Notes under the pieces: model-generated | Seen by the model: the letters and a program-made list of their open reading frames with translations, nothing else | Told to the model about the DNA's origin: nothing | The model's database searches: none | Assembly: GCA_021790195.1 (NCBI GenBank) | Contig: JAJYIF010000003.1 | Location: forward strand, 4,459-68,458 | Direction: 5' to 3' | Length of the DNA stretch: 64,000 nt | Source: Nitrospirota bacterium | GTDB lineage: Bacteria > Nitrospirota > Thermodesulfovibrionia > Thermodesulfovibrionales > UBA9159 | Shown here: one piece after another, positions 1 to 64,000 of the stretch | How positions within the stretch are numbered: position 1 is the stretch's first letter | Layout: each line of letters begins with the position of its first letter | Program-made: the position numbers and the translations under genes

Positions 1-276
1 AAGCACCTTTCCTCCGCATACGAGCCCTCCATGTCTTTCCGTCAGCTCAAAAGGAATAGTGCGGAGAACGCCGTCACGGATCGCCATCAAGGCGGCCTGA
101 ATGACCTCTGCCTCCAGACATCCTCCTCCGAGTGTCCCCATGATCGAGCCGTCTTCCCTCACGAGCATCTTCGCCCCTTCCTTCTGCGGTGACGATCCGA
201 CTGCCTGAACGATGGTAGCGAGGGCGGAAGACCTGCCTTCTTTCTTGAGTTTGATGATCTCCTCGTAAATTTCCAT
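1..276 (-). CDS. XdhC/CoxI family molybdenum cofactor insertion chaperone (N-terminal part; runs off window)
   Basis: Manual translation from ATG 276: [58 protein letters not shown]...GLVCGG. Typical XdhC N-terminus, directly downstream of the molybdoenzyme genes. Confidence 0.85.
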
Positions 277-2448
277 CTATGCCTTCCCCATCGCCTCTTT
301 CACTCTGTCGGGAAGCATAGGGAGGTTCCTTATCCTTATCCCGGTCGCATTGAAAACCGCATTGGCCACTGCAGGCGCTATCGGCGGAAGGCCCGGTTCG
401 CCAGCGCCGCTCTGGGCATCCGTGCTCTTTATGATATGGACCTCTATCTCAGGGACTTCATTCATTCTGATCAAAGGATAGTCGTCGAAGTTGGAAGATT
501 CAACGCCGCCTTTTGAAAAGTTCATCCTCTCCTTCAAGGCAGCGCTCAGCCCCATAATGATCCCGCCTCTCATCTGCGCGGTCAGGATCGCCGGATTGAC
601 AACCGGTCCGCAGTCCACAGCGCAGACTACCCTGTGCACTCTTATTGAGCCGCTCTTCTTATCGACGGACACCTCCGCCACCTGCGCCACATAGGTTCCG
701 AAAGCGAGAACCCAGGAAATGCCTCTGCCTTCGCCTTTCCTGACCGGTTTCGACCATCCTGCCTTCTCAGCCACGGTTTCGAGTACCCGGGACGCCCTTT
801 TGCGCCCCTTGAGAAGCCCGAGACGGAACTCGAGAGGGTCCTTCTTTGCGAGATGGGCCATTTCGTCCACGAAACTTTCGATAGTGAAGCCGTTATGGGA
901 GGCTCCGACGGACCTCCAGAAGCCCACAGGGACAGGAGTGTCTATACGCACATATTCGACTTCAAGGTTCGGCACCTCATATTCGAGGTCCGACAGGCAA
1001 TCCATCGCCGCAGGATCGATATTGTTCTTCATAGCCGCAGGCATGGCCCGCGAGAAGATCGATGGACAAACAATTCTATGAAACCAGGCGACGAGGCGTC
1101 CTTTCTCATCAAGCCCTCCCGCCGCTTTTGTGGAGGTGCCCGGTCTGTAGAAACCGTTCTTCACGTCCTCTTCCCTTTTCCATAAGACCTTTACGGGCTT
1201 GCCTATGACCTTCGATATCTGGACGGCTTCCTCCACAACGTCCACCTCCGACCTTCTACCGAAGCCGCCGCCGAGATATGTGGTATGTACGCTTATCTGC
1301 TCCGGCTTGAGGCCTGTTTCTTTTTCAGTGAGACCGAGCACCGCGGTCTGGAACTGGGTCGGTACCCATATCTCGCACCTGTCTTTTCTGACGCTGGCCG
1401 TGCAATTCATCGGCTCCATTGTCGCGTGATAGAGATACGGCAGGTCAAAAATCATCTCATGCCTTGTCGCGGCCTTCTCAAATGCCTTTTGAAAATCGCC
1501 CGAGCTCTTACCAATAAGCCCTTTCTTTGCGAGATCGGCAGTAAAGGCCTTATCAAGGGTCTCGTTGCTCAGGTTCGGATCGACGCCTTTGTCCCACCTT
1601 ACATTGAGGGCATCCCTGCCTTTCCATGCGGCATCCACCGTGTCGGCACAAACCGCCACTCCGCGAGGGATTGCTACAACAGAATGCACGCCCCGTATCT
1701 TTATGGCAGCGTCCTTGTCGAAGGAAAGGGGCTTGGCCCCATAGGAAGGCGGTCTCGATAATACCGCGTAGAGCATATTCGGGACAAAGGTGTCTATTCC
1801 GTATTTCGCCCGGCCGTTGGTCTTGTCCGGGATATCGAGGCGGGCCATCGGCATCCCGATGAACGTAAACATGCTCTCTTTCTTCAGGCTGGGACTCTGC
1901 GGGACCGGTAGCCTGGAAGCCCTTGAAACGAGTTTACCGAAAGAAAGTTGCTTCTTGCCCGCGGCATATTCCACGACGCCTTTACGGACCTCACATCTGT
2001 CCTCTGCAACGCTCCAGGCCTCTGCTGCTGCCTTCATTAACATCTCGCGGGCGGCCGCGCCTGCGATCCTCAGGGGCTGGCACATATGTTTGATGCTTGT
2101 GCTGCCGCCGGTGAGCTGCCTGCCCCAGGCCGGATCGTTATACTTCTTGTCCGCCGGCGCGACCTTAAGTCTCACCTGTTTCCAGTCTGCGTCGAGCTCA
2201 TCCGCCAGGACCATCGGAAGGGATGTGTATACGCCCTGTCCCATTTCTGATTTGTTGACCACAATGGTCACCAGGTTGTCGGGCGTTATATGCAGCCACA
2301 CGCTTGGGCTGAAGGACGGAGGTTCCTTCCTGACTTCTTCGGCCGAGAGAATTTTGAACCCGGAGGGGGTGGCCATGACCGCTATCGCGAGTCCGGCTCC
2401 GGTCATCGACTTTTTCAGGAACTCACGGCGGGTAATCGTCTTTTTCAT
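277..2448 (-). CDS. Xanthine dehydrogenase family molybdopterin-binding subunit (isoquinoline 1-oxidoreductase beta-like), Tat-exported
   Basis: Twin-arginine signal TRREFLK; motifs EMGQG, GGGFGRR, WRSV, GAGEPG. Start moved to MKKTITRR at 2448. Confidence 0.9.
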
Positions 2449-2450
2449 GA

Positions 2451-2900
2451 CTATTTCCCTCCCCTGGCCGCAAGCTTGATCGCGCTCTTGATGTACGGAT
2501 AGGTGCCGCACCGGCAGAGGTTGCCGTTCATGGCGCTTACGATCTCTTCATCTGTCGGGTCCGGCTTCTCCGAGATAAAGGCGATAGCCTGCATGATCTG
2601 GCCGGGCTGACAATATCCGCATTGCGGGACCTGCTCCTTTATCCAGGCCTTCTTTACGGGGTGGTCTTCCGGAATCCCCTCGATGGTGGTGATCTTCTTG
2701 CCCTGGGCGTCTCCTGCGGATATCTGGCACGACCTCTGGGCCTTGCCGTCGATATGGACAGTGCAGGAACCGCACATGCCGATGCCGCAGCCGTACTTGG
2801 TCCCGGTGAGTTTCAGGTATTCTCGTATGACCCATAAGAGCGGTACGTCCGGGGTCACGTCCACTTTATGAGATTTGCCGTTTATTATCAGAGAAATCAT
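2451..2900 (-). CDS. (2Fe-2S)-binding subunit (IorA-like)
   Basis: Motifs [27 protein letters not shown]. Confidence 0.92.
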
Positions 2901-3019
2901 GACAAGCCTCCTGTCCAGGCGAAAAGGGTTTTTATTTCACATTATAGATGCCTGAAAAGGCTTGTCAACGGCGGCAAGCTCTGCTTCTTACAAACGACGA
3001 AAAACGCTGCCTGCGGGAG

Positions 3020-3517
3020 CTATCTGTAATTCGTAAACTGGATGTGTATCCCGAAGTCCTTTTCCTTCAGTTTGGCGATGATAGCCTGGAGGTCGTCTAT
3101 CTTCTTTGCCCTTACGCGGACCTGGTCCTTCTGTATCTCGGCATTGACCTTGAGTTTCAGGTCTTTAATGAGCTTTACGATCTCCTTCGCCTTTTCCTGC
3201 GGGATCCCCTGTTGAAGGGTTATGACCTGACGCACGGTATTCCCCGCGGCCTGTTCAACTTTGCCGTATGTCAATGCCTTCAGCGCGATCCCGCGCTTGA
3301 TGAGCTTTGACTGCAATATATCGATGACGCTCTTGAGCTTATACTCGTCATCTGAAATGAGCGTTATAGTGCCCTTGGCCTTGTCGAACTCGATGCTGCT
3401 CTTGCTGCCCTTGAAATCAAAGCGCTGGCTTATCTCTTTTGTCGCCTGGTTCTCGGCGTTCAACACCTCCTGCATGTCCACTTCGCACGTAATATCGAAA
3501 GAATGCTCGTCTGCCAT
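3020..3517 (-). CDS. yajQ: YajQ family nucleotide/c-di-GMP-binding protein
   Basis: Motifs SFDI..EVD, RFDFKGS, QVRV.KK.DDLQ, QFTNYR; RBS GGAGG. Confidence 0.92.
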
Positions 3518-3825
3518 CTGCCACCTCCGGTTTTCTCTGATGTCAACAAGTCGGAATTAAACGCACATTGATCCCCTCGCCCCGCTTAGCGTATGAGCGG
3601 AAAGGGTTCTCCCTTAGGCTAAGGAGGCAAATCCGCTGCGCCTTAGATTATACGCCGCGAGAAGGTAAAAATCCATAAGATTCGCCCCTCGCCGGCCGTG
3701 AAAAAAGCACCGTTTTTCTTGACCATCGCGGTCTCAATACTTATACTTGTAAAAGACAAGATGAGTATGACTGCTTATTTCAGGAATGCTGCATCCGGAT
3801 GGATTTCCGGAGCGGGGAACTCAGA

Positions 3826-4857
3826 ATGAATCCGGATATTAAACGGTTCGTTCTGCCCGTTGTCGTAGCCTTGGTGTCTTCGTTTGTCCTCTTTGTCCTG
3901 AGAAGCTTCTCCTTCGGCTTGCTTCGAAGGTGGTCGGAGAAGAGCGAGGAAAAGATAGGGGCCATCGTAATAGATACTTTCAGGACGCCGTCTTTTTACT
4001 TATGTATTGCGATCGGCCTTCATAGCGGCCTTTCCACGTCTGAGCTGCCGGCAAGGTATGTCTTCTACCTGACGAAGGTCATTCATGTGGTAGTGATATT
4101 TTCGATCACTTATGCCTGCGCGAATCTGTCGGGCGATATCTTCAGGAATTACATACAGAAATCAAACCTGCCGATCCCCCCGACCGGCTTGGCCTACGGC
4201 ATAGTGAAAGGGGCCGTCTTCGCGGTAGGCTTCCTGATCATCCTTGGCGCGCTCGGCATTGCCATCGCCCCGCTTCTGACAGCACTCGGCGTCGGGGGAC
4301 TTGCCGTGGCCCTCGCCCTGAAGGATTCACTCGAGAATCTTTTTGCCGGAATTCATATATTGATGGAGAGGTCCGTGAGGATCGGTGATCTGATCAGGCT
4401 TGAGACGGGTCAGGAGGGCCGCGTCGAGGACATTACCTGGAGGACTACAAGGATAAGGGTGCTTTCGAACAACATGGTGATCATTCCGAACAGCAAACTT
4501 GCCCAGAGCATTGTCACAAACTACTATCTTCCCGACAAGACGATCTTCATCGGCATTGCCGTTGCGGTCGGTTACGAGTCCGACGTAGAGAAGGCGGAAA
4601 AGGCGATTGCCGAGGAGGCGCGGAAGGCGGTGGGAGAGGTCGCCGGGCTTTTGGGCGAGCCGGAGCCGTCCGTAACGATGACTTCGGGTTACAAAGAGGG
4701 CGCCATTGAGTTCACGGTAGGTTGCAATGTGAGCGAATATACCGAGCAATACTCCGTACAGGATGAACTCAGGAGAAGGATATTGAAGAGGCTCAGGGAC
4801 GAGGGGATAGCGGTCCCCCTGCCGGCGAGAGCGGTTTATATAAAGAAAGATATATAG
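3826..4857 (+). CDS. Small-conductance mechanosensitive channel (MscS family)
   Basis: TM helices; LGVGGLAVALALKDSLENLFAG and G.VEDITWRTTRIR..N..VIIPNS motifs. Confidence 0.9.
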   Translation: MNPDIKRFVLPVVVALVSSFVLFVLRSFSFGLLRRWSEKSEEKIGAIVIDTFRTPSFYLCIAIGLHSGLSTSELPARYVFYLTKVIHVVVIFSITYACANLSGDIFRNYIQKSNLPIPPTGLAYGIVKGAVFAVGFLIILGALGIAIAPLLTALGVGGLAVALALKDSLENLFAGIHILMERSVRIGDLIRLETGQEGRVEDITWRTTRIRVLSNNMVIIPNSKLAQSIVTNYYLPDKTIFIGIAVAVGYESDVEKAEKAIAEEARKAVGEVAGLLGEPEPSVTMTSGYKEGAIEFTVGCNVSEYTEQYSVQDELRRRILKRLRDEGIAVPLPARAVYIKKDI

Positions 4858-4873
4858 CGTCGAGGAGGTAGGC

Positions 4874-6094
4874 ATGCAGCCAAAGATTCTTGCCTTTGTC
4901 TTAGCGGGAGGGAAGGGTGAACGGCTTTTTCCGCTCACGGCTTTCCGTTCCAAACCCTCTGTCCCTTTCGGAGGCAGATACAGGATAGCAGATTTCGTTC
5001 TGAGCAATCTCATCAATTCGCAGATCTACTCGATCTATCTGCTGGTACAGTATAAGTCGCAATCCCTAATCGAGCATGTCAGGCGTAACTGGGTGCTCTC
5101 GCCGGTCATAAAGGACCATTTTGTGGCGGTAGTGCCGCCCCAGATGCGCATGGGACCCGAATGGTTCCAGGGTACTGCGGATGCGGTTTTCCAGAATATG
5201 ACTATTATTAAGGAGCATAACCCCGGATTGGTGGCCGTCTTCGGCGCCGACCACATCTACAGAATGGATATCCGCCAGATGGTCAACTTTCACTTGGAGA
5301 AAGACGCCCTTGTCACAGTGGCTGCGCGGCCTGTACCGATAGAACAGGCATCCGCTTTCGGAGTCATCATGAGCGACAGCGAAAACAGGATCGTCGGTTT
5401 TCAGGAAAAGCCCAGGAAACCCTTGCCGATGCCGAACGATCCCGGGCGCGCCTACGTCTCTATGGGGAATTACATCTTCAACCGGGATGTGCTGCTGGAC
5501 GCCCTTGCGAGGGCGCAGAGGAAGAAGCAGCACGATTTCGGGGCACATGTCATACCGGACCTTGTAGCGAGCGAGCGCGTCTTCGCATATGATTTCGGGA
5601 CGAACGTCATCCCCGGGATCAAGTCGTACGAAGAAAAAGGGTACTGGAGGGACGTGGGTACCATCTCTGCATTTTTTGAGGCTCAAATGAATATGCTCGG
5701 CGATTCGCCCCTCTTCGAACTGGACAACTCCGAATGGCCCATACACCCATCGAATTATGAGGGGCCCTCATCGAAGATCCTGAGGGGCACTATACGAAAC
5801 TCCATCATTGCCGAGGGCACGGTCATTCACAAGGCAAGGATCAGCAACTCCGTGATCCGGAGCGGTGTGGTGATCGAGAACGACGTGAGCGTGGAGGATT
5901 GCATCATCATGGACCAATCCGTGCTGAAGAAAGGCTGCCGCCTGCGCAAGGTCATAGTGGACAAGTATAACGTGATAAAGGAGGGCGAGAGCCTCGGCTT
6001 CGATCCCGACAAGGACCATTTGTCCTGTCATATTGATCCGTCGGGGATCGCCATCCTTCCAAGGGGCGGGCGTCCGCAGAAAGGCGCGAGATGA
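4874..6094 (+). CDS. glgC: Glucose-1-phosphate adenylyltransferase
   Basis: Motifs LAGGKGERLFPLT..RSKPSVPFGGRYR, GTADAV, FQEKP, SMGNYIF, YWRDVGT. Confidence 0.95.
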   Translation: MQPKILAFVLAGGKGERLFPLTAFRSKPSVPFGGRYRIADFVLSNLINSQIYSIYLLVQYKSQSLIEHVRRNWVLSPVIKDHFVAVVPPQMRMGPEWFQGTADAVFQNMTIIKEHNPGLVAVFGADHIYRMDIRQMVNFHLEKDALVTVAARPVPIEQASAFGVIMSDSENRIVGFQEKPRKPLPMPNDPGRAYVSMGNYIFNRDVLLDALARAQRKKQHDFGAHVIPDLVASERVFAYDFGTNVIPGIKSYEEKGYWRDVGTISAFFEAQMNMLGDSPLFELDNSEWPIHPSNYEGPSSKILRGTIRNSIIAEGTVIHKARISNSVIRSGVVIENDVSVEDCIIMDQSVLKKGCRLRKVIVDKYNVIKEGESLGFDPDKDHLSCHIDPSGIAILPRGGRPQKGAR

Positions 6095-6274
6095 GGCAGC
6101 TGTTTTATTAAGAGAATTTAAGAGTATAAATAGTTTACGATGTTAGCGTTTATATCTTCATGAAGACATTTAAGCAAGACTTAATGTTTAAAGATCTACT
6201 TTAGGTTGATGTCTCGCAGCTTAAGTGTGTGAATTGATTGCTAATGCGGTTGATTTCAGTTAAACTATTTTCTC

Positions 6275-6664
6275 ATGTCGGACTTTAGTATCCAGAAGAA
6301 GATCTATTACCACGATACGGACTGCGGAGGCGTTGTCTATTACGCTAATTACCTCAAGTATCTCGAAGAGGCCCGCACTGAATTTCTGCTCCTCAGGGGC
6401 ATTGAACTGCCCAAGCTGGCGGAAAGAGATTTGCTGTTCGTCGTGGGGAGGGTAGAAATCGATTATAAGGCGCCGGCCCGATATCAGGACAAGATTGCGA
6501 TTTCAGCGAGGGTTGAGGAGACCAGGTTATCCGCTGTCAGGTTCTATCAGGAAGTCAGCAGAGACGGCCTGCTGCTTGTGACGGCCAGGACAATTCTCGT
6601 CTGCGTGGGCGGCAATTTCAAACCTAAAAAACTTCCGGAAGAAATCAAGTTAAGATTAGAATAA
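6275..6664 (+). CDS. YbgC/FadM family acyl-CoA thioesterase
   Basis: Hot-dog fold motif DTDCGGVVYYANYLKYLEEAR. Confidence 0.88.
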   Translation: MSDFSIQKKIYYHDTDCGGVVYYANYLKYLEEARTEFLLLRGIELPKLAERDLLFVVGRVEIDYKAPARYQDKIAISARVEETRLSAVRFYQEVSRDGLLLVTARTILVCVGGNFKPKKLPEEIKLRLE

Positions 6665-6711
6665 GGTTGTAATAACAGCTTGTTATAAGTCTTTATTTTA
6701 AGTATTACTTT

Positions 6712-6927
6712 ATGTTAAATCAGCTTCAGTTAAGAATAGACGGTCTGGACTGTCCGTGCTGTGCAACAGACACCGCAAGCGTACTTCTTCAGCTCGAAGG
6801 CATCTTGAATGTGAAAGTGGGTTATTCCAACGAGACGATTGCGGTCGAGTATAATCCTGAAGTGACGGACACCGGGCAAATTATATCCGCGCTAAAGCGA
6901 ATAGGCTTCAGAGCAAATATAGTTTGA
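6712..6927 (+). CDS. Heavy-metal-associated (HMA/CopZ-like) domain protein
   Basis: 71 aa; metal loop IDGLDCPCCA. Confidence 0.75.
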   Translation: MLNQLQLRIDGLDCPCCATDTASVLLQLEGILNVKVGYSNETIAVEYNPEVTDTGQIISALKRIGFRANIV

Positions 6928-6933
6928 GTTCCC

Positions 6934-6962
6934 TTGACATAGCCCGATTCATCCGTGATACT
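6934..6962 (+). promoter_or_regulatory. sigma70-type promoter of pgk
   Basis: TTGACA-17 nt-GATACT, 12 nt upstream of ATG 6975. Confidence 0.55.
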
Positions 6963-6974
6963 TTCATTAGATCA

Positions 6975-8288
6975 ATGAAAACCGACAGCCTGAGCCAGGA
7001 ACTTCCCATAATCCAGGATGCCGATCTGAACGGAAAGACCGTCCTTGTCCGCTTCGATCACAACGTTGTGAAAGACGGCGAGATACGCGACCCGTACAGG
7101 ATCGACAGGACTATCGGAACGCTCTTCAACATTGTAGAGAGGGGGGGCAGGCCGGTAATGATGACCCACGTCGGGAGACCAAGGGACAGGAAAACCGGGA
7201 AGATCAGTTGCAGGTCAGAAGAATCCGTTGAGCCGATCATCCAATACCTTGAGCAAAAGCTCCATTCGAAGATACACGTCCCGCGATTTCCCATAGATCC
7301 GGATAAAGGGATTACCGGGATCGACACTTCCATCAACCTTGCGATCCGGGAGCTCAGGGAGCGCAGGATCGGCGGCTTGTATCTGCCCAATACGCGCTGG
7401 TTTCTGGGGGAGGAGGACGAGGGTGAGGCGAGGGAAAATTTCAGTCTGCAGCTCGCGGGACTGGCCGATATCTATATAAATGACGCATTCGGCTCATGGC
7501 AGCCCCATGCGTCGACCTACGACATCACGAGGCATCTTCCTTCTTACGCCGGGTTCCTGATGCAGCAGGAGATCATCAATCTCAGCACCGTACTCAATCC
7601 CGACAGGCCCTTTGTTGCGGTCGTGGCCGGAGCAAAGTATGACACAAAGATACGGCCTCTTTATGCCATTTACGAAAAGGCCGACCGTCTTATCCTGGGA
7701 GGGGTGATCTATAATACCTATCTCTGCGCGAAATACAATGTAAGGATAAAGGGCGTCGGAGATGAAGACATCGGTCTTGCGAGGGAACTGGTAGAGAAGG
7801 ACAGGACTCGCGGCAAGATCGTGGAGCTTCCTTATATCGTCGAGTCGGACGTCATAGAGGGCCGCATCGGGGGCAAATACAGGACCCTGTCCGTGAGAGA
7901 CCTGAAGCCCGGCAATTCATACGGCTACATTCTCGATATCGATGCGAGATCTTTTGAGGACGCCGCGGTTGCTGAGGTCATAGGCAAGGCCAGGACTACC
8001 TTTGTCAATGCAGTGATGGGTTTTACTCCTCACTTTACCGAGGGTTCTGAGGCCCTCGACAATGCCATCGACCGCAACACAGAGGCCACCAAGATGTACG
8101 GAGGCGGTGATACGCTCCAGGAGTTCAAAAACCTCTGCCCCGGCCTGTACCTGTCGGTCATGGACAATGCAAAGTACTATTTCTTCACTGGAGGCGGGAC
8201 TGTCCTGACCGCGATAGAGCAGGGCAGCCCGTATGGCCTCAAGCCCGTACAGGCGCTCATGGAGTCGAAGAAGAGGATGGGCAAATAA
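6975..8288 (+). CDS. pgk: Phosphoglycerate kinase (divergent type)
   Basis: Motifs VLVRFDHNV, THVGRP, YINDAFG, GAKYDTKI, GGGDT, TGGG. Confidence 0.88.
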   Translation: MKTDSLSQELPIIQDADLNGKTVLVRFDHNVVKDGEIRDPYRIDRTIGTLFNIVERGGRPVMMTHVGRPRDRKTGKISCRSEESVEPIIQYLEQKLHSKIHVPRFPIDPDKGITGIDTSINLAIRELRERRIGGLYLPNTRWFLGEEDEGEARENFSLQLAGLADIYINDAFGSWQPHASTYDITRHLPSYAGFLMQQEIINLSTVLNPDRPFVAVVAGAKYDTKIRPLYAIYEKADRLILGGVIYNTYLCAKYNVRIKGVGDEDIGLARELVEKDRTRGKIVELPYIVESDVIEGRIGGKYRTLSVRDLKPGNSYGYILDIDARSFEDAAVAEVIGKARTTFVNAVMGFTPHFTEGSEALDNAIDRNTEATKMYGGGDTLQEFKNLCPGLYLSVMDNAKYYFFTGGGTVLTAIEQGSPYGLKPVQALMESKKRMGK

Positions 8289-8304
8289 CGACGCCCTGAC
8301 CGTC

Positions 8305-8409
8305 ATGCCTTCTTACAAAGGCTCGACCATAAGAGGCGGCTTCGGCCATGCCTTCAAGAAAGTCGTTTGCGCCACAAAGCATGGATCGTCTCCGATAAAA
8401 GCGAATTGA
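8305..8409 (+). pseudogene. Fragment resembling the N-terminus of a Cas6 (RAMP) crRNA-processing endonuclease
   Basis: Manual translation MPSYKGSTIRGGFGHAFKKVVCATKHGSSPIKAN*, which fits the LPxYxGSxLRGxFGxAF(K/R)xxVC pattern of Cas6 N-termini. No CRISPR array in the window. Confidence 0.6.
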
Positions 8410-8434
8410 CAATTCCTTATCCTATATTTACAAT
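8406..8434 (+). promoter_or_regulatory. sigma70 promoter of the BrnT/BrnA operon (probably leaderless)
   Basis: TTGACA-17 nt-TACAAT; the ATG lies 7 nt after the -10 box and has no SD. Confidence 0.7.
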
Positions 8435-8440
8435 GTAGTT

Positions 8441-8728
8441 ATGAAGCACCTTCGCTTCGAGTGTGATCCCCGCAAGAGTCTTGAAAACCAGAGGAAACAC
8501 GACGTTTCATTCGAAGAAGCACAGGCTGTTTTCCTTGACGAGAATGCCTTGATGATCCATGACCCCGATCATTCTGATGACGAAGACCGTTTTGTTCTTC
8601 TTGGATTGAGCGCGAAAATCCGTTTATTGACAGTATGTCACTGTTATCGAGAGAGCGATGAGGTTATCAGAATAATATCTGCGCGGAAGGCAACCCGCAA
8701 CGAACAAAAAAGTTATTGGGAAAGGTGA
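8441..8728 (+). CDS. BrnT family type II toxin
   Basis: FE.D..K...N..KH.VSFEEA, EDRFVLLG, IRIISARKAT. Confidence 0.9.
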   Translation: MKHLRFECDPRKSLENQRKHDVSFEEAQAVFLDENALMIHDPDHSDDEDRFVLLGLSAKIRLLTVCHCYRESDEVIRIISARKATRNEQKSYWER

Positions 8729-8949
8729 TGAATATGAGAAGAGAATATGACTTTTCAAAAGCGGTGAAGAATCCCTATGCCGGTCGGCTTAAGCGGCAAG
8801 TAACTCTCAGAATGGACGAAGGCACCATCAGCTATTTTAAGGAACTCGCACAGGAGGCCGGTATCCCTTATCAGACGCTCATCAATCTTTATCTTCGAGA
8901 TTGCGCCGCGTCGCGCAAGAAACTCGCGCTGCGCTGGAAGGCCGCATGA
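8728..8949 (+). CDS. BrnA/CopG-like antitoxin
   Basis: EYDFSK..KNPY, VTLRMD, IPYQTLINLYL; TGATG overlap with the toxin. Confidence 0.88.
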   Translation: MNMRREYDFSKAVKNPYAGRLKRQVTLRMDEGTISYFKELAQEAGIPYQTLINLYLRDCAASRKKLALRWKAA

Positions 8950-9053
8950 CGAGGTCTATCGGTGACAGAATAAATTTGAATGACTGAAAAGATGTCGGCG
9001 TTCAAATAAGTCCCGCGTTACGATAAAATATCAGAAATCATGGACGGTGATAT

Positions 9054-9440
9054 ATGTCTTATCTGATCTTGCGTATAATGATCAACGCCCTTTCCATTGT
9101 AGTGGCCGTTAAGCTTGTGGACGGTCTGAGCTTCACCGGCGAGTGGTGGAAGATGATCATCGTAGGGGCCGTCTTCGGGATTGTCAATTCTGTCATAAAG
9201 CCTGTAGTAAAGCTTTTTTCGATTCCTTTTATAATACTCACGCTAGGTCTCTTTACTCTCCTCATCAACACCCTCATGCTCGCCCTGACCGCCTCGCTTT
9301 CGGACACGTTTCATCTCGGGTTCCATATAAGTGGATTCTGGGCCGCGTTCCGTGGCGCAATAATCGTGAGCATAGTGAGCATGCTCCTTTCGTGGATCAC
9401 AGGCATGAGGCAGATCAGGTTCTACAGAAATAGAGAATAA
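9054..9440 (+). CDS. YvlD-like 4-TM membrane protein (phage holin family annotation)
   Basis: GIVNSVIKPV...P..ILTLGLF.L.IN pattern. Confidence 0.8.
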   Translation: MSYLILRIMINALSIVVAVKLVDGLSFTGEWWKMIIVGAVFGIVNSVIKPVVKLFSIPFIILTLGLFTLLINTLMLALTASLSDTFHLGFHISGFWAAFRGAIIVSIVSMLLSWITGMRQIRFYRNRE

Positions 9441-9516
9441 GGAAAGGCTCAGGCAAGGGCTAATATTAAGTAGATAGTCTCTTCCTATAATCTGAATCCT
9501 ACGCTTAAACTTCTCA

Positions 9517-10359
9517 ATGGATATCGAAGACAAGATAAAGGCCGCGCAGACCGCCCCGTCCGAAGAGCTAAGGAGACTGGTCTGGGAGCGCCATCCGGAT
9601 ATCCTCATGAACGCGACTCTCAACGCAAACCTCACCGAGGACATGGCTATACTTATCGCGAGGAATTCGAGCGCTTCTCCCGAGACCCTCGGCTTTCTCG
9701 CCGGGGACGTCAGGTTTAAGGACAGTTATAACCTGAAGCTTGCGATTTGCAGGAACCCCAGGACCCCCCAGCGGGTGACTTTCTCTCTCCTGAAATTTCT
9801 CAGGACATTCGACATTTCAGATCTCACGAAAGATCAGCGCATTCCGATCAACGTCAGGCAGAAGATCGAGCAGTCTCTCACGGAAAAGATACCTTCCATG
9901 CCGGGCGGTGTCAAGACCGCCCTTGCGAGAAGGGCGAATACCGCCATCGTGGCGGAGCTCATGCAAAAAGGCGACGAGAGAGTGATCAAAGCGTGTCTTG
10001 AAGGCCCGGTGCTGACCGAAGGCATCATCTGCGGCATTATCAACGCGAAAGCGACAAAACCGGCTGTTATCAGGTTGGTCGCCGAGCATCCAAAATGGTC
10101 TTTGCGTTATGCCGTGAAGTTCGCCCTCATAAGAAACTTCAATACGCCGCTTGTCCGGGCGGCGCGATTCATAGGGGAGATGAAGACTTCGGACTTGAAG
10201 GAGCTCTACGCCGACCCGAAGGTGCCGGCATCCACAAAGCCGTTCATATTCAGAGAACTCCTCGAAAGAGACGAAACCCCCGAGCAGGCCGGGGAGGAGA
10301 CATACGAGTTAGGCGAAGACGAATCCCTCGGCTCAGATACAGGAGACAATACGAAATGA
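9517..10359 (+). CDS. Helical-repeat (HEAT/LRV-like) hypothetical protein
   Basis: Repeated LA.NP.TP-type helical units; acidic tail. Confidence 0.6.
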   Translation: MDIEDKIKAAQTAPSEELRRLVWERHPDILMNATLNANLTEDMAILIARNSSASPETLGFLAGDVRFKDSYNLKLAICRNPRTPQRVTFSLLKFLRTFDISDLTKDQRIPINVRQKIEQSLTEKIPSMPGGVKTALARRANTAIVAELMQKGDERVIKACLEGPVLTEGIICGIINAKATKPAVIRLVAEHPKWSLRYAVKFALIRNFNTPLVRAARFIGEMKTSDLKELYADPKVPASTKPFIFRELLERDETPEQAGEETYELGEDESLGSDTGDNTK

Positions 10360-10370
10360 TAAAATATTAA

Positions 10371-12428
10371 ATGTTGTCTGAGAGAGTGCCTGATTTCAAG
10401 AAGTCGCTGAACCCCTCCCAGTTTGCCGCTGTCATTACGACCGACGGGCCGGTCCTGGTCATAGCGGGGGCCGGTTCAGGCAAGACGAGGGTGATTGAGT
10501 ACCGCGTCCTCTATCTCGTCGAAAACAAGGTCAGTCCTGGTTCGATCCTGCTTCTGACCTTCACGAGAAGCGCGGCCCGCGAGATGATCTCCCGCGCATC
10601 AAGACACGATCCGCGCTGCAAAGACGTGGAGGGCGGGACATTCCACTCTTTTGCGTACAGACAGCTTAAGCGCTATGCGAAACGGATCGGTTTTTCGGAG
10701 TCGTTTTCCCTTCTCGATGAGGGCGATGCCGGAGAAGCTGTCCATCGGTGCTCTGTGAAGCTCGGTTTTTTCGAGAAGGAAAGACGCTTGCCCAAAAAGG
10801 AGACGCTGAGGGCCATTATCAGCATGTCTATCAATAAGGGCACATCGGTCGGCGAGGTCCTGAAGAAGGACTATCCGCATTTCCTCGAATTCTCAGCGGA
10901 TCTGGAGAGGCTGCGGAGGGAATATGCCGCGTACAAGATCGCAAAGAACTATCTCGACTATGACGATCTTCTGGTTTATCTGAGACTTTTGCTCGAAAAG
11001 GAGGAGATACGTGACCGTCTGTCTCGGAAGTATAAGTATATAATGGTGGATGAATATCAGGACACCAACAGATTGCAGGGAGACATAGCCTATCTTTTGT
11101 CTGAAGACCGCAGAAACATAATGGCGGTCGGGGACGACGCCCAGAGCATATACGGGTTCAGGGGCGCGTCGCATGAGAACATCATGGAGTTCCCGAAGAG
11201 ATTCGCCGAGTGCGCAATTATAAAGCTTGAGGAGAATTACCGGAGCACCCAGGCCATTCTCGATGTGGCGAATGCCGTACTCGAGAACATGAAGAACAAG
11301 TATTCCAAGTGCCTAGTGTCGGCGAGAAAGCAGGCAGGGGAGAAACCGGAGCTCCTCTTTTTTAAGGACTCTCATGAAGAGGCTGAGTGGATCGCGCATA
11401 CGATTAAGACGCAAAGGGATGAGGGTGTGCCGCTCGCCCATCAGGCCGTGTTGTTCCGCTCGCAGTATCTATCTATCCCCCTTCAGGCCGAGCTGAGCAG
11501 AAGAAACATCCCGTTCGAGGTCTTCGGAGGGCTGAAATTCTATGAGACGGCTCATGTCAAGGACGTCATGTCTCACCTCAAGATTGTCGCGAACCCGAAG
11601 GACGAGCTGGCATGGAACCGCGTGCTGACAATGATTGACGGAATAGGGCCGAGGACCGCGGAGCACATTTGCGGGGAGATTCTCGCAAGCGCTTCTTTAT
11701 CGGAGGTCCTCGATGCGGTCCTGCGAAAGCACACCTCCGGGCACAGGTATTCCGGGGGGCTGACGAGACTTTCTTCATTGATTAAAGGCATACACAAGGA
11801 AGGCTTTCCTGTGGGAGAGCAGTTCGGCCTGGTGCTCGATTACTATATGCCGTTGCTAAAGGACAGATTCGATGACTGGCATTTAAGACTTAACGACCTC
11901 GAGACGTTGCGACAGGTGGCGGCGAGATATGCCTCGCTTGAGGAGCTGCTGGAGGATTTCACGATTGAGCCGCCAGAAAGGGGCGTCTGGCGCGTGGAGC
12001 CGTCAACGCCGTACGAGGAAAAGCCCCTCACTCTCTCTACAATCCACTCCGCAAAGGGACTTGAGTGGGAATGCGTGTTTCTGATGGGGCTCATGGACGG
12101 TGTCCTGCCGGTTGCTTTTTCGCTCGACCACGAGGACGAGATGGAAGAGGAGCAGAGGCTCTTTTATGTAGGCGTTACGAGGGCGAAGACGCGTCTTGTC
12201 ATGTCATTGCACCATGAGGGCTTCAGGGGAGGCATAACCCAGTTCAATAAGATGTCGCGTTTTGTAGATGTACCAAATGTGCTCTCCAAGCTCTCTGCGA
12301 AGGGAATCCCGATGCGTGTGGAAGATCGTCACAAGGAATTCGAGAGGGGCGCGCCCCTCTATGACAAGGATTCGTTGCTGCAAAGGGTAATAGATTTGAT
12401 GGAGAAGAAAGACGGCGGCGGGGAATGA
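10371..12428 (+). CDS. UvrD/PcrA/Rep family ATP-dependent DNA helicase
   Basis: Motifs AGAGSGKT, VDEYQDTN, VGDDAQSIYGFRGA, NYRST, STIHSAKGLE, YVGVTRAK. Confidence 0.93.
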   Translation: MLSERVPDFKKSLNPSQFAAVITTDGPVLVIAGAGSGKTRVIEYRVLYLVENKVSPGSILLLTFTRSAAREMISRASRHDPRCKDVEGGTFHSFAYRQLKRYAKRIGFSESFSLLDEGDAGEAVHRCSVKLGFFEKERRLPKKETLRAIISMSINKGTSVGEVLKKDYPHFLEFSADLERLRREYAAYKIAKNYLDYDDLLVYLRLLLEKEEIRDRLSRKYKYIMVDEYQDTNRLQGDIAYLLSEDRRNIMAVGDDAQSIYGFRGASHENIMEFPKRFAECAIIKLEENYRSTQAILDVANAVLENMKNKYSKCLVSARKQAGEKPELLFFKDSHEEAEWIAHTIKTQRDEGVPLAHQAVLFRSQYLSIPLQAELSRRNIPFEVFGGLKFYETAHVKDVMSHLKIVANPKDELAWNRVLTMIDGIGPRTAEHICGEILASASLSEVLDAVLRKHTSGHRYSGGLTRLSSLIKGIHKEGFPVGEQFGLVLDYYMPLLKDRFDDWHLRLNDLETLRQVAARYASLEELLEDFTIEPPERGVWRVEPSTPYEEKPLTLSTIHSAKGLEWECVFLMGLMDGVLPVAFSLDHEDEMEEEQRLFYVGVTRAKTRLVMSLHHEGFRGGITQFNKMSRFVDVPNVLSKLSAKGIPMRVEDRHKEFERGAPLYDKDSLLQRVIDLMEKKDGGGE

Positions 12429-12454
12429 CTGCCGGGCATGAAGAGACGGTCTTC

Positions 12455-12501
12455 CGAAAGCAGAAGCCCTTACGTTATACGCGTAAGGGCTTCTGCTTTC
12501 G
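12455..12501. terminator. Perfect 20-bp stem-loop between convergent genes
   Basis: CGAAAGCAGAAGCCCTTACG-ttatacg-CGTAAGGGCTTCTGCTTTCG. Confidence 0.8.
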
Positions 12502-12560
12502 TTTCGTACGTTATCACTAAACTTCGAGGCTTGAGATCCGTTTAGCGCTTCCGCCTGTTA

Positions 12561-13658
12561 TCAGTCGTTCATGGGCTTTATGAACTTGAAATAAACCATC
12601 GTCCAGTTGCCCAGGATTATCGAGACCGTCGCCACTAAGCTTGAAAGAGCCATGGTTGACATACCTGTCACCCCGTGACCGAGGTTTCAGCCACCGGCGA
12701 TAACGGCCCCAATCCCCATCAGTAAGCTCCCGAACAGAACGGTAAGGAATTCCTTTGCCTGGGGGATCTTCCACTTGAACTCTTTTAAGGAAAGTGCGCT
12801 TATCAAAGCGCCGATGGGTACTGCAAAGATAAAGAACACTCCCCATGTACCGGTAAATATGCCCAGGAAGCTGAATTCCGGAAAAGGCGAGTGAGAACTC
12901 CTGTAAAGGACAGCGTTGAAGAACTCCCTTACGGGCGTGGTGATAGCAAGGCCCCTCGGGAAGCCGCCGAAATACGAAGAAGCTACCCACGCGGCTATGG
13001 TCAGGAGTCCCACCAGAAGTCCGGTCAGGCCCCACGAAAACGATTTGGAGCTTTTCCCGAAGGAGGGCTTGCCCTTGAAGACGAAGATCAGAAGCGCGAG
13101 GCAGAAGATGCCGATCGTGAGCCATTTTGCCGTCGGACTGCCGCCGAAGAGGTCCCATATGGCCGGGTTCGTCTTGCCCCCGACCTCGACCTTCAAGCTC
13201 TTAAGGTAATCGTATATGGGACTCAGCAAGCCCTGGGTGGTCATCACGATGCCCAGGAAAAAGCCGATGATCGCCGTTATGGTCGAGACCTGTCCTTCAC
13301 CGACCCTGTATATAATGCCGCTGGCGCATCCGCCCGCAAGCACTATGCCGACGCCGAAGATGAACCCGCCGATGACATTAGCAAGAGGGACAAAACTCTG
13401 CCGCATGAGCTCAACTTTCTCATAATGCCCGGTCGTCTGATCGAAGGTCATGAGAAGACCGAAGTGCTCTAGAAGGTTAGTCCCTATAATCGCCACAGCC
13501 ACACATAGCAAATATGCCCTGAAAAAGGTCAGGTCCTTGACGAAGATAATGTCCCTGAAGGCCGAGTTCAGGCAAAAACGCCCTCTCTGCAGGACGAACC
13601 CCAAGCTCAGGCCGAGGATAAGTGCCGATATTACAGAATAGATGTTACCTTGAAGCAT
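12561..13658 (-). CDS. YeeE/YedE (thiosulfate/sulfur compound transporter) family protein, predicted selenoprotein (in-frame UGA at 12689-12687)
   Basis: Motifs RGRFC and AGGCASG. The second repeat reads AGG-[TGA]-NLGHGVTGMS and continues 41 aa through a last TM helix to TGA 12561-12563 (365 aa in total). Confidence 0.85.
12651..12677 (-). promoter_or_regulatory. Candidate bacterial SECIS element for YeeE
   Basis: CACGG-GG-TGACA-GGTA-TGTCA-A-CCATG hairpin; the G-initiated apical loop starts 21 nt after the UGA. Confidence 0.6.
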
Positions 13659-13854
13659 ATGCCTCCCTTCCCTTACAAAAGTGCTCGTGTTTCCAGCATC
13701 CGTTTCCCATGGCTATCAGGACAGCCACTTTGGCCTTCTTCTCCACATCTTTGGAGACGCATCCCGTGACATATCTCTGTAGACGCGACTTTCCGCTGCA
13801 GCCCACAAGGATGAGATCAACGCCTTCCTCGTCGGCAACCAATACCTTCTTCAT
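13645..13854 (-). pseudogene. Internally deleted universal stress protein (mini-USP)
   Basis: Strong RBS AGGAGG. MKKVLVA is fused directly to the C-terminal DEEGVDLILVGCSG...GCVSKDV part; the central ~100 aa of the neighbouring paralogue are absent. Confidence 0.65.
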
Positions 13855-13883
13855 GTCTTTCCTCCTTTCCTTTTTTTCCGAAG

Positions 13884-14396
13884 CTAAGCTGCTGTAATCA
13901 TCCCCGGCTCCCTCACAGCCGTCTTGTGTTCGGCCGTTTCTTTGGCCACAATTACGGGGACACCTGAATCCCTCTCCACCTGCTCGCTGACGCAACCGAA
14001 GATGAACCTGCTGAGTCCCTCATGCCTGTCGCAGCCGACGATTATCAGCTCGACATTTTCCTCCTGTGCGACCTTCGAAATTTCCTCCGAGGGGATTCCC
14101 TCTCTTATCATCGTCGTTACTTTGACAAGTCCGCCGTTGTCGAATTTCTTCTTATAATGGCTGAGTATGCTCTCAGCTTTTCTGTCAAGCGCCTCTTTGT
14201 ATTCCGTTCCCCTAAGCTGCTCTTTTAACGTCGACAGCTCTGCCTCTCCGAGCATGTCAATCATCTTCGTCCTTCCCTCAAGCCTTTCCACGTAGAGAAG
14301 TATTACCTCTTCGGGGGGCCTGACCAGGTTGTCGAAGACAGACACCACGGATTCCGCGGCCCTGGTGTCATCGACTGCAACCAACACTTTTTTCAT
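13884..14396 (-). CDS. Universal stress protein
   Basis: KKVLVAVD, GIPSEEI, LIIVG, FGCVSEQV, PVIVA. Confidence 0.88.
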   Translation of the reverse strand: MKKVLVAVDDTRAAESVVSVFDNLVRPPEEVILLYVERLEGRTKMIDMLGEAELSTLKEQLRGTEYKEALDRKAESILSHYKKKFDNGGLVKVTTMIREGIPSEEISKVAQEENVELIIVGCDRHEGLSRFIFGCVSEQVERDSGVPVIVAKETAEHKTAVREPGMITAA

Positions 14397-14434
14397 TTTG
14401 CGCCTCCTTCTTGGCTGATTAGCCGCCGTTACCG

Positions 14435-15028
14435 TTAATGCTGAAACTTACCTCCCTGAAGAAAGATGCCCAAAATGTAAAGACCGGCTACAAAAATTGC
14501 GGTCACCGAAATTGCGGCAACGGCATCTCTCCAGGTATAGGGCTCCTCGCAAAGGTTTGCCCTCTTGGCCACGAGAACGGGGACCTTTGCCCTCTCCTGC
14601 ACCTCCTTCGCAAAATTGCCCGAGATGAATCTGTTCAGTCCTCTTCTTCCGTCGCCCCCCATGATAATAAGTTCTGCATGTTCTTCATCTGCGACCTTAA
14701 GGATTTCCTCTGCGGGATGTCCCGCGCGTATTATGGACTTGACACTTATTCTGCCGTCCTCAATCTCGCGGCGGAAGCGGTCCAGTGCTATTTCTGCTGT
14801 TTCATCGAGCCTGCGCTTATGCTCGCTGTCCTTGAGGGCGTCCTTCAGGGTGGACATTTCAGCATCGCCGAGCATATCAGTCAGAAGAGACCTGCCCTCG
14901 AGCCGCTGGACGTAAAGGAGTATAGCTGTCTGGGGCCTTCTCACCAGGTTTTGAAAGGAGGATAAGACCGACCTTGAAGACCTTGTATCGTCCACTACGA
15001 GCAGCACACTGTTCACACTGTTTTCCAT
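14435..15028 (-). CDS. Universal stress protein with C-terminal TM helix
   Basis: VLLVVDD, GHPAEEIL, LIIMG, PVLVA; hydrophobic C-terminus; paralogous to 13884-14396. Confidence 0.85.
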   Translation of the reverse strand: MENSVNSVLLVVDDTRSSRSVLSSFQNLVRRPQTAILLYVQRLEGRSLLTDMLGDAEMSTLKDALKDSEHKRRLDETAEIALDRFRREIEDGRISVKSIIRAGHPAEEILKVADEEHAELIIMGGDGRRGLNRFISGNFAKEVQERAKVPVLVAKRANLCEEPYTWRDAVAAISVTAIFVAGLYILGIFLQGGKFQH

Positions 15029-15041
15029 CTATCCTCACTCT

Positions 15042-15058
15042 CGCAAGGGTTATGCCAA
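15042..15058 (-). promoter_or_regulatory. sigma54 (-24/-12) promoter of the USP-USP-USP'-YeeE operon
   Basis: TTGGCATAACCCTTGCG = GG-N10-GC; divergent from a sigma54 activator gene. Confidence 0.7.
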
Positions 15059-15118
15059 GTCGTAATATATAGAATTATTCTGAAACTTCAATATGTTATA
15101 TTTTACAACATTTTCTTG

Positions 15119-15160
15119 TTGACAGGCAAGTGTCAATTTGTTAAGTTCACATAGTGAACA
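15119..15160. promoter_or_regulatory. Palindromic candidate upstream activator sequences
   Basis: TTGACA-ggcaag-TGTCAA and GTTCAC-ata-GTGAAC, about 70-110 bp from the sigma54 site, with an AT-rich spacer. Confidence 0.4.
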
Positions 15161-15219
15161 GTGAATGGACACTTGTTAACTTGACTGAAAGCTGTTGAGA
15201 AATTCAACGATAATGACAA

Positions 15220-16575
15220 ATGAATCTTGACGCTCTATTAAAAGACCCTCAGTTCGTGCCTGAAGTGTTCGAGACTATGAGGGACGGCCTCCTTGTGATA
15301 GACGCTGAAGGAAATATTAAACTCTTCAATCGGGCGGCGGAGGAGATTACAGGCTATCGAAGAGAGGAAATAATTGGAAAGAAATGCGCCATGCTGGGAT
15401 GTGATACCTGCGCGATGCTCACGGAGGCCGGCAGGCAGCGAAACGGCAAATCCGTAAGATTCAGTTCTGTTCACGACAAGGAATGCTGCATGTCCGGCGC
15501 AGGCGGGCGCCCGGTTTATGTGTTGAAAAACCTCGTGATCCTTAGGGATGAGAGGGGCGAAATAATAGGCGCGGTCGAATCGATAACCGATATTACTTCT
15601 CTTTATTTGAAGGAACAGGAGCTGCAGGGGCTGAGGCAGGAGATGCGTCAGGAGTATTGGTTCATGGGGCTTCTGGGCAAGAGTATGCCTATGCAGAGAC
15701 TGTATGAACACATCCGGAACGCGGCCGTTAGCGAGGCCCCGGTGCTGATATATGGAGAGAGCGGCTCCGGGAAGAACCTTGCGGCCAATGCGATACACAA
15801 GCTGAGCAGGCGGAAGGACGGGCCCTTTATTCAGATGAACTGCGCCTCCCTTAACGAGCAGCTGCTCGAAAGCGAGCTCTTCGGCCATAAGAAAGGCTCA
15901 TTTACGGGGGCCGTGAGTGACAGGACCGGGAGGTTTGAGGCTGCCGACGGGGGAAGTATCTTCCTTGACGAGATAGGCGACATGCCGACGACTATGCAGA
16001 TCAAGCTTCTGAGGGTCCTCGAGGAGAAGGTGGTGGAGCGTGTAGGGGATCACGCGCCCATATCCGTCAACATAAGGCTTATATCGGCCACGAACAAAGA
16101 CCTCAATTCAATGGTCTCTCAGGAGAGGTTCAGGGAGGACCTGCTTTACAGGATCAATTCCATTGTGATCAAAGTGCCCCCGCTGAGAGAGAGAAGGGAG
16201 GACATTCCGCTCATCGCCATTCACTACCTGAAGAAGATCTCCCATGTGAACAACAAGGAGATAAGAAATATAAGTCCGGCGGCCATGCAGGTGCTTCAGG
16301 ACTTCCCCTGGCCCGGCAATGTCAGGAGACTTATCAACGCCCTCGAATACAGTGCGGTCACGTGCAAGAACGATACTATAGACGTCCAGGACCTGCCGGA
16401 CTATCTCGTCTACGAAAAGAGAGAGGGCGCTGATGAGAACAACGCCGAACGCGAGAGACTGCGCTCGACGCTCGCTCTCTATAAGGGCAACAGGACTTTG
16501 GCGGCCAGGCATTTAAATATCAGCAGGACTACCTTATGGAAGAAGGTCAAGGCCTTCGGACTGGATAACAGGTGA
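15220..16575 (+). CDS. sigma54-dependent transcriptional activator (PAS-AAA+-Fis HTH)
   Basis: N-terminal PAS; GESGSGK, ESELFGH, GSFTGA, FLDEIG, WPGNVR; C-terminal HTH. Confidence 0.93.
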   Translation: MNLDALLKDPQFVPEVFETMRDGLLVIDAEGNIKLFNRAAEEITGYRREEIIGKKCAMLGCDTCAMLTEAGRQRNGKSVRFSSVHDKECCMSGAGGRPVYVLKNLVILRDERGEIIGAVESITDITSLYLKEQELQGLRQEMRQEYWFMGLLGKSMPMQRLYEHIRNAAVSEAPVLIYGESGSGKNLAANAIHKLSRRKDGPFIQMNCASLNEQLLESELFGHKKGSFTGAVSDRTGRFEAADGGSIFLDEIGDMPTTMQIKLLRVLEEKVVERVGDHAPISVNIRLISATNKDLNSMVSQERFREDLLYRINSIVIKVPPLRERREDIPLIAIHYLKKISHVNNKEIRNISPAAMQVLQDFPWPGNVRRLINALEYSAVTCKNDTIDVQDLPDYLVYEKREGADENNAERERLRSTLALYKGNRTLAARHLNISRTTLWKKVKAFGLDNR

Positions 16576-18632
16576 AGCGTATCCCGGAGCATTCAAGAGG
16601 TTATCTGATAATCGCGGGTATCTTCGTAATCATTATTGCATGCGTGGTGGCGCTAAACGTCTCCTTCAGGCGTGCCCTTCAGATGGAGATGGCTGAGCAG
16701 TTCAATAAACAGCAGCTGCTGCTGGCGAACGCGGCGTCCACGGAGATCCAGGACTATGTGGCCGGCATGCAGAGTGAACTGCTGAACAGCGCCGAGCTCG
16801 CAGCGACTTTTCAGGTTCGTAACGGCGAGGATTTTGCGAGACTCACAAAAGGATTGTTCCGGGACGCGGGGAATGTGAAGAAAGGGATAAGGTTTATAGA
16901 CCGCGAGGGAGGGCTGCTATACGCTAAAGGGCCTCTTGCCGTCGAAGGACCGGACAACGTAGACATCATCGCCATGGCCCAGCCTCTTTGTCCGGGCAAG
17001 ACGCTGGTGACGCAGGACACAAAGAGGCTGTACCTTGTGGCTCCCGTGTGCGTTTCGGATAAACTCGTCAAGGGCATGGAGCTTTCTATTGACGTACAGG
17101 ACATCGCAAGGCAATTCCTCGTCCCTATAAAATCGGGCGAGAGAGGATATGCATGGATGATGAATGACAAAGGGGACCTTCTTCACCATCCGACCCAGCC
17201 CGATATGGTGGGCAGGAACCTTTACAAGACCAATTCTTCCTGCTTTAAATGCCATAAAAGTTTTGATGTCGAGAGGAGAATAATAGAAGGGAAGGGCGAC
17301 TACTACGGCCGATACGTCGCCCCTTCCGGAGAGGATAAGGTGCTGGCCTTTTCCACCTCATCCGTCGGGAATTCAAAGTGGATAGTGGCGGTCTCCGCGC
17401 CGTATTCAGAGGTGACCATGGCGATTCAGCGGGCGATGAGGTTCTATTCGTGGCTCATCGTGTCCCTGTTCTTTTTCACTGGCGCAGTGTCCTTCGTTGT
17501 TTTTCTTTTCTACAGGAAGAAGATGAAGGCCGAGGAGCTCGAGAGGAACAAGTCGGTGCTCGAAAGACATGCGAGGGACCTGGAAGCAGAGGTGCAGAGA
17601 AGAACCGAGGAGTTGCTCGATGAGAAGGAAAAACTCAATACCGTTGTGAGCGCCATAGGCAGCGGGATAGTCCTGCTCGACATGCAGGGGAAGATCCAAT
17701 GGACGAACGAGACGATGAGGAGGATAGCGGGGAAGGATATCACCGGAATGTTTTGCGAAGATATATGCGGGGACTGCACTGTCCTCAGCTCCTGCACGCT
17801 GGATGAGGTCCAGACGGAGATAATTACCAACCTCTTCGAAAGGAAAAACAAGTATTATCAGCTGACGACCGCGCCGGTAAAAGGAGCGGACGGCGAGGTC
17901 CACGGCCATATCAGGCTGATCCAGGACGTAACCGATATGAAGAAGATGGAGCAGCAGATGATGCACTCCGAGAAGCTGACGTCTCTAGGCCGGCTTACCT
18001 CCGGCATTGCGCATGAGATGGCGAGTTCCCCCACGTCGGTCTTCTCCTTCGTGAGGATGTTGAAGGAGATGGAGCAGGACGAGTTTAAGAAGGAGAGCCT
18101 CGAAACGACCTATTTCCACATGAAACGGATAGCCGACACCCTGAAGCGTCTTTCCGGATTTTCCTCTATGCCCCCTGAAGAGCCAGGTCCCTGCAAGCTG
18201 AACAGCCTCATAGATTGGTCGCTCTCCCTCATTCAGTATGACGGCAGGGCGAAGGATATAACTATAGTGAGGGACCTCCGGCCTGACTTGCCGGACATCG
18301 TGGCCGACCGGAACCAGTTAGCGCAGGTGATTGTCAATCTCGTGCTGAACGCGGTCGATGCGATGCCCAACGGAGGCACGCTCAGGATTCAGACGGGGAT
18401 GCAGAACGGCAATGTTGAGGTCCTTTTCGAGGACACCGGCATCGGCATTCCTGCGGAGAACCTCAACAGGATATTCGACCCGTTTTACAGTACGAAAGAC
18501 AACGGCACGGGACTTGGCCTTGCGGTGAGTCATAGCATAGTAAGGAAGTTCGAGGGTAACCTTACCGTGAAGAGTGAGGTGAACAGGGGCTCGAAGTTTG
18601 TGATGACCTTTCCTGCCCATCGTGCGGCCTGA
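16572..18632 (+). CDS. Sensor histidine kinase (Cache domain with CxxCH heme motif, PAS, HisKA/HATPase)
   Basis: Two TM helices; CFKCH in the periplasmic region; IAHE H-box, NAVDAM, DTGIGI, GTGLGL. Confidence 0.88.
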   Translation: MKRIPEHSRGYLIIAGIFVIIIACVVALNVSFRRALQMEMAEQFNKQQLLLANAASTEIQDYVAGMQSELLNSAELAATFQVRNGEDFARLTKGLFRDAGNVKKGIRFIDREGGLLYAKGPLAVEGPDNVDIIAMAQPLCPGKTLVTQDTKRLYLVAPVCVSDKLVKGMELSIDVQDIARQFLVPIKSGERGYAWMMNDKGDLLHHPTQPDMVGRNLYKTNSSCFKCHKSFDVERRIIEGKGDYYGRYVAPSGEDKVLAFSTSSVGNSKWIVAVSAPYSEVTMAIQRAMRFYSWLIVSLFFFTGAVSFVVFLFYRKKMKAEELERNKSVLERHARDLEAEVQRRTEELLDEKEKLNTVVSAIGSGIVLLDMQGKIQWTNETMRRIAGKDITGMFCEDICGDCTVLSSCTLDEVQTEIITNLFERKNKYYQLTTAPVKGADGEVHGHIRLIQDVTDMKKMEQQMMHSEKLTSLGRLTSGIAHEMASSPTSVFSFVRMLKEMEQDEFKKESLETTYFHMKRIADTLKRLSGFSSMPPEEPGPCKLNSLIDWSLSLIQYDGRAKDITIVRDLRPDLPDIVADRNQLAQVIVNLVLNAVDAMPNGGTLRIQTGMQNGNVEVLFEDTGIGIPAENLNRIFDPFYSTKDNGTGLGLAVSHSIVRKFEGNLTVKSEVNRGSKFVMTFPAHRAA

Positions 18633-19054
18633 GGCGACTCCCGTCCCGGAAGGGATGTTCGCCTACTATCCGCTTAATCGTCAGAAACAAACTGCCGTTA
18701 AGTCTTTTCAGTTTTTTGAAATGTGATAACGAGAACACAGGAGCAGGGTGAAACCCGAGATCACATCAAGAGAAGCTGCTCCGAAATAGTCGTTGGCCGC
18801 GTATCCAAGCAGCGCCCCCCCATCAGTTAGACAACCGAAATGAAGCAGGCGAGGAGAAAGCCCTTCCGCAGCGTGCATGCTCCTCTATGTCCTGGATCAT
18901 ATCTCTGCACGTCGATGCGCAATCGGATTGAGCGCGAGGTGAAATAGTGTTAATCTTAATACGGAATATCGGGTTATAGAGAGCATATATGCGCTGGTTA
19001 GAGATGCAAGGGACCTGAAAATAACCGGTTGTTAAGGAGATCAAGACGCTGTTT

Positions 19055-21712
19055 ATGCAATGGCATCAGAAAAATGCAGAAGACTCTTTCAAGCAACTGA
19101 ACTCCTCGTCAAGAGGTCTTTCTCCTGAAGAAGCGCTGAAGCGTCTGGGCGAATTCGGACCGAACGAACTGAAAGAAAAAAAGAGTAAGTCTCCTTTCGT
19201 GATGTTCCTTGGACAGTTCGCGGACTTCATGATCCTTGTCCTGATCTCTGCTGCCATTATTTCGGGGGTCATGGGCGAATTGTCGGACACCATAGCGATA
19301 ATTGTGATCATTGTCTTGAATGCAGTTATCGGATTCATACAGGAATACAGGGCTGAGAAGGCGATGGCCGCGCTCAAGAAAATGGCTGCACCGTCTGCAA
19401 CGGTATTACGAAGCGGCCTTCCTCTTACGATTGCGGCAACCGGTATCGTGCCGGGAGACATAGTAAGCCTTGAAGCCGGCGGAATTGTTCCCGCTGACCT
19501 GAGATTGACGGAGGCTGTCCGACTGAGGGTGGAAGAGGCAGCGCTCACCGGAGAGTCTGTCCCTGCCGAAAAACATACGGGTGTTCTGCATGATGAGCAT
19601 CTGCCGCTCGGTGACAGGAAGAATATGGCGTACAAAGGGACGTTCGTCACCTACGGTCGTGGTGTGGGCATTGTCGTCGCGACCGGAATGAATACGGAAC
19701 TTGGCAAGATTGCCGCGATGCTTCAGGAAGAGGAGGAGGTGAAGACTCCCCTCCAGAAGAGGCTTTCGGGATTCGGCAGGAGGCTTGCTATAGCGGTACT
19801 CGCGATATGCGCAATAGTCTTTGGCATCGGAATTGTTAGAGGGGAGGAGCCGATGCTTATGCTGCTCACGGCCATTTCCCTTGCCGTTGCGGCCATCCCG
19901 GAGGCCCTGCCCGCCGTAATTACGATTTCTCTTGCACTCGGCGCAAGGAAGCTGGCAAGACAGAACGCGCTGATAAAGAAACTGCCCGCGGTTGAGACTC
20001 TCGGCTCGGTGACCTATATATGCTCCGATAAAACAGGCACGCTGACTCTGAACAAGATGTCTGTTGAAAAAGTTTATGTCAACGAGAAGATAGTGGATGG
20101 TCCGAAGTTATCTGTCGGCAGTCGGCAATCTGGAACCATCGGGGAAAAGTCTTACGACTACCGGCTGTCGACCGTCGAGTATCTTATGATTGCCCTTGCA
20201 CTGAGCAATGATTCAGAAATCGATGTCTCGGGAAATGTGATAGGCGACCCGACCGAGGTCGCGCTGCTCAGCGCTGCGCGTGACGCCGGCTTTATCAAGA
20301 AGGCGCTTGAAGAGTTTTACCCCCGGATCTCCGAGATACCGTTTGATTCAGAAAGAAAGTGCATGACCACATTCCACAAGTGGGTCGGCGGAAGATTCAT
20401 CTCTTTCACAAAGGGCGCAATAGAGATAATGATCGATAGGTCGGCCCATATTTTGACATCCGAGGGGAAGAAGGGCGTCGATTCGGCCGACATAGGAAGG
20501 ATTAATGAAGCAATGTCCGCCGAGGGATTGAGGGTCCTTGGAATCGGCATGAGAGTGTGGGACGGCATTCCCGGTGATATGTCTTCCGAAAATGTTGAGG
20601 ACGGACTCACCCTTCTCGGTCTTGCCGGCATGATGGACCCGCCGAGGGAAGAGGCAAGAGAGGCGGTTCGATTATGCAGAGGCGCCGGGATAAGACCGGT
20701 GATGATAACTGGCGACCATCCGCTGACCGCGAAAACGATAGCAAGACGACTCGGAATTCTTGGGGATGATTCAAAGGCGATAATTACAGGAAGAGAACTT
20801 GAAGAATTGCCGCTTGATGAATTTGAAAAGAGGGTGGAACATATCAGCGTTTACGCGAGGGTCGCCCCGGAGCAGAAGCTGAGGATAGTAAAGGCACTTC
20901 AGGAAAGGGGGCAGTTTGTTGCGATGACCGGCGACGGAGTAAATGACGCGCCCGCGCTGAAGAGGGCGGACATAGGAGTCGCTATGGGCATCACCGGGAC
21001 CGATGTTTCGAAGGAAGCGGCGCACATGATACTTCTGGACGACAATTTTGCGACCATAGTGAAGGCCGTGATGGAAGGGAGAAAGATATACGATAATGTC
21101 AGAAAATTCATAAAGTATCTCCTTACTACCAACTCCGGGGAGATATGGACCCTCTTTCTTGCCCCGCTGGTTGGACTGCCTATGCCGCTTCTGCCCATCC
21201 AGATACTCTGGATAAATCTTGTCACGGATGGACTCCCGGCCCTTGCCCTTTCTGCAGAGCCGGCCGAAAGTGACGTAATGAAGCGACCTCCCAGACATCC
21301 GAAAGAGAGCATATTCGCACATGGCCTCGGCCTTCACGCCATATGGGCAGGACTGCTGATGGGTGGTATCGTGATCGCTGCGCAGGCCTGGTCGGTTAAG
21401 ACCGGTCATGCACACTGGCAAACAATGGTGTTCACTGTGCTGTGTCTGACGCAGCTCGGTCACGTTCTTGCAATAAGGTCGGAAAGAGCGTCTCTTTTTA
21501 CCATGGGTCTGTTGTCAAACAAATACCTTCTGGGAGCAGTAATACTGACTTTTGTTTGTCAGATGGCAACGGTCTACGTTCCTTCATTGAATTTCGTATT
21601 CAAGACAGAGCCGCTGACTTCGAGTGAGCTCGCGGTGACCCTCGTCCTTTCGTCCATAGTGTTTTTCGCGGTGGAGACGGAAAAACTCGTCAGAAGGATG
21701 ACGAACAAATGA
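19055..21712 (+). CDS. Cation-translocating P-type ATPase (type IIA, Ca2+-like)
   Basis: Motifs TGES, PEALP, DKTGTLT, TGDGVNDAPAL. Confidence 0.93.
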   Translation: MQWHQKNAEDSFKQLNSSSRGLSPEEALKRLGEFGPNELKEKKSKSPFVMFLGQFADFMILVLISAAIISGVMGELSDTIAIIVIIVLNAVIGFIQEYRAEKAMAALKKMAAPSATVLRSGLPLTIAATGIVPGDIVSLEAGGIVPADLRLTEAVRLRVEEAALTGESVPAEKHTGVLHDEHLPLGDRKNMAYKGTFVTYGRGVGIVVATGMNTELGKIAAMLQEEEEVKTPLQKRLSGFGRRLAIAVLAICAIVFGIGIVRGEEPMLMLLTAISLAVAAIPEALPAVITISLALGARKLARQNALIKKLPAVETLGSVTYICSDKTGTLTLNKMSVEKVYVNEKIVDGPKLSVGSRQSGTIGEKSYDYRLSTVEYLMIALALSNDSEIDVSGNVIGDPTEVALLSAARDAGFIKKALEEFYPRISEIPFDSERKCMTTFHKWVGGRFISFTKGAIEIMIDRSAHILTSEGKKGVDSADIGRINEAMSAEGLRVLGIGMRVWDGIPGDMSSENVEDGLTLLGLAGMMDPPREEAREAVRLCRGAGIRPVMITGDHPLTAKTIARRLGILGDDSKAIITGRELEELPLDEFEKRVEHISVYARVAPEQKLRIVKALQERGQFVAMTGDGVNDAPALKRADIGVAMGITGTDVSKEAAHMILLDDNFATIVKAVMEGRKIYDNVRKFIKYLLTTNSGEIWTLFLAPLVGLPMPLLPIQILWINLVTDGLPALALSAEPAESDVMKRPPRHPKESIFAHGLGLHAIWAGLLMGGIVIAAQAWSVKTGHAHWQTMVFTVLCLTQLGHVLAIRSERASLFTMGLLSNKYLLGAVILTFVCQMATVYVPSLNFVFKTEPLTSSELAVTLVLSSIVFFAVETEKLVRRMTNK

Positions 21713-22266
21713 ACCCGCTGGAGGTCATCGCAAAGTATTACGCACCGGGCTCGATGGCGTATCACTTTCTTGTTCAGCACAGCAGACTGGTGGCTCGCAA
21801 GGCGCTGGGGATAGCCGGTAGAATCGAGCGGCTTAAACCCGACCTCGGCTTCATATATGAGGCCGCCATGCTCCATGACATAGGAATCCTATTCACAAAT
21901 GCGTCGAAAATAGGTTGTTACGGCCATAAGGAGTATATCTGCCACGGCTATTTAGGAAGGGAATTGCTTGAGACTGAAGGCCTGCCGGGACACGGTCTTG
22001 TTTGTGAGAGGCATGTGGGCATGGGGATCACGGTCGGAGACATAAAAGAAAATGCCCTCCCTTTGCCCGAAAGGGACATGTTGCCTGAATCGATAGAAGA
22101 GAAGATCATCTGTTTTGCGGACAAATTCTTCTCGAAGAGCGAACATGAACTGCTTCAGGAAAAGCCTTTGGAAAAGGTCAGGAGCATTGTAGTGGCGTAC
22201 GGCGAAGAAAAGCTCAGGTTGTTTGACGAATGGTCGCGTCTGTTTCTCGATAAGACGGCTCCCTAA
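21709..22266 (+). CDS. HD-domain phosphohydrolase
   Basis: Motifs HS..VA, LHDIG, H.G.G, ADKFFSK. Confidence 0.85.
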   Translation: MNPLEVIAKYYAPGSMAYHFLVQHSRLVARKALGIAGRIERLKPDLGFIYEAAMLHDIGILFTNASKIGCYGHKEYICHGYLGRELLETEGLPGHGLVCERHVGMGITVGDIKENALPLPERDMLPESIEEKIICFADKFFSKSEHELLQEKPLEKVRSIVVAYGEEKLRLFDEWSRLFLDKTAP

Positions 22267-22838
22267 ACCACCGTCTCCATAAACATGAAACCGATGTTCT
22301 CCAGGATAAAGAACAGGATGCAGAGGATCCAGAGCACGCGTTCAACGGTATTGGGCCGAATCTTTGTCGAGTGGAGTACGCCGAAGGTGGCCAGGAATAA
22401 TGCGATCGAGGCCCATTTCATCCCGAAGGGCGAAATCCAGAGTATGAGCAGGGAGATGTAGATCCCCAGCACGAGATAAGGTCCCCAAAGATACCACTTG
22501 CCTGCCTGTCTCTTCTTCATCCTGCGCGCCCTCAGGGCGCCGATCATATGGACCTGCCACCATGATCCAAAGAAGAGGAAGAGCACCCCATATCTGTCGA
22601 GTCTCGCCAGCGTAATGTCCTGGAGCGGAAAGGCCCTTGTCTCCACGGTCCATATCGTGAATATAAAGATGGCAGGGACCAGAGCAGAAGAGATAAAACC
22701 CAAGGCGTCCAGCACAAAGTAACCCAGCGGAGTGTCTTCCCTGCCCGCCTTTTCATCCCTGGCCGAGATGAAGAATTCGAGCCCAAGTAACAAGGGTATA
22801 ATCAAATACGCTAGCTGCTGATACCTGTAAGCCTGCAT
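22263..22838 (-). CDS. Hypothetical multi-pass membrane protein
   Basis: About 6 hydrophobic segments; RBS GAGG. Confidence 0.65.
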   Translation of the reverse strand: MQAYRYQQLAYLIIPLLLGLEFFISARDEKAGREDTPLGYFVLDALGFISSALVPAIFIFTIWTVETRAFPLQDITLARLDRYGVLFLFFGSWWQVHMIGALRARRMKKRQAGKWYLWGPYLVLGIYISLLILWISPFGMKWASIALFLATFGVLHSTKIRPNTVERVLWILCILFFILENIGFMFMETVV

Positions 22839-22909
22839 TACCTCTACCTCTCCCCGCCCTCAATGAGACGAGTTTTCTTTTTTATCTTAGAAGCGAGACG
22901 ACCTTTATA

Positions 22910-23647
22910 TTATAACGTATTTATCTTATGCGCCAGACAGCCGGCGCCGAAACCGTTGTCGATGTTCATGACCGCGATCCCGGGGACACACGAGTTCAGC
23001 ATAGCAAAAAGAGCAGTCAATCCGCTGAAACTCGTCCCGTAACCCGTGGATGTCGGAACGGCGATGACAGGCCTGTCGGTCAATCCGCCTACGACAGAGG
23101 GTAGGGCGCCTTCCATTCCCGCGACGACCACGACAACCCTTGCCTCAGAAAACTTCCTCTTCTTGTCGAGGAGCCTGTGGATCCCGGCGACCCCCACATC
23201 GTACTCCGTTTCGACCTCACTTCCGAGAAATGAGGCGGTGACCGCGGCCTCTTCCGCCACCGGTATATCGGAAGTGCCGGCAGATGCAATCATTACCAGC
23301 CCTTTCCTCTTCACCTTAACGGCGCCGGCAGAGATCACGCCGGATGCGGGATGATAGACTGCTTCCTCAAGGCGCAGGCAGTCATACACCTCTTTTGTCG
23401 CCTTGGTAATCAGGAGCCTTCCCGACCTCCTGTACATGGCCTTTGCTATGGACCTTATCTCAGCCGCTGATTTTCCCCGGGCGAGTATTACCTCCGGCAC
23501 GCCCTGAAGGAGATGCCTGTGATGGTCCACCTTAGCAAAAGAGAGATCTTCGTAGGGGAGGTGGCTGAGTCTGTCCACTGCCCTTTGAACGGACAGAGTT
23601 CCCTTCTTTACTGATCTCATAATGGCTGCCACTTCCGACTTATGCAT
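22910..23647 (-). CDS. larB: Nickel pincer cofactor biosynthesis protein LarB (PurE-like)
   Basis: Motifs AGTSDIPVAEEA, DVGVAGIHRL, AGMEGALPSV, NIDNGFGA. Confidence 0.9.
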   Translation of the reverse strand: MHKSEVAAIMRSVKKGTLSVQRAVDRLSHLPYEDLSFAKVDHHRHLLQGVPEVILARGKSAAEIRSIAKAMYRRSGRLLITKATKEVYDCLRLEEAVYHPASGVISAGAVKVKRKGLVMIASAGTSDIPVAEEAAVTASFLGSEVETEYDVGVAGIHRLLDKKRKFSEARVVVVVAGMEGALPSVVGGLTDRPVIAVPTSTGYGTSFSGLTALFAMLNSCVPGIAVMNIDNGFGAGCLAHKINTL

Positions 23648-24635
23648 TGAACTCCGTCTTCAATGCCCGGTTCATCAACTCCCTCACTGCGTCGCCGGGG
23701 TCCTTGCCCTCGTAAAGCAGCTTGTAGACCTGCTCCACAAAGGGCATCTGGACATTATATTTTATCGAGAGCTCGTATGCGGATTCGGCAGTTGCGACCC
23801 CTTCCACGACGCTCCTGGATTCGGAGAGTATATCGTTCAATTTCCTGCCCGAGGCGAGTTTGGTCCCGAGAGTATAGTTCCTGGAGAGTCTTGCCGTACA
23901 CGTAAGGATCAGGTCCCCGAGACCGCTCAATCCCGAAAAAGTATATTCTCTGGCGCCCATGGCCACGCCCAGCCTTTTTATCTCCGTGAGACCCCTCGTC
24001 AGGAGTGCGGCCCTCGCATTGTGACCGAGCTGAAGGCCGTCGCAGATGCCCGAGGCGATCGCGAGAACATTCTTCAAGGCACCCCCAAGCTCTACGCCGA
24101 GGATGTCGTCGTGCGTATAGACCCTGAAGTACTGGGTGTTGAAGATCTCCTGGAGCAAAAGGGCGGTAGGGGTATCTTCGCAGGCTATTGTGACGGCCGT
24201 TGGCAATTTTCTGGCAACTTCGTCCGCAAAACTCGGGCCGGATAGCACGGCGACCTTATGCTCCGAAAACTCCCTTATTATGGACGAGCCGGTAAGGAGT
24301 GTCTTCTTCTCGATGCCCTTGGCCGCATTAATGATGACCGAGTCGCCGGCGATATGCTGCAGGGCGCTCCGGACTATTGAGCGCATGAATTGTGACGGAA
24401 CAACGTTGAGTATGTATCTGGCGTCGTGAACGCACCTTTCGATGTCGCTGGTGAAAGTAACGTTGTCGGGCAGGGCGAAACCGGGGAGATAGACCCTGTT
24501 GACCCTTGCCGCCTTCATCTCTTCACAAAGGTCTTTTTCGTATACCCACAGAGAGACGTCATATTCCTTCTCAGCAAGAAGCCGGGCTAGGGTTGTCCCC
24601 CAGCTCCCGGCGCCTATGACCGCTATGTAACTCAT
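23640..24635 (-). CDS. gpsA: NAD(P)H-dependent glycerol-3-phosphate dehydrogenase
   Basis: Motifs GAGSWGT, SGPSFA, GGALKNV, GLGDLILTC..SRN. Confidence 0.95.
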   Translation of the reverse strand: MSYIAVIGAGSWGTTLARLLAEKEYDVSLWVYEKDLCEEMKAARVNRVYLPGFALPDNVTFTSDIERCVHDARYILNVVPSQFMRSIVRSALQHIAGDSVIINAAKGIEKKTLLTGSSIIREFSEHKVAVLSGPSFADEVARKLPTAVTIACEDTPTALLLQEIFNTQYFRVYTHDDILGVELGGALKNVLAIASGICDGLQLGHNARAALLTRGLTEIKRLGVAMGAREYTFSGLSGLGDLILTCTARLSRNYTLGTKLASGRKLNDILSESRSVVEGVATAESAYELSIKYNVQMPFVEQVYKLLYEGKDPGDAVRELMNRALKTEFNA

Positions 24636-24773
24636 CGATCTTTGACTATAACAAAAAATTTACCGCATAGGCAATAACAGCGCCGCTGTTGCACGAGATC
24701 ATGCCGTCGTGAGGGGCGGGCACAATCCGAGCCGCAATGAGGCGTCCGATGCGAGAGGAGACCGGCGAAGGGA

Positions 24774-25772
24774 CTATTTCGCAAAGATCTCAGGGATGAT
24801 TCTCTGGTATTCATCGCCGGGGATTTGCGACTTCCATTTACCGGCTGCCATACCGAGGCCTATGACTGCATAGAAGATGAGAAGCAGGATGATAGGGTAT
24901 AAATAGGGTCTGAACGCCCTGCGTTTACGGCCCCTGCCGAAGGTCATATCGAGCGCATCTCTGGAAGGACAGTAACTCACGCAGGTCATGCATCCGAAAC
25001 ACTCCGGAGAGCTTACTTCCTGCTTCTTCTCCACATCGAGAAGAGACGGGCAGTTTTCGCTGCAGGCACGGCAATGCACGCATTTCTCATTGTCCCTTCT
25101 TATCTTCACGGGACTGAGCCGGCTCAGAAGACCGAGGAGCGCGCCATATGGACAGAGATAGCGGCACCAAAAGTTCTTGTAAAGCAGAGACAGCGCGCCG
25201 AGGGCCGATAGCACGCAGAGCGTGAGCACAGACATCTGGGCAAAGACATTCATGGTTCTTACGTCGGCCGTCTTGTAATAATCCGATATAAAAAAGAGCG
25301 TCATCAGATTGGGGGGCATCACAACTACTATGGCGATCAGGAAGAGAGCCATAAGGATATATTTCATAGACCTGAGAGAACCATCGATATATTTCTCCAT
25401 CCTGAAGTTTCTGCCGAACATTCTTTCTCCGGCCATCCAGAACAATTGAGAGACCGTTCCTATGGGACATATCCAGCCGCAAAAGCCTTTCTTCATCAAG
25501 ACCGACACAGCGAGAACCGCTACGAAGATGACCAGCGCAGCCGGATGAAAAGGTTCTACTATGCCCGTAAAGAGAAAGAATTTCAGGGACATCAGCCCCG
25601 AGATGGGGAGGAACGCGTCAACCGACGACGGCCTTTGAACAAAAGGGTGTCCCTGCTCCCTGAAATGAAGGACAAATTGATAGAAGGAATACCCTATTTG
25701 CAGGCTCAGAAGTAGGAATGCTGACTGGAAGGCATATCTGAGTCTCCTGATATATCCCTTTTCGAATTGCAC
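24774..25772 (-). CDS. Membrane-bound 4Fe-4S binding protein (YccM/NapH-like)
   Basis: Motifs FCGWICPIG, WCRYLCPYG, CVHCRACSENCP, CFGCMTCVSYCP. Confidence 0.88.
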   Translation of the reverse strand: MQFEKGYIRRLRYAFQSAFLLLSLQIGYSFYQFVLHFREQGHPFVQRPSSVDAFLPISGLMSLKFFLFTGIVEPFHPAALVIFVAVLAVSVLMKKGFCGWICPIGTVSQLFWMAGERMFGRNFRMEKYIDGSLRSMKYILMALFLIAIVVVMPPNLMTLFFISDYYKTADVRTMNVFAQMSVLTLCVLSALGALSLLYKNFWCRYLCPYGALLGLLSRLSPVKIRRDNEKCVHCRACSENCPSLLDVEKKQEVSSPECFGCMTCVSYCPSRDALDMTFGRGRKRRAFRPYLYPIILLLIFYAVIGLGMAAGKWKSQIPGDEYQRIIPEIFAK

Positions 25773-25870
25773 ATCTTATGATAACGCAAGTCGACTTCGG
25801 ACGGTATGATATGAATCATGTCTCTCTGGGAAAAAAGCTTACCGCGGCTTTCGGGACTCTCGGTCCGGGG

Positions 25871-26350
25871 TCACTCTACAATGCAGATGGCCTTGCCTGT
25901 GCCATGATTGATAATCTTTGATGTCACGCTGCCCATTAAGAGGCGCTTGGCTGGTGAAAGGCCCCATCTTCCGATCACGAGTGTCTGGTAGCCGCCGTCG
26001 GCAAGTTCCTCCAGTATACTGTCTGCAACGTCCGTGGAATCGGAAACGCCTTTTGTTTCTATCTGTTCGTCCCGGATGCCCCTTTTGAGGAGCGCTTCCA
26101 TTGCCGAACGGAATATGGGCTCAAGTTTCAACTGCTGATTTCTCAGCCAGATGTCGACGACCTCCCTCCTGACCTGTCTTTCCTCTTTCGTGAGTATATG
26201 ACCGTCGTCCCAAAAGGAAGTAGGCACATAGGGCAGGACATGCAAAAGGGTTATGCGCAGGTCCTCGATCCCGGAAAACTGGTGACCTGCATAATCGACC
26301 GCTCTCAAAGAGCCCTCCGAGCCGTCAACAGCTATGAGTAGCTTTCTCAC
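25871..26350 (-). CDS. Universal stress protein
   Basis: LIAVDGSEGS..AV.YA; GRWG...LMGSVTSKI. Confidence 0.88.
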   Translation of the reverse strand: MRKLLIAVDGSEGSLRAVDYAGHQFSGIEDLRITLLHVLPYVPTSFWDDGHILTKEERQVRREVVDIWLRNQQLKLEPIFRSAMEALLKRGIRDEQIETKGVSDSTDVADSILEELADGGYQTLVIGRWGLSPAKRLLMGSVTSKIINHGTGKAICIVE

Positions 26351-26395
26351 GATTTCTCCTCTCTTTCACATGTCCGGAAGCTGCCGGCCAAACTG

Positions 26396-26692
26396 TCATC
26401 GGATGCAGGACCTCAGCGGTTCGAGCTCGATGATTCCCTCCTCGGACAGGACTTTCCTGTGGAATTCACAGTCATGACAATAGAACTTCCTGTGAGTGAA
26501 GGATCCGGTAATCCTGCCGAAGGAATAAGTCCCGACGATGGCCCAGCAGATCCTTCCGCCGTTGATGCCTCCGTTCAGCCCGTCTACGGACGAATATATC
26601 GCTGCCGGACATACCCCGAGTTCCTTCGCATTCCTACCCCTGGGTTCTCTGCCGCATTTCATAAATTCCCAGCAATTGCTTTTCTTTGCCAT
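26396..26692 (-). CDS. Two-CW domain-type small Cys-rich protein
   Basis: NCWEFMKCGRE..GVCPA..GGRICW..CHDCEF; RBS GGAGG before MAKK. Confidence 0.75.
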   Translation of the reverse strand: MAKKSNCWEFMKCGREPRGRNAKELGVCPAAIYSSVDGLNGGINGGRICWAIVGTYSFGRITGSFTHRKFYCHDCEFHRKVLSEEGIIELEPLRSCIR

Positions 26693-26914
26693 GACATCTT
26701 CCTCCTTCTGTCCGACATCCGGCTTATACTCATACTCTACTTTTATCATGCAAACCATCGCTCGTCAAATATAAAAAGCAAATCCATCCATAGGGATTCT
26801 TTAATGTGCTAGCCTGGGCAAGGCGGCGAATTGACAACGGTGAGGAAACATGCTCAAATCTATATAAAGGATGAGCGGGACAAATTCAGCGAGAATTGGA
26901 GAGTGGAGGTCAAT

Positions 26915-27202
26915 ATGAAACGTCGGTATGCTGTCTTCCTTATTAGTGTCTTCGCCTTAGCGGTCCTTTGCGGCTGTTCCGGTATCGAATACGGAAGTTA
27001 CTATTATTTCCCGACATATCCTTACGAGTACTCTGATCCCTATAATGATTATTATCTTTACAACTATTACTATTATTCTTATCCGTACGTCTATCGTTTC
27101 CCGCCGAGGCCTTACTATTTCGACGAGAAGAACCGTGAGTTTCGCAGCGAGGAGTCCGAAGAGCGCGAAATTCCTCCTCCGGAAAAGGGGAGGGAGAAAT
27201 AG
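26915..27202 (+). CDS. Tyr/Pro-rich putative lipoprotein
   Basis: Signal peptide with LCGC lipobox; RBS GGAGG; Tyr-rich body. Confidence 0.65.
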   Translation: MKRRYAVFLISVFALAVLCGCSGIEYGSYYYFPTYPYEYSDPYNDYYLYNYYYYSYPYVYRFPPRPYYFDEKNREFRSEESEEREIPPPEKGREK

Positions 27203-27231
27203 CACTTCGGTCTGTGCTTCAATAGTGCATA

Positions 27232-28218
27232 GTGCGAAAGATATTTATTCATCACAATGGCGCGCTCGGGGACGTTCTTCTTTCCCTGCCTGCGATTCAG
27301 GCACTGAAAGGGCAGGGTTATCAGATTCATCTGGCGGGACGGCAGGACATTGTGAACTTTCTGAGAGATTTCGGCTGCATATCTGCCGGATTACGTTCGG
27401 ACGACCCATTGTTTCTCACGCTCCATACGGAGAAGGCGGATAGAGACGTAACAGAATACCTGTCCTGCTTCGACAGAATATATGTCTTTACAAGGGAAGA
27501 AGATTCGGAGCTTGCTGCAAATATCCGCTTGCTTTTTGCCGGCGCTCGTAGTATCCGCACGGTTCCGCCGGCCGGTCTTCGGAGACATGTGTCCGCTTAC
27601 AGATTGGAGCAGGTCCGTCCCGATGCAAAAGTGGCCAACTATCCCCTTCTTGCGGTCCCCTCGAATTATCGGGAAATGGCAAGGGCGGCACTGCAAAGTG
27701 GCGGATACGGCTTCAAGGACCATCTGATCGCCATACATCCAGGGAGCGGGAGCCGAAATAAGTGCTGGCCCATGGACCGCTTTATAGAATTGATGAAGAG
27801 TATAAAGACGCAGATCAGTTGCTTCTTCGTCCTTTTTTCGGGCCCCGTGGAAGACGGGAAACTGAGAGAGGAGATCGAAGGGTGCGCTGAGGATCTTGGA
27901 AAAGACTGTCTTTATATCTCAGATGCAGGACTCGGCACAGTCGCTTCCCTGTTGAGTCTCTGCAGTCTCTATATCGGCAACGACTCGGGGGTCACGCACC
28001 TTGCCTCTTCCGTAATGAGCAGTAAAGTAATTTCTATCTTCGGCCCCACGGACCCGGTATTATGGGCGCCCAAATCCGACAGGTGCGTTGTCGTTGCGGC
28101 CGGGGATGAATGTTCTCCCTGTGACGGAAGTCTTCGCAACAGCAAGGAGTGCGGGACGAAGTGCCTTCGCGATCTTCCGGCCGGGAGGGTCCTGAACCTG
28201 GTCAGGTTTGCCTTTTGA
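27232..28218 (+). CDS. Glycosyltransferase family 9 (LPS heptosyltransferase-like)
   Basis: Motifs GALGDVLL, HPGSG..K.WP, GNDSGVTHLA, FGPTDP..WAP. Confidence 0.9.
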   Translation: MRKIFIHHNGALGDVLLSLPAIQALKGQGYQIHLAGRQDIVNFLRDFGCISAGLRSDDPLFLTLHTEKADRDVTEYLSCFDRIYVFTREEDSELAANIRLLFAGARSIRTVPPAGLRRHVSAYRLEQVRPDAKVANYPLLAVPSNYREMARAALQSGGYGFKDHLIAIHPGSGSRNKCWPMDRFIELMKSIKTQISCFFVLFSGPVEDGKLREEIEGCAEDLGKDCLYISDAGLGTVASLLSLCSLYIGNDSGVTHLASSVMSSKVISIFGPTDPVLWAPKSDRCVVVAAGDECSPCDGSLRNSKECGTKCLRDLPAGRVLNLVRFAF

Positions 28219-28270
28219 TTTTTTTCATTGCGTAAGCCGCGCTGCTCTGTTACATTATCTGCTATCGGAT

Positions 28271-29035
28271 ATGATCGCGATCTCACTTCAATCGGGCAGC
28301 AACGGCAACTGCATTTATGTCGAAACGGAAGATGTGAGGCTGCTTTTTGATGCAGGCATATGCGGCGTAAGGGCGGAGGAGAGGCTTGCGGCCTTAGGTC
28401 ACGATATCAGAAGCGTCGATGCCCTTGTGATCTCGCACGATCATTCCGACCATATCCGCTATGCGGGCGTATACCAGCGCAAATATGGCCTTCCACTCTA
28501 TCTGACCCGGGAGACCCTAACGGCTGGCGAGGCGAGGCACAGCCTGGGCCGTCTGGATGACATCAGATATTTCCGCTCGGGCGATATTGTCAGGATCGGA
28601 AATACCATTGTGCAGACCATCCCCACCAAACACGACGGGGCCGACGGGTCTGCCTTTGCAATATCCTCGAACGGAAGAAGACTTGGAATACTTACGGATC
28701 TCGGGCATGTCTTCAGGGAACTCGAAGAGGCAGTGTCTCTGCTCGATGCGGTATTCATAGAGAGCAACTATGACCCTGAAATGCTCTCGAAAGGTCCATA
28801 CCCGGCCTTTCTGAAAAAGAGGATCCTCGGTCCCGGGGGGCATTTATCGAACGCGGACGCTGCAGAACTGCTCGGCTCCCATGGCGGACGTCTGAAATGG
28901 GCTTGCCTTGCACACCTCTCGGAGCATAACAATCGCCCTGAAATAGCCCTCAGGACCCACCGTGAAATAGCCAGACCGGCTTATGCCCTGCACGTAGCGA
29001 GCCGCTATTCTGCGACAAAGGTACTTGCCGTTTGA
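28271..29035 (+). CDS. MBL-fold metallo-hydrolase (YycJ/WalJ-like)
   Basis: Motifs SGSNGNC, SHDHSDH, TDLG, ESNYD, GHLSN, HLSEHNN. Confidence 0.88.
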   Translation: MIAISLQSGSNGNCIYVETEDVRLLFDAGICGVRAEERLAALGHDIRSVDALVISHDHSDHIRYAGVYQRKYGLPLYLTRETLTAGEARHSLGRLDDIRYFRSGDIVRIGNTIVQTIPTKHDGADGSAFAISSNGRRLGILTDLGHVFRELEEAVSLLDAVFIESNYDPEMLSKGPYPAFLKKRILGPGGHLSNADAAELLGSHGGRLKWACLAHLSEHNNRPEIALRTHREIARPAYALHVASRYSATKVLAV

Positions 29036-29041
29036 GGCGGC

Positions 29042-30922
29042 CTACAGAATATGAAAGGCGGTGAAGTGGGCCTTGCAGATCTGGTAGATCCCTTCTTCGT
29101 CGAGGCCGTACTTCTTCCTCAGGATCGCCTGCGAACCATGCTCTACGAACTCGTCGTCTATACCGATCCTTCTCACTGATACGTCGGTGAGACCTGCCCT
29201 GTTAAAGCATTCGAGCACAGCGGAGCCGAAGCCCCCGGCAAGGACGTTCTCTTCCACAGTCACAACGCGTTTCACTCGCTGGGCAACCGAAATCAAGAGG
29301 TCTTCATCCAGGGGCTTAATGAAGCGGGCATTGATCACGCAAGCTGAGATGCCGTCTTTCTTCAGGGCCTCGGCCGCTTTCTGGGCCGGCGACACGGAAT
29401 TCCCGATCGCTATGATCGCCATGTCGTCGCCTTCCGCAACCATTTCCGCCTTGCCGATCCTGAGATCGGACGGGCCCTGATAATCGAGGCCGTGCTTCAC
29501 CCTGCCTCTCGGATACCGTATGGCGCACGGGCCGTCATGATGCAAAGCCAGGCGGAGCATAGCCTTCAGCTCTCCCGCATCCTTCGGCGACATGGAAACC
29601 AGGTTCGGTATATGTCTCAGGTATGAGATATCGAACAGGCCCTGATGGGTAGGGCCGTCTTCGCCCACGATCCCGGCGCGGTCGACGGCAAAGATCACGG
29701 GCAGATTCTGCAGGCAGACGTCGTGAACGATCTCGTCATACGCCCTCTGGAGAAAAGTCGAATATATTGCGACGACCGGTCTGATCCCCTGGCTGGCGAG
29801 TCCGGCAGCAAATGTCACGGCATGGGATTCCGCTATTCCCACGTCATAAAACCTTTCCGGGTATTTCTCGGTGAAAATGTCGAGACCCGTGCCCTCCCTC
29901 ATCGCAGCCGAAACAGCCACCACCCTGATGTCCTTCCTGGCAAGCTCCGTCAGCGAGCGCCCGAAAACCTCGCTGTAGGTCGGAACAGATGTATCAGCCG
30001 TAATGGTCCCGGTGTCCATATCAAAAGGGCCGATGCCATGAAATACACAGGGGTCCTTCTCGGAGAATTTGTAGCCTCTGCCCTTCTTTGTGATCACATG
30101 CAGCAGAACGGGCTCTTTAACGCCCTTTACCCTGGCGAGGGTCTCGATGAGCAGATCTATGTTATGGCCGTCTATGGGACCTACGTAGTTGTACCCGAGT
30201 TCGCTAAACAGCATGCCGGGAGTAAGAAAACCTTTCAATGTGTCCTCGGCGCGCTGAGCCATCTTGGAGACAGACCCGCCGACACCTGGTATGAGCTCTA
30301 TAAAGGATTTTGTCTCCTTCTTGAATCTTTGGTATATGTCTCCGGTGAGTATCCTGCTGAGATAAGCGGAGAGGGCGCCCACGTTCTTGGAAATGGACAT
30401 CTCGTTGTCATTCAGTATGACGATGATATCTTTCTTGAGCTGTCCTGCATGATTAAGACCCTCGAAGGCCAGACCGGCCGTCATCGCTCCATCGCCGATC
30501 ACGGGTATTACCTTGAAAGTCTCGCCCTTCCTGTCCCGCGCCTCGATAATCCCGACAGCCGAGGATATGGACGTCGAACTATGCCCTGTGCCGAAGGCGT
30601 CGTAGGGGCTCTCGTCTATCCTGGGAAAGCCGGAAAGGCCCTTGTGCTTCCTAAGCGTCGAAAATCTTTCATATCTTCCGGTCAGGAGCTTGTGCGAATA
30701 AGACTGATGACCCACGTCCCATATTATCTTGTCTTCCGGGGCGTCAAAGACGTAATGCAGGGCTATGGTAAGCTCCACAACTCCAAGATTCGAGGCGAGA
30801 TGTCCGCCGTCGGACGAGACCTGCTCTATGATTATCTCACGAAGCTCCTCGGCCAGCGACGAAAGCTTGTCTTTTGAAAGTTTCTTTAGGTCATCCGGAG
30901 AAGAAATGTCTTTTATCAGCAT
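29042..30922 (-). CDS. dxs: 1-deoxy-D-xylulose-5-phosphate synthase
   Basis: Motifs GGHLASNLG, WDVGHQ, GDGAMTAG, DNEMSI, DGPTHQG. Confidence 0.96.
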   Translation of the reverse strand: MLIKDISSPDDLKKLSKDKLSSLAEELREIIIEQVSSDGGHLASNLGVVELTIALHYVFDAPEDKIIWDVGHQSYSHKLLTGRYERFSTLRKHKGLSGFPRIDESPYDAFGTGHSSTSISSAVGIIEARDRKGETFKVIPVIGDGAMTAGLAFEGLNHAGQLKKDIIVILNDNEMSISKNVGALSAYLSRILTGDIYQRFKKETKSFIELIPGVGGSVSKMAQRAEDTLKGFLTPGMLFSELGYNYVGPIDGHNIDLLIETLARVKGVKEPVLLHVITKKGRGYKFSEKDPCVFHGIGPFDMDTGTITADTSVPTYSEVFGRSLTELARKDIRVVAVSAAMREGTGLDIFTEKYPERFYDVGIAESHAVTFAAGLASQGIRPVVAIYSTFLQRAYDEIVHDVCLQNLPVIFAVDRAGIVGEDGPTHQGLFDISYLRHIPNLVSMSPKDAGELKAMLRLALHHDGPCAIRYPRGRVKHGLDYQGPSDLRIGKAEMVAEGDDMAIIAIGNSVSPAQKAAEALKKDGISACVINARFIKPLDEDLLISVAQRVKRVVTVEENVLAGGFGSAVLECFNRAGLTDVSVRRIGIDDEFVEHGSQAILRKKYGLDEEGIYQICKAHFTAFHIL

Positions 30923-30960
30923 CGTCCTCACCTGTAAGATTTGATTTTACCGACCGCCGG

Positions 30961-31854
30961 TCAGTTCCTTCTTCTGAGAATGTAGAGCGCTATCTGTTTC
31001 AAGGGGTCCGCCTTTTCAGAAAAGTCCTCAAGTGCTCCGATGCCTTCATGGACGAGTCCCTCGGCCTTTCTTGCCGCAGGCCCTATCCCGTAAACCGCCG
31101 GAAAGGTCAGTTTCTTCTTCCTCTCGTCCGAACCTGTGGACTTGCCGAGTTCTGAAGTGTTTCCACTCACATCGAGTATATCATCAATGATCTGAAAGGC
31201 AAGGCCTATGTTTTCGCCGTAGCGGGTCAGGGCGCGGAATTCTTTCCTTCCCGCATTTGCAAGTATGCCGCCCATCCTGACAGAAGCCGTGATAAGGGCG
31301 CCGGTCTTGTGGGCGTGAATAAAGGCAAGATCCTCGCCGTTGGCGGTCTTGTTCTCGCAGAGTATGTCTTCTGCCTGCCCTCCGACCATGCCGTAAGCCC
31401 CGGCGGCCATGGCCACGTCACGAATCAGTCTAATGAGCGCGGGTCTTCCGACGCTGACCCGAGCAAGGGACTGAAGGGACAGGAGATAGAAAGCCTCCGT
31501 CAAAAGCGCGTCGCCTGCGAGGACCGCCATCCCTTCTCCGAAAACTTTGTGGCTGGTGGGTTTGCCCCGGCGGAGGTCGTCGTTGTCCATGGCGGGCAGG
31601 TCGTCGTGAATCAGGGAATATGTGTGGATAAGCTCAAGGGCGGAGGCAAAGGGGACAATGTCCTCTGCCGTTCCTCCGCATGCCTCATAGGAGGCGAGGG
31701 CGAGTATCGGCCTGACACGCTTCCCCCCTGCGAGTATCGAATAAGACATGGCGCTTTTCAGAACCGAAGGCGAAGCAAGCGAATCGAAATACGGCGTCAG
31801 AAAAGTATCGACCAGCTCTCTTTTATCTTTGAGATACTTCTTTATGTCCATCAT
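30961..31854 (-). CDS. ispA: Polyprenyl (farnesyl/geranylgeranyl) diphosphate synthase
   Basis: Motifs GGKRVRP, HDDLPAMDNDDLRRG, FQIIDDILD. Confidence 0.92.
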   Translation of the reverse strand: MMDIKKYLKDKRELVDTFLTPYFDSLASPSVLKSAMSYSILAGGKRVRPILALASYEACGGTAEDIVPFASALELIHTYSLIHDDLPAMDNDDLRRGKPTSHKVFGEGMAVLAGDALLTEAFYLLSLQSLARVSVGRPALIRLIRDVAMAAGAYGMVGGQAEDILCENKTANGEDLAFIHAHKTGALITASVRMGGILANAGRKEFRALTRYGENIGLAFQIIDDILDVSGNTSELGKSTGSDERKKKLTFPAVYGIGPAARKAEGLVHEGIGALEDFSEKADPLKQIALYILRRRN

Positions 31855-31867
31855 TTCCCATGCCGGC

Positions 31868-33412
31868 TCACTCCCATTCGATAGTGCCGGGCGGCTTGGA
31901 CGTGATGTCGTACACGACCCTGTTGACCCCTTTTACCTCATTTATGATCCTGCTGGAGATCCTTCCTAGGGTATCGCCGGGTATCCTTGCCCAATCTGCC
32001 GTCATTCCGTCGAGGCTGGTGACCGCGCGCACCGCAATTACGTGCTCATACGTTCTCTCGTCTCCCATGACGCCGACGCTCTTTATAGGCAGGAGCACTG
32101 CAAAGGCCTGCCAAACTAGTCCGTAAAGTCCGGACCTCTTCACTTCTTCGAGAATAATGGCGTCCGCCTTGCGGAGAATCTCGAGTCGTACTCTTGTCAC
32201 ATCGCCGATGCACCTGATGGCAAGACCCGGGCCGGGAAAGGGATGACGGTATATTATCTCATCAGGCATTCCAAGCTCTTTTCCGAGCAGGCGGACTTCA
32301 TCCTTGAAAAGCTCTCTCAGGGGCTCGACAAGCTTCAGCTTCATCTTTTTCAGGAGTCCGCCGACGTTATGATGGCTCTTGATCGTGGCCGAGGGACCCT
32401 TGAAAGACGTGCTCTCTATAACGTCGGGATAAAGCGTTCCCTGCGCCAAAAAGGCGACCTGTTTGATCTTCGCAGCCTCTTCTTCAAATACCCTGATGAA
32501 TTCATTCCCAATAATCTTTCTCTTCCTCTCCGGGTCGGTCACGCCTTTCAGCCTGGCGAGGAACCTCGAAGACGCATCGATGCAGCGTATCTTCATATGA
32601 AAACAGCTGCGCAGGGTATCTTCCACCTTAGCGGCCTCTCCAGCCCTCAGCAAGCCGTTGTCGACAAAGATGCAGGTGAGGGCGTCGCCCACCGCCTCGT
32701 GGACGAGGACTGCGGTGACCGCGGAATCCACCCCCCCGCTTATGCCGCAGACCACGCGTCTGTCTCCGACCATCTCTCGAATGCTCTTTTTCGCGGAATC
32801 GATAAAAGACTTCATCGTCCACGTGGGCCGGCAGCCGCAGATCCCGAGGACGAAATTTCTGATCATCTTCATGCCGTTATCGGTGTGGGCGACTTCGGGA
32901 TGAAATTGAATTGCGTAGAACAACCTTTTCTTATCCGCCATGGCGCCAATGGGAGAGTTGTCCGTATGGGCCATTCTCTCAAAGCCTTTAGGGGCCTTCT
33001 CAATCCTGTCCCCGTGGCTCATCCAGACGACATTCCTCCGGGCGAGACCTCGGAAGAGATCAGAGGCGTCGTCTATGTTGAGCTCCGCCCTGCCGTATTC
33101 TCTCTTGGCGGCCTTACCTACCTTTCCTCCCGGAAGCATATGGGCCATGAGCTGCATCCCGTAACAGATGCCGAGGACGGGCACCCCGAGATCGAATATG
33201 ACCGGATCGGGGATAGGCGCATCAGGGTCGTAAACACTCGATGGTCCGCCGGAAAGCACTATGCCCCGGGGCCCGAAGGCGCGTATCTTTTCTATGGGGA
33301 CGTTATAGGGTAAGATCTCCGAGTATACCTTGTTCTCCCTTATCCGCCTGGCGATAAGCTGGGTATACTGGGAACCGAAATCCAGGACGAGAATCTTATC
33401 GTTGATGAGCAT
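31868..33412 (-). CDS. guaA: GMP synthase (glutamine-hydrolysing)
   Basis: Motifs [37 protein letters not shown]. Confidence 0.97.
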
Positions 33413-33501
33413 GGCGGGAATTCAGAAAGCAGAACCCCGGATCACGAAAGGCGCAGAAGGTTTTTTACGTCTTCTTCGGAATTCTGAATTAGCCGGCCTT
33501 A

Positions 33502-34971
<1,470 letters not shown>

Positions 34972-35163
34972 TCAATCCGGGCGATTTGAGCATTTTACCA
35001 TTATTATCGGGTCTAACGCAATTGAATTTCGGTTCTTGCTGAAATCAGACTTGACTTTGACCTTCCAGTATGCAAAATATCTATATTTCCGTCAGGACTG
35101 AGAAAAGGGAGGCGTCCGGCTGCTGCCTGAGTTCCGCGGGCGGAATGCCGCCCGATCGAAATT

Positions 35164-36195
35164 ATGGAAGAAATGACATACAGGAGGGCCGGCGTCGACA
35201 TTGAGGAAGGCGACCGGTTCGTAAGGATCATTTCGCCTCTTGTCAGGAAGACCTTCAGAAAAGAGGTGCTGACCGATATAGGTTCCTTCGGTGCGCTATT
35301 CAAGTTGGACGTTGTCAGATACAAAGAACCGGTCCTTGTCAGCGGAACGGACGGAGTGGGCACGAAGCTGAAAGTGGCCTTTATGATGGACAGGCATGAC
35401 ACCGTGGGCATCGACCTTGTGGCCATGTGCGTGAACGATATCCTCACGAGCGGGGCCGAGCCGCTTTTCTTTCTCGACTATTTCGCCACGGGCGAACTCA
35501 GACCCGAAAAGGCCGCAAGTGTAATCGAAGGGATTGTCGCCGGGTGTAAAGAGGCGGGTTGCGCCCTTATAGGCGGTGAGACGGCGGAGATGCCGGGCTT
35601 CTATGAGAAAGGGGAATACGATCTCTCCGGCTTTGCAGTCGGCGCTGTCGAGAGGTCTGATATTATCGACGGCTCCGGTATAAATGCGGGTGATTGTCTT
35701 ATCGGTCTTTCGTCCAGCGGTCTTCACAGCAACGGCTTTTCTCTCGTTCGCAAGGTATTCTTTGAGCAGGAGGGAATGGACCCGCAAGCCCATGTTGCCG
35801 AACTTGGAACAACATTGGGAGATGAACTTCTGAAGCCCACGCGTATTTATGTGAAGGCCTTCGCGGCTCTCAAAGGGAAGGTCCCGGTCAAGGGCATGGC
35901 CCACATAACGGGCGGAGGCCTTACCGGCAATCTTCCGAGGATTTTTCCGGAGGGCATCGGCGCCGTCGTGCAAAAAGGGTCGTGGCCTGCTCAGCCCGTA
36001 TTCGGACTTATCGCGCGGAAAGGCCGTGTTCCCGAGGAAGACATGAGACGCACCTTCAATCTGGGCATCGGCTATGTCGTCGTTGTTCCCGAAGAGTCGT
36101 CGTCAAATACAATAACTCTTCTCAAGGACGCTGGTTACGATTCCTTTGAGATCGGGAGAACCGAAAAAGGAAGGAAGGAGATAAGGTATGAGTAG
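35164..36195 (+). CDS. purM: Phosphoribosylformylglycinamidine cyclo-ligase
   Basis: Motifs Y..AGVDI, DGVGTK, GGETAEMPG, GLHSNG, HITGGG. Confidence 0.96.
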   Translation: MEEMTYRRAGVDIEEGDRFVRIISPLVRKTFRKEVLTDIGSFGALFKLDVVRYKEPVLVSGTDGVGTKLKVAFMMDRHDTVGIDLVAMCVNDILTSGAEPLFFLDYFATGELRPEKAASVIEGIVAGCKEAGCALIGGETAEMPGFYEKGEYDLSGFAVGAVERSDIIDGSGINAGDCLIGLSSSGLHSNGFSLVRKVFFEQEGMDPQAHVAELGTTLGDELLKPTRIYVKAFAALKGKVPVKGMAHITGGGLTGNLPRIFPEGIGAVVQKGSWPAQPVFGLIARKGRVPEEDMRRTFNLGIGYVVVVPEESSSNTITLLKDAGYDSFEIGRTEKGRKEIRYE

Positions 36196-37024
36196 ATTCA
36201 GGCATCTCCTGCGCAGGGCCTTTACTCCCATAACGATAATGCTCATACCCCATAGCAATACCAGACACCTGAGTTTCAAGATGCCTTCCATCGGGATCAT
36301 CCTTTCGGTCGCTATCTGGCTCGTGGGCTCGGCGTACATAGTGTCGATAGCCGTCAATACCTTTGAATACCGCAGGATGAAAGAGAAACTCAATTATTAT
36401 TCGAGTCAGTTTGCGGAACTAAACGTCACGATAGACGGGCTGAGGACCGCCGAGACCGAGTTTAGAAAGCTCTTTTCTCTCGGGTCAAAGGAAAAAGTGC
36501 TCGAAAACGTCCCTGTGTTTGACAGCGGCTCTATCGACATGAAGACCTTGAAAGACCAGATAAAGAAGTCCATGGAGAGCGTCAAAGGCATAAAGGAATA
36601 CCTGAAGGAGCAGAAAGACATCTTCGTTGCAACGCCAAGAGGGTGGCCGGTAAGGGGACCGATTACATCCGGATACGGAGAAAGGGAGAACCCCGTGCAC
36701 GGAGGACCTGATTTTCATTCGGGTGTTGACATCTCGGTGGAGCCGGGCACTCCTGTCAAGGCCACTGCGGACGGTGTCGTGAGCTTTGCCGGATGGAGCG
36801 GAGGCAGCGGCAATCTTGTGGCCATAGAACACGGCTTTGGATATACGACCTTTTATGCCCATAACAGCAGGGTCGCCGTCTCGGTGGGCCAGCATGTCAA
36901 GAGGGGCGAAATCATTGCCTATTCGGGGTCTACCGGCAGCAGCACGGGGCCCCACTCGCACTATGAAATCTGGAAAGAAGGTAAGCATGTCAATCCGATG
37001 CCTTATCTTCAAGGGAGGTCATAA
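36188..37024 (+). CDS. M23 family metallopeptidase with TM and coiled coil
   Basis: Motifs HSGVD, YAH, STGPHSHYE; adjacent to bactofilin. Confidence 0.9.
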   Translation: MSRFRHLLRRAFTPITIMLIPHSNTRHLSFKMPSIGIILSVAIWLVGSAYIVSIAVNTFEYRRMKEKLNYYSSQFAELNVTIDGLRTAETEFRKLFSLGSKEKVLENVPVFDSGSIDMKTLKDQIKKSMESVKGIKEYLKEQKDIFVATPRGWPVRGPITSGYGERENPVHGGPDFHSGVDISVEPGTPVKATADGVVSFAGWSGGSGNLVAIEHGFGYTTFYAHNSRVAVSVGQHVKRGEIIAYSGSTGSSTGPHSHYEIWKEGKHVNPMPYLQGRS

Positions 37025-37026
37025 CC

Positions 37027-37407
37027 ATGTTTTCGAAGAATACTGAAAAGCTTGAATCTTTTGTCGGTGTCAGCAGTCATTTCAAGGGAGACATTAAATC
37101 AAAGGGGACCCTGAGGATCGACGGGACGGTCGAGGGAGACATAGAGGCCGATTGGCTTGTCATGGGGGAAAAGGCGACTCTCAAAGGGAACGTGGCCGCC
37201 AGAGGGGTGATACTGGGAGGAAAGACGGAAGGCAATATCGCAGCCCGCGAGATACTCGAGATAAGATCGAAAGGCCGGGTCCTGGGGGATATTACCACCC
37301 CCAAGCTTGTCGTCTCTGAAGGCGGCATATTGGAAGGGCGTTCTTTCATGCAAAAAAGTGAATCTTCCAATGTGGTCGAGCTCCCTATGAAGGAAAGGGC
37401 TAACTAG
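37027..37407 (+). CDS. Bactofilin (polymer-forming cytoskeletal protein)
   Basis: Beta-helix repeats G.LRIDG.VEG.I. Confidence 0.88.
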   Translation: MFSKNTEKLESFVGVSSHFKGDIKSKGTLRIDGTVEGDIEADWLVMGEKATLKGNVAARGVILGGKTEGNIAAREILEIRSKGRVLGDITTPKLVVSEGGILEGRSFMQKSESSNVVELPMKERAN

Positions 37408-37722
37408 AAAAGAGCCGTCTCTTGCCTTCGTGCGGCATGACTTTATAGGTCAGCGTTGTCTTCGACAATCTCACCGTTTACAGGATGGCTGCGCCGGCAC
37501 TGACAGGAGAATCTCTTCTTCCAGCTTTACACTTCTGCGCTCTCTCCGCTTAGCCTACGTTCTGACAGGCGAAAAGATACAAGCGATTTTGCGATCCGGA
37601 AGAAAGGCAATACCCGCAGCGGATATATTCTTCAGCTTCCCGATAGCCATACTCAAGACTCAAACTTCTGAAACCTCAGTTCAAGTCTTGCCACGTGTAT
37701 ATGATTGATGGTATTTTTATGT

Positions 37723-39012
37723 ATGAATAAGAAGAAGTTTTCGATAGTGACATTTGGCTGCCAGATGAATGTGCACGATTCCGAAAAAATGGCCGGTGTT
37801 CTGCAGGAGCAAGGCTACAGCTTCTCTTGTGACCCAAAGGATTCCGACCTCATTATTTTCAATACCTGCAGCATTAGAGAGAAGGCTGAACAGAAATTCT
37901 TCAGCGAACTCGGAAGGATCAAGACCCTCAAAAAGAAGCGCCCCGGTCTGAAGATCGCCGTTGCAGGTTGTATCGCCCAGCAAGGGAGCGATGAGATATT
38001 GCGCAGAGCGCCTTATGTGGATTTCGTCTTTGGTCCTCAGAACATCGCACTGCTCGGCGATCTTGTTAAGGGCTCAAGGACAATAGCGACTGAGGACAAT
38101 CCTGAAATCGCCGAGATCGATCTTCCCGTCCGGAGGACAGGCACGGGCAGGGCCTGGGTGACAATTATGTACGGCTGCAATAATTTCTGCAGCTATTGCA
38201 TAGTCCCTTATACGAGGGGACGTGAAAGGAGCAGGCCGTCCTCGAATATCTTGAGAGAGGTGAGGGGGCTTGCCGAAGAGGGTTTCAGGGAAGTGACTCT
38301 TCTTGGCCAGAACGTAAATTCTTACAGGAGCGACCTCGATTTCGCTGAGCTCTTACGGGCTGTAAATTTGATAAAGGGTATCGAAAGGGTGAGGTTCGTT
38401 ACGTCCCATCCCAGGGATCTTTCGGACGAACTGATAGAGGCGATCCGGGACTCGGAAAAGGTATGCGAGCAGATCCATTTGCCCTTGCAGTCGGGGTCTG
38501 ACAGGATCCTGGGTCTCATGAATAGGAGATATTCATACGACGATTACCGTAGAAAGATAGACAGTCTGAGGAACAATATTGGGGGCATTTCCATAACAAC
38601 GGACATAATTTCCGGCTTTCCCGGAGAGATGTCCGAGGACCATGACCTGACGATAAGTGCCCTGCGCGAAATCTGTTTTGACGGAATCTTTGCGTTCAAG
38701 TTTTCCCCCAGACGCGGAACGAGAGCGGCCCTGATGGAAAATGGGCTGAGTGATGATGTAGGCAGCCGGAGGCTTTCCGAGGTTCTTGCTGTTCAGGAGG
38801 CGATTACCGAGAGGATTAACAAAGGTCTCGAGTCCTCTATCATGGAGATATTGGTGGAGGGTGTCAGTGAAACCGATCGCGAGATGCTGTCCGGGCGGAC
38901 ACGGACAAACAAGATCGTAAACTTCAAGGCCGAAGGCCTCTCGATTGGAGATCTCATTACCGTGAGGATCTTAAAGTCCGGCAAGCACTCTCTTATCGGA
39001 GAGGTGGTATGA
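37723..39012 (+). CDS. miaB: tRNA-2-methylthio-N6-dimethylallyladenosine synthase
   Basis: Motifs TFGCQMNVHDSE, NTCSIREKAEQK, GCNNFCSYC; TRAM domain. Confidence 0.95.
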   Translation: MNKKKFSIVTFGCQMNVHDSEKMAGVLQEQGYSFSCDPKDSDLIIFNTCSIREKAEQKFFSELGRIKTLKKKRPGLKIAVAGCIAQQGSDEILRRAPYVDFVFGPQNIALLGDLVKGSRTIATEDNPEIAEIDLPVRRTGTGRAWVTIMYGCNNFCSYCIVPYTRGRERSRPSSNILREVRGLAEEGFREVTLLGQNVNSYRSDLDFAELLRAVNLIKGIERVRFVTSHPRDLSDELIEAIRDSEKVCEQIHLPLQSGSDRILGLMNRRYSYDDYRRKIDSLRNNIGGISITTDIISGFPGEMSEDHDLTISALREICFDGIFAFKFSPRRGTRAALMENGLSDDVGSRRLSEVLAVQEAITERINKGLESSIMEILVEGVSETDREMLSGRTRTNKIVNFKAEGLSIGDLITVRILKSGKHSLIGEVV

Positions 39013-40241
39013 AGGTATCACTCCTTAGTCTCGGCTGCAAGGTAAATCAGGCTGAGTGCTCCCGGATGGAGGCGGCCTTCCGGGAGAGGGGATGGAGTAT
39101 AGTGGGTCTCGATGAGGGTCCGGATATTTCTATAGTAAATACGTGTACTGTTACATCAAAGAGCGATTACCAGTCCAGACAACTCATAAGAAGAGCGTCG
39201 GGCTGCGGCTCAAAAGTGGTTGTGACCGGTTGCTATTCTGAGCTCAATAGCGACTTCGTCAGATCGATGACGGGAGTCGAGATGGTGGTAAGTAATGTCA
39301 ATAAAGATAGTATTGTCAATATGATAGCGGGGACATCTTCAAGGACTTTCTTAGACTTTAGCACTCTGAAGAGGAGCAGGTTTCACCTTAAGGTCCAGGA
39401 CGGCTGCAATAATTCGTGCAGTTACTGTGCAATACCATCGGCAAGGGGACGTTCAAGAAGCATTGAAATCGAGAAAATCATTCAGCACGTGAGATTGGCC
39501 TCTGTGTCTTACAATGAGATCGTGCTCACTGGTATTCATTTAGGAACATATGGTTATGATCTGGTTGCTAAAGTAAAACTTTCTGATCTGCTCGGGGAAA
39601 TTCTCAAGAGAACCGATATAGGAAGAATCAGGCTCAGTTCACTTGAGATAGGCGAAATCGACGATCAACTATTGGAGATTATGCAGGATCCGAGGATATG
39701 TAATCACCTTCACATACCCCTTCAGAGCGGCGACAACAGGATATTGAGAGATATGAATAGAAATTACGATGCTGAGAAATTCTCTTCCGGAGTCCTTCAT
39801 ATTCATAGTAAGGTTCCGAATGTGGCCATGGGCACGGATGTGATAGTCGGGTTCCCGGGTGAGAGTGAGGTGGAATTTCAGAATACCCTTGATCTGATCG
39901 AAGCGCTGCCCATATCCTATCTGCACGTCTTTCCTTTCTCGCCTCGGCCCAACACAAAGGCCTTCGGAATGTCACAGCAGGTCCCTTCGCAGGGCAAGAG
40001 GGATCGTGCGTCGCTGCTTAGGGCGCTGTCCAAGCGCAAGAAGGACGCCTATATGCAGGGTCAGATCGGCCAAAGCCTTGAGATGCTTGTTGAGGAGCGC
40101 GGGCACAGCAATGAGGTGACCGGCAGAACTGCGAATTATCTGAGGGTGCGGGCCTTTCATGAGTCAGCGATGCCCAGGAGCCTTGTCAGCGTAAGGATTA
40201 CAGAAGTCATGGATGATATCCTACTCGCACATGCGATATAA
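39009..40241 (+). CDS. mtaB: tRNA t6A methylthiotransferase
   Basis: Motifs LGCKVNQAE, VNTCTVT, KVQDGCNNSCSYC. Confidence 0.92.
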   Translation: MKVSLLSLGCKVNQAECSRMEAAFRERGWSIVGLDEGPDISIVNTCTVTSKSDYQSRQLIRRASGCGSKVVVTGCYSELNSDFVRSMTGVEMVVSNVNKDSIVNMIAGTSSRTFLDFSTLKRSRFHLKVQDGCNNSCSYCAIPSARGRSRSIEIEKIIQHVRLASVSYNEIVLTGIHLGTYGYDLVAKVKLSDLLGEILKRTDIGRIRLSSLEIGEIDDQLLEIMQDPRICNHLHIPLQSGDNRILRDMNRNYDAEKFSSGVLHIHSKVPNVAMGTDVIVGFPGESEVEFQNTLDLIEALPISYLHVFPFSPRPNTKAFGMSQQVPSQGKRDRASLLRALSKRKKDAYMQGQIGQSLEMLVEERGHSNEVTGRTANYLRVRAFHESAMPRSLVSVRITEVMDDILLAHAI

Positions 40242-40382
40242 GACGGCTATCTCATCGTATTAAAAGATTTTCCCATATGCCTAAATGCTGGTCAAGGACG
40301 CTGGAGCGCTTGAACACGTAAGGCTCAAGTCGAGTGCAAACATGATTAGTAACATTTTACTAACAATCCGTGTTTATATGTT

Positions 40383-40410
40383 ATGTCTGATAAGATATAT
40401 TATGTAAAGT
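40383..40410 (+). other. Probable chromosomal dif site (XerC/XerD dimer resolution site)
   Basis: ATGTCTGATAA-GATATA-TTATGTAAAGT has the 11-6-11 layout. The XerD arm differs by one base from B. subtilis TTATGTAAACT. It is intergenic and KOPS-like octamers switch strand around it. Confidence 0.8.
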
Positions 40411-40998
40411 AACATCTGAAGTCATGACGTGATAAGCTATCTGGTTCCTGGGAAGCGGTTGTTCGCAAGGTGGCTAAACAATGCGGTTTCAAACAGATTA
40501 CGACTTCAGACTTCCAACTTCTTAAAGATGGCTCTTTCGTTCTAGCTGCACCGGTCCTACCCTTCGTCAGTGTCTTGAGGCATTTGCGGACCGTTATCAA
40601 GGGTCTTCCAAATGGGTTAATGGGTGCCCTCTCATTCTTTTCGAAGGTGAAGGTCTTCCTTGATGTTTTAATAGCTGCAGGTCAACCGGCTGCAAAAGCT
40701 GAAGTCCCACCTTTACTTTTCCGGCCAAAGTTTTTAGACTAATCGTGATTCATAGCTCCATTTATGGAACTGGCGCTTGGGAGTGGAATATTAGTCACGT
40801 ACTGATTAATATTACAGGTTTCATATTGATCACGGGGTGAATGCCTTGAAATCAGGCCTTTGCAGCAAATCACGATCATTAATGGAGAGGAATGAGTCGG
40901 CATTCTCGGTGTTAGCGGATTAAGGGGTTAATAACTGGTTATCGGACGATATAGGGGCAAGTGACATCAAGACGTAGCATGAAAGAGGGCAGCAAATA

Positions 40999-42570
40999 AT
41001 GATAGTGCTACCGAATCTGGACTGGTATCTAAGCATTGGTGCTCACCAACAGCTAAGTCCGCGCTGCCCTTATGCGTCAGTATATCGCTGTCCCAGATTC
41101 TATCAAAGCCTGTCGTTATTAGGCAATGCTGGAAGTACCAAAATTGACCCAAAGGAAGACGACAGGCTAAAGGAGTCATGGGAAAGGACCGCTGTCTGGC
41201 CTGTAACAGCCGAACAAGCTACCACGATATCTGGCCCTGGTGAAGAGATCAAGCATTTCTCGCATTTCTGCCCGGAAGTGTCGTACGAGCGCTTCGGTCT
41301 CTTTGCGACTGAACTGCATAGATATGCGGATGAAATTGATATCGGTGTCGCTCACAGACAACTTTCCGCAGATAAGGTTTCGGTTGATGATTGGCGATGG
41401 AATTGGAGCCTTATTGAACCAATGCACTTTGTGGGATGTCCGCTATACTCTTTGCTTGAAAGCGGAAAAGGTATTAATGGCCTAAAACCATCTCTTACAG
41501 ACGGCGAACCAATAGAGGCGATAAATACTTCGCAGAGTTCAATCGCTCAAATCATAGGCAAGTATCAGGGGCAGCGGATTAAAGCGAATAATGACGCGCA
41601 ATTAGAACAATTCTTCGTACACAATGGAAAACTTCATTACATTGATATTGGTGCTGCTCAGGTCTGTGATAGATATGGGATAGTTCCTCAGCATGTGGAT
41701 GTGAAGGATGAGTTTATTTTTTCCGAAGAGGATAGCAAAGGCGGTGGCTATAATGCGGCACAAATGGAAGACATATTAATAAAGTTAGGGGTTGCAGTAC
41801 GTGAACACGCAGTGAGTTTCTCGGGTGAAAGAACGCCCGATAATCCCTTTCAAGTAATTCTTCATTTCTTATGGCCACCTGACACACTTAAAAAGAAAGC
41901 CCTTCTGGTTACGACGTTTTTGATCTTAGCTTGTTTTGCGATTTGGGGTACTCTCCCAGATAAGACTAAAACGGATATGATCGATTTATTAAGAGACAGA
42001 ATAGTTAAGACGAATGAAGGAGATAATTCCAAGCCGCAAAAAGCCATACCATTAGATAACGTCCAGCATGGTAACAGGGGTACTAATATAGCACAAGACG
42101 AGCATAACAAACAACAACGAGAGAATAAAACATCAGAACAGCCGAAGGCTGATTCTGTGAATCATCCATCAATGCAAATTTATGGAGAAAATACGTCAGT
42201 TGATTCATCAAAGCGACGTTCTGAAATTGCTTTTAAGTATCATGGTATTCTTGAAAATAGCGGGACGGTGCCAATCAGATTCGAAGGCCTTTTCGTTAAA
42301 TTTGGCACGGAAGGCGGCAACAGTTGGACACTGTCTCTTCAAAATTCCTTCTATCTCAAACCTAACGAGATATATCCCATTGAATACTCTCTACCTTGGT
42401 GGAGAGTTGACGAAATAAGGAAGGGAAGTACTAACGCAAAGTACAGGATTTATATAATAGCACGCTTTCAAGATGAACGAGGCAAAACAGTCGAAAGAAA
42501 CCGTTGGATAGGCTCCTTTGAGAACAGTAGTCCTTCTCCTGTTATTAATGGTGGAAATATATTGTACTGA
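40999..42570 (+). CDS. Hypothetical mosaic protein (Cys-containing N-terminal domain, central TM, C-terminal beta-rich domain)
   Basis: 523-aa ORF in the AT-rich cassette region; no recognisable family. Confidence 0.55.
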   Translation: MIVLPNLDWYLSIGAHQQLSPRCPYASVYRCPRFYQSLSLLGNAGSTKIDPKEDDRLKESWERTAVWPVTAEQATTISGPGEEIKHFSHFCPEVSYERFGLFATELHRYADEIDIGVAHRQLSADKVSVDDWRWNWSLIEPMHFVGCPLYSLLESGKGINGLKPSLTDGEPIEAINTSQSSIAQIIGKYQGQRIKANNDAQLEQFFVHNGKLHYIDIGAAQVCDRYGIVPQHVDVKDEFIFSEEDSKGGGYNAAQMEDILIKLGVAVREHAVSFSGERTPDNPFQVILHFLWPPDTLKKKALLVTTFLILACFAIWGTLPDKTKTDMIDLLRDRIVKTNEGDNSKPQKAIPLDNVQHGNRGTNIAQDEHNKQQRENKTSEQPKADSVNHPSMQIYGENTSVDSSKRRSEIAFKYHGILENSGTVPIRFEGLFVKFGTEGGNSWTLSLQNSFYLKPNEIYPIEYSLPWWRVDEIRKGSTNAKYRIYIIARFQDERGKTVERNRWIGSFENSSPSPVINGGNILY

Positions 42571-42636
42571 GGCGGACTCTTGGGAATAGAAGAGCAGATA
42601 TGAGGGACGGTGGTGAATTAGGTGAAGTATTGTGGT

Positions 42637-42684
42637 TTCCAAGCAATCGTTCAACCCGCCAGGCGGGTTAACTCATCGTTAGCT
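42637..42684 (+). repeat. attC-like site (degenerate inverse core)
   Basis: gttcAACCCGCC-a-GGCGGGTTaactcatc-GTTAGCT. Confidence 0.6.
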
Positions 42685-42700
42685 GTAAGAAAGGATAAAT

Positions 42701-43498
42701 ATGCAGGAAGATCGAGAGTATTCAGTATATCCAAGCGATCTTGATATTTACGCCTCTTTTAAAGAATTTGCGGACTACTTGAAAAGTAATGGGTACGAGT
42801 CCATGGGGCAAAAATCGCGCGATCATTCATTAACAATACATCTCTCAAAATTCCAGCGGCTCCATGCTGAAAATTTTGACGAGTTTCTGCGTACACTTGA
42901 AAAGAATAAGAGTGCTCTCCCCATCGAATTACATTACTATTGGGAAAAAGCAGATAAAAGCTTTTCATCTATTATCAATGTTCGCAAGTCAGGCCTGGAG
43001 GTCTGCGTGCGTTCAGATGATTTAGATGTAGTAAGTTCAATTCATGATCACATCAGAACCTATTTTAAGGCTAGCAATCCTCTGCAGGACAATACAGATA
43101 GGATCTCAAAGTTCGGGTTGAAAAAGTCTATATTTCTTGCTCATCGGTTTGACGAGACTGGAAATATAGTCGCTTCAAAAGTTCTTACGTTTTTAAAACG
43201 ATTGGGGTTTGACGTAAAAGAAGGTAGTGGATACGAAACAAAGAATATACCCGATAAGGTCACATCAAAGATTAAATCGCAGGATATATTCATTTGCATC
43301 TTCACTTCCGGAGACTCATCCTGGATCATCAGTGAAACGTCTTATGCAAAGGCCTTGGGTAAATACATCATCATCCTTTGTGACGAATCATTGAATATCA
43401 ACAAAGGCATCATCGGCGGCGATTATGAGCACATCCCGTTTCCAAGTGAATTTGTCGAGAAGGCGTATTCTGACCTTCTCTATTGCCTTCCATCGTAA
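42701..43498 (+). CDS. C-terminal TIR-like (nucleoside deoxyribosyltransferase/TIR) domain protein, putative defence effector
   Basis: SIFLAHRF...I..SQDIFICIFT....SWIISE.SYAKALGK.IIILC pattern with a putative catalytic Glu. Confidence 0.65.
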   Translation: MQEDREYSVYPSDLDIYASFKEFADYLKSNGYESMGQKSRDHSLTIHLSKFQRLHAENFDEFLRTLEKNKSALPIELHYYWEKADKSFSSIINVRKSGLEVCVRSDDLDVVSSIHDHIRTYFKASNPLQDNTDRISKFGLKKSIFLAHRFDETGNIVASKVLTFLKRLGFDVKEGSGYETKNIPDKVTSKIKSQDIFICIFTSGDSSWIISETSYAKALGKYIIILCDESLNINKGIIGGDYEHIPFPSEFVEKAYSDLLYCLPS

Positions 43499-43519
43499 TT
43501 TGGAATCCGCTCTAAGGAA

Positions 43520-43579
43520 AGCCAACGTGGCGCTCCACAGCGACGCGCCGGAAAGCGGCGCGTGACAGCCGTGTTATAC
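43520..43579 (+). repeat. attC site (60 bp)
   Basis: AGCCAAC...ACGCGCCG-gaaag-CGGCGCGT...GTTATAC. Confidence 0.8.
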
Positions 43580-43590
43580 CCAAGGCAAAT

Positions 43591-44007
43591 ATGACAGACA
43601 ACACTTCAAAGATTGAATCTTATCTTGAGGAATTCAAAAAAGGCGACAGCCAAAACGCACTTTGCTGTCTGACAAACCTACCACACGATATCCTTCCCGA
43701 CTTAATCGCCGGACTTAAGAAAGAGAGAGACAGCCACGTTCGTGTTTTTCTAGTTGAGACTATTTGGCAGCATCGCCAGCAGTCAGTTATTCCGTTTCTC
43801 GCCGAAGTACTTCACGATCCTGAACCGGACATCTGGAAAGAAGCCTTGAACGGTTTAGTTACGTTAGCAAGCCCAGAAGCCATTGAAGCCCTTCGTTCGG
43901 CTAGAAAACGTCAATTCAAACACGACAAAGATGCGCAGGAGTTTCGTGAATGGCTTGATGAAGCGATAGGGCAATCCGAGGCAGAAATTAGTAAAAGTGC
44001 GAAGTAA
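43591..44007 (+). CDS. HEAT-repeat-like protein (cassette)
   Basis: Helical repeats, e.g. VIPFLAEVLHDPEPDIWKEALNGL; bounded by GTTATAC/GTATAAC. Confidence 0.65.
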   Translation: MTDNTSKIESYLEEFKKGDSQNALCCLTNLPHDILPDLIAGLKKERDSHVRVFLVETIWQHRQQSVIPFLAEVLHDPEPDIWKEALNGLVTLASPEAIEALRSARKRQFKHDKDAQEFREWLDEAIGQSEAEISKSAK

Positions 44008-44011
44008 TAAG

Positions 44012-44066
44012 GTATAACAAACGGGTTCACAGCGACGCGGGCGTTCTCCCGGTCGCTTCGCTGGCG
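44012..44066 (+). repeat. Truncated attC site (left half)
   Basis: GTATAAC inverse core right after the stop; shares CACAGCGACGCG with the 43520 site; no right-hand core. Confidence 0.65.
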
Positions 44067-44320
44067 GAAGAAGGAGAGATATAATGCGATACAACAAACG
44101 GATATTTTCCCTTTCTATTCTTCTCTTCATATTTGCTTGCGCTTCGGTATTATATGGTCAGGAGAAGTAGGACATCTGTGGTCTTCACAGTAGTTACCTT
44201 GATGCCATGCCTTGCGGTTTACTTTCTGAGACGACGGCGCAAATAGAATCAAACAATGAGGCAAGGAGCACATAACGTCTCACTCGACCCTCGTGTATAA
44301 TAAAGACAAAAGGAGGCGCT

Positions 44321-44542
44321 ATGGTACACAAACTTGCGGCAATTATAGAGAAGGAGGGCGACGGATACGTAGCTCTATGTCCTGAGCTTGACATAGTAAG
44401 CCAGGGCAATACCATCGAGCAGGCGCGGGACAACCTTAAGGAGGCACTGGAGCTATTTTTTGAGGCTGCCTCTCCGGAAGAAATAAGGAGTAGGCTTCAC
44501 GGAGACGTTTTCGTAACGCAGGTTGAGGTTGCTGTTGGGTAA
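44321..44542 (+). CDS. HicB family antitoxin
   Basis: IIEKEGDGYVALCPEL.IVSQG.TIEQA..NLKEALEL. Confidence 0.88.
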   Translation: MVHKLAAIIEKEGDGYVALCPELDIVSQGNTIEQARDNLKEALELFFEAASPEEIRSRLHGDVFVTQVEVAVG

Positions 44543-44753
44543 ACTCCGTGTATTTTCCGGGAGGGAAGTGTGCTCGCTTCTTGCCCGGCATGGCTTCAGT
44601 GAGGTCCGAAGGAGAGGGAGCCACATCGTCATGCAAAAGAAATTGTCAAACAGTACGATTACTATTCCAATCCCAGACCACCATGAAATCAGAATTGGCA
44701 CCCTGCAGTCTATCATACGGCAGTCCGGTATCTCCCGATCTGAATTTGAATAA
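44535..44753 (+). CDS. HicA family toxin
   Basis: GF.EVRRRGSH..M, IPDH.EI.IGTL.SIIRQSG. Confidence 0.88.
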   Translation: MGKLRVFSGREVCSLLARHGFSEVRRRGSHIVMQKKLSNSTITIPIPDHHEIRIGTLQSIIRQSGISRSEFE

Positions 44754-44765
44754 TGAAATATCGCC

Positions 44766-44843
44766 ACATAACAAATTACTCGTGCCGATTCGTTTCCCGC
44801 CTACCGGCAGGCAGGCGCTCTCGGCACAGTTCCGGCGTTATCT
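44766..44843 (+). repeat. attC site (78 bp) with inserted 20-bp palindrome
   Basis: ACATAAC..CTCGTGCCGA...TCGGCACAG..GTTATCT. Confidence 0.75.
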
Positions 44844-44953
44844 TCGTGCGGCTGATGCATGGCATTATTCCTTAAAGGAAAGATCAAATGGATTCAGGCA
44901 AACTATCGCCGGGGAAAGTTTACTTCAATTGTGGCTATGAAGACCTCTGTTGC

Positions 44954-45460
44954 CTATTCTCCCATTATCCTTCTGACCATCTCCTTCATCAGGGCCGGCA
45001 GGTCCGAGGGCTGGCGCGAGGTGACCAAATTGCCGTCCACAACGACCTCTTTATCAATATAGGTTGCGCCCGCTTCCTTCAATTCCGCAGCTACAGACCT
45101 ATAGCATGTGGCCGCCCTTCCCTTCATGACACCTGCGCTTATGAGGACCTGTGGTCCGTGACAAATGGCGAATACAGGTTTACCTTTGTCAATAAAATGC
45201 CTGACGATCTCTAAGGCCCTTTCTTCCCTTCTGACGGCTTCCGGCGCTTTCCCTCCGGGGAGAAACAGTAAGTCGTAACCAGCAGGATCGATCTCCCCCA
45301 GCGTACGGTCAATAGCGACTTCATATCCGTGCTTTCCTTTCAGCTTCCCCAGGCGGGCTGAAGCGACTTCCACGCTAACTCCTTCCTCCTTCAGCCGATA
45401 ATAAGGAACAAGCAGCTCAGTATCTTCAAAATTGTCCGAGCTGATAATCAAGGCGTTCAT
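44954..45460 (-). CDS. PfpI/DJ-1 family intracellular protease/deglycase
   Basis: Motifs FEDTEL, PGG, AICHGPQ, DGNLVTSR.P.DL. Confidence 0.92.
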   Translation of the reverse strand: MNALIISSDNFEDTELLVPYYRLKEEGVSVEVASARLGKLKGKHGYEVAIDRTLGEIDPAGYDLLFLPGGKAPEAVRREERALEIVRHFIDKGKPVFAICHGPQVLISAGVMKGRAATCYRSVAAELKEAGATYIDKEVVVDGNLVTSRQPSDLPALMKEMVRRIMGE

Positions 45461-45566
45461 AAGTTCACACCTCCTTCAGCAGACTTCCTGAATCTATTCT
45501 ATCACTATGTGACGGACGGAATTATATGGACCTTGGCGGCGTGCGCGAACTATTTTGAAGTTCCGT

Positions 45567-46616
45567 TCAGTGCGGGCCATGGTCCATCCTGTGGAAAGTG
45601 CCGTCTTCAATGATATGGTCCATATGAACCATATGACGCGCAGGGATTTCGTGACGGAGCAGCGCGGCGCAGAAGAGCACACCGACGATGAGGAGCGCTT
45701 CGATTCCGACACGGCGCCGAAACCTTACCAGGACCTCTCGAGCGTCGGGCTTAGGCCCGGAGGGCGTGAAGACCTTACCCGTAAAGCGTCCGATCACACT
45801 CTTTTCTTTGGCTGCGAGACCCGCGCTTTCTGTCAGAAGGGGAACCATCACATACCGGTTGATCGCGCCAAGACAAATAAGGACAAGAAAAAGGACGGTC
45901 TTTACAATGACGGCAAGGCCGTAAGACGTCTTCCAGAGGGCATCCACATATCTCACGTAGAACCAGAAGTTATAGATCGCCGACAATGCGACGACTCCGA
46001 CCGAAATGCCGGCTATTGTCGAAAATCTGACCGCAGTATGCGAAACAACGGGGAGTGCCGCTGCATCGCTTTTCACAAAATCGGGAAGGACAAAGAGCCA
46101 GAGGACCATCAATCCGCCTCCCCAGAAGCAGACCGCGAGCAGATGAAGCCAATCCGCTATCTCGGGAAGACTCAGGTCCCCGGAGTCGGAGGCGTGGCCC
46201 GATGCGCTCGCAGTCGCCGAAACAACAAGGGCGAGAAGAAGCATGAAGAGCAGGAAGGGCCGCTTATCGCGATAGCGCACAACCGTTTTAGAAAGCGCCA
46301 GTAGACCGAGCGCAAGCATGCGGACAATCCAGACATGCCCGTAATGGGTCTTGAAAAGCACGGTCGGGACCGCCGGGAAATAGGACGGAAAAGGTTGTCC
46401 GGTAATCTCGGATGTTCTGGTAAGGAACTCAATAATGCTTCCAGCTGTCAGGACGGCGATGCCGAAGCAGAACAACTTCCACATACCCGAAACAAAACCT
46501 TCCCGGTACGAAAAACCGCTCTCAGTCGCAGGTGATAAGACCCACAGCCGGCAGATGATCGCGCCCGTGCAAAACACAAGCGAGACGAGTTCGAGCCATT
46601 CAGGGATTACATGCAT
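45567..46616 (-). CDS. copD: CopD family copper resistance membrane protein
   Basis: SGHA, WLHLLA..FW.GGL, TSYG; His/Met-rich tail. Confidence 0.82.
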   Translation of the reverse strand: MHVIPEWLELVSLVFCTGAIICRLWVLSPATESGFSYREGFVSGMWKLFCFGIAVLTAGSIIEFLTRTSEITGQPFPSYFPAVPTVLFKTHYGHVWIVRMLALGLLALSKTVVRYRDKRPFLLFMLLLALVVSATASASGHASDSGDLSLPEIADWLHLLAVCFWGGGLMVLWLFVLPDFVKSDAAALPVVSHTAVRFSTIAGISVGVVALSAIYNFWFYVRYVDALWKTSYGLAVIVKTVLFLVLICLGAINRYVMVPLLTESAGLAAKEKSVIGRFTGKVFTPSGPKPDAREVLVRFRRRVGIEALLIVGVLFCAALLRHEIPARHMVHMDHIIEDGTFHRMDHGPH

Positions 46617-46658
46617 TCAACGCCTCTTCGCACAGAAGTTATCCATAAGGGTCGATCG

Positions 46659-47021
46659 TCATTTGACCGTGAACGTGAATTGTCCCTGCGTTCTGTGAGT
46701 GTCCCTTGCCACAACATTCCAGATCACCAAGTACGTTCCGGGCGCTAGGGGCGGAACGCTCACCTCCAGGAGTCTCGGGTTAGACGGGTCTACACGACTG
46801 TCCCCCTTGTCCACCATCCTGCCGTCCATGCTATGGACCATGAGGCTTGAAAAAGCCGGCTCCAGATCGCTGTCAAACCAGATCCTGACAATTGATGGGG
46901 AGGCTGTTACTGTCGAGCCTACCCTGGGGTCGGAATGGTCTGGAAAGGCATGGCCCCGGCATATGCCTCCGGATATGAAAAAAAAGGCGACGAACAGAAA
47001 GATGATCGAAGCTCTCATCAA
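46659..47021 (-). CDS. copC: CopC periplasmic copper-binding protein
   Basis: Signal peptide then HA...S.P; W.VVA.D.H.T.G motif. Confidence 0.88.
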   Translation of the reverse strand: MMRASIIFLFVAFFFISGGICRGHAFPDHSDPRVGSTVTASPSIVRIWFDSDLEPAFSSLMVHSMDGRMVDKGDSRVDPSNPRLLEVSVPPLAPGTYLVIWNVVARDTHRTQGQFTFTVK

Positions 47022-47995
47022 TGGAAGATGGGTCTGCCGACGCTTCGGGGAAAAAGGTCGTCAACGTATAAATGAAACAGACCGAGAACGCCGACGCTAT
47101 GACCCGACCGCGAGTTTACAGGGATTTGCGCCGCCATGCCGAACTCCATATATTTCCCGCACCAGACAATGCCCGGATTCACAGTGCCGGTCGTCTGTCC
47201 CTTACAGTCCGCGTTCATGCAGGTCTGCATGGGAAACTCCGTCACCAATATCATGCGCCTGAACGGGTCCCCGAGCCCGATATCTTTCACAAAGGATTGA
47301 AAGTACATGAGACTATATTGTACTGAAAATGCCCAGGTAATGTCAGTCGGATTCCGCTCTACGTTGAGTGTTCCGTCAGGGCCCGCCGTCACGTTCTTGC
47401 TCCGTGTCGGGAAACTGGGAGCGAACACTCCGGTGATCGCGAAGGGTCTCAGAAAGTTCACTGAGTAGGGAAGATCGCCGAATCCCTTGCCGAAAAAGAA
47501 ACCGGGCGAAATGGTCGAAAAAGAATCCGCTACCCGATGGGCCCCCGTCCCTCCGATATCGATATCTGTTCCCACCGACATGATCAGCTCGTGCGGCTCA
47601 TTCGTGAGAAACTGCCATTTTGCTCCCACCCCGAGGTTATCCCAGCCGTTTGCCGAGCCGTCTCCGTTTGACCCGAGGTGGATGTGGGCCTCGTGGAACT
47701 CCAGTCCAAAATTGGGTATGATGCGCTTCGAATAGTCGATATCGACCTCTGTCAGCTTGTTCGGCTCTTCTCCGGGCTGTTTTGCGCGGTTGACAAGGAT
47801 CGAAAACTCATCCGAAATAAAGGGGTCATCCACCTGAAAGGTCGTAGGGAAAAACCTCTGCCCGGCGAAACCGTGAGCCCAGGCCGAAACAGGGACGAGA
47901 ATGGCAAATACCCCTGTAAACACCACTGCCCTGAATAATCGTTGAATTGCACCATCACCCCTTGCCCGGCTGCGCATGCTTCCCTTAGCTGTCAT
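47018..47995 (-). CDS. Exported, probably outer-membrane beta-barrel protein linked to copCD
   Basis: Signal ending AWA-HG; alternating beta-strand pattern; translationally coupled to copC. Confidence 0.6.
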   Translation of the reverse strand: MTAKGSMRSRARGDGAIQRLFRAVVFTGVFAILVPVSAWAHGFAGQRFFPTTFQVDDPFISDEFSILVNRAKQPGEEPNKLTEVDIDYSKRIIPNFGLEFHEAHIHLGSNGDGSANGWDNLGVGAKWQFLTNEPHELIMSVGTDIDIGGTGAHRVADSFSTISPGFFFGKGFGDLPYSVNFLRPFAITGVFAPSFPTRSKNVTAGPDGTLNVERNPTDITWAFSVQYSLMYFQSFVKDIGLGDPFRRMILVTEFPMQTCMNADCKGQTTGTVNPGIVWCGKYMEFGMAAQIPVNSRSGHSVGVLGLFHLYVDDLFPRSVGRPIFH

Positions 47996-48124
47996 ATATC
48001 CTCCCCGAATCGGAGTCTGTGCGACACGTCTCTCAATGCCTCGTGTCATTCTATCAGCGAATCACTATAGCGTCAAATCATCCAGGGCTTTCCTTGCGCG
48101 AAAGCATAATGCGCCTCCAGCGGT

Positions 48125-48409
48125 CTAAGGAGGCACTCCTGTGATATCAGGGCGTTTCGCTTTGACCGTCTCCTGCAATATCCTCATGCGCCTTGCTAGG
48201 TCCCTCAGTGCGTCCGCAAGGCTGAGACCATCCTCCATCTTTTCCCTGATAAACTGCGCCTTGGCAAGCTCACAAATCATCCTTTCGGTAGAATCATTTC
48301 TGACGCAAATGTTCCTGCCTGTTTCTAGCTGCTGACCTATGCAATTCTCGATCTGCTCCGGAGTGTATCTGCGCGCGAGCTCCCTTATCTGTTTCACTTC
48401 AAGACTCAT
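48125..48409 (-). CDS. Hypothetical protein
   Basis: 94-aa ORF overlapping the stop of the upstream gene. Confidence 0.6.
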   Translation of the reverse strand: MSLEVKQIRELARRYTPEQIENCIGQQLETGRNICVRNDSTERMICELAKAQFIREKMEDGLSLADALRDLARRMRILQETVKAKRPDITGVPP

Positions 48410-49044
48410 ACCTGCTCCGCTTTGAGCAGAAAGACGACCTCCTCATCGCTCACCTGCCTGAAATCCTGATAATAATTGCCGACCGCCATAAAGTCAAAAG
48501 GGGCGCTGAGACACACAAGATCATCTACCATGTTCCTGATCTCCTCCCTCGCTTCAACGGAAGCTACCGGAAAGGCCGCGACGAGGCGTGCAACTCTTTC
48601 ATTCCTCAGCGTCGATATTGTCGCCTTCATTGTAGCTCCGGTGGCAACGCCGTCGTCTACTAAAATAACCGCCTTCCCTGCGAGGGATGTCATGGCCCTG
48701 CCCTCCCGGTAAACAGACGCCCTTCTTCGCGTCTCCTCCATCTGCCTCGAAATCTCTCCCTGTATGTATTCTTCGGAAATTCCGTAGGCGTCTATGATGT
48801 CCTTATTCAGCCAGACAAGGCCGGTTTCGGAGACCGCCCCGACCGCCAATTCAGTCCGGCCCGGAAACCCCAATTTTCTGACGATAAGGACATCGAGGGG
48901 ACAATTCAAGATACGGGCCACTGCATGGCCTGTTACAACCCCTCCCCTCGGCAGAGCGAGCACAAGAGCGTCTTTACGTTCTCTATATCTAGCCAGTCTC
49001 GAAGCGAGTCTTTCGCCGGCATCTCTTCTATCTCTAAACAGCAT
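48406..49044 (-). CDS. Phosphoribosyltransferase family protein
   Basis: Motifs FRDRRDAG, LPRGGV, VDDGVATGAT. Confidence 0.9.
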   Translation of the reverse strand: MLFRDRRDAGERLASRLARYRERKDALVLALPRGGVVTGHAVARILNCPLDVLIVRKLGFPGRTELAVGAVSETGLVWLNKDIIDAYGISEEYIQGEISRQMEETRRRASVYREGRAMTSLAGKAVILVDDGVATGATMKATISTLRNERVARLVAAFPVASVEAREEIRNMVDDLVCLSAPFDFMAVGNYYQDFRQVSDEEVVFLLKAEQV

Positions 49045-49110
49045 ATCGACTCCGGAACGGCGGCATGCCTTGAGCGACAAGCCCACCCTCCTGGCCCAAA
49101 GGAGCCGGGA

Positions 49111-49689
49111 CTACCTGATCCTCGTCTCGACCGCTTTCCAGTCGATGTTCTTAAAAAATGACTCTATGTAATCGCCCCTTTTTAGTCCGTAATCGATCAT
49201 GAAGGCGTGTTCGAAGACATCCATGATGAGCAGGGGGTTGCACCCGGCAGGATGCGAAACATCATGTTCATTGATCCAGAAATTGACGAGCTTCCCGCTC
49301 GCCGGGTCCTGATAGAGGGCGCACCAGCCGATGCCCCTCATCGAGCCCGTGCCCTTGAAGTCTTTTTCCCAGGCCTCGTAGTTTCCAAAGTCCTCGGAGA
49401 ATTTATTTGCAAGCTTTCCGCTCTTGTTGAACTCGCCTTTTCCGCCGAGGTTCTCGAAATATAATTCATGGAGCCTCATGCCGTTGAACTCCCACCCCAA
49501 TCTTCTCTTAAGTTCTGCAAACTCCGGAGCGGCGGTCTTCCCCTCCTTCAACATCTGACCCAGAATGTCCATTACCTTATTTGTATTGGTCACATAGCCC
49601 TGGTAGAGGGTAAAATGGTTCCTTAAAAGGGTCTCGCTGAATCCCTGCATCCCGATCAGTTTTGCGTAGTCTTTAGCAGTGTACGACAT
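49111..49689 (-). CDS. Fe/Mn superoxide dismutase family protein
   Basis: Motifs NH..LY.GYV, LHELYF, DVFEHAF. Confidence 0.88.
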   Translation of the reverse strand: MSYTAKDYAKLIGMQGFSETLLRNHFTLYQGYVTNTNKVMDILGQMLKEGKTAAPEFAELKRRLGWEFNGMRLHELYFENLGGKGEFNKSGKLANKFSEDFGNYEAWEKDFKGTGSMRGIGWCALYQDPASGKLVNFWINEHDVSHPAGCNPLLIMDVFEHAFMIDYGLKRGDYIESFFKNIDWKAVETRIR

Positions 49690-49855
49690 ATTGTTCCTCC
49701 TTTTAGTTCTCTAATCTGAAGGTCTGATTCGGAATCAAATACTACCTGATCCTATAGATTAAAGCTTACCCCAAACGTCCGGAATGTCAATAAGCAGCGC
49801 ATCTTGCGAAAGATGTATTGCGCGAAGGAATATTTCGAGCCCCGATTGGCTTTTT

Positions 49856-50437
49856 CTATCCGCCGTGTCTTATCCTCGGAAATAATCTCGGCACATCTTC
49901 TTTATAGCGTCTGTATTCTTCACCGAAGCGGGCCAGGAGCTCCTTTTCTTCGAGAGGGATAACCAGCAGATTGACCGCGACAAGGTCGATGAGGGTGCTT
50001 ATCCCCACGGCTATGATTCCCGTCATCAGAAAGACGCCTAGGAACATCATGGAATGCGACAGATAAGTCGGGTGCCTTACGACGCCGAAGGCCCCTTCGG
50101 CAACAAACCTGCCCTTATTCTCCCGGGACACCTCGGGCACCCCGATAAGACCCGACAAATGCAGGAGCCTCGCCGTCCACAACTGAAGAAGGGCTCCGGC
50201 GGCAAAGACGGCAATCCCCGCCAGAGTCACAAATAGCGGAAATATGATCCTGTAGCGGAGCAGGAAAGCCCTGTGAGAATAAATCAGATATGCAACAGGC
50301 ATCCACGTAATCAGCGGGAGTATATAAGTTAAGAGGCCGAGCCGCTTAAACAACCCTGGAAGTCCGTGAACCGGGACCCAGAAAAGGGGCACCGCAGGCC
50401 ACAGCATCATAGTTATGAGTGCTATTGAGTCGGTCAC
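49856..50437 (-). CDS. Isoprenylcysteine carboxyl methyltransferase/PEMT family membrane protein
   Basis: G.F..VRHP.Y, EEKEL..RFG..Y..Y...VPR. Confidence 0.85.
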   Translation of the reverse strand: MTDSIALITMMLWPAVPLFWVPVHGLPGLFKRLGLLTYILPLITWMPVAYLIYSHRAFLLRYRIIFPLFVTLAGIAVFAAGALLQLWTARLLHLSGLIGVPEVSRENKGRFVAEGAFGVVRHPTYLSHSMMFLGVFLMTGIIAVGISTLIDLVAVNLLVIPLEEKELLARFGEEYRRYKEDVPRLFPRIRHGG

Positions 50438-52434
50438 GATGTTCCGGGGTGCCTCCTCAAGAACTCCCGGAGGGCTTCCGCGCTGTCGAGCGGCTCATAA
50501 CATGGGCCTTTTCTGCAGGGAGTGACGAGCCCCTTGTCCTGGCCGTACGCCAGCACTGTATAAGGATTGAAGGTAAGACGCGCCGACTCGGCGAGACCGC
50601 CGCCCGGATCGACTTCCAGATTGAGCTTCAGCATATTGAAATACCGGTCCATGGCGCAATAATAGTATGCCGAGTGAATTCCGAGATCGGAGGACCGCGA
50701 AGAAAACGACTTCAGCGCGGTCTCAGCACGTCGCCAGTATGAGTCATCGTCCCTTATGTAAGAGAGTTTGATCAGGCAGGTGACAGCGATGGCGTTGGCC
50801 GAAGGGTGCGGAATATCTTCGATGACCTTAAGTCTGACCCCTGCTACAGCATCTGCAGAATCAAAAAAGCCCCCTGCCGCCTCGTCCCATAAACCTGAAA
50901 CGCACTTCTCCATCAACTCATCCGCCCGTTGAAGGAAAAAGGGTTCGCCGGTGACTTCATACGCAGAGATATTTGCGTCAATCATATGCACGAAGTCCTC
51001 AAGCAGCGCCTCAACGCCCTCGGCATGGAAAAGCCCGGCGTTAACGTAACGCAGCTCCATTATTCTTTCAAGGCTCTTGAGGGCGAATTCCTTCAGTCTA
51101 ACGTCCCCGAAGCCCCTGTAGGCCTTCAGATATGCAGAGATAAACATGCCGTTGAGAGATGTATACAACGTCCTGTCCACAAGAGGGGACTCCCTCTTCA
51201 GTCTCTCCCTCAACAGCTTTTCTTTGCCGCGCGCGATTGTCTCAGATACGACATTCGCCTCTATTCCCATCTCCGAGGATATATCTTCGACCTCCGCAGC
51301 GACGAACAATACCTTCTTTGATTTATTGTGGTGTGTAGAGCCACTCTCATGAAACAGGTGTGAAGACAGGATCTTGAATTCCTGTTCAGTGAGGGTTCTC
51401 CTTAAGTCCTCCTCAGTCCATGTGAAGTAACCGCCTTCGTCTTCAGGGTTGACGTCGGCGTCCTGGCTTGCGAAGAAACCGCCTTCCGGGTCTGAGAGAG
51501 TGTCCTGGACAAACCTGATTATTCCGTACGAGACCTCTTTGAAATAACGGTCTCCAAAAAGACAATACGCGTCAACATAATTCCTGAGAAGCCAGGCGTT
51601 GTCATCAGCCATCTTCTCGAAATGAGGAACAATCCACGACTCATCAACGGAATAGCGGTGGAAACCGCCTCCCAAATGGTCATGGAAACCCCCCTTCGAC
51701 ATCGCATCGAGGGTTTTTTTTATCGCAAAACCTTTGCTGTCATGGGGCGGCCGTGCCGGTGCCCCCGCGTTTTTCTCTCCCGACTCCAGGTAGTATCGAT
51801 TCATAAGAAACTCCAGGGCGCCGGAGGCGGGAAATTTCGGCGCCCTGCCGAAGCCCCCGTTCTGCGGGTCGAATTCCTCCAATATCGCGGAAACTGCGTC
51901 GCTCAGCATTGATCTCTTGATGACCGCCTCGGGCGTCTCTTTCGGCTGAACATAATCCATTAGCTTCTCCGAGTACTCGGCAACTTCCCCCCTCCTCGAC
52001 CTGTAGAAATCAACTACGCTCCTGATCACTTTCTTGAACCCCGGTCTTCCGTGGCCGTCCTCAAGAGGGAAATACGTGCCCCCGAAGAAGGGTCTCTTGT
52101 CAGGAGTCAGAAACACGGACAGGGGCCAGCCGCCCCCTGATTCCATGGCCGCCACTGCCTGCTGGTATATCCTGTCTATCTCCGGCCTCTCGTCACGGTC
52201 GATTTTGATGTTGATGCAATTCTCATTGAGCAGGCGGACCACCTCGTCGTCCTTGAAGCACTCCTCGGCCATAATGTGGCACCAGTGGCACCATATCGCA
52301 CCCGAACTTAGAAAGACCGGCTTGTCTTCAAGCCTTGCCCTTTCAAAGGGCTCCTCGCCCCAGGGGTACCAGTCGATCTTCTGGGAGGCCGAATGTTTCA
52401 GGTACGCTGCCCTTTCTGTCGAGAGCCGGTTCAC
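50434..52434 (-). CDS. Thioredoxin-domain YyaL/SSP411 (DUF255) family protein
   Basis: Motifs MNRL, WCHWCH.M, GGWPL, PHFEKM. Confidence 0.9.
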   Translation of the reverse strand: MNRLSTERAAYLKHSASQKIDWYPWGEEPFERARLEDKPVFLSSGAIWCHWCHIMAEECFKDDEVVRLLNENCINIKIDRDERPEIDRIYQQAVAAMESGGGWPLSVFLTPDKRPFFGGTYFPLEDGHGRPGFKKVIRSVVDFYRSRRGEVAEYSEKLMDYVQPKETPEAVIKRSMLSDAVSAILEEFDPQNGGFGRAPKFPASGALEFLMNRYYLESGEKNAGAPARPPHDSKGFAIKKTLDAMSKGGFHDHLGGGFHRYSVDESWIVPHFEKMADDNAWLLRNYVDAYCLFGDRYFKEVSYGIIRFVQDTLSDPEGGFFASQDADVNPEDEGGYFTWTEEDLRRTLTEQEFKILSSHLFHESGSTHHNKSKKVLFVAAEVEDISSEMGIEANVVSETIARGKEKLLRERLKRESPLVDRTLYTSLNGMFISAYLKAYRGFGDVRLKEFALKSLERIMELRYVNAGLFHAEGVEALLEDFVHMIDANISAYEVTGEPFFLQRADELMEKCVSGLWDEAAGGFFDSADAVAGVRLKVIEDIPHPSANAIAVTCLIKLSYIRDDDSYWRRAETALKSFSSRSSDLGIHSAYYYCAMDRYFNMLKLNLEVDPGGGLAESARLTFNPYTVLAYGQDKGLVTPCRKGPCYEPLDSAEALREFLRRHPGTS

Positions 52435-52462
52435 CGGATGGACCTAGAGGGATGCGATATAT

Positions 52463-54367
52463 TCATCGCGCAGTCTCACGGAAGGACATCTTCAGTTCGT
52501 ATAAGCCCGCATCGAGTCTCTTCTCGATGACAAAGCCTGCACGTTCAAAGAGACGGAGCATGCCCCTGTTTTCCATCAGCACCTCCGCGGTAAATCCGTG
52601 AAGTCCCTTCTTTCGTGCTATATAGGCGAGGTAGGAAAGCATCTCTTTTCCTATGCCCTTATTCTGATAGTCGTCTTTGACTACGAAAGCGACCTCCGCC
52701 ACGTTTGTTTCAGAGTCAATAAGGTACTGGGCCAGACCGACCACGTGCTCTTTGCCTTCGTCCTCGACCGTTGCGAGTATCACCATCTCCTTCGTATAGT
52801 CGATCGCGACGAACTTCTGCAGACGCTCGTGTGGCATGTCCCTTCGCGTCGAGATAAACCTGTGGTACATGGACTCGTCACTCAGCGAGTAAAAGAAGTC
52901 CTTCATGAGGTGCTCGTCACTCAGCCTGACCGGTCTTAAGAGGATGTCGAGGGCCACGTCGGTCCTCCGCGCCGTCTCAAGGTCCTCAGGGTATTCCCCA
53001 CCTTCCCCGGGAACGAAGGACTGGTCCTTATATATTAGGTTCAGCTGCTTTGCTCCCTCTATCAACCGGCTACGGAATTTCGGATGGGCTATAGAGATCA
53101 GATCCATGGCCCTCTCCCGAACATTTTTCCCGTGGAGGTACGCAATGCCGTATTCGGTCACGACGTAATGTATGTCGCCTCTCGTCAATGTGACCCCGGC
53201 GCCGTCCTTGAGCGAGGTCACTATTCTCGAAAACTCGCCCTCCTCGGCGGTCGACTGAAGGGCCAGAATGGTCTTCCCGCCCTGCGAGAGTACCGCGCCC
53301 CGCATGAAATCAGCCTGTCCGCCTATTCCGCTGTAAAAATAATTTCCGATCGACTCGGCCGTTGCCTGGCCGGTCAGGTCTATCTCCAATGCGCTGTTGA
53401 TGGCGGTCATATTCCTGTGGCGGGCTATGACAAGTGGGTTATTCGTGTAGTTGACCGGCCTGAACTCTATCGAGGGGTTGTCGTGAAGGAATTCATAAGT
53501 CTCCTTCTTCCCCATACAAAAGGCCGCGACTGTCTTGCCCCTGTTCAATTCCTTCCTTGAATTGTCTATCACCCCTGCCTTCATGAGATCTATGACGCCG
53601 TCCGTCAAGAGCTCTGTGTGGACCCCAAGATGTCTCTTGTTCCGGAGGTGGGACAGTATAGCGTTCGGAATCGTGCCGTATCCGACCTGGATCACATCTC
53701 CGTCCTGGACGAGGCGGCCCACGTTCCGGCCTATCCGCTCGGTGACCTCGTCCGGTATAAAGGCCTCGTACTCGAGCAGGGGTTCGTCATGAGCGACCAT
53801 GAAGTCCACGTCTCTGACATGAAGGAAACTCTCCCCGTGGACCCGAGGCATCCGCGAATTCACCTGTGCGACCACGAGGGAAGCGTTATCAACCGCAGCT
53901 TTCACTATGTCTACGCTTATGCCGAGACTCATGTATCCGTGATCGTCCGGAAGCGAGGTCTGTATCAGCGCGACGTCGATCTTTACAAAGCCCCGGCTGA
54001 AAAGGTTTGGGACTGCAGATAGAAATACCGGAGTATAGTCCGAGAGGCCTTTATTGACCGATTCTCTTGTGTTGTTCCCGATGAAAAAGGAGTTGAGCCT
54101 GAAATTGTCCTTAAACTTCTCGTCTGCATAGGGAGCTACGCCGAGGGTCCAAACGTGGAAGACCTCCGCGTCGAGCAGGGCCTTCGGATGGGATTGCACG
54201 TATTCCACAAGAGAGCGCACAAGGTATTGCGGCTCCCCGCAGGCCGTTCCGATGAATATCCTGTTGCCGGGACGTATGCGGCCGAAAATAGCTTGCTCAT
54301 GCGCAAACTTCTCCGGATATTCTCTCTTTATCCTGTCAAATCTCTGAAAGGCCTCTTCCGCAATCAT
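52463..54367 (-). CDS. Acetyl-CoA hydrolase/transferase fused to a C-terminal GNAT domain
   Basis: QVGYG, HLGVHTE, SGIGGQADF, VTEYGIA; C-terminal YQNKGIG and N..M..LF. Confidence 0.88.
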   Translation of the reverse strand: MIAEEAFQRFDRIKREYPEKFAHEQAIFGRIRPGNRIFIGTACGEPQYLVRSLVEYVQSHPKALLDAEVFHVWTLGVAPYADEKFKDNFRLNSFFIGNNTRESVNKGLSDYTPVFLSAVPNLFSRGFVKIDVALIQTSLPDDHGYMSLGISVDIVKAAVDNASLVVAQVNSRMPRVHGESFLHVRDVDFMVAHDEPLLEYEAFIPDEVTERIGRNVGRLVQDGDVIQVGYGTIPNAILSHLRNKRHLGVHTELLTDGVIDLMKAGVIDNSRKELNRGKTVAAFCMGKKETYEFLHDNPSIEFRPVNYTNNPLVIARHRNMTAINSALEIDLTGQATAESIGNYFYSGIGGQADFMRGAVLSQGGKTILALQSTAEEGEFSRIVTSLKDGAGVTLTRGDIHYVVTEYGIAYLHGKNVRERAMDLISIAHPKFRSRLIEGAKQLNLIYKDQSFVPGEGGEYPEDLETARRTDVALDILLRPVRLSDEHLMKDFFYSLSDESMYHRFISTRRDMPHERLQKFVAIDYTKEMVILATVEDEGKEHVVGLAQYLIDSETNVAEVAFVVKDDYQNKGIGKEMLSYLAYIARKKGLHGFTAEVLMENRGMLRLFERAGFVIEKRLDAGLYELKMSFRETAR

Positions 54368-54384
54368 ATTGCTCCACCTTTCCC

Positions 54385-56787
54385 TTAGGCAATCCTGACT
54401 TCGAAATTGCTTCCTTCCCACCGCTGCTCGTTGATCCAAAAAATAGTAAAAGAGATCGCTGTATCCGAGGATAGTCCTTGCGTCTGAATATCGGCAACGT
54501 GCATACCTATCCCGCCCTCACGGCTCTTGTTGTCATATGCGTTCTTCCAGCCGTCAATGCTCCAGCGCACCATGACGGGAGACAAGGTTTCTATACGCAG
54601 CATCTTTCCCTTACGGATATTCCTGCACTTATGATTGAAACGCCAGATGTCGTATGGGGAACCAATGCGCCCGACCAAATAGCGTTCTGCTGTCTGTAAA
54701 GGCATATCGAAGACGCGGCCATCGCGCAGGGAGCGGCATAATTTAAGGTATTCCGAATGCGCCCACACGAGCGGCATGGCAGAGCCGGATGGGCGTCCAA
54801 AGAAGAGCTCCATCTCCGGAATGTCCGCCGAGTCCCACACCTGTTCGGATATCATTCCTCCTTCGTTCGCAAAGGCTTCGAGGGTCTCAAGCAACTCCTG
54901 CGCTTTGTCCCTTCTTCCGGCCGCAAGCTCATAGTGGGCCCGCTCGCCCGTCAGGAGGGGCCAGAGACGGCCCATTCCGGTTCCGTCGAAAGGAGAGCCG
55001 TCCTCGTGTTCACCGTATCCGTCGTCATTGTAGCGGTGCCAGGCAGGACCAAACGGAGTATCCACCTTCAGGAGAGAATCTATAACCTTGACCGTGTTTA
55101 CAATGCGAGGATCATCGGCAGCCCGCAGTCCGAAGCGTACGAGCGCGAGGGCGTCGGGACTGACTATATGCGCAGCCGGCCTCTCGCTTGAAGCGGGCGG
55201 CCGGTTCTTGATCGGCACGAAGCCTCCAACCGGGGAGGAAGCGTCTGCGAGCTCAGGCGGCGCAATGCGCACATAATAACCCTCCACTCCTATTTCACGG
55301 GCCAGGTCCGTGCCGCTCACATAAGTCCATCTATCTATGCCCGCGTTCCAGGCATCCGCGGTTTCCCGCAGATATACGCCTATTCCAGTCTCTCCGCAAA
55401 TATCGGCGAGATCGGCTGCGCAAAGAAGAGCGGCCACCTCCACCGCAAGGCTGAAAGGAGAGTAGCCTGCGTCTTCCTCCCAGCGGTCTTGCTGCGTCAC
55501 CGGTCCGTTTTTCACTATGAAAGCGGCGGCGCGCCGGACCATGGGCCACAAACTCTTAGCTGCCTCTTCGTCCAGGACCTTCTCGCGCAGCGCGAGATCA
55601 ACAAGAAGGATGGGAAAGGCGGTCTCGTCCATCTGGATCCCGCTCCAATAAGGCGTTCCGTCAAGCCACATGTTCTGAGGCCAGTGCCCGTCCTCTTCCT
55701 GAGTAGACACCAGGTACCGTCCGACGCGGCGCACGTCCTCCGCCGCTCCTGCGGCCAGCAGTCCGCCGGCAGACTCAACAAGGTCCCTCGGCCACACAAG
55801 ATGATAACCCCCGAGGTCGTCGTCCCCCTTTATGAAACCCCAGGGTATGGAAAGGCCGGCTATCAAGCCGCCCGGGAAGTTGTCGGCCTCATGGGTCAGC
55901 AGCACCGCGCCGCTCGTACGGTAAAGCCTGTATTTACCAGGCTTCTCTTCATCGATGGGCAAAAGCGTCCCCTGCCACTTCCGCCATTCCTCTATATACT
56001 CCGCGCGCACTGAATCGAATCCGTCTATAAGTCCCGAGCGCGCCCTGTTCCCGGCCTCCGCAGGATTTCTTCCAAATCCCAGGGCCAGAAGGAAAGCCCC
56101 GTCGGCACCGGACAGGTCCACCTCTGCGCAGAGCGCCACATTTCCGTTTTCGGCGCGATTGTATTCCCACGTCATTATCTTATGGCCCATCAGGTCCTGC
56201 CAGCCATCCGAGACCCCGACGAAACCGACAGATCTTTTCAGGAAAGGGGTTGAGCAGGCAAGGGCCAGTGCGTTCCCGTCGCGCTCGGCAAAAAGCATCG
56301 GCACGCCCTTGTAATCGCCGGTCCATGCAGTGTTACCGGAGCCCCTGTTGCCTATGTGGGGGGACAAGAGCACATAAAGATGAAAGTCCTCCGGACCATC
56401 CTGCAACGGCACAAAGCGCGTCCACTGCAGAAGAGCGTCGCGCCGGGGATCCGAGACGATCTCTTTCTCTATACGATAGCGGCCCTCCCTGCATGTGTTG
56501 ATCAGCCGGTAAAGGGGGACACCTTTCACCGGATACTCCACCTTCGATACCGCGTGGCGCTTCTCCTCTGAGAAGAAGTTGCGGCCGTCCGTGACTATCA
56601 GGCCGAGGTCCCGCGTGCACGCCTGGTCCACACGGGGAAAATAGATCTCGTTCAGTATCCCGTGGCTGATGCTGAACCAGACCCGGTTCGCATGACTCAG
56701 CGAAGTGCCGACCCCGCTCTTGGCGCTCGATGTCCATCGGGCCGATATGCCGGGCCAGCCCGGCGCATAAGAATCTGATATTGTCAT
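54385..56787 (-). CDS. Glucoamylase/glucodextranase (GH15)
   Basis: Motifs APG.PG...W....K.GVGT, YHLVWPRD, QDRWEE, PLVWAH.EY. Confidence 0.9.
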   Translation of the reverse strand: MTISDSYAPGWPGISARWTSSAKSGVGTSLSHANRVWFSISHGILNEIYFPRVDQACTRDLGLIVTDGRNFFSEEKRHAVSKVEYPVKGVPLYRLINTCREGRYRIEKEIVSDPRRDALLQWTRFVPLQDGPEDFHLYVLLSPHIGNRGSGNTAWTGDYKGVPMLFAERDGNALALACSTPFLKRSVGFVGVSDGWQDLMGHKIMTWEYNRAENGNVALCAEVDLSGADGAFLLALGFGRNPAEAGNRARSGLIDGFDSVRAEYIEEWRKWQGTLLPIDEEKPGKYRLYRTSGAVLLTHEADNFPGGLIAGLSIPWGFIKGDDDLGGYHLVWPRDLVESAGGLLAAGAAEDVRRVGRYLVSTQEEDGHWPQNMWLDGTPYWSGIQMDETAFPILLVDLALREKVLDEEAAKSLWPMVRRAAAFIVKNGPVTQQDRWEEDAGYSPFSLAVEVAALLCAADLADICGETGIGVYLRETADAWNAGIDRWTYVSGTDLAREIGVEGYYVRIAPPELADASSPVGGFVPIKNRPPASSERPAAHIVSPDALALVRFGLRAADDPRIVNTVKVIDSLLKVDTPFGPAWHRYNDDGYGEHEDGSPFDGTGMGRLWPLLTGERAHYELAAGRRDKAQELLETLEAFANEGGMISEQVWDSADIPEMELFFGRPSGSAMPLVWAHSEYLKLCRSLRDGRVFDMPLQTAERYLVGRIGSPYDIWRFNHKCRNIRKGKMLRIETLSPVMVRWSIDGWKNAYDNKSREGGIGMHVADIQTQGLSSDTAISFTIFWINEQRWEGSNFEVRIA

Positions 56788-56816
56788 GAATGCCTCCTGT
56801 TTTTTTTCACAACCTG

Positions 56817-58220
56817 CTATGCCATTTCTCTCGGATGTCTTCCCGCACGCCAGTGCGCCTCTATTTCTTCCAGGCTTCGTCCCTTCGTCTCCGGGACAAG
56901 ATAATAAGCAAAGATCCAAGCCCCCACGGCAATGAGGCCGTATATCCAGAACGACCACGCCTTGCCCGCCGCCTGCACGAGCGTGAGGAAGGTCACAGCC
57001 ACTATCAGATTCGCAATCCAGTTCGACGCAGTAGCTATGCTCATCGCAAGGCCGCGTATCTTCAACGGATAGATCTCTGAGATAAGCAGCCAGAAAACAG
57101 GGCCGAGGCCCAAGGCGAAGGAGCCGACATATAGCGCAAGGCTTGCTACAGCGACCCAGCCGAGGGTCCCTGAAAACCCCCGCAGTGAAAACGCGATGCC
57201 CAGCGCCGCAAGACCCAGGGTCATGCCGGCAAGACTTGTCAGCAACAGGGGCCTCCTGCCGAAACTGTCAAGGAGCTGGCGGGAAGCGACCGTCATCAGC
57301 ACATTCACGAGCCCTACCCCGGCAGTGGCAAGTATTGCTGAGGAAGCCGACTTGAAACCCGCAAACTGGAAGATGGTCGGCGCATAGTAGATTACTGTAT
57401 TGATGCCAGTCATCTGCTGAAAGACCGCCAGGCCGACGCCTGTGAGGAGAGCAGGCCTTACCGACGGTTCTTTCAGTTCCAGCCATCTTCCCCGCTGCCG
57501 GCCCAGGCCGGCCTGTATTAACCTAACCTCCGCCTCCACATCGGCAGTCCCGCGGATTCGTTTTAGGACGTCGAGGGCGTCCCCGGAAAGACCTCGGCTT
57601 ACAAGCCACCTCGGACTCTCCGGCATGAAGAGCATGCCGATACCCAGGGCAGAGGCAGGAAGAACCGCCATTGCAAACATCCACCTCCAACCCCCAACAG
57701 CAGAGAACGAGTAGTCAACGATATACGAGAGGACAATCCCTGTGGTAAGCGCAATCTGATTGAGGGCCACCATCCTCCCCCGAGCATTGGAGGGCGACAC
57801 CTCCGATATATAGAGCGGGGCGGCAAATGAGGCCGACCCAATCGCGATACCCACTACAATTTGTGCGGCAATGAGTGTCCCCACGGCCGATGCAAAAGCC
57901 GAACCTACGGCGCCTGAGGCGAAGAGCAGAGCGGTCGCGATAATGATCCTGCGCCGTCCGAAGCGGTCGGCGAGAACGCCTCCCGCAGCCGCTCCGAACA
58001 ATGCGCCCAGAGCGGTCGAACTTATTACGATCTCTTCGATGGTCGCCGAGAGCAGGAAGTCCTGCTTGATGAAGAGAATGGCGCCGGAGATGACGCCCGT
58101 GTTGTAGCCAAAGAGCAGGCCGCCAAGGGCCGAGACACCGGCCGCAATCGAAACAAAACGTCCGCTCTTTGCCTCAGGGGCTGGGTTATGTCTCTGCGGA
58201 AGGTCCTGTCTTGGGTCCAT
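56817..58220 (-). CDS. Sugar porter family MFS transporter
   Basis: Motifs GGLLFGY, DRFGRR, PESPRWL, QQ.TGIN, PETKG.SLEE. Confidence 0.93.
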   Translation of the reverse strand: MDPRQDLPQRHNPAPEAKSGRFVSIAAGVSALGGLLFGYNTGVISGAILFIKQDFLLSATIEEIVISSTALGALFGAAAGGVLADRFGRRRIIIATALLFASGAVGSAFASAVGTLIAAQIVVGIAIGSASFAAPLYISEVSPSNARGRMVALNQIALTTGIVLSYIVDYSFSAVGGWRWMFAMAVLPASALGIGMLFMPESPRWLVSRGLSGDALDVLKRIRGTADVEAEVRLIQAGLGRQRGRWLELKEPSVRPALLTGVGLAVFQQMTGINTVIYYAPTIFQFAGFKSASSAILATAGVGLVNVLMTVASRQLLDSFGRRPLLLTSLAGMTLGLAALGIAFSLRGFSGTLGWVAVASLALYVGSFALGLGPVFWLLISEIYPLKIRGLAMSIATASNWIANLIVAVTFLTLVQAAGKAWSFWIYGLIAVGAWIFAYYLVPETKGRSLEEIEAHWRAGRHPREMA

Positions 58221-58236
58221 GAAGAGGGTCAGGCAA

Positions 58237-59343
58237 TCACGATGCCCATTCGATTACGACTTTGATATCGTCCGCGCCGTGATGTTTGAAGGCCTCCTCG
58301 AAATCCGGATAATGAAAGCGCTGCGTGATCAGCTTCTGAACATGGTCTCCCCACCGTTGCGTCGCTTCCCGGAGATCGTTTACCGCCGCCTGAAAATGGT
58401 CGCGCGAGGCATTGACGCTTCCCGTCATTACCTGATTGCCGAGCACAAGTCTGCGAATCAGCTCCGCGCCCTGGATCTGCAGAGGCCGGTCCCCGCCCGG
58501 TATTCCCGTGAGCACATAGACGCCGTTAAGCGCAAGGGCGTCAAGAAGGTTGAATTCAAGGGACGCAACGCCGGTTGCCTCGAAGATCAGGTCCGCGGGA
58601 CCCAACTCATTCCGCACGAGGTCCGGCGTCACAGCCCTGCCGTCCACGTACTTCCCTCCTATGAACTCGAGCCACCTGGGCCTGTCCGTCGCCCTGTCCA
58701 CGATGTCGGTTCCGTAAACTTCTGCGCCCCGCAACCGCAGGGCCATCGCGGCGAGCATGCCGACCGGTCCGAGTCCGGCAACGAGACAACGCTTTCCTTG
58801 GAGCCAATGAGGGCCGTCAGAAGCACCGGGCAGGCGTGAGAGCTGGATTCTCAGCGCCTCATCGATCGCCTTCTCCGCAACTGAAAGGGGCTCTGTCAGG
58901 ACGCCGACGCCTTCGAGCTCCCCAGGCACCGGCACGGCATGGATTTCGCTGTCTACGACAAATTCGGTCTCGTATCCGTCCAGCCCCTTGATGCCACGTT
59001 CCATGTAGTCCCCGGTCTCGCACATGTCCGACCGCTCCATCAAACAGGCCCGGCATTTGCCGCATCCCCGCCTCACTGTTAAGACACAGCAGTCTCTCTC
59101 CTTAACGCGTGTGACCGCGTTTCCGGTTTCGACGACCTGCCCCAACATCTCGTGGCCGATCACTAATTCACTACTGCCTTTCGGGGACGCGGCACGTCCG
59201 CCAGAGGCCTCCTCGCGGTCCGTGCCGCAGATACCTACGCGTAACACCTTGACCTTCACGTCATGCGGATGTGTAATATGAGGTTCCGCCCTATCGACCA
59301 ACCTCAGCCCTGAAGTTCCCGGAACGACTGCAATAGCCTTCAT
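58237..59343 (-). CDS. Zinc-dependent glucose 1-dehydrogenase (archaeal-type MDR family)
   Basis: Motifs GICGTDRE, GHE, VRRGCGKC..C, ERGI.G.DG, GSVNA. Confidence 0.85.
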   Translation of the reverse strand: MKAIAVVPGTSGLRLVDRAEPHITHPHDVKVKVLRVGICGTDREEASGGRAASPKGSSELVIGHEMLGQVVETGNAVTRVKERDCCVLTVRRGCGKCRACLMERSDMCETGDYMERGIKGLDGYETEFVVDSEIHAVPVPGELEGVGVLTEPLSVAEKAIDEALRIQLSRLPGASDGPHWLQGKRCLVAGLGPVGMLAAMALRLRGAEVYGTDIVDRATDRPRWLEFIGGKYVDGRAVTPDLVRNELGPADLIFEATGVASLEFNLLDALALNGVYVLTGIPGGDRPLQIQGAELIRRLVLGNQVMTGSVNASRDHFQAAVNDLREATQRWGDHVQKLITQRFHYPDFEEAFKHHGADDIKVVIEWAS

Positions 59344-59482
59344 AACACCATCTCCCTTTTCCAGTTCGGAACAATACTCTAACCCGCATCATTCATAAAA
59401 TATGGGCAAGTGCGGCGCAAAACCTAATACCATCATAGCAGCAGTTCGACTAACGTCAATATTAGTCTTCTGTCCCTTGGTA

Positions 59483-59617
59483 GTCATTCCGGGCTTGACG
59501 CGCCGTGCCTGTCGGCAGGCAGGGAATCCAGTGACTGTTTCCTTTTATATACAAGTAGCCGCGAATTGCCGACTTGCAATAGTGAAAGTCGCTGGATACC
59601 GGCTTTCGCCGGTATGA
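59483..59617. repeat. REP/RPE-like paired hairpin element with nested palindrome
   Basis: GTCATTCCGGGCTTGAC...GGAATCCAG ... CTGGATACCGGCTTTCGCCGGTATGA. Confidence 0.6.
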
Positions 59618-59634
59618 AAAACCAGAGACAGGCT

Positions 59635-59970
59635 CTAATGTCCGCCGGATGAAACGACGCGATTGCGACCAGCTGACTTTGCCGCGTAGAGGGCATCATC
59701 CGCCCCCTTAAGGACAGTTCCCCACTTGCTGTCAATGCAGTCCTTATCGAAGGCCGAAACGCCGCAGCTGACGGTAATGATCCCCCTGTCGGAACCTGCG
59801 TTTTCGATAGACATGGTCTCGATGTCTTTTCTTAACCTCTCGGCGACAACAGCGGTAGTCCTGGTGTTCTGTTCGGGAAGAACTATCACATTTCTTCGGC
59901 TAAGAATGTCCTTGAGCAGCTCCCGGGTTACAGGATCGTCCTCTACTACCAATATCAGTCCCTTGGTCAC
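59635..59970 (-). pseudogene. Internally deleted response-regulator diguanylate cyclase
   Basis: Receiver start ILVVEDD..TRELL is fused to the post-GGDEF half (VLPE..AERLR..ITVSCGVS..ADDALYAAKSAGRNRV); the GG(D/E)EF motif is absent. Confidence 0.75.
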
Positions 59971-60012
59971 GGAGAACTCTTTCCTTCTCCGTTTTATGTT
60001 CCCGCACTGAAC

Positions 60013-61065
60013 CTACTTGCAATCGCCGGAGAGAAAACACTGCGGATCGTCCCCGAGAAAGTCGCTGCCCCCTTTTGACTGGGAATATGCGTATGCGATG
60101 GCGCGGCATCCCCTGCAACCGGACCATCTCCCGCAATCTCCGCACCTGCCCCTGTAGCCGCTCTTGTCCCTCAGCGAGAGCAGCACGGGCGACGAGGCCC
60201 ACAGCTCCCTAAGGTCGTCCTTCTTCACATTCCCGAGCCGCACAGGCAGCCTCCTGCAAGGAGTGACCGTGCCGTCCGGGAGGATAGTAAAGCCTGAAAC
60301 GCCTGCGGCACATCCTCCGGTGGCTACCGATCCTCCGGCGGATCTTCCATTTACAGACATCTGGGAAGCGACAGGATCTCCGGTGACGAGATCGAGTCCC
60401 TCTATCTTCAGGGAGACTATATTCTTATAGAGCGATTCCACCCTCTCCCGGCTAAGCATCTTCCTGAGAAGACCCGCCCCCCTGCCTGAAGGCACAAGCC
60501 TCGAAAAACCAAGTCTCTGGACGCCGGCCGAGGCTGCAAGCTCGACGATGTCCATGAAATAGTCAGCATTCACCTCAGAAAGAGTGGCATTAAGTGTCAC
60601 TTTTATCCCTTCCTCCAGAAGACAGCCGACACCTTTAAGCGAGGCCTGGAAACTGCCCTTGCCCCTGATCATCTCATGGATCTTTTCCGGCCCTTCGATG
60701 CTTACCTGCACGCCCCTCACGCCGAGCCAGGAAAGCAGTCTCGCCTTTGCCCTGTTGATGAGAATGCCGTTGGAAAGCAGATAAACGTCAAAACCCCTTC
60801 TCCTGACGTCCTCTAGGATCTCGAAGATGTCTTCATGCAGGAAAGGCTCGCCTCCGGTGATATTGAAGCTGCGGGAAAAACCGATCTCGTAGCTTTCAGA
60901 CCAGGCATTCAGCATGTCCTGGATCTCGCCGATCGTCTCCCTTATCTCCTGAAGCGACATCTCGTCGGTCTTCCCGTTATTCTGGTAGCAGTGCCTGCAC
61001 CTCAGATTGCACCTTTCGGTGAGATGCCACTGTATAAAAAAGTCTGTGTTGTCGCTTATGGACAT
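60013..61065 (-). CDS. Radical SAM/SPASM domain protein, putative peptide maturase
   Basis: CNLRCRHC and TGGEP; SPASM cysteines CAAG...DG.VTPC...CGDC....CRGCRA...DPQC; RBS GAGGTG. Confidence 0.92.
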   Translation of the reverse strand: MSISDNTDFFIQWHLTERCNLRCRHCYQNNGKTDEMSLQEIRETIGEIQDMLNAWSESYEIGFSRSFNITGGEPFLHEDIFEILEDVRRRGFDVYLLSNGILINRAKARLLSWLGVRGVQVSIEGPEKIHEMIRGKGSFQASLKGVGCLLEEGIKVTLNATLSEVNADYFMDIVELAASAGVQRLGFSRLVPSGRGAGLLRKMLSRERVESLYKNIVSLKIEGLDLVTGDPVASQMSVNGRSAGGSVATGGCAAGVSGFTILPDGTVTPCRRLPVRLGNVKKDDLRELWASSPVLLSLRDKSGYRGRCGDCGRWSGCRGCRAIAYAYSQSKGGSDFLGDDPQCFLSGDCK

Positions 61066-61168
61066 GAATGCACCTCTCGGATTTGGCGGCAGCAGAAGGA
61101 AGACATAAATAGGCGGACAGTCAATATGTCTTTCATATGTCTCTTACACACTGCCTGTCCGCCTTCCT

Positions 61169-61185
61169 GTTGCCAGACCGGCAAC
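61169..61185 (-). promoter_or_regulatory. Bacterial SECIS element (fdhF-like)
   Basis: GTTGCC-GGTCT-GGCAAC perfect hairpin. The loop resembles the E. coli fdhF SECIS (GGUUGC-AGGUCU-GCACC). The stem starts 10 nt after the second UGA. Confidence 0.8.
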
Positions 61186-61186
61186 T

Positions 61187-61309
61187 TCAGCTCTTTCAGC
61201 TCTTTCACTTGTGGCATACCTTGCCAGGATTTTCCTTCACCGCCTTCCTGAAATCGCTCCAGAAAGCTGCCTCCTTGACAAGAGCCTCTTTGCTCAATGC
61301 CTTCTTCAT
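61187..61309 (-). CDS. Putative selenocysteine-containing RiPP precursor peptide, MKKALSKEALVKEAAFWSDFRKAVKENPGKVCHK-U-KS-U-KS*
   Basis: RBS AAGGAGGT; in-frame TGA at 61207, 61198 and 61189 in register with Cys32 (C-x-x-U-x-x-U); SECIS immediately downstream; rSAM/SPASM gene follows. Confidence 0.75.
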
Positions 61310-61394
61310 CCTGCTCCACCTCCTTTCTTCCCTGCTGATGAGGGATTCATGGAATAAAGCGATGCCGTATGGGAAAGGCATTGCTTCTTCCTAT

Positions 61395-61422
61395 ATGCTA
61401 GCATGCGTCCTATACCTGTCAA
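61395..61422 (-). promoter_or_regulatory. sigma70-type promoter for the peptide-rSAM operon
   Basis: TTGACA-16 nt-TAGCAT with an extended -10 TG. Confidence 0.55.
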
Positions 61423-61532
61423 CTTTCCTAACCTCCCGCATGGATCGGCCCCGATGGCGCACGGCTCCGGCCCGGCGCAGCCATGGGTACACCTGCAGAC
61501 AAAGGTGTCATATGCATTCCGGCAATCAGGTC

Positions 61533-63554
61533 TCACTCCCGTCCGTCTCCCACGATGGACGCCCCGCAGTGAGGACAAACCTTTACTTTCCGAAACTTGT
61601 CGAGATACTCGCGCACCGTGGCCACGACCGCCGCATGACTCCATGTCAGCGGCGATACCGAGAGGGGCTGGTTGGTAAAGGGATTCACCTGCTCGGCAAG
61701 GACACCGGAAGGCAATCCCCTCTCGCAGACCCACTCTATGAGGGAAAGGGCCTCTTTCAGCTCTTCTTCATTGCGGGCCCTAGCAACATGCCACTGGGCA
61801 AGCCAAAGGGTGCATATGAACCAGGGGTTCCCCGGGACGTCAATGATATTGTCGGATACCTTATGGTAGCCGTCACCTTCATATCTGGCTATGCCGCCGA
61901 CATCGGTCTTTACCCACAAGCGATCTCTTACGGCCCTCATGGTATTCTCGACCCGCTCGTCCCGCGGTCCAAAAGCACCGAAGTAGAAAGGAGCATAGAC
62001 GCTCGCGTCGATTGTCGGGTCGATTTCGAATGAGCCGTTTCCACGGAAGATGACCGTCTTGAGGAACCTGCCGAGTTCCCGGCTGTAGAGAAACCTGTCC
62101 ATCGAATCCCTCACCTCTTCCGCGGCCATTTCGTACTTCCGCGCCCTCTCCGTCTCTCCGAAGAAAGCTGCGAATTTCTCCGCGGACTTCAGTCCGGCGA
62201 AGACAGCCGATACGGTGAAGGTGTGGACTCCCCTCTTCTCTTCCCATAGATCGTAAGACGGCAGGGGAAGCCCGGTCGCGCCGTCCCTGTACGATACGAG
62301 AAAATCCGCGCACCTGACCACGAGGTTCTCATACATCCTGACGGCGAACTCGATATCTCTGTACCGCTCGAAGTGTGACCACATGGCCCAAAGCACGAGA
62401 CCGGTGCCGTCTTCCTGAATAGGGAGATGCTTTTCGCCGCCGCTGATCCATGGGTGCCACGAACTGCCGAGGCAGCCGTCCGGGTTATATTTATGCAGAA
62501 AGAAGCCTTCCGACTCCTTGCCCTCGCTGACTATGTCGAGGCAGAATTCGAAGAATCTCCTCGTGACCCCGAGATGACCGGCCAGGTCGAGGGCATAGGC
62601 GGTAAAGGCGCCGTCCCTCGGCCACATGTAGCTGTAGGTGTCTCTGGCAAAATGCTGTATGTCCGAATCATTGGCCGCGATGACCGCGCCGTGGCTGTCT
62701 ATGTTTGTCCTGAGTATAAGAAGACTGAGCTTATACATTTCCCTTATGCGCAGAGGAAGGGTCGAAAGAGAGAGGTCCTCCTTGCCCGTCCATGCCTTCC
62801 AGTAATTTGCGGTCCGCTGCAGGAAATAGTCGGGGCCGCGCTTCAGTAGCATGCCGTTCAGTCCGCTCACCTCCGCATAATTCTTTCCGGCTGCTATCCA
62901 GTAATAAAGCGTTTCCTCTTCACCGGGACCCACCTTTATCCCGAAAGAAAGCGCGGAATCTACGGAGCCCTGCGATATCGGGTTCCCCTCAAGAAGGCCG
63001 TCTTCAGCGTCCTTCCACGTCCCCTCCATCCCGCGGAATTCCTTGACGCCGGTGGCATACTGGTCCACTCCGTAGAAGCCGTTGCGCAGGCCGCTCATGA
63101 GGAAATAGCGGTTTCCCTTGTAATGGATAACAGCCTTCTCGTCGGGATCGTAATACGCAGTGTCGCCTGTCGGGGACCCGAGGATATGATAGTCATGGTG
63201 GAAAAAGATCCTGAATTCCCTTTCAGCGCCGGAAAGGTTTTTCAAAGATATTCGCTTTATGTAGATGTTTTCCTTATAATCGACGCTGTCGCTGCAGCGG
63301 AGATGTATTCGCAATGACCTGCTTTCTGCTGTGACGCGGGTCACAAGGGTGTCCTCTTCATAGGCGAGAGTCAGGTCCCAGTCGCTGCTCCGCACCCATG
63401 AAAGTCTGCCGTCGACCCAGACGCCGAAGCGGAATCTGTGCCCGTCTGTGTGGTTCTCCTGTCCGACATAAGGATAATACAGGTCTCTCAGACAATAGTC
63501 GCCGTCGAAGGCGATAAGAAGATTCCCGTTTCCGACGGGTATGTCCCTCGGCAT
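61533..63554 (-). CDS. Glycoside hydrolase family 15 protein
   Basis: Motifs GNG.LL..D, YSYMWPRD, YDLWEE, GIARYE.D.Y, PLTWSHA. Confidence 0.9.
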   Translation of the reverse strand: MPRDIPVGNGNLLIAFDGDYCLRDLYYPYVGQENHTDGHRFRFGVWVDGRLSWVRSSDWDLTLAYEEDTLVTRVTAESRSLRIHLRCSDSVDYKENIYIKRISLKNLSGAEREFRIFFHHDYHILGSPTGDTAYYDPDEKAVIHYKGNRYFLMSGLRNGFYGVDQYATGVKEFRGMEGTWKDAEDGLLEGNPISQGSVDSALSFGIKVGPGEEETLYYWIAAGKNYAEVSGLNGMLLKRGPDYFLQRTANYWKAWTGKEDLSLSTLPLRIREMYKLSLLILRTNIDSHGAVIAANDSDIQHFARDTYSYMWPRDGAFTAYALDLAGHLGVTRRFFEFCLDIVSEGKESEGFFLHKYNPDGCLGSSWHPWISGGEKHLPIQEDGTGLVLWAMWSHFERYRDIEFAVRMYENLVVRCADFLVSYRDGATGLPLPSYDLWEEKRGVHTFTVSAVFAGLKSAEKFAAFFGETERARKYEMAAEEVRDSMDRFLYSRELGRFLKTVIFRGNGSFEIDPTIDASVYAPFYFGAFGPRDERVENTMRAVRDRLWVKTDVGGIARYEGDGYHKVSDNIIDVPGNPWFICTLWLAQWHVARARNEEELKEALSLIEWVCERGLPSGVLAEQVNPFTNQPLSVSPLTWSHAAVVATVREYLDKFRKVKVCPHCGASIVGDGRE

Positions 63555-63642
63555 GGCAAATGACCTCCCCGAAAAAAATCGAAAAATGACGGTCGTTTCA
63601 CCGGGAAGGAAACAGTCGGCCTGACAGTCCTTCCCGATGAAG

Positions 63643-63990
63643 TTACTTTTTTTTCTTCTTACCCAGCGACTTTATATAAGCCACGATGTCAGCCATCTGA
63701 GCGGACTTAACGTCGAGCGCCTTGCCCCTGTTGGCGTTTACGATGCATAGGTTTATCGCTTCCTCCAGTGTCCTTGTCTTTCCGGCAGGAGTGCTCCATT
63801 CCTTCTGCATGCCGGCATCCTCCAGTCCCTTTCCGCCGGGATGACAGAAATTGCAGGAAGTCGATCCGCCGAACGCCTTCGGGTTATTAAACAGCGCCTT
63901 TCCTTTTGCGGCATTACCCGCAGCAAAGGAAGCCGGCGCCATTAAACCTAACGCAAGAAATGACATCAATAATGTCCTGAGCAGCTTCAT
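63643..63990 (-). CDS. Monoheme c-type cytochrome
   Basis: Signal peptide; G..LF and CNFCH heme motif. Confidence 0.85.
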   Translation of the reverse strand: MKLLRTLLMSFLALGLMAPASFAAGNAAKGKALFNNPKAFGGSTSCNFCHPGGKGLEDAGMQKEWSTPAGKTRTLEEAINLCIVNANRGKALDVKSAQMADIVAYIKSLGKKKKK

Positions 63991-64000
63991 ATCATTCACC

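Follow-up and report, generated by a model that had tools for sequence, protein, structure and literature searches.

SbtA/SbtM (TIGR04081/TIGR04082), the 'selenobacteriocin' system that makes thio(seleno)oxazole RiPPs in Geobacter and Desulfobacteria, is the sole described family of natural selenocysteine (Sec)-containing peptides matured by a radical SAM (rSAM) enzyme, and its range is narrow. According to PMC9204691 and PMC13188914, it comprises a short peptide with about two Sec, a SECIS element and an rSAM/SPASM partner, as does the locus described here. The systems of PapB, CteB and Tte1186 (ranthipeptide, SCIFF) likewise couple a small Cys peptide to a single rSAM/SPASM enzyme, and the two genes often make up the whole cassette. 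Their maturases, like our enzyme, have seven SPASM cysteines, as would be expected if auxiliary cluster 1 had three Cys ligands and bound the chalcogen of the substrate. According to PMC10177961, PapB and Tte1186 accept substrates in which Sec replaces Cys, bind this Sec at an auxiliary cluster and form selenoethers; there, Sec was an experimental substitution, whereas in the peptide reported here it appears to be natural and is essentially invariant. In the UXX-star/UxxU selenoproteins (NF041114, NF041211, NF041115; PMC13188914), the Sec residue is found two to three positions before the C-terminal end, as here, so the SECIS must sit past the stop codon, and in some families two Sec stand three positions apart, again as here. 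Unlike our peptide, however, these are domain proteins (glutaredoxin-like, metal-binding) without an rSAM partner; none of the three models matched our peptide, and NF041114 and NF041211 matched no member of our alignment A3; only the U-x-x-stop shape is common to both.

The window, the whole 64,000-nt stretch of DNA analysed, comes from a Nitrospirota bacterium. It probably carries a two-gene cassette that encodes a ribosomally made selenopeptide and its rSAM maturase. Comparison with homologous loci establishes the peptide, its conserved UGAs, a SECIS-like hairpin, the Sec machinery and the co-occurrence of peptide and enzyme. This pairing, found in several groups of anaerobic bacteria, has apparently not yet been described.

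The peptide gene and its in-frame UGA codons

The peptide gene occupies positions 61309..61190 of the minus strand (40 codons, two of them UGAs putatively read as Sec), and the signals that accompany it are on the same strand. Its ATG (61309..61307) is preceded, 7 nt to the 5' side, by a Shine-Dalgarno sequence, AAGGAGGTG (61325..61317), and GGAGGTG also precedes the start codon in 19 of 19 intact peptide genes of relatives. The frame runs from MKKALSKEALVKEAAFWSDFRKAVKENPGKVCHK through TGA, K-S, TGA and K-S to TGA, with TGAAAGAGC twice in tandem in the TGA region. The earlier note, made from the letters and a list of open reading frames (ORFs), had described the Shine-Dalgarno sequence, the ATG and this repeat-bearing frame, and each was found where it had placed them. 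It had also proposed a promoter at 61422..61395; this sigma-70-like match (TTGACA-16-TAGCAT with a TG extension) does agree at 10 of 12 positions, but the region held one promoter-type match against a mean of 0.9 in shuffles, so the match alone is not significant. Its remark that the ORF list misses the peptide and offers a different frame instead was half right: an 87-aa ORF in a different frame (61056..61319) is listed, but so is the leader, as a 58-aa ORF (61205..61381) with an upstream ATG start, ended by the first TGA. A pattern search of the whole genome returned exactly one copy, and the reversed control pattern returned none.

Codons were counted in 85 distinct homologous loci from species-representative genomes. 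The first in-frame UGA (Sec35; 61207..61205) corresponds to TGA in 84 loci and to TGC (Cys) in one (L104), never to TAA or TAG, and the second (Sec38; 61198..61196) to TGA in all 85, so that peptides upstream of rSAM homologues, which the earlier note had suggested collecting, conserve both UGAs and include one Cys/UGA interchange. The terminal codon of the same loci (TGA here; 61189..61187) was TAA in 38, TGA in 32 and TAG in 15. Because the three stops exchange at that position, the third TGA is a real stop and the peptide has two Sec, not the three that had been read from the single sequence. Past the UGAs, homologues conserve the reading frame, the position of the stop and the codons for Lys and Ser, with synonymous changes (Ser as AGC, AGT or TCC). 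An A always follows each UGA in the homologous loci, even where the next residue differs, and it may be decoding rather than chemistry that keeps the Lys after each Sec near-invariant. The recurrence of this arrangement in 85 distinct loci is far beyond chance, and from these codon patterns we infer that Sec is inserted at both UGAs.

Public gene callers stop at the first TGA and give hypothetical proteins of 34 aa, which would be correct if the UGAs were ordinary stops of a 34-residue Cys-only peptide followed by a regulatory or terminator hairpin. We regard this, together with the variant in which the rSAM is an AhbD/NirJ-type cofactor enzyme and its neighbour is incidental, as highly improbable: the first two TGAs are never replaced by another stop while the third one varies, conservation continues beyond them to the stop position, and L104 has Cys at the first.

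In metagenome contigs, the Dehalococcoidia-type core occurred in at least 100 stretches with the TGA/TGA pattern and in none with the all-Cys version of that pattern. One database record, P0146 (...CLACKSCKGK), appears to be all-Cys; the output prints U as C, and the record is perhaps a read-through annotation. Its leader was absent among the 80 TGA-type loci compared. Sec is nearly obligatory, an argument that the product depends on selenium itself for its function.

The leader (residues 1-31) contains a conserved KEAAFW helix, and the core reads C32-H-K-U35-K-S-U38-K-S. Among the 64 peptides of alignment A3, E13, C32, U35 and U38 are invariant and A14, K36 and K39 reach a conservation of 90% or more, in line with the leader and C-x-x-U-x-x-U core that had been proposed. 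Sec lies in GGUG/SGUG in SbtA, whereas here it lies in C-x-x-U-K-x-U-K-x at the extreme C-terminus. The two peptides have no detectable sequence kinship (0 of 64 match TIGR04081 at E ≤ 0.1), which agrees with the view of the earlier note that the sequence does not resemble Geobacter-type precursors. Its further suggestion of an undescribed family also held: searches of the 64 members against NCBIfam and Pfam gave chance-level matches only (best, SkfF, 0.0033 in 5 of 64), and no describing paper was found in the literature searched, a limited collection; supplementary selenoprotein lists of surveys cited in PMC13188914 may contain the family. The peptide is absent from the source annotation. 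With the gene cut short at its first UGA by current annotation, RiPP and selenoproteome surveys cannot see the family. With 85 distinct loci, and at least 100 metagenome stretches of one sub-type, it would be a second family, unrelated to SbtA/SbtM and far more widespread. It raises questions about rSAM chemistry on natural Sec, about whether a SECIS outside the reading frame can serve two nearby UGAs, and about the use of the peptide by uncultured anaerobes (Nitrospirota, Syntrophales, Dehalococcoidia).

Downstream hairpins and the selenocysteine machinery

A SECIS-like hairpin, GUUGCC-GGUCU-GGCAAC, lies at 61185..61169 of the minus strand, in the 3' UTR directly past the peptide stop, exactly as the earlier note had it. 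Its onset is 10 nt past the second UGA and 19 nt past the first. By our reading of the alignment, 83 of the 85 loci have the hairpin, L025 and L058 showing no convincing one, and in 75 of the 85 it starts 9–13 nt past Sec2, with 6–7 bp and a GGUC-type loop. Pairing was found in 97.9% of the stem cells of an alignment that had been fitted to the model, and in 95.1% of those of an unfitted alignment of 17 sequences; slid controls gave 12–58%. Compensatory changes occur at 4 of 6 pairs, and double-change cells numbered 66 versus 16.2 ± 3.2 in shuffles, so the hairpin, whose conservation had been named as a check, is kept with covariation. Single-sequence folding of 61150..61216 (z -1.53) did not single it out, and the support for the hairpin is therefore comparative. 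An Rfam scan of 61000..61450 returned sub-threshold chance matches only.

In this genome, two selenoprotein genes of the fdh-like type (L239, L241) carry GGUGGCC-GGUCU-GGCCAC 11 nt past the UGA. They share with the hairpin described here a short GC-rich stem, the GGUCU loop and a spacing of 10–11 nt, whereas the latter is located outside the reading frame and apparently serves two UGAs. This match to the genome's own SECIS elements, and the existence of a separate terminator-like hairpin further downstream, argue against a regulatory or terminator role after ordinary stops. In E. coli, the fdhF SECIS also has a short GC-rich stem with a GGUCU loop and is spaced 11 nt from its UGA, and Sec decoding allows little change in UGA-hairpin spacing. 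A range of 16 to 37 nt is known for the UGA-to-loop distance. The spacing here fits the second UGA, and the same hairpin presumably serves the first. That a single hairpin must serve two UGAs at differing distances, 10 and 19 nt, counts against such decoding.

The second, larger hairpin, with a U-rich tract, lies at 61164..61111 of the minus strand, between the peptide and maturase genes. It folds at -27.6 kcal/mol (z -5.1), a stability matched by none of 200 shuffles, and its stem is kept with compensatory changes in relatives, also after unlinked peptide genes. Its appearance is that of a terminator or attenuator.

The Sec machinery that the earlier note had wanted confirmed is encoded in the genome, with selA, selB, selC (tRNA-Sec) and selD all above curated cut-offs, and selD itself has an in-frame TGA. 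Five of five distant genomes with the cassette contain selB. Among relatives, 59 of 61 have selB, so its co-occurrence there is uninformative.

The radical SAM/SPASM enzyme and its pairing with the peptide

The proposed maturase (61065..60013, minus strand; 350 aa) matches PF04055 at 5.9e-23 (82.3 bits, cut-off 29.5) and the SPASM model PF13186 at 4.8e-10 (40 bits, cut-off 21.5). The SAM-cluster motif C19-x3-C23-x2-C26 and the SPASM cysteines C252, C270, C308, C311, C317, C320 and C343 are invariant in 19 orthologues, and the complete SPASM set noticed at first reading is thus real. These features place the enzyme in the radical SAM/SPASM superfamily, and two auxiliary 4Fe-4S clusters are predicted.

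Below the superfamily, it scored above no curated family cut-off, those of AhbD, NirJ and PqqE included, which speaks against the cofactor-enzyme membership that the earlier note had wanted checked. A cofactor enzyme with an incidental neighbour would be in keeping with its best NCBIfam matches, NirJ2 (166.1 bits) and AhbD (164.1 bits), and with the name 'AdoMet-dependent heme synthase' that some sources give to its homologues. These scores, and that of NirJ (138.3 bits), are however far under cut-offs of at least 500. The values for maturase models are likewise low: PapB 71.8 (cut-off 340), StsB 92.1 (625) and SkfB 78.4 bits (300), and the cut-off of AlbA was not reached either. As the NirJ2 and AhbD scores equal those of peptide maturases, sequence alone does not place the enzyme among maturases. 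GeoRSP (TIGR04303) matched at 150.3 bits against a cut-off of 400, and a true GeoRSP member is encoded elsewhere in the genome (L247, 528.2 bits). Among solved structures, its nearest relatives, SkfB (2.1e-25), PqqE, anSME and CteB, all modify peptides or proteins. We found no recognisable RRE/PqqD-like leader-binding domain in the enzyme and none contributed by partner genes; the missing N-terminal RRE-type domain sets it apart from the thioether-forming maturases (PapB, CteB, Tte1186).

The peptide is located directly upstream of the rSAM gene in most of the 103 loci examined. An rSAM orthologue was found in 23 of 61 relatives and the peptide element in 22, all among those 23; in the remaining one (G022), the peptide was found by translation (L041). 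The element was absent from all 38 relatives that lack the orthologue, and in 8 of 9 genomes with the rSAM but no adjacent peptide it was present elsewhere. The element thus occurs only in genomes with the rSAM orthologue, even where the genes are unlinked, which argues against an incidental neighbour. The cassette was detected in Nitrospirota, Syntrophales and other Thermodesulfobacteriota, Dehalococcoidia and one Deferribacteres MAG, a range that differs from that of SbtA/SbtM.

Proposed maturation and alternative roles

The complex of leader and enzyme was modelled from our own alignments with a 34-residue leader form that lacks both Sec, and reached an ipSAE of 0.90 (best control, 0.00); of the benchmark cases, 58 of 80 solved complexes and 2 of 110 mismatched pairs attained that mark. 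The runs share at least 91% of contacts, with a partner pLDDT of at least 83. Leader residues 9–17 contact W55, 58–59 and 284–291 of the enzyme, Cys32 contacts 251 and 253, which flank C252, and the interface also includes 270–272 and 320. The model suggests that the leader may bind the enzyme with Cys32 beside the auxiliary-cluster cysteines C252, C270 and C320.

We propose that the strong ribosome-binding site in front of the small gene drives its translation and that one SECIS hairpin just past the stop would recruit SelB and Sec-tRNA at two UGAs nine bases apart, yielding a 40-residue peptide with the C-x-x-U-K-x-U-K-x terminus. Its helical leader, through the KEAAFW motif, would dock on the rSAM/SPASM enzyme, and the core would thread past auxiliary cluster 1, which apparently has three Cys ligands and an open iron site. 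The enzyme would then alter the chalcogen-containing core by radical chemistry, most likely by forming Se-C (perhaps S-C) cross-links to neighbouring residues, for which K36 and K39, near-invariant and each four residues past a chalcogen residue (C32 and U35), are candidate acceptors. The C32-K36 and U35-K39 spacings resemble the Cys-X3-Asp/Glu motif of PapA. The product could, for example, serve as a selenopeptide or cofactor that is redox-active or binds metal. The chemistry, whether cross-linking or SbtM-like oxidation, and the cellular role are inferred. It is possible, though we hold it only tentatively, that the family is the first natural class with enzyme-made selenoether bridges, installed by a compact, leader-guided rSAM/SPASM enzyme on an intracellular, selenium-based redox or metal-binding cofactor whose two Sec would be decoded with one post-stop SECIS, and that it is spread over at least three phyla of anaerobes.

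The same pair might instead carry out another chemistry, in which the Sec and Cys side chains are oxidised, to SbtM-type thio(seleno)oxazoles or in an anSME-like manner, and no C-Se cross-links form. SbtM is the sole characterised rSAM acting on a natural Sec peptide, our enzyme matches its model (TIGR04082) at 1e-42, and anSME is among the solved relatives named above. That match, however, reaches 146.6 bits, far under the cut-off of 350, and covers only positions 199–503 of the 516-position profile, so that the N-terminal third of SbtM (about 190 residues) is missing. The GGUG/SGUG motif is likewise missing, Lys follows each Sec here, and the seven-Cys SPASM pattern resembles that of thioether formers. 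We therefore consider side-chain oxidation unlikely.

Still less probable, in our view, is a free mini-selenoprotein whose C-x-x-U-x-x-U is a redox or metal site or a Se carrier, and which is the partner or Se donor of the enzyme rather than its substrate. Selenoproteins with redox or metal-binding roles typically have UxxU and CxxU motifs (PMC13188914), and the peptide gene is often alone, far from the rSAM gene. Against this, strict co-occurrence with the enzyme and a confident docking model are characteristic of a substrate guided by its leader, and a simple metal site needs no conserved 31-residue leader. The neighbourhood agrees with a free selenoprotein in that no protease or exporter is conserved beside the cassette; for the same reason, the modified peptide that we favour probably acts inside the cell. 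Clustering of the ORFs within 5 kb of 80 loci gave no conserved third gene, and the only recurrent neighbour was a YceI-family protein, present at 13 of the 80.

Layout and conservation of the two-UGA peptide gene

The cassette, i.e., a putative selenopeptide gene and a radical SAM (rSAM)/SPASM gene for its proposed maturase, lies on the reverse strand of the window. We read the features described in an earlier note directly from the DNA: the start codon is the ATG at 61309, behind a Shine-Dalgarno sequence (AAGGAGGTG, 61325..61317 (-)), and the frame translates as MKKALSKEALVKEAAFWSDFRKAVKENPGKVCHK, TGA, K, S, TGA, K, S, TGA. A hairpin (GUUGCC-GGUCU-GGCAAC, 61185..61169 (-)) begins one base past the third TGA, and a 350-aa ORF with radical SAM/SPASM domain matches occupies 61065..60013 (-). 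The proposed promoter was located as a promoter-like match (61422..61395 (-)) that is not significant alone. The mechanical ORF list indeed lacks the full peptide; its leader is represented solely by a 58-aa ORF that stops at the first TGA. A 111-aa ORF (59635-59970 (-)) immediately after the rSAM gene has a short receiver-like N-terminus and no more than the C-terminal part of a GGDEF domain, suggesting a remnant left by truncation or fusion.

A clear rSAM orthologue (56–68% identity) was detected in 22 of 60 related genomes searched. When upstream DNA was read with TGA as U, 19 loci including the window's own proved to carry this small gene, all with GGAGGTG ahead of the start and a length of 37–41 residues. 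Scanning species-representative genomes with the rSAM alignment gave 80 loci, every one from metagenome-assembled genomes, labeled Nitrospirota/Thermodesulfovibrionales, Dissulfurispiraceae, Syntrophales, Syntrophobacterales, Desulfobulbaceae, Desulfobaccales, Geobacter sp., Syntrophorhabdus, Deferribacteres, and Dehalococcoidia/Chloroflexi. Excluding 3 duplicates and 15 loci without an adjacent peptide from the 103 examined left 85 distinct loci in which UGA read-through yielded orthologous peptides. Among the 15, L024, L051, L060, and L107 are located at contig edges, L034 is degenerate, and L097 has a YceI gene at the contig edge; for the remaining nine, we looked for the peptide element (core plus hairpin) elsewhere in their genomes.

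In these 85 loci the first in-frame UGA (Sec1) is TGA in 84 and TGC in one (L104, confirmed in the DNA), the only Cys/UGA interchange among them, and the second (Sec2) is always TGA. The frame-ending codon is TAA (n = 38), TGA (n = 32), or TAG (n = 15). Because the terminal codon varies among stops and Sec1 and Sec2 are never TAA or TAG, the third TGA is the actual end of the frame and the first two act as if they coded for an amino acid; the peptide would have two selenocysteines, not three. Beyond the UGAs the frame is maintained and codons differ synonymously (AGC, AGT, or TCC for Ser), and an alignment of 64 peptides has invariant E13, C32, U35, and U38, with A14, K36, and K39 at least 90% conserved. 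In metagenome contigs, the Dehalococcoidia-type core pattern was found in at least 100 stretches as TGA/TGA and in none as an all-Cys version. Eighty of the listed TGA/TGA loci encode 65 distinct peptides ending in TAG (n = 38), TAA (n = 29), or TGA (n = 13), and a crude check found a CxxxCxxC motif within 400 nt downstream in 60 of the 76 with enough sequence.

The base after both UGAs (first base of codons 61202-61204 and 61193-61195 (-) in the window) is always A across the 85 loci, which may reflect a decoding-context constraint; the following codons are AAG (n = 69), AAA (n = 8), AGC (n = 7), and AAC (n = 1) after Sec1, and AAG (n = 69), AAA (n = 15), and AGA (n = 1) after Sec2. A 39-aa database protein record, P0146 (...CLACKSCKGK), has Cys at both Sec positions and may be either a real all-Cys variant or a sequence with U printed as C; its DNA was found neither among metagenome contigs with the all-Cys pattern nor among the 80 listed TGA-type loci.

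Hairpins and selenocysteine machinery

Read by eye, 83 of 85 loci have a GC-rich hairpin after the core, the exceptions being L025 and L058, where none is convincing; the stem starts 9–13 nt past the second UGA in 75 loci, and the loop contains a G-U step (GGUC, GUC, GUU, CGUG, AGUU) in 82. In an unfitted alignment of 17 sequences, 95.1% of hairpin cells pair, with compensatory changes at two pairs. A covariance model built from it gave 93 matches in 100 loci, and in the resulting model-fitted alignment 97.9% of cells are paired, both sides change in four of six pairs, and double-change cells number 66 versus 16.2 ± 3.2 in shuffles, with only 12–58% pairing in slid controls. The conserved hairpin anticipated by the earlier note is thus borne out, including compensatory changes in its stem.

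Two formate-dehydrogenase-like selenoprotein genes of the same genome carry GGUGGCC-GGUCU-GGCCAC 11 nt past their UGA; in a third such gene the loop is AGUCU. The peptide hairpin has an identical loop, near-identical spacing, and similar size, and this sequence likeness is the strongest argument for its putative SECIS role. For the first UGA the distance to the stem is 19 nt, and we infer that a single hairpin serves both UGAs. The machinery sought, i.e., selA, selB, selD, and tRNA-Sec, is all present in the genome above curated cut-offs, and selB was detected in all five distant cassette genomes (Dehalococcoidia/Chloroflexi, Syntrophales). The genome is selenoprotein-rich, given that a single in-frame TGA occurs in each of at least four formate-dehydrogenase-like genes and that selD itself contains one (L237, L238, L239, L241, and L002).

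In the interval separating the peptide gene from the rSAM gene there is a second hairpin, far stronger than the first (61164..61111 (-); -27.6 kcal/mol, z -5.1), with a U-rich tract behind it. Its longer stem, GGCAGAUAUGGC...GCCAUAUCUGCC, is kept in relatives with compensatory changes, also after unlinked peptide genes. From its sequence it looks like a terminator or attenuator and is a better candidate for this than the first hairpin, which thereby loses its main alternative role.

Association of the peptide with the rSAM protein

Among 61 relatives, 23 have an rSAM orthologue, and the RNA/core element (E ≤ 1e-6) was detected in 22, all within those 23; in the 23rd (G022) the peptide was found by translation (locus L041), with an element match at 2.8e-6. 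None of the 38 relatives without the orthologue has the element. As the distribution is patchy over eight coded families and related genomes are not independent, no P value is attached. In eight of the nine genomes whose rSAM orthologue has no peptide next to it, the peptide gene and hairpin occur elsewhere, and a genome search of the ninth (G071) did not find the element. In G002 the rSAM-adjacent copy (cf. L034) has lost its leader and the rSAM gene has an in-frame TAA; an intact element is on another contig (G002:C2:9400-9461). One locus (L084) has two copies of the element (3932-3993 and 5736-5797).

No conserved third gene was found around the 80 loci. A YceI-family gene adjoins the cassette in 13 of them (L062 7057-7590; L088 1207-1761; L099 5462-5995; ten others), and in L088 and L099 it separates the peptide gene from the rSAM gene.

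Binding of the leader by the rSAM protein is supported by a docking model that combined the protein and the leader (34 residues), with alignments of 19 and 47 rows, respectively, with three 4Fe-4S clusters and SAM. The score was 0.90 (best control 0.00); in the calibration, from which this run differed in its alignments and ligands, 58 of 80 solved complexes and 2 of 110 mismatched pairs attained that mark. Contacts agree by at least 91% between runs, with partner pLDDT of at least 83. The conserved leader helix is placed on W55, 58-59, and 284-291 (including invariant R286 and W289), and Cys32 contacts 251 and 253, with 270-272 and 320 also in the interface.

Enzyme class, proposed chemistry, and known systems

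The rSAM protein has a CX3CX2C motif and seven invariant SPASM cysteines, and by analogy these seven fit the three-Cys auxiliary cluster 1 and four-Cys cluster 2 of the CteB scheme as outlined in PMC10177961. Motif order and model contacts suggest C252, C270, and C320 as cluster 1 ligands. The closest solved structures by sequence are SkfB, PqqE, anSME, and CteB. No curated NCBIfam cut-off is reached: ACGX scores 163 bits (cut-off 400), GeoRSP 150 (400), and SbtM, the selenobacteriocin enzyme, 147 (350). The earlier note had weighed a cofactor enzyme of the Ahb/NirJ type, and here too the scores (NirJ2 166 bits, AhbD 164 bits) fall short of membership at cut-offs of 500. A true GeoRSP rSAM/SPASM gene elsewhere in the genome (L247, G000:C33:103200-104500; ORF 159-1172 (-); TIGR04303, 528 bits versus 400) represents another rSAM peptide system, one of a known type.

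By analogy, in the most likely sequence of events, two Sec residues would be inserted in a SECIS-dependent manner, the leader would guide the peptide onto the rSAM protein, a core chalcogen would coordinate the open iron of auxiliary cluster 1, the 5'-deoxyadenosyl radical would abstract a hydrogen, and Se-C (perhaps also S-C) bonds would form. Cluster-coordinated Se-C bond formation is described in PMC10177961 for PapB and Tte1186 given Sec-substituted substrates. The main alternative is an SbtM-type oxidation, as presented in PMC9204691, in place of Se-C bond formation. For Se-C bonds, K36 and K39 are our guess as acceptors; their conservation may partly reflect decoding, since A follows the UGA also in loci that have Ser or Asn at that position.

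UGA conservation, the hairpin, the sel genes, and co-occurrence support the overall interpretation of a Sec peptide with an rSAM maturase, and we consider the peptide-maturase reading probable. In the available text of a 2026 inventory of 119 prokaryotic selenoprotein families, the sole such peptide is 'Selenobacteriocin, TIGR04081, SGUG' (PMC13188914), and a full-text search of a set of open-access papers (main texts) found no description of the present family. We rate the cassette as a second family of Sec-containing, rSAM-associated peptides, unrelated to the first and far more widespread. Public records name the rSAM homologues 'radical SAM protein' or similar and the peptide, if named, a 34-aa hypothetical protein. 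In a paralogous rSAM clade (~40% identity), the rSAM comes immediately after a membrane protein with a TIGR04222 domain (L044 34-1464, 1474-2487; L045-L047), whose Gly/Ser/Cys-rich C-terminal tail is a possible protein-tail substrate.
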